NCBI GenBank assembly: GCA_965153355.1
Contig: OZ231126.1
Span: 42,222,001-42,286,000, forward strand
Direction of reading: 5' to 3'
Origin: Flaccisagitta enflata
Taxonomy: Eukaryota
DNA: 64,000 bases
This document shows positions 1 to 64,000 of the stretch, piece by piece. Each line of letters begins with the position of its first letter. The first letter of the stretch is position 1. Under the pieces are notes generated by a model that did not search any database, was not told where the DNA came from, and saw only the letters and a program-made list of their open reading frames with translations. Made by a program: the position numbers and the translations under genes.

Positions 1-905
1 ACCTTGTGTCACAGATTCACTTTTTCCTGAAAACAATTTTTAACTGGTGTCTAAAATGACTAAAGAAAAAAAATAATTTTTCCTATAATAAAGGATTTTG
101 AAATTGGTTGGGAGGAAGCCATGATTTTCAATCCCATGGCCGATTCCTGATGATTTTCTTGATCTCTTCAAACCAAACAGTGGAGGGCACTTTGTTGAAG
201 TGCGACCCGCCTGTACTTGGGTCTTGGAGGTGTATATATATGTATGTGGATACTTTTGTATGTATATATGTATATATATATGGGTCGAAACCCTTTAAGG
301 TACAGGACTCCAACTGATGACCAGAAGCTGTATGGTTTGATAGTTTTATAAAAAAAATTTTTGGACATGTACTAAAACTTTTTTACCCTTCATGGTGACC
401 TATCATCCCATGATATATCTTCTTTGAAGATGAAGGCCTTTTTCCCTTTAATCACTAAAAATCATAACCATAACCATATATAGTATAAATTCTCCTAAAT
501 CCCACCCCCCTAATTAGGATAAAGGGGCTCAACTAGGGATATGGACACCTTGGTTCCCTTTTTCAATTAGGTCAACTTTAACCAAAATTGGGCTGAGTTG
601 ATGGTCCCGATCAATGCCAGAAGACAGCTCTAACAACACCCTTTCCCTAAAATATTCATTATTTCTAAATAAAATATTTAGATATTCATTTTTAAGATAG
701 GAAAATATGACACATTTAGTAAAAAGTATATGCCTAAGGAATTTTGTTAGTGTTTCAAAAGACCACAGATTAGGTATGTATGTGTATGTAATGGAAGCTT
801 ACACTATATAAATGTCCATATCTTTTCCAAATTTTGTTCAATTTCTGTTTCCTTTTGATTAATTGTATGAGTTTTATATAGGATAAATTGTTGCACAAGC
901 CACAT
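1..905 (+). repeat. 5' pseudo-LTR (partial, continues left of the window)
   Basis: Direct repeat of 4485-5390. By eye it differs by one A-run indel and two substitutions. Identity ends at ...CAAGCCACAT. Confidence 0.95.
187..320 (+). ncRNA. Candidate structured, pseudoknotted RNA motif in the pseudo-LTR (second copy at 4672-4805)
   Basis: Pairings 187-192/198-203, 204-209/218-223, 210-216/300-306 (pseudoknot), 224-229/308-313, 233-250/255-272 and 282-285/290-293. Function not shown. Confidence 0.5.
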
Positions 906-973
906 AGTTTAGTGCCTTGGTATAGAATGTCCGGCGGTCCCATTTGGTGACTCTCGATTCTTGCCTTTAGGGC

Positions 974-2124
974 ATGGTTTCTTTCAACAGTATTATAACT
1001 GTAATACAAAATATTGTAACAAATCTTTATTCCTCAACAATTATGGCGAACGAAACTTTAATAAAAAAATGCAATGGGCGATCCTGTGGTACGTGTCCAT
1101 TTTTAGAAGAAAAAAATTGTTTTCATTCAAATTCTACAGGACAAAGACATAAACCTTTAACAGCAGATCAGGATTTTCTAACTTGTAAATCAGAAAATGT
1201 TATTTACATGATTTATTGTCAGGTTTGCAATATTCAATATATAGGTGAAACTAAACAAAAGTTAATAAGAAGATTTAGTAATCATAAGACTAACATAAAT
1301 GGTAAAAAGTCAGGCCAAGTTGTTCATAAACATTTTGAAGAAAGTGGCCATGGCATTTCCAATCTTAGAGTAATTCCCATAGAAAAAATAGATAAGAATA
1401 ATGTTAATTTGCGAGGCTTAAATGAAATCCAGAAGGATAAGGCAATAACTAAATACAGGCTAGAACGTGAGAAAATTTGGATTTCAAAATTGCAGACTGC
1501 TTATCCCTTTGGATTAAATATTTCTGTCAAAGGGGTCGGTGACTTTAATGTTTCCCAGGGACTGTACCAAAATTTTGAAGGACGAAAAAGGAGAAAAAAT
1601 AAAAAACATTCTAGAAGAAAACCAAAAAGGTTAAGAAATAACAATGATATATCTATGGATTTTTTAAAAAGAAAACATACTGAGCTTAGAGATAAAGATA
1701 ATTATATTCATTTCTTTAAAACCTTTTTATATGGTCTACCTAGACAACAGTTACAAACATTACAAAATAATGCAAGACAGGATAATATGATAGATGATAG
1801 ATTAAGAGATATGATAAATATGATTTCCCACCAGAAATTATTTAAACCAGTCCAAACTAATATAAAGAAGGATAGAGATTTTTATCATATTCAATTTAGA
1901 GACAAAGGACTGGATCATATCAATATAAGCCAAATACTTAGAAATAAAAGTGTCACAGATAAGATTCCAATTTATTTTACTGATAAGGAGCCTCCTATAA
2001 TTGGATATAGGTTTAACAGAAGTATTGCTGGTAATATTTTTAATTATAAGGAGAGCTTGTCAGAAGAGTCAATTGGAAAATTTGAAAATGGTGACATTCA
2101 TTGTAATTGCCAAAATTCCATTTA
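974..2124 (+). CDS. PLE polyprotein, 5' part: Cys motif, GIY-YIG endonuclease and CxC linker (interrupted by a MITE; as written the ORF stops at 2140)
   Basis: KKCNGRSCGTC; NVIYMIYCQVCNIQYIGET (GIY-YIG); RFSNH and VHKHF (CCHH); REKIWI...PFGLN; basic NLS-like RKRRKNKKHSRRK; IHCNCQNS (CxC). Alternative start Met at 1043. Confidence 0.93.
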
Positions 2125-2533
2125 CTACTCGACTCAATAAAAAAGCCGCACTTTTAAATGACAAATTGTCATACTGAATTTCATAAAAACTAATTAAAAT
2201 CTTAGACAGTTAGAAAGCTCTTGAAAAGATCTTTCATTTGGCACCAATCTGGTATTGCTATCTTTTTTTGTTTAGAAATGACATTAGTTTGAGTAAAAAC
2301 TTTGCCTATTTCAGTTTTGTAATCTCTATGAAAAAAGTGCATTTTAGCAAAATAGTGCTTTTCTTTGCAGAGCTCTAGCTCCTAAACCGTTTGAGATACA
2401 GATCTGGGATTGGTCTAGAATGAAAGAAAATTTGATATAGGTTTAACAGAAGTATTGCAGGTAATATTTTTAATTATGCTTGTAATCAATTGGAAAATTT
2501 ATGGTGCATTCTTTGTAATTGACAAAATTCCAG
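2125..2533 (+). mobile_element. TA-TSD MITE inserted in the PLE ORF; right ~100 bp replaced by a degenerate copy of PLE 2004-2122
   Basis: TA at 2123-2124 and 2534-2535. 2125-2427 is colinear with the complete 411-bp copy at 35136-35546; the landmark GGTCTAGAATGAAAGA sits at offset 287 in both. Confidence 0.88.
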
Positions 2534-4201
2534 TATAAGGATGACCACCACGGTCATGTTATAACTGGAAACTTAGAAATAATTGAAAATACAATGCTAC
2601 GAAATATATTTAAAAGAGGACCCAAATATAGATTACCCCAAAGAATAAATTGGTCAGAAGATAAAAATCACATAATAAATTTTCTTGAGTCTTATATTGA
2701 AAATTGGACGGCTAAAGAAAGGAAACAAGGTAACATATTGGTAAAAAAAGAAGATTTAGATTTATGGAAAAATGAGATACTAAGAGTAGTAGACAACAAA
2801 ATAAGTCGAGGTAAAACTTTATTTAAAAGGACCTGGTCGAAAAGATTAGATGGTAGTCTAGCCACAGAATTGGCAAGATTGAAACAGGATTTTGTCATTA
2901 CTGTGGCAGATAAAGCTCAAAATAACATTTTATTCACTTGTAAATATTTTTATATAAAAAACTTAAAGGAAGAATTGACACGACCAGGTCAATTAACCTA
3001 TCAATTGTCAAATAAGGGACAAAATGATACTAATAAAGATATAATTAATTTTTCAAAATGCAAGGGTATTAAAGTTCCAGAGAATATGGGAGACCTGCCT
3101 CTGATATATTGGATACCCAAAATGCATAAGAATCCAATAGGCAGTAGATTTATTGCAGGATCCAAATTTTGTTCAATCAAGATGCTCTCAAAATACTTTT
3201 CTAAGGCTTTGAAATTAATTTTACATCATATGAAGCTATATAATAAAACAGTTTTTGAGAGGACAAGTTTGAATTGTTTTTGGATTTTGGATAACTCTTT
3301 AGAATTTTTGGAAAAAATAAAATCTGAAAGGATAATCCATATGGAAACATATGATTTTTCCACTCTATATACGGCCTTGCCTCATGGAGAAATAAAACGT
3401 AAATTTTCAGCTATTTTTCAGAAAGTTTTTAATAGGGAGGCAAGGCCATACATAAGTGTCAATATGAATGAGGCTTATTTTAGTCCTACAAAGGCTAAAA
3501 ATAAATTTTCATTCAGATCGGCAGACATGCAGGAAATTTTAGAATTTATATTGGATAATATTTATGTAAAATTTGGTGCAAATGTATATAAGCAAGTGAT
3601 AGGTATTCCTATTGGTCTTGATTCTGGACAGGATATTGCTAATTTACTTTTATATAGTTATGAATCAGACTATGTGGGTGAAATTTCTAAGGTAGATCTT
3701 CCGACAGCAAGGAAATTTAAGCTTAATGGAAGATATATTGATGATCTTTTTGTAGCTAATTTTCCAACCTTTAGGGATCATATCTATGAAATATACCCTC
3801 AAGACCTAGAAATTAAATTAGAATCTAATAATACCCAGGAAGTAACATACTTAGACTTAAAAATTAAATCGGAAAATTCTACTCTAAATTTTTCTGTCTA
3901 TGATAAACGTGATGATTTCTCTTTTGATATTGTCAATTTTCCCTACATAGACAGCTGTATACCAAAAAAATCAGCCTTGGGTGTTTATTTAAGTCAATTG
4001 ATAAGATATGCTAAATTGTCATCTAAATATGAAGATTTTTTACAAAGAAGCAGATCTTTGGTTGATAAACTAAAGACCCAAGGCTACAAAGAACATGATT
4101 TAAAACGACTAACTTCAAGATTTTTTAGGGAAAAACATGATATTCTAATAAAATATAATATTCCTAATACAGATGATTTTTTGAAAAATATATTTGAATA
4201 A
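2534..4201 (+). CDS. PLE polyprotein, 3' part: Penelope-type reverse transcriptase
   Basis: HGHVITGNL, KRGPKYR, ADKAQNN, YWIPKMHK..GSRFI, YDFSTLYT (motif A), QVIGIPIG..IANLLL (B), RYIDD (C), YLDL (E), YDKRDDFSFDIVNFP (thumb). Same frame as the EN ORF. Confidence 0.95.
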   Translation, partial: YKDDHHGHVITGNLEIIENTMLRNIFKRGPKYRLPQRINWSEDKNHIINFLESYIENWTAKERKQGNILVKKEDLDLWKNEILRVVDNKISRGKTLFKRTWSKRLDGSLATELARLKQDFVITVADKAQNNILFTCKYFYIKNLKEELTRPGQLTYQLSNKGQNDTNKDIINFSKCKGIKVPENMGDLPLIYWIPKMHKNPIGSRFIAGSKFCSIKMLSKYFSKALKLILHHMKLYNKTVFERTSLNCFWILDNSLEFLEKIKSERIIHMETYDFSTLYTALPHGEIKRKFSAIFQKVFNREARPYISVNMNEAYFSPTKAKNKFSFRSADMQEILEFILDNIYVKFGANVYKQVIGIPIGLDSGQDIANLLLYSYESDYVGEISKVDLPTARKFKLNGRYIDDLFVANFPTFRDHIYEIYPQDLEIKLESNNTQEVTYLDLKIKSENSTLNFSVYDKRDDFSFDIVNFPYIDSCIPKKSALGVYLSQLIRYAKLSSKYEDFLQRSRSLVDKLKTQGYKEHDLKRLTSRFFREKHDILIKYNIPNTDDFLKNIFE

Positions 4202-4484
4202 AATTTTGGTGGGAGGCTATGAGAATCTTTTGACCCACTTGTCGCAGACCATAGCCAAACACCATCTTAGTTTTAATATAGTCCCTAAATTTTGGTGAAA
4301 GGCTGTGTTTCTCTTGACCAACTTGTCGTAGTTACATAGCTGGACACCTTTTGGGAAATTTTAACACTTTTCTAAAATAATATTCATATTTTAATATAAG
4401 TGTTTCTATTTTGACCTTGTGTCGCAGATTCACTTTATCTTCTTATATAAAAAAAATATTTTTAACATATGTGTTTCTATTTTG

Positions 4485-5390
4485 ACCTTGTGTCACAGAT
4501 TCACTTTTTCCTGAAAACAATTTTTAACTGGTGTCTAAAATGACTAAAGAAAAAAAAATAATTTTTCCTATAATAAAGGATTTTGAAATTGGTTGGGAGG
4601 AAGCCATGATTTTCAATCCCATGGCCGATTCCTGATGATTTTCTTGATCTCTTCAAACCAAACAGTGGAGGGCACTTTGTTGAAGTGCGACCCGCCTGTA
4701 CTTGGGTCTTGGAGGTGTATATATATGTATGTGGATACTTTTGTATGTATATATGTATATATATATGGGTCGAAACCCTTTAAGGTACAGGACTCCAACT
4801 GATGACCAGAAGCTGTATGGTTTGATAGTTTTATAAAAAAAATTTTTGGACATGTACTAAAACTTTTTTACCCTTCATGGTGACCTATCATCCCATGATA
4901 TATCTTCTTTGAAGATGAAGGCCTTTTTCCCTTTAATCACTAAAAATCATAACCATAACCATATATAGTATAAATTCTCCTAAATCCCACCCCCCTAATT
5001 AGGATAAAGGGGCTCAACTAGGGATATGGACACCTTGGTTCCCTTTTTCAATTAGGTCAACTCTAACCAAAATTGGGCTGAGTTGATGGTCCCGATCAAT
5101 GCCAGAAGACAGCTCTAACAACACCCTTTCCCTAAAATATTCATTATTTCTAAATAAAATATTTAGATATTTATTTTTAAGATAGGAAAATATGACACAT
5201 TTAGTAAAAAGTATATGCCTAAGGAATTTTGTTAGTGTTTCAAAAGACCACAGATTAGGTATGTATGTGTATGTAATGGAAGCTTACACTATATAAATGT
5301 CCATATCTTTTCCAAATTTTGTTCAATTTCTGTTTCCTTTTGATTAATTGTATGAGTTTTATATAGGATAAATTGTTGCACAAGCCACAT
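4485..5390 (+). repeat. 3' pseudo-LTR
   Basis: Near-identical to 1-905. The true repeat may extend further left into 4202-4484, since the 5' copy is cut by the window edge. Confidence 0.95.
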
Positions 5391-6128
5391 CCAAGCAATG
5401 AGAAAAACATAGCAAAATCCATGAGTATTTTGAAGCTCTGCGAAAGATCTTTCCAATGAGACCTTGCTGGTTGTCATAACTCTTTTTGTTTAGAAATGGC
5501 AGAAGAATGAAGACAGGTGGTCAAGAATTTGGAAAATCAGTATCACCTGATTTTCATGGGTTATCTTTGTTGTAACATAGGAATTAAATGAATTGAGTTA
5601 GAAATTTGTTCTTGACCCCATTTTATGGAAAACTCATAGCTCTTTAATTTGCTCATGGATATCGAGTAGCTATGACAATCCTGAGCTACGTAATTGACAA
5701 AAACGAAAAGAGTAAAATTTCGCGATGGAAAAAATTGAAATGAGCATTTTTTCCAATCTGTGATCTTTTTGTTTAATCCTTTGCCATTTCTAAATGAATG
5801 AAGCTACAATGTCCAGCAACGTCGCGTTTTGAAGATGTTTTGCAGAGCTTTTAAACAGTCATGGATTTTCCGAAGTTCAGGTCAATAGTAATACAGAAAT
5901 TAGTAAAAGAAGTTGTCCATTTTTTTACACCATGTTTAGTTAACTGGATAATGATGTTTACTTTAAACTCCTGTAGCTCCCTAGCTAAAAAACGCAAATC
6001 CGAAAAATTGGTGACATAAAAAAACTGCACTTCAAGATCTATTCAGACCTTTTTTCAGAATTGAAATAGCTTTTCTAGGAGAAAAGCTATGTCGATTCCA
6101 TAAAGAGCAAAAGACTTGATACACCCTG
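5391..6128. mobile_element. Right part of a Tc1/mariner-like non-autonomous element, apparent target of the PLE
   Basis: Ends in ...ACACCCTG-TA, a typical CAGGGTGT terminus. Shares GAAAGATCTTTC and TTTAGAAATGGCA motifs with other MITEs in the window. No left end visible. Confidence 0.55.
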
Positions 6129-6302
6129 TAGATCTCTCTCACCCTCTGTCTTTCTCTATACCATGTAAAGAGGGAAGAAGGATGTGACTTCACCCGGCTA
6201 GGTGATGCAAATGTGTCAATGTTCTCAAAACAAAATAGTGAAATACGATATAATGCATATCAAATATATAGGTTTGTATACACAACAGAAAAAAAGAGAT
6301 CC

Positions 6303-6392
<90 letters not shown>

Positions 6393-6484
6393 GCCCTTCA
6401 TTGATCGAGTTGTTGCTGGTGGCGGCTCTTCATCATCCATCATTCATTATTGCTTCATTATTAGTCATTTAGAATATCTTTTTA

Positions 6485-7320
6485 TCGGGGAAAAAAGTTG
6501 AAGTCAGTCTTCGACTTTTTGACATATTCGAGAGAAACAGGGTTTTCATTTTCTTATGACGAAGTTGAGGGTCTCGATCGACCGATTGGGGCCTCCAATG
6601 AAATTGATAGGGTAAGTAAATTTGATAATTCGCTTTCATTTGGCGCCAAGCAAAATGCTCTACAACAAATATTTTTTGTGCAATGAATTTTTAAAGATTT
6701 AATTATGAAACATTTGAATGAAATTTTTTTGATTTTTTTCGATTTAATGTAGGATCGATAAAAGAGTGTATTTATGTTTGTTTGAGCATGCAAATACAAG
6801 AAAACATGTTAATGAGCACAGCTACTCATCTGTGAGGGCGTTTTTGAGCATTTTAGCTCATTTAGCTCACTTAACTCAGTCTATTCTTTCTGATTTCAAA
6901 TTCTATAAATGAATAAATATTTTCTTACATTTTTAAACAAGCCAAGACAAGAAAGCGTATCAGTGAGCAGAGCCGCTCATCTGTGAGGGTGTTTTTAAAG
7001 ATTCTAGCTCATTTAGCTCATTTAGTTTGCTCTTTTTCTCTGATCTTTGATAGGATGAATAAATTAAAGAAAGCAAGAAAACAAGAAAGCAAGGCAGTGA
7101 GCAAAGCTGGTTGTCTGGTTGAATTATTTCAATATTTTAGCTCATCTAGCTCATTTGGCTCAGTTCTATTTTTCTGTGATTTTCAGTGCAATCAATACAT
7201 ACAATTGCTTTTGATTCGAAGTAACAAATAAAAGAAATTTCAATGACTGAAGACAAAAGCATTACATGGTGAAAAGTGACTAATGCTTACGACTTTTTTC
7301 CTCACGGCGACAGCCGCCAT
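6485..7320 (+). mobile_element. Helentron/HINE (DINE-1)-like element, family A
   Basis: 5' GGAAAAAAGTYGAAG with adjacent inverted copy; 3' CGACTTTTTTCC followed by a GGCG..CGCC hairpin. Related copies at 10557-11245, 59836-60494 and 63422-64000. Confidence 0.7.
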
Positions 7321-7733
7321 TACTGGTAAAGGGGACGAATTGGATGCATGTGGTTGCACATTGCAATGACGGCTCTGGCAGTGCAGTAAAAGATATAGGA
7401 GAAAAAGAAAGTGATCTTGCTCTGGCAGACCAGCCGAATTGAATGATATCTAACTGTGAAGGTTTTGACAAATAAGAAGCGCAGGCACTATATAATTTGA
7501 ACAAGTAACGCAGGTTTACAAGATCGTCGCGGACGGGCCGGCAGGGGTGTACATGCTCAATATTACATACAATCGTGACTTAAAATGCACATGTTCTAAG
7601 ACATTAAAATTCAAAATGCTCTTCTTGTTGTTTCATACCATCCAGTTCTGCTTGTCAGCAAGTTGTTATATTTGAATGATGATAGGAGTGGATTTTTGCG
7701 GACAAGAAATCAATCAACGAACAAAAATCGCAG

Positions 7734-7806
<73 letters not shown>

Positions 7807-8497
7807 CAACGAGCCGTAACTGCATCTATAGACCAATGGACGTACGAGACGCCATGTCGGCCACTTCCTGAGACAAAATTTGATCTTGAATCTTGTTAGG
7901 TTCTTAATCTGAGTGAATATATGAGATACGGTTAAAGGAACCATGATTAGACATGTTATCAATTTCAGACTAGCTAATCAATGTTTGAATGTTTAAAACA
8001 TCCCTTTTCCATAATACACCGTCTTTAGATAAAAATAGTAAGTAGTAATATTAATAGTATAGTAATAAATTAGGATTACAGTAGTGAATAGTTTGAAGTG
8101 AGTGAAGCATTTTACTGACCCCAAACCATTCAGTGCTGAAATCTGAGTTTTGGCTTAACAAAATGGTTAGTGGTTACCAACATTCACTGAAAATTTGAAG
8201 GTTTTTGAGTTACAAAGATTTACCGTTTGCTGTTTCAATCTGAACACGGTACACAAGGAGATTCAAAATGGAGCAGTTTTTGTTAAAGAGACATTTTGAT
8301 AGGTGATCTGTCGGTCCAACTGTTATCTTACTGTATACTCTTATATACATTCAGACTTTTTTTGGTGATAAGTGTTTCAAGATTCAAAACTAGTTTTAAC
8401 AGCAAATTGACTGGGACACAAAATTTGTTGGGACACAAAGTAGATATGGCAGCCTCAAAAAATTTGGCTCTAACACGCCGCCGAACCCTGTGCGAAG

Positions 8498-9260
8498 AAA
8501 CAAGGCCGGATACACGGCTACCCCAGTCGCGTGCGGGTGGGCAGGGGCAGAAATTGAGGTCACCAGATCATTTGGGCAGGAGCAGTGAGGCCAAAAACCG
8601 CAAAAGCGTTAGATGGTCAGCGGTACCCGTTGCCCCTATGTGAGTGTATGTGGGTGTGAGGCGGTTAGAGGGGCAGCGGCCCCGAAGGGGCCGATGACCT
8701 ATGCTGTTTTTATTTGGGCCTCAAGGATGGAATTAGGGCCTGGAGGCTGGAATTGGGGCCTTGAGGCTTGGATTAGGGCCTTGAGGCTGGGATTTGAGCT
8801 TTGAGGCTGGGATTACAGCTTCAAGGCTGAGATTTGCGCTTCAAGGCTGGGATTTGAGCTTTGAGGTTGGGATTTGAGCTTTGGGGCAGGGATTTGAGCT
8901 TGGAAGCTGGTATTTGAGCTTCAAGGCTGGGATTTGTGCCTTGAGACTGGGATTTGAGTCTAAGGGCTGGGATTTGAGCCTCGAGGCTGGGATTTGAGCC
9001 TCGAGGCTGGGATTTGAGCCTCAAAGCTAGGATTTGGGCCTTAAGGGGGGGGGGACGGAGAAGGAGAAGAAGGAGAAGGAGAAGAAGAAGAAGGAGAAAT
9101 TTCCCCTATGTGTGAAAGCATAGGTCATCGGCCCCTTCGGGGCCGCTGCCCAAAATAGGAAAGTGTGACGGACGGACCGACGGACGGACCGACTGACCGA
9201 CGGACCGACGGACGGACCGACAAAGCGGGGTGTAGAGTCGCGTAGCACGCGACTAAAAAA
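8498..9260 (+). mobile_element. Composite HINE-like repeat: family C (terminal GTCGCGT..ACGCGAC hairpin, GACG microsatellite) containing family B (GGGCAGCGGCCCC inverted repeats, 21-bp minisatellite)
   Basis: Family C also at ~13401-13607, 21293-21565, 22493-22725, 37856-38035 and 40665-41397. Family B also at ~9565-10085, 25517-26785, 30408-31390, 52820-53430 and 62540-63265. Confidence 0.7.
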
Positions 9261-10303
9261 AGGCGCATGAAACATGTCTAAAACGCTTCTCTTTGATGTC
9301 CTCAGAACCACCCACCTCCCACCTCAGCTTACAAGGAATACAACCAAAACCGTCTCTGCCAACTGAATCAAAATCGATTACATGGCCTGGTAAAAGAGAA
9401 AGCATCTAAAAACCACCGGCCTTACTAGCTCGAGCTTTTGTGTTTACTGCCTGTTGACACTCTTCCGATCGATATCCGAGTATTATATGTATCAGAATCA
9501 GGAAATGAACAACAACCACTAAAACAACAACATCAAAAACAGAAACAATGATATCATCATTAATAGTCGCAAAAGCGTTAGAGAGTCAGCGGTACCCTTG
9601 CCCTGCTTAAGTAGGTTGTGGTTGAAGTTGAGGGGGGAGCAGGGCAGCGGCCCCAAAGGGGTCAATGACCTATGCTGCTAAACATATGGGGAATTTTCTC
9701 CTCCTCCTCCTCCTCCTCCTCCTCCTCCTCCTCCTCCTTCTTCTTCTTCTTCTCCTACTCCGCACCCCCCCCCCACCCCCCAGGCTCATATCTCAGCCTT
9801 GATACCCCATAACCCAGCCTCAAGGCCCGAATCCCAGTCTTGAGGCACAAATCTCTTGAGGCTGGAATTTAGGCCTTGGGGTTGGGACTTAGGCCTCAAG
9901 ACCGGGATTTGGGCCTCGAGGCTGGGATATGGGCCTCAAGTCTGAGACATGGGCCAGGAGGGGGAAGGGTGCGAAGGAGAAGAAGAAGAAGGAGAAGGAG
10001 GAGAAAGCATAGTCATTGTGAGAATTGTGAATTGTAAATTGTGAGAAAGCATAGGTCATCGACCCCTTCGGGGCCGCTGCCCAAAAAAACAACGACAAGA
10101 ACAACACCAACGACAACGATGTGGAACCCATCGCACAATGACTGCGCCTAATGTGGGGCCCCCACAGTGGGAGCAGAGAGCCTCTACTTTCATTGTAAAT
10201 AAAGCCAAACGTAATTCAACAAAAACCCGGGCATGATTCTAACAAGTGGATGATGCTTGAGTCTCCACTTGTTTCCGAAAACAACGTCAACAACAATAGG
10301 ATC

Positions 10304-10304
<1 letters not shown>

Positions 10305-10378
<74 letters not shown>

Positions 10379-10552
10379 AACAACAACAACAACAACAACA
10401 ACGACAAACGACGACGACGACGACAACAATGACAATGAAAACGGCAATGACAATGACAACGAAAATTACAACGACAACGACAACGGCAATGACAATGACA
10501 ATGACAATGACAACGGCAATGACAATGACAATGACAATGACAACGACAGCAA
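10305..10552. repeat. (AAC)n / (GACAAT)n microsatellite
   Basis: Directly visible. Confidence 0.95.
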
Positions 10553-10556
10553 CTAG

Positions 10557-11245
<689 letters not shown>

Positions 11246-11685
11246 TTTGGTACACACTATAACAATGATATTTCAACCTCTTGGCCTTGGTAGTCTATTG
11301 TATCGGTTTGAATCGCAGTTCCATCAATCATTCAGCCATTTAAAAGTTAATGATCTCTCGTGCAAATTCATGTTTTTTTTTTTTTTTTTCTTGTTTTGTT
11401 TTTGCTAATTTACTCATTAATCTAGCTGTATAGTCTATACGGGACCATGTTAAGAAAATAGGTGTGTGTAACTCAATCATAAAACTTTGATAAAAGTAAG
11501 TCACCCGACAACTCATACATTCATTTTAAAAGGTATCGTTTATAAAGGTATCGTTAATAAATCCAACAACTAAAGAATCATGACACAATGGGAACAAGTG
11601 GGAAAAGCGGAGATCGGAGAAGAGAAACCATTATGGTTCCTAAACGAACACAAAATCAAAGCAAAATGTTTCAGGAACACCAAAA

Positions 11686-21792
<10,107 letters not shown>

Positions 21793-22732
21793 GGTCACGT
21801 TAGTTTTTTTTTTTTTTTCTTTTTTGACTTTTTTTTAGAGCGGGTTGGGATTTTTGTTTTACTCAGCTCTGTTGTGTTTTTGTTTCGCAAAATGGTTCAC
21901 AAATGGCTTTATGTTGGATAACTTGATTTTGGATTCGATTTGTTTCTTTTCACACGTGCTCGTTTTGATTTTTTTTCAAATTTTAACTTTGGCAGAGAAA
22001 GATTATTGATCAGATAAGTCCCTGACTTTGATTAATGCATTGGATAAAACGTGGATATTGGATAAAGTGAGAAAGCGAGGTCCATTACATATTACTGGTT
22101 TCAAAATCTTTTTGGCTCAGGGTTCTTCGATAGGATAGCAAGGTTGGTCAAAAAAACAGGTTTCCGTCACTAAGGCACGAGCAAGAAAACTACTTTTGTC
22201 AGCGATCAACAATTGACGATTTTAATAGAAAACTTTGGATGATTACCCAGAAAAAAGCACACGTGTAGCTCGTTACCGACAGACTTACAATTGGTTTGAC
22301 TTGGACGGACAAGAGTTTCAGAAAGTGACAAAAAATGAGGACGAAAAGAAAAAAAGGTTATCGAGCGATTTCTTAAGATAAGCATCGAATTGTTTTTCCG
22401 CAAATACCTCTCGCGGTCGAAATTTAAAATTTGATATAAATTGTATATCTTACGCGCATAAGTGTAAGAGATCTTGTAAGAAGAGAGATTGAAAACAAGG
22501 CCAACACCTGAAAGTCGTGTGCGAGACATACATTTAGAATGACTTAGAATGACTTAGTATACTCTGAAATGACCTAAAATGACTTAGAATGACTTAGTAT
22601 GCTCTGAAATGACCTAAAATGACTTAATGTAATAGAAAAAATAAAATGTGACGGACCGACCGACAGACGGACGGACGGACGGACGGACAAACCGGGGTGT
22701 AGTGTCGCGTGCGCGCGACTAAAAAAAGAGAG

Positions 22733-22785
<53 letters not shown>

Positions 22786-22837
22786 GACAGACAGACAGCC
22801 ATACATGATAGAATTACCCCCTCCGGACAATCACACG

Positions 22838-22918
<81 letters not shown>

Positions 22919-22955
22919 ACAAACACACACGTAGGCATATAATACATCATATGTA

Positions 22956-23379
22956 CCACTCGACTCAAAAAAAAGACGCACCTGTTTATAAATTGATAAA
23001 ACAGGTATAAAAATTAATTTGAACTTTTTTCAAAGAAAATATTTTTAAAGATTTTCAAAAAATCTTTCAATCTAGACCAATCCCAGCTCTGTATCTTGAA
23101 CGGTTTAGAAGCTAGAGCCTTGCAAAGAGAAGCACTAATTTGCTAAAATGCATTTTTTCTTAGGGATTGCAAAACTGAAATGGGCAACGTTTTCACTAAA
23201 ACGAATTCCATTTCTAAACAAAAAAGATAGCAATACCAAATCGGCGCCAAATGAAAGTACTTTCAAAGGGCTTTCAGATGACCTATGATTTTGATAGGTT
23301 TTTCTTTGATTCATAGGTAAAATTAGTCATCCAAAAGTGCGTCTTTTTTTTTTTTTTTTTTTTTTTTTGAGTCGTATGG
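22956..23379 (-). mobile_element. TA-TSD MITE, same family as the PLE insertion
   Basis: TIR CCACTCGACTCAAAAAAAAGACGCAC; interior is the reverse complement of the 2125 and 35136 copies. Confidence 0.85.
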
Positions 23380-24692
23380 TATCATATCTTTTCTATCTAA
23401 ATGATGATGCTAAAGTGTAATTTCAAAAAACAAGGTCAACACCTATAAGTCGCGTGCTAGACTTACAGACTTTGAATAACTTAGAATGACTTAGAATGAC
23501 TTAGAATGATTTAGAGTGACTTAAAATACCAAAAAAAACTCTTAATGACTAATGACCCTAATGACCAAAAATGACTTGAAATGACTTAGAATGACTTAGA
23601 ATGACTTAAAATAACTTAGAATGACTCAGAATGACTTGGAATAACTATCAATGCCTTAAAACTTAAAATGACTAAAATTGACGTTATATTGTAAAAAAAT
23701 GAAATTATTGCCGGCGGACGACGACTGACCGGATGGACGGACCGACGACTTTTCTATCTAAATGATGATGCTAAAGTGTAATTTCAAAAAAAAAATGATG
23801 TTTTAAGGAAAAAGGTATTGTACAAGAAAACTGGCAATATAACGTTGCTTCTTCGGGCGACATAGATGTTAAAGTTTTACGTACTTTAGAAAAATTTCAA
23901 CCTTTTATGCTCTCGTAGATACTCACGACATTTTCGCTCTTAACCGTGACTCACCCTCCTCTTCTTGGAATTACGTCTAATTTCAAAGTTCCCCTCTCCG
24001 TTCTATTCTATTTTTAGATTCATCCTCGTATCATTAGAAGTTCCAGGATTCACCGGTTGGAATCTCACGTCGATGCCTGGCCTCTTTGGGCCACTTTTCG
24101 GTCCATCGGCCCGAGACAAAGTCACTTCGTAAGGTTGTCCGCTGCTGCCATGCCCACCGAACCACCCGTTCGCGACAAAGGTTGCCGTGTTTCTGGTGGG
24201 CTTTCTGGCCTTGTTTAATTACAGTGGAACAAGGTCGTCCCACGAAATTTTGGATAACGCGAAATCGGCCGAAATAATGATTTCTGAGCGTTACAGTCCA
24301 GCATTGCCCAATGCCTATCCGCATGGCCGCATTACTGCCCCTGCTCTCCGAATCACTGTCCCCGGGCACGCGACTTCTTATTGGTCCGGTATCCAGCCTT
24401 GTTTTTTTCTTTTTCTTTCATCTATTTATTCATTTTTTTTTTTTGCTCTAGTATACCACTAGTATGTCTACATTTGTAAACTGCGTGTGGGACTCAGCGT
24501 GGGGGATATTGGCTGGAGAACGTGATTCTGGCTTTGCGTGGTTCCCTCACATTTTCCACAAATCAACTACGCTCTTATCTTAAGAATATGTCTTGTCGCA
24601 TGTGTCATGTGACCCATATATCACATGTAGGTGTTCGTTCGGTGTAAGATAAAATGATTTTGAATCCTGATTGTAAATATCAAATATATATG

Positions 24693-24783
<91 letters not shown>

Positions 24784-25320
24784 CCTTGTAAAATTGTTCT
24801 CAAAAACAAGGAACATCGAACTTCACTTTATTTTCAAATAAATGGAATCGCGTCATCGTAATAATTTTAGAATTTAGTGAGAATGGGAAAACCTGAGCAA
24901 CAGAGTTTCGCTGTTCGTGAAAAGTCGAAAGGATATAGAATGTTCCACCTATATCCTGATCTTAGGTCGGAGATAGAGAGCAAGGTTTCGTGAAATTAGG
25001 TAATTTGAGGCACTCAACATCTCGTCCTCAGCAGAGTCATGAGTTAAGTCTTATCAGACATTGATTAGTAAAGCGATTTATTTTACCCGCTTTGCTCAAC
25101 TAAATCTATGCGTAAATGTATCCATTATTCGGTTTTTCTCTCATCTTTAGACTTTCCTATTTGATCGGAGCTGGTTGGGGCATGATCATTTATTCATTGA
25201 ATATAACAACTGACTTGTATAAGCACCACCCAATGACATTTTTCTATTTTCATTGATTTGTTTTCTGTGTTTCTCACTTTCTCTGCTGTCTTTCCCTCAA
25301 ATAAGATTATGCATCTTGGC

Positions 25321-28300
25321 CTCTGCTGCTAATTTAGCGATCTTGTACAGTACAACGGGAGCAAAGACGACCTAGACTGGAGGATAGATTTTAGGTATCT
25401 TAATTTCATTTGATTTATAAAAAAATTGAGATCTATGCTAATTAAAGGTTGTTTTATTGCTTGAATATATTTGCTTCTCTCACTCTTCAACTTGTGACTT
25501 GACTTTATCAGGACGTCCTTTTTTGGGCAGCGGCCCCAGAGGGGCCAATGACCTATGATTCCACATAAGGCAATTTTCTCCGGTTTCCATACGTTCCCCC
25601 CAAGACTCAAAACAAACCTCCCAGACTGCAAATAAAGCCCTTTTGAACCCAAATCACGCCTCTCAGACACTAAATCAGGCCTTTCAGACCCTAAAAAAGA
25701 CCTTTCTGACCCCAAATCAAGCCTCTCAGACCCAAACTAGTCATCCAAGGATCGCACATGGTCAGCGGTACCCGATGCCCTGCTGGGGGTGATTCAGTGA
25801 AGTAGTGGAGTGAGAGCAGGGCAGCGGCCCCAAAGGGCCGATGTCCTGTAGAACACAGGGGGAAATTTCCAGACGTCCTGAGGGGGCATATCTCAGGCCT
25901 TAGATAACTGATTAAGGCCAATGAAGGCATATTTGAAGGCTGGAGGGCAGAATTAAGGCTTAGAGAGCAGATTTGAGGTTTGTAGGGCAAATTTGAGCCA
26001 CAGGGGGCTTATTTGATGCTTGGAGGGCTAATTGAAGGTCTGGAGGGTAGATCTGAGGTCTGGAGGTTAAATTTGAGGCGGGGGGGCTGGTTTGAAGCCT
26101 GGAAGGCTGATTTGAGGTCTCGAAGGCTAAATTGAGGGCTGGGAGGGCAAATATGAGGTCTTGATGGCCAACGGGGGGGGGGGACAGATGGACGGACGGA
26201 AGGACGGAAGGACGGACGCCTGGAAATTCCCCCCTGTGTTCTACAGGACATCGGCCCTTTGGGGCCGCTGCCCAAAAAAGGCCTTCCAGACCCTAAATCA
26301 AGCCTCTTAGATCCCAAATCAGGCCTCTCAGACCCCAAATTAAGCATTTCAGACCCCAAATTAGGCATTTCAGACCCCTAATCAAGCATCTCAGACCATA
26401 TATCAGACCCTTTCTGACCCTAAATCAGACCGCTGAGACCCCAAATCAGGCCTTTCAGAACCAAATCAGGCCTCTCAAATCTATATCAGGCCTGTTGGAC
26501 CCCAAACCAGGCCCTTACAAACCCCAAATTAGACCCCTAAGCGCCCAAATCAGTCCCTTTCAGACCCCAAATCATGCCTCTCAGACTCTTAATCAGACCT
26601 TTCAGACCCAAAATCAGGCCTCTCAGCCCCTCCAACGTAGTTTTTCAAACCAGGGAAAATTGTTTTATGTGGAATCATAGGTCATTGGACCCTCCAGGGC
26701 CGCTGCCCCTCTCATAATCTCATTCCCACATATACTAACTTAGGGGCATTGGGTACCGCTAACCACGTAATGCTTTTGCGACTAAACAATGTTCTAACCT
26801 AGCTCATCATATTGGGCAGAAAATTTTACATAATTTAGAGAAAAAAATCAGCTTAATCAGACTATTTTCACAGGTTTTATACCTGATTTAAGTTTTGCCC
26901 AGATATCAATTTACATAATTATTCTGTTTGAAAAATAGCTGTAAAACCTGTAAAAATAGTCCAATTGGGCTGGGTTTTTTTTAAAATTATATAAAAATTT
27001 TAGTCCAATCTGGCTAGGTTAAAGCGTTGAAAAATGATGTCAAGTCACAAATTGAAGAATGAGTGAAGCTTATATATTCAAGCAATAAAACAACTTTTAA
27101 TTAGCGTAGATCTTAATTTTTTAATGCATCAAATAAAATTAAGATACCTAAAATCTATCCTCCAGTCTAGGTCGTCTTTGCTCCCATCGTACTGTAGCTA
27201 TTTCTAGCAAACTTGAAAGCCTCCTAGCTACAGAATTTTGGGATCTAGCTACTAGTTAATTATCTAGCGATTTTTTGTGAAGGACCTAGCTAAACTAGCT
27301 TAATCTAGCTAATTCCAGCGAATTTTAAGAATTCATCTTACTAATCTAGCTATATCTAGCTAATTCTGGCGAAGTTTGAAATATTTTCTAGCTAATCTAG
27401 CTATTTTTAGCTAATTGATTAGCATTATGCTATTCTAGCTATTTTTTTACTATTTTCTTCCTGATTTTTTTTTAACTAGATTATATGTTCTCAATTATAC
27501 AGTCAGATCTGGCATATATTTCGACGATTTTTTGTCCTGTTATTAAGCTTTTACAAGATTGTTCCAACACTAAAGATACATAAACTATAGACTACAAACT
27601 TTTTGTTCTAAAGATGCATAAACTAATGCACGTAAGAGTTAGTTTATTTGTTTTTAAACTAGTTAGTTTTTTTTTTTTTTCTGCTCCAGCTTTAAAAAGC
27701 TCTTATCATCAATGTTTCTCCACACTCTTATACCCCCCAACCCTTATGGCTTTTGTTTTCTATTTTGTTTGTTCCTGTTTTGTTTTGCAATGGATAGAAA
27801 AGAAAGTCTGAACCTTCCCTATGCATACATATTGTCTTATCTTTGGTTTAATCAACAATTCTTATACTATTTTCATGTTCATTAGCATGTACCGAAATGA
27901 CAATAAACAATAAAATCAGAATTCTACAAGTAGTTCTTGTTGTGAGGCTGTCTTGGGCTTCTAATGACATCAATTTCAGTTTGAAAATTTTGCATCTTGC
28001 TGGCCGCGCCTTACCTTGAAATTTCCTTTAGCCTATAGGAAACCAAAAAATACAAGTTACTAAAATCCCATTTTTGACTGCATATTTGAAATCTGCATGA
28101 AAAACTGATAATTGAAAGTGCTCTCCTTTTTTCAAAATTCCTTCGGTATCATAGTCAAAATTCATCTTGAAGATACGACAAAAAGGTAAGTTCGGCAATT
28201 TTACAAAGAAATAAAAGAGAAAGGTAAGTTTTGCAAACTTCGACGCTTATTTTGAGCACCTTCTAGTTGGAATATTGAAAAAAGGAAAGCACTTTCAATT

Positions 28301-28651
28301 AACAGTTTTTTCTGCAGATTTCAAATCTGCCGTCAAAACAGATATTTAAGCACTTTGAAATTTTTGGTTCCCCATAGAGGTAGGTTTTACCAAAGGTGAG
28401 ACGCGGAAAGCTTAAAGTAGGATTTGAGTAGCAAAACTGATCTTAACAGGAGCTCAAGACAACCCCACAGCATAAAGTGCATGTGGAATGCCAAATTTAT
28501 CACTTTTTGTCATTTAGGTACAAGCTAATGTTCATACATATGTTATCACATCAAGTTAATTTTTTAACTACTTGATGAAATATTTTAGCTAACTCTAGCG
28601 AGTTTTAGGGCCTAAATAGCGAATTTTTGTCAGCCAGAGTTAGCACCAGAG
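25321..28651. mobile_element. hAT-like non-autonomous element hosting several nested insertions
   Basis: CTCTG...CAGAG ends with perfect 8-bp TSD ATCTTGGC at 25313-25320 and 28652-28659. Confidence 0.85.
25348..27194. mobile_element. TA-TSD foldback element (CAGTAC...GTACTG) containing two nested family-B repeats
   Basis: Long TIRs (GGGAGCAAAGACGACCTAGACTGGAGGATAGATTTTAGGTATCTTAATTT and its inverse); TA on both sides. Confidence 0.85.
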
Positions 28652-30658
28652 ATCTTGGCCGTCATTGCATTCCCCTATGTATAGGATTTTGTTCTTCTGA
28701 TGTCTTGCCCCCATTCACTATACCGGGTTTCGTATCTCTACTGTTTTTCGTCCATTCAGGGTACCTTTGTGTCTGCTGACTATCTCACTTACTATTTTCA
28801 CAGAACATAGTTGGTATAACATCAGCAATTCAAATGTTTTGGGGGAGCGACTGCACTGGTTTGTCTTTTTAACTCGCTTTAACTCGCTTTGTCCATCCGT
28901 CGGCCCTCCTGTCATCTGGTCTATCCGTCGGTCTGACCGTTCGTCTACAATGAGCAACTCGATAAGCGTGAAAGCGTGTATTGGAAATGCTGCGGTTGTG
29001 ATTGTGTGAAGAGTAAGGGTCGTACGCCCCTGCCCACCCGTCCGCGACGAAATCGTAAGCCTGGGTTACTTGATTCTCATCTATTTCTACAGAGATCTCA
29101 CCCTCTACTCGTTTCACGAAGTCTTATTCTCATCATCACTCAACACGAATAAAGTTGTGCTGGATGTAGACTGCTCGATGACGACTGCTTGGGGACAAGG
29201 GCTGGGGACATGAAAATATTGAGGGGAGGGGGGTGGAGGGGATGGGATGGGAGCGGCTACAACTGGGATAGGTCTCTTGGGTTCTTCCTCTATTGATACA
29301 ATGTTTAACAATGATTGGGAGGGGTTAAACAAAATGAGAGAAGGAATATAAAACAACCGCCAATAGATGGTCACACGTGTAGGGATGGACAGGGGCAGTG
29401 AACTGCGAAACAAGCCCGACCGGGCAACGATGCGTCCGGGCTGTGTCTCATCGTTTATTGATCATGTGACATATGTATGGAGAGACAGATGGATGAACAG
29501 ACGTGTGAAAAGACTCTCAAAACATCTTGGTCGATCATTTGTTTCAGTGTAGGATCACACTGTGGCCAAAAACAGTCGAAAAACGCGGTTTTTGCACAGG
29601 CGTTACGGACGGACCGACGGACGGACCGACGGACGGACCGACGGACGGACCGACGGACAGACCCTCTTATAGAGATGCGTTCCTGACGGACGCATCTAAA
29701 AAGTGCGACCGACTAGTGGACCATAGGACCGACGGACTGACCAACCAAATTGTTACCTGTGGCTTTACACACAATGAACAAATACAGGGCAAAAAAAAAA
29801 AAAACCAGGGATATGGGCAAAATGTGTGATTTTACACTTTTCAACTTGTGCTTACGGACTGACGGACAGACAAATGGACGGACTTTAAGAGTCGAGAGTC
29901 CGACACAAAAATTAAGGGAAGCAAATTGATTAATGAGATCAAGAACAGGGAAGGATCGGATCGAAGAGAGGAAAGGAAACTACACTCATATCATTTTCTA
30001 AGAACATGTTATTTTTTTTTTGAGGCTCAGTGTTCTTATTTCTACAGTAATTTGAGGGTCAAATTATTCTTAGCATGTTCTTATTTTTCAAATTGCCAGC
30101 TTATACAGGAATGTTCTTTTATCAGGTAACCCAACTGTGATTGTCAATTAAATAGATACAAGAACCCAAACATTAATTATGAACAAATCAATTTTTAAAT
30201 AAGTGTGATTAAAGTCAATTGTTATGATTAATTGGTATCACTTCCACAACGCCTTTATTACTGCAGTTTTTTAAGAAAATAAAGTATGAAATTTTATAGA
30301 TTCCCTATTTCTAAGGCTGGCGATATTTTTATGATTGTTCTTATTTTTTTCCTCATCTGAGCCTCAATGTTCTTATAAACAAGGTTCTTAGTCAAAGAAA
30401 TGAGTGTAGTCATCCAAGGATCGCACAAGGTCAGCGGTACCCGATGCCCTGCTTGGAATTATCAGCAGAAGTAGTGGTGTGAGAGCAAGGCAGCGGCACA
30501 AAGTCCTGTGGCCATGTGGGACCCAAGGGTGAATTTCCAGACTTCCTGAATATTTGGGGGCTTATTTGATCGGAGGGCAAATATGAGGCATCCAGGGGCA
30601 GACTTGTGCTAATATGAGGTCAGTGTAGCGGCAGATTCGAAGCCTGAGAGGATAATTT

Positions 30659-30914
30659 GGTACACTTGTACAAGCATCTGTCGATCTTTTGTTTTTACGA
30701 CTTTTTAAGCTTTTTTTAAAATTAGGGTTAGGGGTGGGTTTAGGGTTAGGGTTGGGGATAGTTTTAGGCTTAGGGTTAGGGACAAGGTTTGCTTAAGGGC
30801 TAAGGGTTGGCTGGGTTTTATGTATTACGACCCGAAGCTATTCGAATTTAATTCGCTCTGGCGGAGGATTCTGAAAGAAAAACAAAATCGTGCAGAGACT
30901 CAATCAGCAGCTCC
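30659..30914 (+). mobile_element. ~256-bp element with degenerate TTAGGG repeats and 8-bp TSD (Zisupton-like, tentative)
   Basis: TSD GATAATTT at 30651-30658 and 30915-30922; internal TTAGGGTTAGGG; termini only GG...CC. Confidence 0.7.
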
Positions 30915-31040
30915 GATAATTTGAAGGCCAGTCTGAGGCCAGAAAAATTAGATTTTAAGCTTGAGAGGGCAAACTTGAAACCAGAGAGTGCTAAATACAA
31001 GTCTGAGAGGGCTGATATTGGATTTAAGATTGCTCATTTT

Positions 31041-31302
31041 GGAGCTGCTGATTGAGTCTCTGAACGATTTTGTTTTTCTTTCAGAATCCTCCGCCAGAGC
31101 GAATTTAATTCAAATAGCTTCGGGTCATAACACATAAAACCCAGTCAACCCTTAGCCCTAAAGCTAACCTTGTCCCTAACCTTAACCCTAAAATTATCCC
31201 CAACCCTAACCCTAACCCTAAACCCACCCCTAACCCTAATTTAAAAAACCGCTTAAAAAGTCTTAAAAACAAAAGATCGACAGATGGTTGTTCAAGTGTA
31301 CC
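31041..31302 (-). mobile_element. Second, inverted copy of the TTAGGG-containing element
   Basis: Reverse complement of 30659-30914; flanks CTCATTTT/CTGATGTT (6/8 match). Confidence 0.7.
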
Positions 31303-31932
31303 CTGATGTTTGCCTATAATAGATAGATTTAGGGTCTGAAAGGGCTAGTTTAAGAACCAAGGAAACCTCGGGGGGGGGGGGGAACAAATGGACGGACAAA
31401 GGCTCATTATGAGGAAGAAGAAAGTGGGGTAAAAAGAAAGTGGGAGAGAGAGTAAGAAAGTGGGAAAGAAAGAAATGGGTAAGAAAGTAAAGAAAATTGG
31501 AAAGAAGATGGGAGAGAGAGAAGGAGAGAGAAAGAGAAAGAGAAAGAGAGGTGCAATATTCTCAGCTATTTCCTGGACTGGACAGTTCTTTACTCGCAAT
31601 CTCGCATTACATTAATATCTTTACACTGATCCTGGCTCTGCACTTTTTCAGAATTCAGCCTCAGCAGCCTGTGTTCGAGTTTTCCAATAAGAATTTCTTC
31701 CTCGCTCGGCCGTCCCTGCCGGCCATCCGCCCAGCCGGCCGATAGGCCAGGATATCCACAGTCGAATGAGAGAAGAATCAGAACGTCATCGGGATTTCAG
31801 ATTTTAAAATTTGATACATTTTTTTTTATAAAAACTAAGTTTAAAAGAACATTAAGCTTGAAATCGTTAAAAATTTAAGATCATTCTAAGAACATTGGAA
31901 GGCTTTATTTCTTCAAAAATTTAAGAAAATAA

Positions 31933-32444
31933 CACGCACTTGGCTGAGTAACAACCTTCTTTATAACAACGTTGAGGCTCAAAATGTAAATAAAATAAGA
32001 ACATTTCTAGCAACACTGTCAGCCTCAGAAAATTAAAAGTATAACAACATTTCAGCCTCAAGTCCAACCAATAACTTTCCGTTGCATTCAATTGTAACAT
32101 GCGACAGTTTCATAGGAGAGGTGACTTTCTCTACTACTTTAGGTTTTCCTCCTTTGTTTCGCTATATGTAAGAATCTACGGTATTTTAGTTTTAATAATA
32201 TTTTGTTCCTCATTTTGAATAGTTGTTTCCCTTTATTTTTTCATTACTACCCTTGGTCCCTGTCATTCCAGAGAAAGCAGCGAAAGGACTGATGGTACAG
32301 ACATCCTAATCAATCGTTATATCAGAAGATTAATGAGAAAAAAATAACAACAGTTTAGCAACGGTTTGAGCCTCATATCGTCTTTCAAATAACAACATTG
32401 AGCCTCAGAAAAAAATAACCCGTTGTTACTCAGCCAAGTGCGTG
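31933..32444. mobile_element. MITE (TIR CACGCACTTGGCTGAGTAACAAC) nested in a related AT-rich element (~31816-32823)
   Basis: Perfect 23-bp TIR visible at both ends. Confidence 0.75.
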
Positions 32445-33462
32445 TAGGCCTAAAATAAAAAAAAATCAAAGAGCATAATTTTTAGGCTATTTTTGTTATC
32501 AATTGCTCTTTGTATATGGACACACTCTGTTTCTTTTCTATTCAGCATATCATGTTTATCTTTTTATAGCATATATTTTTCTACTTTCATTGATTTTCAT
32601 TAACCTAAAACATTTGATTATGTTGTTTTGTTGTTTCATTGATATTTTTCTTCATTTTCTCCTTAATGAAATACTTAAAACTAATTAAGAACGTTCTTAA
32701 TTTCAGGTAAAAAAATGCGTTTAAATTAAGAACAATTTAAGAACGATCAAGCCTTGAAACTGCTCAAAATTTAAGAAAATTGAAAGTTTGCTCAAAAAAA
32801 TGTTTTTATGAAAAAAATAGTGTATTATTTAAATTTTGATTGTTTAAATTTTAATAAATAGAAAAAATTTGGGATTAAATATTACAATTTTTAACATAAA
32901 TTTAAACATATTAAAATATTTATGTTATTTTTATTGCACTTAAAATTTATAAAATAAATGACAAATTATTAGTTTTTGCATTTTGTAAAATATTTTTAGT
33001 ATTGATTTTTTTAATATTCAGTTCTACTAAAAAACGAATTCCTCATGATGTTTAAAATTAAAGATCCATTCTCAAAAATACCAACGGAGGAACGAAATGT
33101 TCTACGCCCATGATTGAACTCACTGAAGTAAAGTAACAGAGCAAAATTTTAGTTCAACGAGGAAGAAGAGATTCAGCCCATAGATATTTAGCGCACCATG
33201 CCCTTGAAATCTTCGTTTTCTAACCCATCGTTTCTCTTTCTCTCTCGTCCGTTCGTTGAGCTGAGCGCTGTTCTCCTTGCTGACTCATAATCATATGATC
33301 CTTCTCTGACTGTTTCAGAGGTCTGTTTTCTTGGTGGAAAATGACCGGATGAGTTCCGTCGTTCCCAGAGATACACAGCTACGAGTCCTTGGAGAAAATT
33401 CTTAATCACGAACTGAAATTGTCGCACTGTCGAGAGAAAAAACCAACAGCGCTTCTATCGCC

Positions 33463-58596
<25,134 letters not shown>

Positions 58597-59753
58597 AGAG
58601 TGTTCGAAAAAGAAACTCTGTCATCGCGAAGTAGTAATTGTGTGTGCGTGCCTGTGACTCGTTTCTACGCCGCGAAATTACACGTCAAAACTGCATCTGT
58701 TTATCGTATTCAACGCATCTAAGAACGCCTGAAAAGTAAATGACTTCCTTCTTAACCATCGGGAGACGCAAATTCAGTTGACATATAATCAGTTCTTTGA
58801 AGTCATGCCGGTTATCGCGAATAATAAATAAAAACAAAAGGTTGCCAATTGTTTCTGTTTTGTCAGCTATAAACACGAAATAAAAATGTAATTGACCAGG
58901 TTTCTCTTCCTCATTTTCGGATTGCGAGACAGTTTCCTCCTTGTCTCTCTCTCTTTCTGTCTCTTTCACTACCCAACAGCTTTAGCTATGTACTTGTATC
59001 GACGCTAGTTATTAATAGATTATGTTCTTTTCGTTACAATGAAAACGACGCTTCAGTGATATATATGCAGATTTGTGTTCTTACGTTTCGCTTCTACAAT
59101 GGTTTTTCTCAAACCGAAACTTGTGTGGAACTGAATGGCGATCGAGCCTTGATGAATGAGATTCTACCCGATAATTGAACTTATTTTGCCCCGCCCCCTT
59201 CTCCCCTATTTCACTGTTACTTTCTCTCTCTCTCGCCCTCTTTTATCTCTCGCTCTCATTTGTTTTTGGAACGATGCACTTCTCTCTCGAGTATGGATTC
59301 TGAAAGCTATGATTCTTATTCACGTATACGTTCGCCAGTTGATTTTTTAATCGTCATAAACTTTTTTTATTAGCACTCCTTTAGTCGGGGTAGAGTCGTG
59401 TCCTATGTACCAGAGATTGGGTCGTATGCAGACAAATGAAAAAAAGACTTTGTGGACTCGCAGTAACCACCGTTATTTGTTTCATTGATTTCGGCGACTG
59501 TATAACCAAAATACAAAAAAATAACTGTGTGGTTTAGGTCATTTGTGATTATTCTGACCAATTTAGATAGGAGAAAGAAAACGATTTTATGAGTAGGATC
59601 GTCTACACTCTACAAACGTTCACAGGCGACGCGATATGTCTTTTTGTTAGGGTATTGCTAGCTTTGATGAGCGATTTTCGTTTCGAGGATACTGATCTGC
59701 CAAATAGACAAATAGCGCAGTTTTCCTTATTCGCAGGCTAAGCGTTGTGAGTG

Positions 59754-60750
59754 CAGGGTGGCAGAAACAGGGGCACACTTGGCACATTGTGCCTCGGAAC
59801 CATAGCTTAAAAGTCGGACTTATAGATTTGATAATTTGGAAAAAAGTCGAAGAGACGAAGTCCCTTCGGTCTTTTTGAGTCCTGCAGAGAAAAACGGATT
59901 TCTCTTTGTTTTATGAGGCGTTTGGGCAAGTTGGTGCATTTTTCGGGCAGAAGGAAACTACGCATGAAATTAATAGCTAAGAAAGAGCTAATTCTCCTCT
60001 TTCAGATGACGCCAAGCAGAATTCTGTGCAATTAATAGTTTTGGAGCTATGATTTTTTAAATTTTTTAATATTTTTTGCATTTTTCACATTTTTCCCAAA
60101 AACAAGGAATTGAGTTAATTGAAGTCTATTTGAACTTTGAAATGTCCCAAGTGATGATTGTGCATCCTGGCAGCACAGTCTCTCTCTCATTTCAACTCTG
60201 GACTCTATGAGAGGCTCTGTCTGTCAGTCCATCCATTGGTCTGTTGGTCCGTTTGTCCGTCTGAGTTGAAAAGTGGAAAAACAAGCGGTCTAGATGCTTG
60301 TGTGTGGGGGTTGGGGTTGGGGTGTGGATGGGGGTTGGATGCCTCTCTTTCAAACAGAAAAACACATGTAGAGAGTGGAACAAACCAATAAGATGCCAGA
60401 AGAAAAAAAAAGGCAATCAACTAGACAAACACTATCACAAAAAATTCCAAAACATCGCACTTACGACTTTTTTCCTACGGCGAGAGCCGCCTTTATTGGT
60501 AGGAAAAATTAGGGAAATAGAGGAGAAAAATAGGAGGAAAACGGAAAAATCAAAAGGATTTGTAGGGTTTTAGGTTTGATCACTTACTCTTTTGATGTGG
60601 GAACTCTAAGTTTCCATGAAATTAAAGGTAAGATGCAGAAAATTAGTAGTTTTATGCAAAATTTACATAATAACAGCTAATTTTTACAAGTCGGATTAAT
60701 AGCGCTGCAAAAACTTGTGCCTCGGACCTATAGAATTTTCTGCCACCCTG
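59754..60750. mobile_element. hAT-like MITE containing a family-A HINE
   Basis: TIR CAGGGTGGCAGAAA; perfect 8-bp TSD TGTGAGTG. Confidence 0.88.
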
Positions 60751-60836
60751 TGTGAGTGTGTGTGCCCCTAGGCCCTGCTCATACACAACAATTCAGTTTA
60801 TCACATTGATCAGGGCGACGGTTACCGCTGACCATG

Positions 60837-62527
60837 CATACTGGAATTCAAATGCCGCCGCTTCTTTTTTTTTTTATTTTTTCATCATAACAGTCTCTGA
60901 TGCTAAATTATAAGAAAACTATTTGCTTATACTTTGAAAACTGATGAAATATTGAGGAAGAGAATAGTTGTCTTGTGGTTCCTTTTGGTAGAAATTGTTT
61001 ATGCCTTTCCGCTTAAGCTCAAGGAAAAAAAATTCAAAAGATAAACTTTTTCGAAAATCACTGAAAGGTGCAGGGTAACACCCCTTTTTAGGCTCTCCCA
61101 GCGGCTTGCTTCTTTACACATGTGCGAGCCTTGGATGACTGGGTACGTGTAAGGAGATAGTGATGAGTGCCACAACTATAGCAATTTTTAAACGAACCTG
61201 GTATCATGATTGATGGAAATGGATTTCATGTAAGACTCATTAAATTAGTTCACTATTAAGCTTCACTTCCTTTGGGGCATTCAGCACTTTAGACAGTTAG
61301 GAGTGAAAAGCGGTCACTTTGGATATTTCAATGTCAGGGCTGGACTAACACCCTGTGCAGGATATTTGGCACAATCATATTGACAAAATAACTATTCTTC
61401 TAGATGGCCCAGTGAGTTGAAAATTGAAACGTAGTCTTTTGATAAGTTCCACTGGATGTAAAAGTGCGCCAATACTCAGTCTTGCGACTGCTCTTTTCCA
61501 GGCGTCAGATTTTGATGGTTTTTTATCGGCAAAATTTGGTGAAGGGAAACACTTACACTTAAGGCCTATTGAGAACTACTGCGATACTCAGGTGTATGCA
61601 GGGCGTTACCAAGCAAAGTCTCTCGTTGCTTTGCAGGATCGAATCCATGTCAAAACCAAGCAAGTCATCAATCTTTTCTGCTCAATCAATGACTGAATTA
61701 TCAAATCCGCGGCTGATGGACCCTACTTGTCCTTCAAATAAATTGTTATTTTTCAACTTCATCACTACTTTTTGGACAAATTTGATCTATTTTGAACAAT
61801 TAAATTTCCTGTTGAGGCTGTTAAGGCACCGCAATAGCAACAAGTGAAGGGGCCTGGGTCTGAAGGGGGTTTGGAAGGCCCTTTAAACAGGGGTGTATAA
61901 TGTTGAGTGGCATTTGATTTTATTCCCCCCCCCTGCATTTGATTTTCTTCCCCGCGACGCATTGCGTCGCGTTAAGAAATCATTGATTTTTTTACCCTCA
62001 AAGCTATGAAACAGTATTTTTTAGGTTTTAATAGTGTTAAATTGTGTTGTAGTAATTACATTTTACCTTTTGGTACTGCCAAAAGTGTTAAATCTTCAAA
62101 AATTTTTCTTTTTCTTTTTTTCAACCTTTTGATTTTCTTCCCCATCTCCAAACCATTTGATTTTATTCCCCCCCCCACCGGGGGGGGGGAATACTCAACA
62201 TTATACACACCTGCCTTTAAATCATTATTTAACCAGTCGCCCCATGTGTAAAGAAGCAAGCCGCTGGGAGAGCCTAAAAAGGGGTGTTACCCTGCACCTT
62301 TCAGTGATTTTCGAAAAAGTTAATCTTTTGAATTTTTTTTCCTTGAGCTTAAGCGGAAAGGCATAAACAATTTCTACCAAAAGGAACCACAAGACAACTA
62401 TTCTCTTCCTCAATATTTCATCAGTTTTCAAAGTATAAGCAAATAGTTTTCTTATAATTTAGCATCAGAGACTGTTATGATGAAAAAATAAAAAAAAAAG
62501 AAGCGGCGGCATTTGAATTCCAGTATG
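60837..62527. mobile_element. Element with ~286-bp near-perfect TIRs, apparent 3-bp TSD (ATG) and degenerate coding interior
   Basis: 60837-61122 is the reverse complement of ~62242-62527; ATG at 60834-60836 and 62528-62530. Confidence 0.85.
61888..62213. mobile_element. hAT-like MITE nested in the long-TIR element
   Basis: TIR CAGG(G/T)GTGTATAATGTTGAGT; perfect 8-bp TSD CCTTTAAA. Confidence 0.88.
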
Positions 62528-64000
62528 ATGGGTAAAATGTGGTAAGCGAAACCTGTTGCCCTGCTTTGCATGATTGGGAATAAGAGCGAATTGAAGCAAT
62601 AGCCCCGAAAGTGGCAAAGTCCTGTGGTAGAACACGGGACTTTGTTCTTCTAGCATGTGAGGGCTGAAATATGCCCTGAGAATGCTAAATGCTAATTTTA
62701 GGCTTGAGAGGGCTGTTTTGAGGCCTGAGCCGATTGATTAGGTTTCTATGAATGCCGCTTTAAAGCCTGAGATGATTAAATTGAAGCCTGCGAGGCCTGA
62801 GTGGGCTGATTTGAGGCTGAAGAGAGCAGATTTGAGGTCTGAAAGAGCAGCAATGGGACTGATGTGAGGCCTGAGAGTCTAGAGGAGGTCTAGGTAGGCT
62901 GATTTGAAGCCAGAGGGGACTGATTTGCGGCTAGGGAGGGCAGATTTTAGGTGTGAAATGATAGATTTCAGGTTAGGAAGGGCCGATCTCAGGCCTGAGA
63001 GGGCAGATTTGAGGCCTGAGAGGGCAGATTTGGGTTCTGAGAGGACAGATTTGGGTTCTGAGAGGACAGATTTGAGTTCCTAGAGGGCAGATTTGAGTTC
63101 CGAGTGGGAAGATTTGAGTTCCGAGAGGGCAGATTTGAGGCCTGAGCTGAGAGGACTGATTTAAGGCCTGGGAGGGGGGCTAACGAACGTACAAATGGTC
63201 GATGAAAGTCCCCCTAGGCCCCTTCTTCTATAAGACTTCGTCCACTTTGAGCCGAGCTGCCCAAAAAAGAGAAAAGCGTTCTATGGTCAGCGGTGTATGT
63301 AATTGGGTACATGGGTGATGGTAAGAGGGGCAGCGGCCTGAGCTTTACCCGGGGCCTCTGGTGAAGAAGTACGGAATACTCATGCCTCTCACCGAAGTGC
63401 TTAATGATATAGGGAGGCCTTATCGGGAAAAAGTCGAAGTCAGTCTTCGACTTTTTGACATTTGAGAGAAACATGGTTTTCATTTTCTTATGCGAAAGTT
63501 GAGCATCTACACAGAGTAAATGTGGCCTTCAAAAAAATTGATAGGGTAAGTAGATTTGATAATTCTCTTTTATTTGGCACCAAGCAGAGTTTTCTACGAC
63601 AAATATTTTTCGCGCTATGATTTTTTAAAGATTTATTTACGAAGAATGCAAATTGAATTTTTTTTCAATTTTTTTATGATTTTGAGTAGGATCAATAAAG
63701 AAGTGTTTGTCACAATGCAAACGAAGACAAAATTTGTTTTTCAGTCAGAATAAAACATTTTAGATAGTTGCCTTCATTAGTATCAAAATCTGAATTTTAT
63801 TTTTTTACACTTATAATTACTCTATTAGTATTTTCAAAAAGTAAATAAACAGAAATTATAAATAGTTTAATGTTTAAAGGCCAAGGTTGTTGAAAACATG
63901 GATATTTCTAATAAAAAAGAGAACAAAATTTCAAAAAACTGTTGAGTGAAATTATATTACTGCTTCTAGATGCAAAATTTTGCATTTTCAAAAACATGAC

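What the first reader, a model, noticed from the sequence alone, without database searches (positions are those of the whole stretch)
187..320. Candidate new ribozyme or RT-recognition RNA: a multi-helix pseudoknot in the pseudo-LTR of a Naiad-type element
Seen: a ~130-nt segment in which nearly every base can be placed in a helix. Hairpin GCACUU/AAGUGC (187-203) abuts hairpin GACCCG/UGGGUC (204-223). The loop of the second, CCUGUAC (210-216), pairs with GUACAGG (300-306). UUGGAG (224-229) pairs with CUCCAA (308-313), enclosing an 18-bp AU/GU hairpin (233-272) and GGGU-CGAA-ACCC (282-293). Seven G-U wobbles in the long hairpin work only on the sense strand. UGGGUC occurs twice (218-223, 281-286), so GACCCG has two alternative partners, a possible switch. 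Hammerhead-like words (GAAACC..GGUA at 287-302, CUGAUGA at 314-320) are present but do not close into a hammerhead. A second copy lies at 4672-4805. Known: canonical PLEs carry hammerheads in the pseudo-LTR, N-terminal-EN PLEs were described as lacking them, and PLE RTs are sister to telomerase RT. Inference: this fold may be what Naiads use instead. Options are a self-cleaving RNA that cuts tandem transcripts into monomers, a telomerase-RNA-like pseudoknot with a (UA)n template for priming at microsatellites, or an IRES. I cannot match it to hammerhead, HDV, twister or pistol consensus.
Basis: partly seen in the sequence, partly recalled or inferred. Interest (0 to 1): 0.82.

Follow-up and report, generated by a model that had tools for sequence, protein, structure and literature searches.

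The report
Rewired hammerhead ribozyme in Naiad retrotransposons
The folded RNA in this retrotransposon's repeat looks like a hammerhead self-cutting RNA with its pieces wired in an unreported order, which would mean some Naiad elements, thought to lack hammerheads, carry one in disguise.

Summary
The segment is real, identical in both pseudo-LTR copies and strongly strand-specific in folding. Relatives from marine metagenomes change the reading.

- **Occurrence:** 12 of 80 Naiad loci plus both window copies carry the same motif. All lie on the sense strand, downstream of or flanking the RT gene. About 0.2 hits are expected by chance.
- **Hammerhead core:** every core nucleotide is invariant in 11 of 11 distinct sequences: CUGAUGA, GAA, A15.1-U16.1, G10.1-C11.1 and a non-G at position 17.
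- **Helices:** stems I, II, III and a fourth helix tying stems I and II together all covary.
- **Strand order:** stem II 5' strand, cleavage-site block, GAA block, then stem I 3' strand plus CUGAUGA. This belongs to the non-circularly permuted hammerhead class (types SGC/CSG; Eckert et al. 2023). Here the CUGAUGA block is also split from stem II by a hairpin (P0) and a closing helix (P1), an arrangement that paper assumed away.
- **Databases:** Rfam finds nothing.
- **Not conserved:** Two of its local hairpins are not conserved either.

Predicted cut: C223|U224 (and C4708|U4709). Cleavage is untested.

The parts
168..180 (+). P1, 5' strand of the helix that closes the whole domain (pairs with 328-340)
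   Evidence: Constrained fold gives 168-175/333-340 plus 177-180/328-331. The flank duplex is more stable than shuffles in 8 of 11 sequences (at most 7 of 300 shuffles as good); window 3 of 300.
187..203 (+). P0 hairpin, directly abutting the 5' strand of stem II
   Evidence: Present in the MFE fold. In the constrained folds a hairpin ending at or next to the stem II 5' strand is predicted in 9 of 11 sequences; in L038 it was seen only by eye and in L076 it is weak or absent.
204..208 (+). Stem II, 5' strand (GACCC; G204 = G10.1), displaced upstream instead of following CUGAUGA
   Evidence: Pairs with 282-286. 100% of cells paired in 7 and in 4 sequences, covariation 0.895 and 0.933, 0 of 500 shuffles as high. 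G10.1-C11.1 in 11 of 11.
210..218 (+). P4, 5' strand (pairs with 298-306). This helix ties the far ends of stems I and II together.
   Evidence: An anchored stem of 7-11 bp in 10 of 11 sequences, with 0-40 of 2000 shuffles as long (9 of the 10 at 5 or fewer). It was not required by the search descriptor. L002 has a U-U mismatch.
219..222 (+). Stem III, 5' strand (GGGU; U222 = U16.1)
   Evidence: Pairs with 290-293. 3 of 4 pairs change on both sides; 100% of cells paired.
223..223 (+). C17, predicted cleavage site (cut between C223 and U224)
   Evidence: Position 17 is C in 6, A in 3 and U in 2 of 11 sequences. The site is inferred by analogy with hammerheads. Cleavage is not tested.
224..229 (+). 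Stem I, 5' strand (UUGGAG)
   Evidence: Pairs with 308-313. 4 of 5 pairs change on both sides.
230..281 (+). 52-nt AU/GU hairpin, an insertion seen only in the window sequence, replacing the 1-6 nt linker between stem I and stem II
   Evidence: It fills the linker exactly, flush with both stems. The linker is 1-6 nt in the other 10 sequences. Only weak miRNA-like Rfam hits, 18-28 bits against gathering thresholds of 80-101.
282..286 (+). Stem II, 3' strand (GGGUC; C286 = C11.1)
287..289 (+). G12 A13 A14 of the hammerhead core
   Evidence: GAA in 11 of 11 sequences.
290..293 (+). Stem III, 3' strand (ACCC; A290 = A15.1)
   Evidence: The A15.1-U16.1 pair is present in 11 of 11.
298..306 (+). P4, 3' strand
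308..313 (+). Stem I, 3' strand (CUCCAA)
314..320 (+). C3-A9 of the hammerhead core (CUGAUGA)
   Evidence: CUGAUGA in 11 of 11 sequences. The 5 nt after A9 pair with the stem II 3' strand at only 0-3 of 5 positions, so block C is split.
328..340 (+). P1, 3' strand
4653..4825 (+). Second, identical copy of the whole domain in the downstream pseudo-LTR (predicted cut C4708|U4709)
   Evidence: 66-365 equals 4551-4850 at 100%. A strict descriptor hit falls here.
1043..4201 (+). Naiad ORF (GIY-YIG endonuclease, CxC motif, RT), interrupted at 2126-2533 by an unrelated repeat

Best explanation
Positions 168-340 (and the identical 4653-4825) encode a hammerhead-type RNA with a rewired backbone.

**Layout.** Three helices meet at a complete hammerhead core (C17 = C223, G12A13A14 = 287-289, C3-A9 = 314-320):
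- stem I: 224-229/308-313
- stem II: 204-208/282-286
- stem III: 219-222/290-293

The strands run in this order: stem II 5' strand, site block, GAA block, then stem I 3' strand plus CUGAUGA. A fourth helix, P4 (210-218/298-306), ties the far ends of stems I and II together, as in type-SGC hammerheads.

**What differs from every described type.** The CUGAUGA strand is not followed by stem II. A hairpin (P0, 187-203) and a closing helix (P1, 168-180/328-340) sit between A9 and G10.1.

**Shown.** The architecture, its conservation and its covariation.

**Inferred.**
- The RNA cuts itself between C223 and U224, leaving 2',3'-cyclic phosphate and 5'-OH ends.
- In a transcript running pLTR-ORF-pLTR, the two cuts release a 4485-nt unit RNA. 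Its two ends are the complementary halves of the ribozyme.
- This is the job proposed for canonical hammerheads in other Penelope-like elements.
For: **Homology without reference to structure.**
- BLAST of the 3' UTR found the homologous region in L001, L002 and L003.
- Reading those regions showed the same helices with different letters, and no UA hairpin.

**Descriptor search.**
- A strict descriptor (CUGANGA, GAAA, U-H, perfect stems I, II, III in the permuted order) hits 14 places on + strands: 12 of 80 loci plus 2 window copies.
- It hits 0 places on - strands.
- It gives 20 hits in 100 block-shuffled sets searched on both strands.

**Core, 11 distinct sequences.**
- CUGAUGA 11/11 and GAA 11/11.
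- G10.1-C11.1 11/11 and A15.1-U16.1 11/11. The G10.1-C11.1 identity was not demanded by the descriptor.
- H17 is C, A or U.

**Covariation.**

| Helix / alignment | Cells paired | Other measures |
|---|---|---|
| Stems I + III | 95.9% (slid controls 34-59%) | 7 of 9 pairs change on both sides; 0 of 500 shuffles as high |
| Stem II | 100% | covariation 0.895 and 0.933; 0 of 500 shuffles as high |
| Plain MAFFT alignment of four 89%-identical relatives | 99% | variation concentrates in stem II; 4 of 5 pairs change on both sides |

**Helices not required by the descriptor.**
- P4 is 7-11 bp in 10 of 11 sequences.
- The P1 duplex beats shuffles in 8 of 11.

**Distribution.** Motif-bearing elements sit in at least 5 separate RT lineages, on both sides of the midpoint root, at 31-63% RT identity to the window.

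**Precedent (sections read: Results 13, 15; Discussion 18).**
- Eckert et al. 2023 (PMC10085705) showed that type-SGC and type-CSG hammerheads cleave in vitro.
- They have a typical 3-nt linker from stem I to stem II. Here the linker is 3 nt in 6 of 11.
- They need a fourth stem joining stems I and II.

**Prior hint (Methods passage).** Craig et al. 2021 (PMC8557442) noted hammerhead 'core' and 'half-core' words in some Naiads that fit no descriptor.
Against: - No cleavage data exist for this motif.
- The backbone break between A9 and G10.1 has no precedent. Eckert et al. state that known hammerhead alignments have no insertion of more than 1-2 nt there. That step is next to the catalytic core, so activity could be lost or need a protein.
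- The window copy has a 52-nt hairpin in the stem I to stem II linker, which no relative has.
- In L076 and L042, stem III plus P4 form a rod of more than 20 bp. That is hard to reconcile with folding within one molecule (my geometric reasoning, not computed).
- RNA-library contigs bridge the predicted cut: X11 record 10 covers 4468-4814 and X13 record 21 covers 4400-4813. Uncut RNA, or contaminating DNA, therefore exists.
- Pairing in stems I-III was a search criterion for the more distant members, so 'percent paired' is partly circular. The enrichment over shuffles, P4, P1 and alignment A4 are the non-circular parts.
- 11 sequences from about 5 lineages is a small sample.
- 9 loci with more than 1800 nt of 3' flank have no such motif, so it is not universal in Naiads.
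- A helix starting flush after A9 is not statistically supported.
Confidence: 0.7

Rival explanations
1. The same rewired hammerhead, but it works only between two copies. The apical loop of one copy holds the site, the stem I 5' strand, the stem II 3' strand and GAA. It is clamped by the basal strands of another copy: the stem II 5' strand and the stem I 3' strand plus CUGAUGA. The second copy could be the other pseudo-LTR on the same transcript or a second RNA molecule. Cutting would then depend on tandem arrangement or on RNA concentration.
For: - Stem III plus P4 form one bulged rod of 11 to more than 20 bp, which separates the loop from the flanks.
- In L076 (12 + 10 bp) and L042 the rod looks too long to fold back (inference).
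- Small PLE hammerheads are reported to cleave as dimers. This comes from Cervera and de la Pena 2014 (abstract listing) and Lunse et al. 2017 (title seen in a reference list).
- The element always carries two copies per tandem unit.
Against: - Type-SGC and type-CSG ribozymes of about 77 nt cleave in cis with the equivalent four helices.
- In the window and in the L004 group, P4 length plus linkers (10-12 nt) roughly matches the stacked height of stem III, core and stem II. That fits cis folding (inference).
- There is no direct evidence either way.
Confidence: 0.2
2. A conserved structured RNA that no longer cuts, or never did. It would be a hammerhead-derived scaffold in the 3' UTR that the Naiad RT or another protein recognises for template selection or RNA stability.
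For: - The backbone break next to the catalytic core is unprecedented.
- Uncut RNA-library contigs bridge the site.
- In a canonical PLE the hammerhead needed protein to cut and was dispensable for in vitro insertion. This is from Frangieh et al. 2024, PMC11167929 (passages read).
Against: - A protein-binding scaffold has no reason to keep all 13 hammerhead core nucleotides invariant in 11 of 11 sequences across 31-63% RT identity while the stems vary freely.
- Position 17 avoids G, as the cleavage rule requires. This was a search criterion, however.
Confidence: 0.2
3. One reading: a new ribozyme class, a telomerase-RNA-like pseudoknot using the (UA)n tract as a template, or an IRES.
For: No Rfam family matches. 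PLE RTs are related to telomerase RT (Craig 2021 abstract).
Against: - Every conserved element maps onto the hammerhead core and stems.
- The (UA)n hairpin is absent from 10 of 10 distinct relatives.
- The motif lies downstream of the only ORF.
Confidence: 0.03
4. A chance or low-complexity structure: a microsatellite-derived hairpin or miRNA-like precursor with accidental flanking complementarity.
For: Weak miRNA-family hits on 219-306, with E-values of 0.015-2.5 and 17-28 bits against gathering thresholds of 80-101. The centre is (UA/UG)n.
Against: The flanks are conserved and covary in relatives that lack the hairpin. There are 14 strict hits against about 0.2 expected.
Confidence: 0.02

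Closest known systems
Type-SGC hammerhead ribozyme (HRIMA-1 motif and variants; Eckert, Friedrich, Weinberg and Weinberg, NAR 2023, PMC10085705)
   Same: - Same core nucleotides.
- The site block precedes the GAA block, which precedes CUGANGA.
- The stem I 5' strand joins the stem II 3' strand through a short linker (typically 3 nt there; 3 nt in 6 of 11 here).
- A fourth stem ties the other sides of stems I and II together (P4 here).
- The distal end of that stem connects to stem III by a short linker.
- The stems cross one another (pseudoknots) instead of forming a plain three-way junction.
   Different: - In type SGC the stem II 5' strand directly follows CUGANGA, and its tail forms the fourth stem.
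- Here that strand and the P4 5' strand lie upstream of the site block and are continuous with stem III.
- A9 is followed by unpaired bases and the closing helix P1, and hairpin P0 sits before G10.1.
- SGC examples come from metatranscriptomic RNAs that carry hairpin ribozymes. This motif sits in the DNA of a retrotransposon from a marine organism.
Type-CSG hammerhead ribozyme (same paper; two sequences, cleave in vitro)
   Same: The stem II 5' strand is followed by a linker, then the site block, then the GAA block. The circular order of blocks is the same.
   Different: - In CSG, stem I 3' strand plus CUGANGA directly precedes stem II at the 5' end, and the RNA ends after stem III.
- Here stem III continues through P4 into stem I 3' strand plus CUGAUGA at the 3' side.
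- This motif is therefore the same ring opened inside block C, which the paper assumed cannot be interrupted.
Canonical type I hammerheads in pseudo-LTRs of Penelope/Poseidon, Neptune, Nematis, Hydra, Athena and Coprina PLEs (Cervera and de la Pena 2014; Craig et al. 2021)
   Same: The genomic niche (pseudo-LTR of a PLE, sense strand), the core nucleotides, and a presumed role in processing tandem transcripts.
   Different: - The canonical ones are nested three-way junctions with a very short stem III.
- RNAmotif descriptors find those canonical forms; Craig et al. found none in Naiads with them, and Rfam finds nothing in this motif.
- This motif is pseudoknotted, about 170 nt with its closing helices, and invisible to those tools.

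Membership tests
Hammerhead ribozyme (core definition) | C3-U4-G5-A6-N7-G8-A9 strand directly 3' of the stem I 3' strand | tested here: met
   CUGAUGA in 11 of 11 distinct sequences, directly after the stem I 3' strand.
Hammerhead ribozyme (core definition) | G12-A13-A14 between the stem II 3' strand and A15.1 of stem III | tested here: met
   GAA followed by A in 11 of 11, flanked by covarying stems II and III.
Hammerhead ribozyme (core definition) | A15.1-U16.1 pair and a non-G at position 17, followed directly by stem I | tested here: met
   U-A in 11 of 11. H17 is C in 6, A in 3, U in 2. U16.1 (with stem III pairing) and non-G at 17 were part of the search descriptor.
Hammerhead ribozyme (core definition) | G10.1-C11.1 closing stem II | tested here: met
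   G-C in 11 of 11; the G-C identity was not demanded by the descriptor.
Hammerhead ribozyme (core definition) | Stems I, II and III supported by compensatory changes | tested here: met
   The sample is small: 11 sequences from about 5 lineages.
Hammerhead ribozyme (core definition) | CUGANGA contiguous with the stem II 5' strand (block C uninterrupted; at most 1-2 nt inserted) | tested here: not met
   The 5 nt after A9 pair with the stem II 3' strand at 0-3 of 5 positions in 11 of 11. The true partner lies about 60-170 nt upstream.
Hammerhead ribozyme (core definition) | Site-specific self-cleavage 3' of position 17 | not testable with these tools
   Only assembled contigs of public runs were available, which cannot show RNA ends.
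Hammerhead ribozyme (Rfam models) | Match to an Rfam hammerhead covariance model | tested here: not met
   No hit at gathering score in the window and 40 loci. No hammerhead hit at E up to 10 in window 1-1000, L004 4180-4460 or L003 2040-2260. This is expected for a pseudoknotted rewiring.
Type-SGC hammerhead (Eckert et al. 2023) | Block order S, G, C with each block intact | tested here: not met
   S then G then the CUGAUGA half of C is met. The stem II half of C lies before S.
Type-SGC hammerhead (Eckert et al. 2023) | Short linker from stem I to stem II, and a fourth stem joining the other sides of stems I and II | tested here: met
   Linker of 1-6 nt in 10 of 11 (52 nt in the window). P4 of 7-11 bp in 10 of 11.
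Naiad clade of Penelope-like elements (Craig et al. 2021) | N-terminal GIY-YIG endonuclease, CxC linker motif, C-terminal RT, pseudo-LTR, no canonical hammerhead | tested here: met
   - GIY-YIG at residues 53-152 of the first ORF piece.
- CNC near the end of that piece.
- Full-length ~915-aa relatives with GIY-YIG.
- Pseudo-LTR repeat.
- No Rfam hammerhead.
- Clade placement against named Naiad references was not done.

The most novel reading that the evidence does not exclude
This is a new hammerhead topology, outside the six block orders of Eckert et al. Its catalytic strand is cut off from stem II by a helical junction, and the stem III-P4 rod keeps each copy from closing on itself. The ribozyme would then fire only when two copies meet, either the two pseudo-LTRs of a tandem transcript or two RNAs. 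That would let it sense tandem arrangement. It would release unit-length RNAs whose ends stay paired and can be ligated into circles that template rolling-circle reverse transcription, which would explain the tandem insertions typical of PLEs.
Probability: 0.15. Interest if true: 0.9.

Novelty: new variant of a known kind. Interest (0 to 1): 0.8.

Why it matters
- **Naiads may not lack hammerheads.** Naiads were described as the PLE group that lacks hammerheads (Craig et al. 2021), which fed the idea that hammerheads are dispensable passengers. If this motif cuts, at least several Naiad lineages keep a hammerhead in a form standard searches cannot see, and the question has to be reopened.
- **A new hammerhead wiring.** For RNA biology this would be a non-circularly permuted hammerhead inside a genomic retrotransposon. 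In the papers I searched and read, I found none reported from a eukaryotic genome. It would also be the first hammerhead with the backbone interrupted between A9 and stem II, so it tests how much of the 'block' model is really required.
- **Easy to test.** One short in vitro transcription experiment would decide it.
- **A search recipe.** The descriptor used here can be applied to other 'hammerhead-less' elements.

Tried and rejected
- **Whole-genome search:** no genome is held for this window.
- **Viral contigs:** the RT found nothing.
- **Earlier findings of this scan:** nothing relevant by sequence, words or place.
- **Canonical hammerhead readings (types I, II, III) by hand:** none closes, using either the CUGAUGA at 314-320 or the unconserved one at 147-153.
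- **Relaxed descriptors** (up to 2 mismatches, with or without anchored P4): no new confident members. They gave about 9-10 hits per shuffled set, so I dropped them.
- **Covariance model R1, built from four close relatives:**
  - It recovered 13 true places.
  - It missed L038 and L076 and misaligned the window because of the insertion.
  - It gave two probable false hits: window 5558-5636 on the - strand (E 0.12) and L050 2204-2278 (E 9.6).
- **MAFFT across all clades:** it misplaces the window's insertion and shifts some rows by 1-2 columns.
  - I therefore counted pairs on sub-alignments anchored at one end.
  - In alignment A8 the L038 row is still shifted and produces the 4 unpaired cells.
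- **A short helix flush with A9, forming a perfect four-way junction:** not better than shuffles.
- **RNA ends:**
  - All runs are assembled contigs, so no starts or ends can be read.
  - Two RNA-library contigs, from runs of one study, stop at 4813/4814. This is not independent evidence.
- **A variant lacking only the 52-nt hairpin:** none was listed among the best-supported joints in four runs. This does not show absence.
- **Supplements** of Craig 2021 and Eckert 2023: closed, not seen.
Full report
**What is in the window**

Positions 1-894 repeat at 4486-5389. Within that repeat, 66-365 equals 4551-4850 at 100%.

Between the repeats lies one ORF in two pieces.
- The first piece has a GIY-YIG domain (PF01541, E 6.9e-06) and ends with a CNC motif.
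- The second piece is an RT.
- Full-length relatives are about 915 aa and carry GIY-YIG at the N-terminus.
- An intact 98%-identical protein (P0001) aligns to 1043-2125 and 2534-4198, so about 408 bp (2126-2533) interrupt this copy.

The finding lies about 470 nt after the stop codon and about 590-680 nt before the element's 3' end at 5389.

**Checking the observation**

The quoted words and complementarities are all there.
- The + strand of 180-325 folds at -57.3 kcal/mol (z -5.6; 0 of 200 shuffles as good).
- The - strand reaches -32.2 (z -2.4).
- Rfam gives no match at gathering score anywhere in the window.
- At E up to 10 in 1-1000 there are only weak miRNA-like hits on the UA hairpin and no hammerhead.

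**Relatives**

No genome is held for this window, and viral contigs gave nothing. The RT has 1525 relatives at E<=1e-5 among the 8000 candidates scored in the protein collection.

A 24-sequence alignment (A1) was used to scan metagenome contigs. Of 598 candidate stretches, 231 encode a relative, and the best 80 were kept as loci.

BLAST of the window's 3' UTR against these loci found homologous stretches in L001, L002 and L003. Reading them showed two things:
- the 52-nt UA hairpin is replaced by UUAAA or AUUAAA;
- the flanking helices are kept, with different letters.

**The architecture**

From 5' to 3' in window coordinates:

| Element | Coordinates | Note |
|---|---|---|
| P1, 5' strand | 168-180 | closing helix |
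| P0 hairpin | 187-203 | abuts stem II |
| Stem II, 5' strand | 204-208 | |
| P4, 5' strand | 210-218 | |
| Stem III, 5' strand | 219-222 | |
| C17 | 223 | predicted cut after this base |
| Stem I, 5' strand | 224-229 | |
| Linker | 230-281 | here a 52-nt hairpin |
| Stem II, 3' strand | 282-286 | |
| GAA | 287-289 | |
| Stem III, 3' strand | 290-293 | |
| Bulge | 294-297 | |
| P4, 3' strand | 298-306 | |
| Stem I, 3' strand | 308-313 | |
| CUGAUGA | 314-320 | |
| Unpaired | 321-327 | |
| P1, 3' strand | 328-340 | |

Around the junction this gives exactly the hammerhead core:
- U16.1-C17 followed by stem I;
- stem I followed by C3-A9;
- stem II (closed by G10.1-C11.1) followed by G12A13A14;
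- then A15.1 of stem III.

The three stems cross one another, so no nested three-way junction can be drawn.

**Is it more than chance?**

The strict descriptor requires CUGANGA; GAAA 8-60 nt upstream; a non-G preceded by 4 bases that pair perfectly with stem III; 5 perfect pairs in stem I; and 5 perfect pairs in stem II with the partner upstream.
- It hits 14 places on + strands: 12 of 80 loci plus the two window copies.
- It hits none on - strands.
- It gives 20 hits in 100 block-shuffled sets searched on both strands, about 0.2 per set.
- 13 of the 14 hits lie downstream of the RT gene. The L001 hit lies in an upstream pseudo-LTR.
- Removing two near-duplicates (L001 of L002, L005 of L004) and counting the two identical window copies once leaves 11 distinct sequences.

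In those 11 sequences:
- CUGAUGA, GAA, G10.1-C11.1 and A15.1-U16.1 are invariant;
- position 17 is C (6), A (3) or U (2);
- the stem I to stem II linker is 1-6 nt in 10, and 52 nt only in the window.

Two further loci hold decayed copies (L071): L071 has CUGACGA and stem mismatches, and L050 has GAA changed to GGA.

**Covariation**

Because pairing was a search criterion for the distant members, I looked first for evidence that does not depend on it.
- **Alignment A4.** Four relatives align by plain MAFFT at 89% column identity, and their differences concentrate in stem II. 4 of 5 stem II pairs change on both sides, and 99% of all cells are paired against 33-49% when partners are slid.
- **P4.** It was not in the strict descriptor, yet an anchored stem of 7-11 bp is present in 10 of 11 sequences, with 0-40 of 2000 shuffles as long. 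L002 has a U-U mismatch.
- **P1.** The duplex between the flanks beats shuffles (at most 7 of 300) in 8 of 11. It does not in L003, L038 and L076.

Across all 11 sequences:
- Stems I and III are 95.9% paired, with 7 of 9 pairs changing on both sides and 0 of 500 shuffles as high. The 4 unpaired cells come from the L038 row, which MAFFT shifted.
- Stem II is 100% paired, with covariation scores of 0.895 (7 sequences) and 0.933 (4 sequences) and 0 of 500 shuffles as high.

- 204-209/218-223 is 66.7% paired with no compensatory change;
- 282-285/290-293 is 45.5% paired.

**Comparison with what is known**

Eckert, Friedrich, Weinberg and Weinberg (NAR 2023, PMC10085705; I read Results sections 13 and 15 and the Discussion) split the hammerhead into three blocks:
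- S: the cleavage site with its stem III and stem I strands;
- G: GAAA with its stem II and stem III strands;
- C: CUGANGA with its stem I and stem II strands.

They assumed the blocks cannot be interrupted. They described non-circular permutations SGC and CSG (both cleave in vitro) and GCS (doubtful).

The present motif shares these features with type SGC:
- the S then G then CUGANGA order;
- the short linker from stem I to stem II;
- the extra stem that ties the other sides of stems I and II together, which that paper's mutants showed is required;
- the short connection from that stem to stem III, whose geometry the authors themselves found puzzling.

It differs in one respect. The stem II half of block C, with the P4 5' strand, lies upstream of S. 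The 5 nt after A9 pair with the stem II 3' strand at only 0-3 of 5 positions.

In their terms this is the SGC/CSG/GCS ring opened inside block C, with hairpin P0 and closing helix P1 bridging A9 and G10.1. The authors state that no known hammerhead alignment has more than 1-2 nt inserted there.

Searches of the held library found no report of such a motif in Naiads or any PLE:
- 'Penelope-like' + 'Naiad' + 'hammerhead';
- 'non-circular permutation' + 'hammerhead';
- type-SGC terms;
- 'Naiad' + 'Penelope-like' + 'ribozyme'.

Craig et al. did record hammerhead 'core' and 'half-core' words in some Naiads in a supplementary file that I could not open. Those entries may be the same thing, left unexplained.

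**How it probably works**

Shown: a conserved, covarying, sense-strand RNA with a complete hammerhead core.

Inferred:
- It self-cleaves between C223 and U224.
- In a pLTR-ORF-pLTR transcript, cuts at 223 and 4708 would release a 4485-nt unit whose two ends are the two halves of the ribozyme. The ends could stay paired through P1, stem II, P4 and stem III.

Whether one copy folds on itself or two copies are needed is open.
- For cis folding: the SGC/CSG precedent. Also, the 5' path from stem II to stem III is never shorter than 10 nt (10-26 nt), and P4 plus linkers in the window and the L004 group roughly equals the stacked height of stem III, core and stem II. This is my reasoning.
- For trans action: the long stem III-P4 rods of L076 and L042.

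The role of hammerheads in PLEs is itself unsettled. In the one reconstituted PLE, the ribozyme needed protein and was not required for insertion in vitro (PMC11167929, passages read).

**RNA data**

The stretch is found in 20 public runs from 12 studies, mostly marine metagenomes, and 6 of the runs are RNA libraries. All of them are kept as contigs.

Laid on 4100-5500:
- Two metatranscriptome contigs bridge the whole domain: X11 record 10 (4468-4814, 2 differences) and X13 record 21 (4400-4813). Uncut RNA or contaminating DNA is therefore present.
- No variant reaching 10% was listed between 4621 and 4840, except one contig with an extra base after 4700.
- Contigs cannot show RNA ends, so they neither support nor refute cleavage.

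**Distribution**

On a quick RT tree (72 rows; residues 300-522 of the query; FastTree; midpoint root; L076 omitted for low coverage), motif-bearing elements fall in at least five separate lineages on both sides of the root.
- 9 loci with more than 1800 nt of 3' flank lack the motif. 6 of those 9 have no CUGANGA downstream at all.
- Many other loci have flanks too short to judge. The motif lies 244-1727 nt after the RT match in the positive loci.
- The motif is therefore old within this group but not universal.

**Limits**

- The sample is 11 distinct sequences.
- Cross-clade alignments were anchored by hand-chosen ranges.
- There is no 3D modelling and no cleavage data.
- Supplements that may bear on novelty were closed.
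- The window copy itself carries the unique 52-nt insertion and a broken ORF, so compact relatives are the better first test objects.

Noticed in passing
window 2126-2533: About 408 bp interrupt the Naiad ORF. They comprise a ~310-bp repeat with other copies at 35134-35446 (+) and 23055-23352 (-), plus a ~100-bp imperfect duplication of 1999-2120. An intact 915-aa relative (P0001, 98%) spans the gap.
   Followed up: partly
window 4230-4247, 4314-4331, 4411-4427, 4482-4498 (also L001 98-115; L002 2764-2781, 2928-2945): Four copies of the motif TTGACC-N3-4-TGTCRYAG lie between the stop codon and the ribozyme (0.01 expected by chance). By eye, some sit in the loop of a small hairpin. The closest relatives share the motif. 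It may be a repeated protein-binding site in the 3' UTR.
   Followed up: partly
window 147-153: A second CUGAUGA lies upstream of the domain. It is absent at the corresponding place in L002 and L003 and fits no hammerhead reading.
   Followed up: partly
window 4852-5389 versus 4100-4851: In the DNA run X1, summed contig depth is roughly 5-40 times higher over the last ~540 bp of the element than over the ribozyme and upstream 3' UTR. This suggests many 5'-truncated copies or non-autonomous relatives sharing the 3' end. Depth from contigs is a poor measure.
   Followed up: no
window 5389/5390: Loose ends in several runs confirm the element's 3' end. In other copies it is followed by unrelated sequence, in one RNA-library contig by (CA)n rather than the (TA)n preference reported for Naiads. 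From 5390 onward the window enters another, far more abundant repeat.
   Followed up: no
L071 957-1031; L050 about 1800-1921: These are decayed copies of the permuted hammerhead. L071 has CUGACGA and mismatches in stems I-III. L050 has GAA changed to GGA and N7 = A. They show that the motif erodes in dead copies.
   Followed up: partly
window 6242-6489, 8672-9071, 10240-11089, 19053-20062, 42322-42905, 45024-45839, 49088-49464, 54036-54953: The rest of the window is rich in micro- and minisatellite arrays with periods of about 8-20 bp and about 160 bp.
   Followed up: no
window 4813-4814: Two RNA-library contigs, from runs of one study, both stop here, just after CUGAUGA plus 7 nt, where the closing helix P1 begins. 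The likely cause is a repeat boundary in assembly, so this is not evidence of an RNA end.
   Followed up: no
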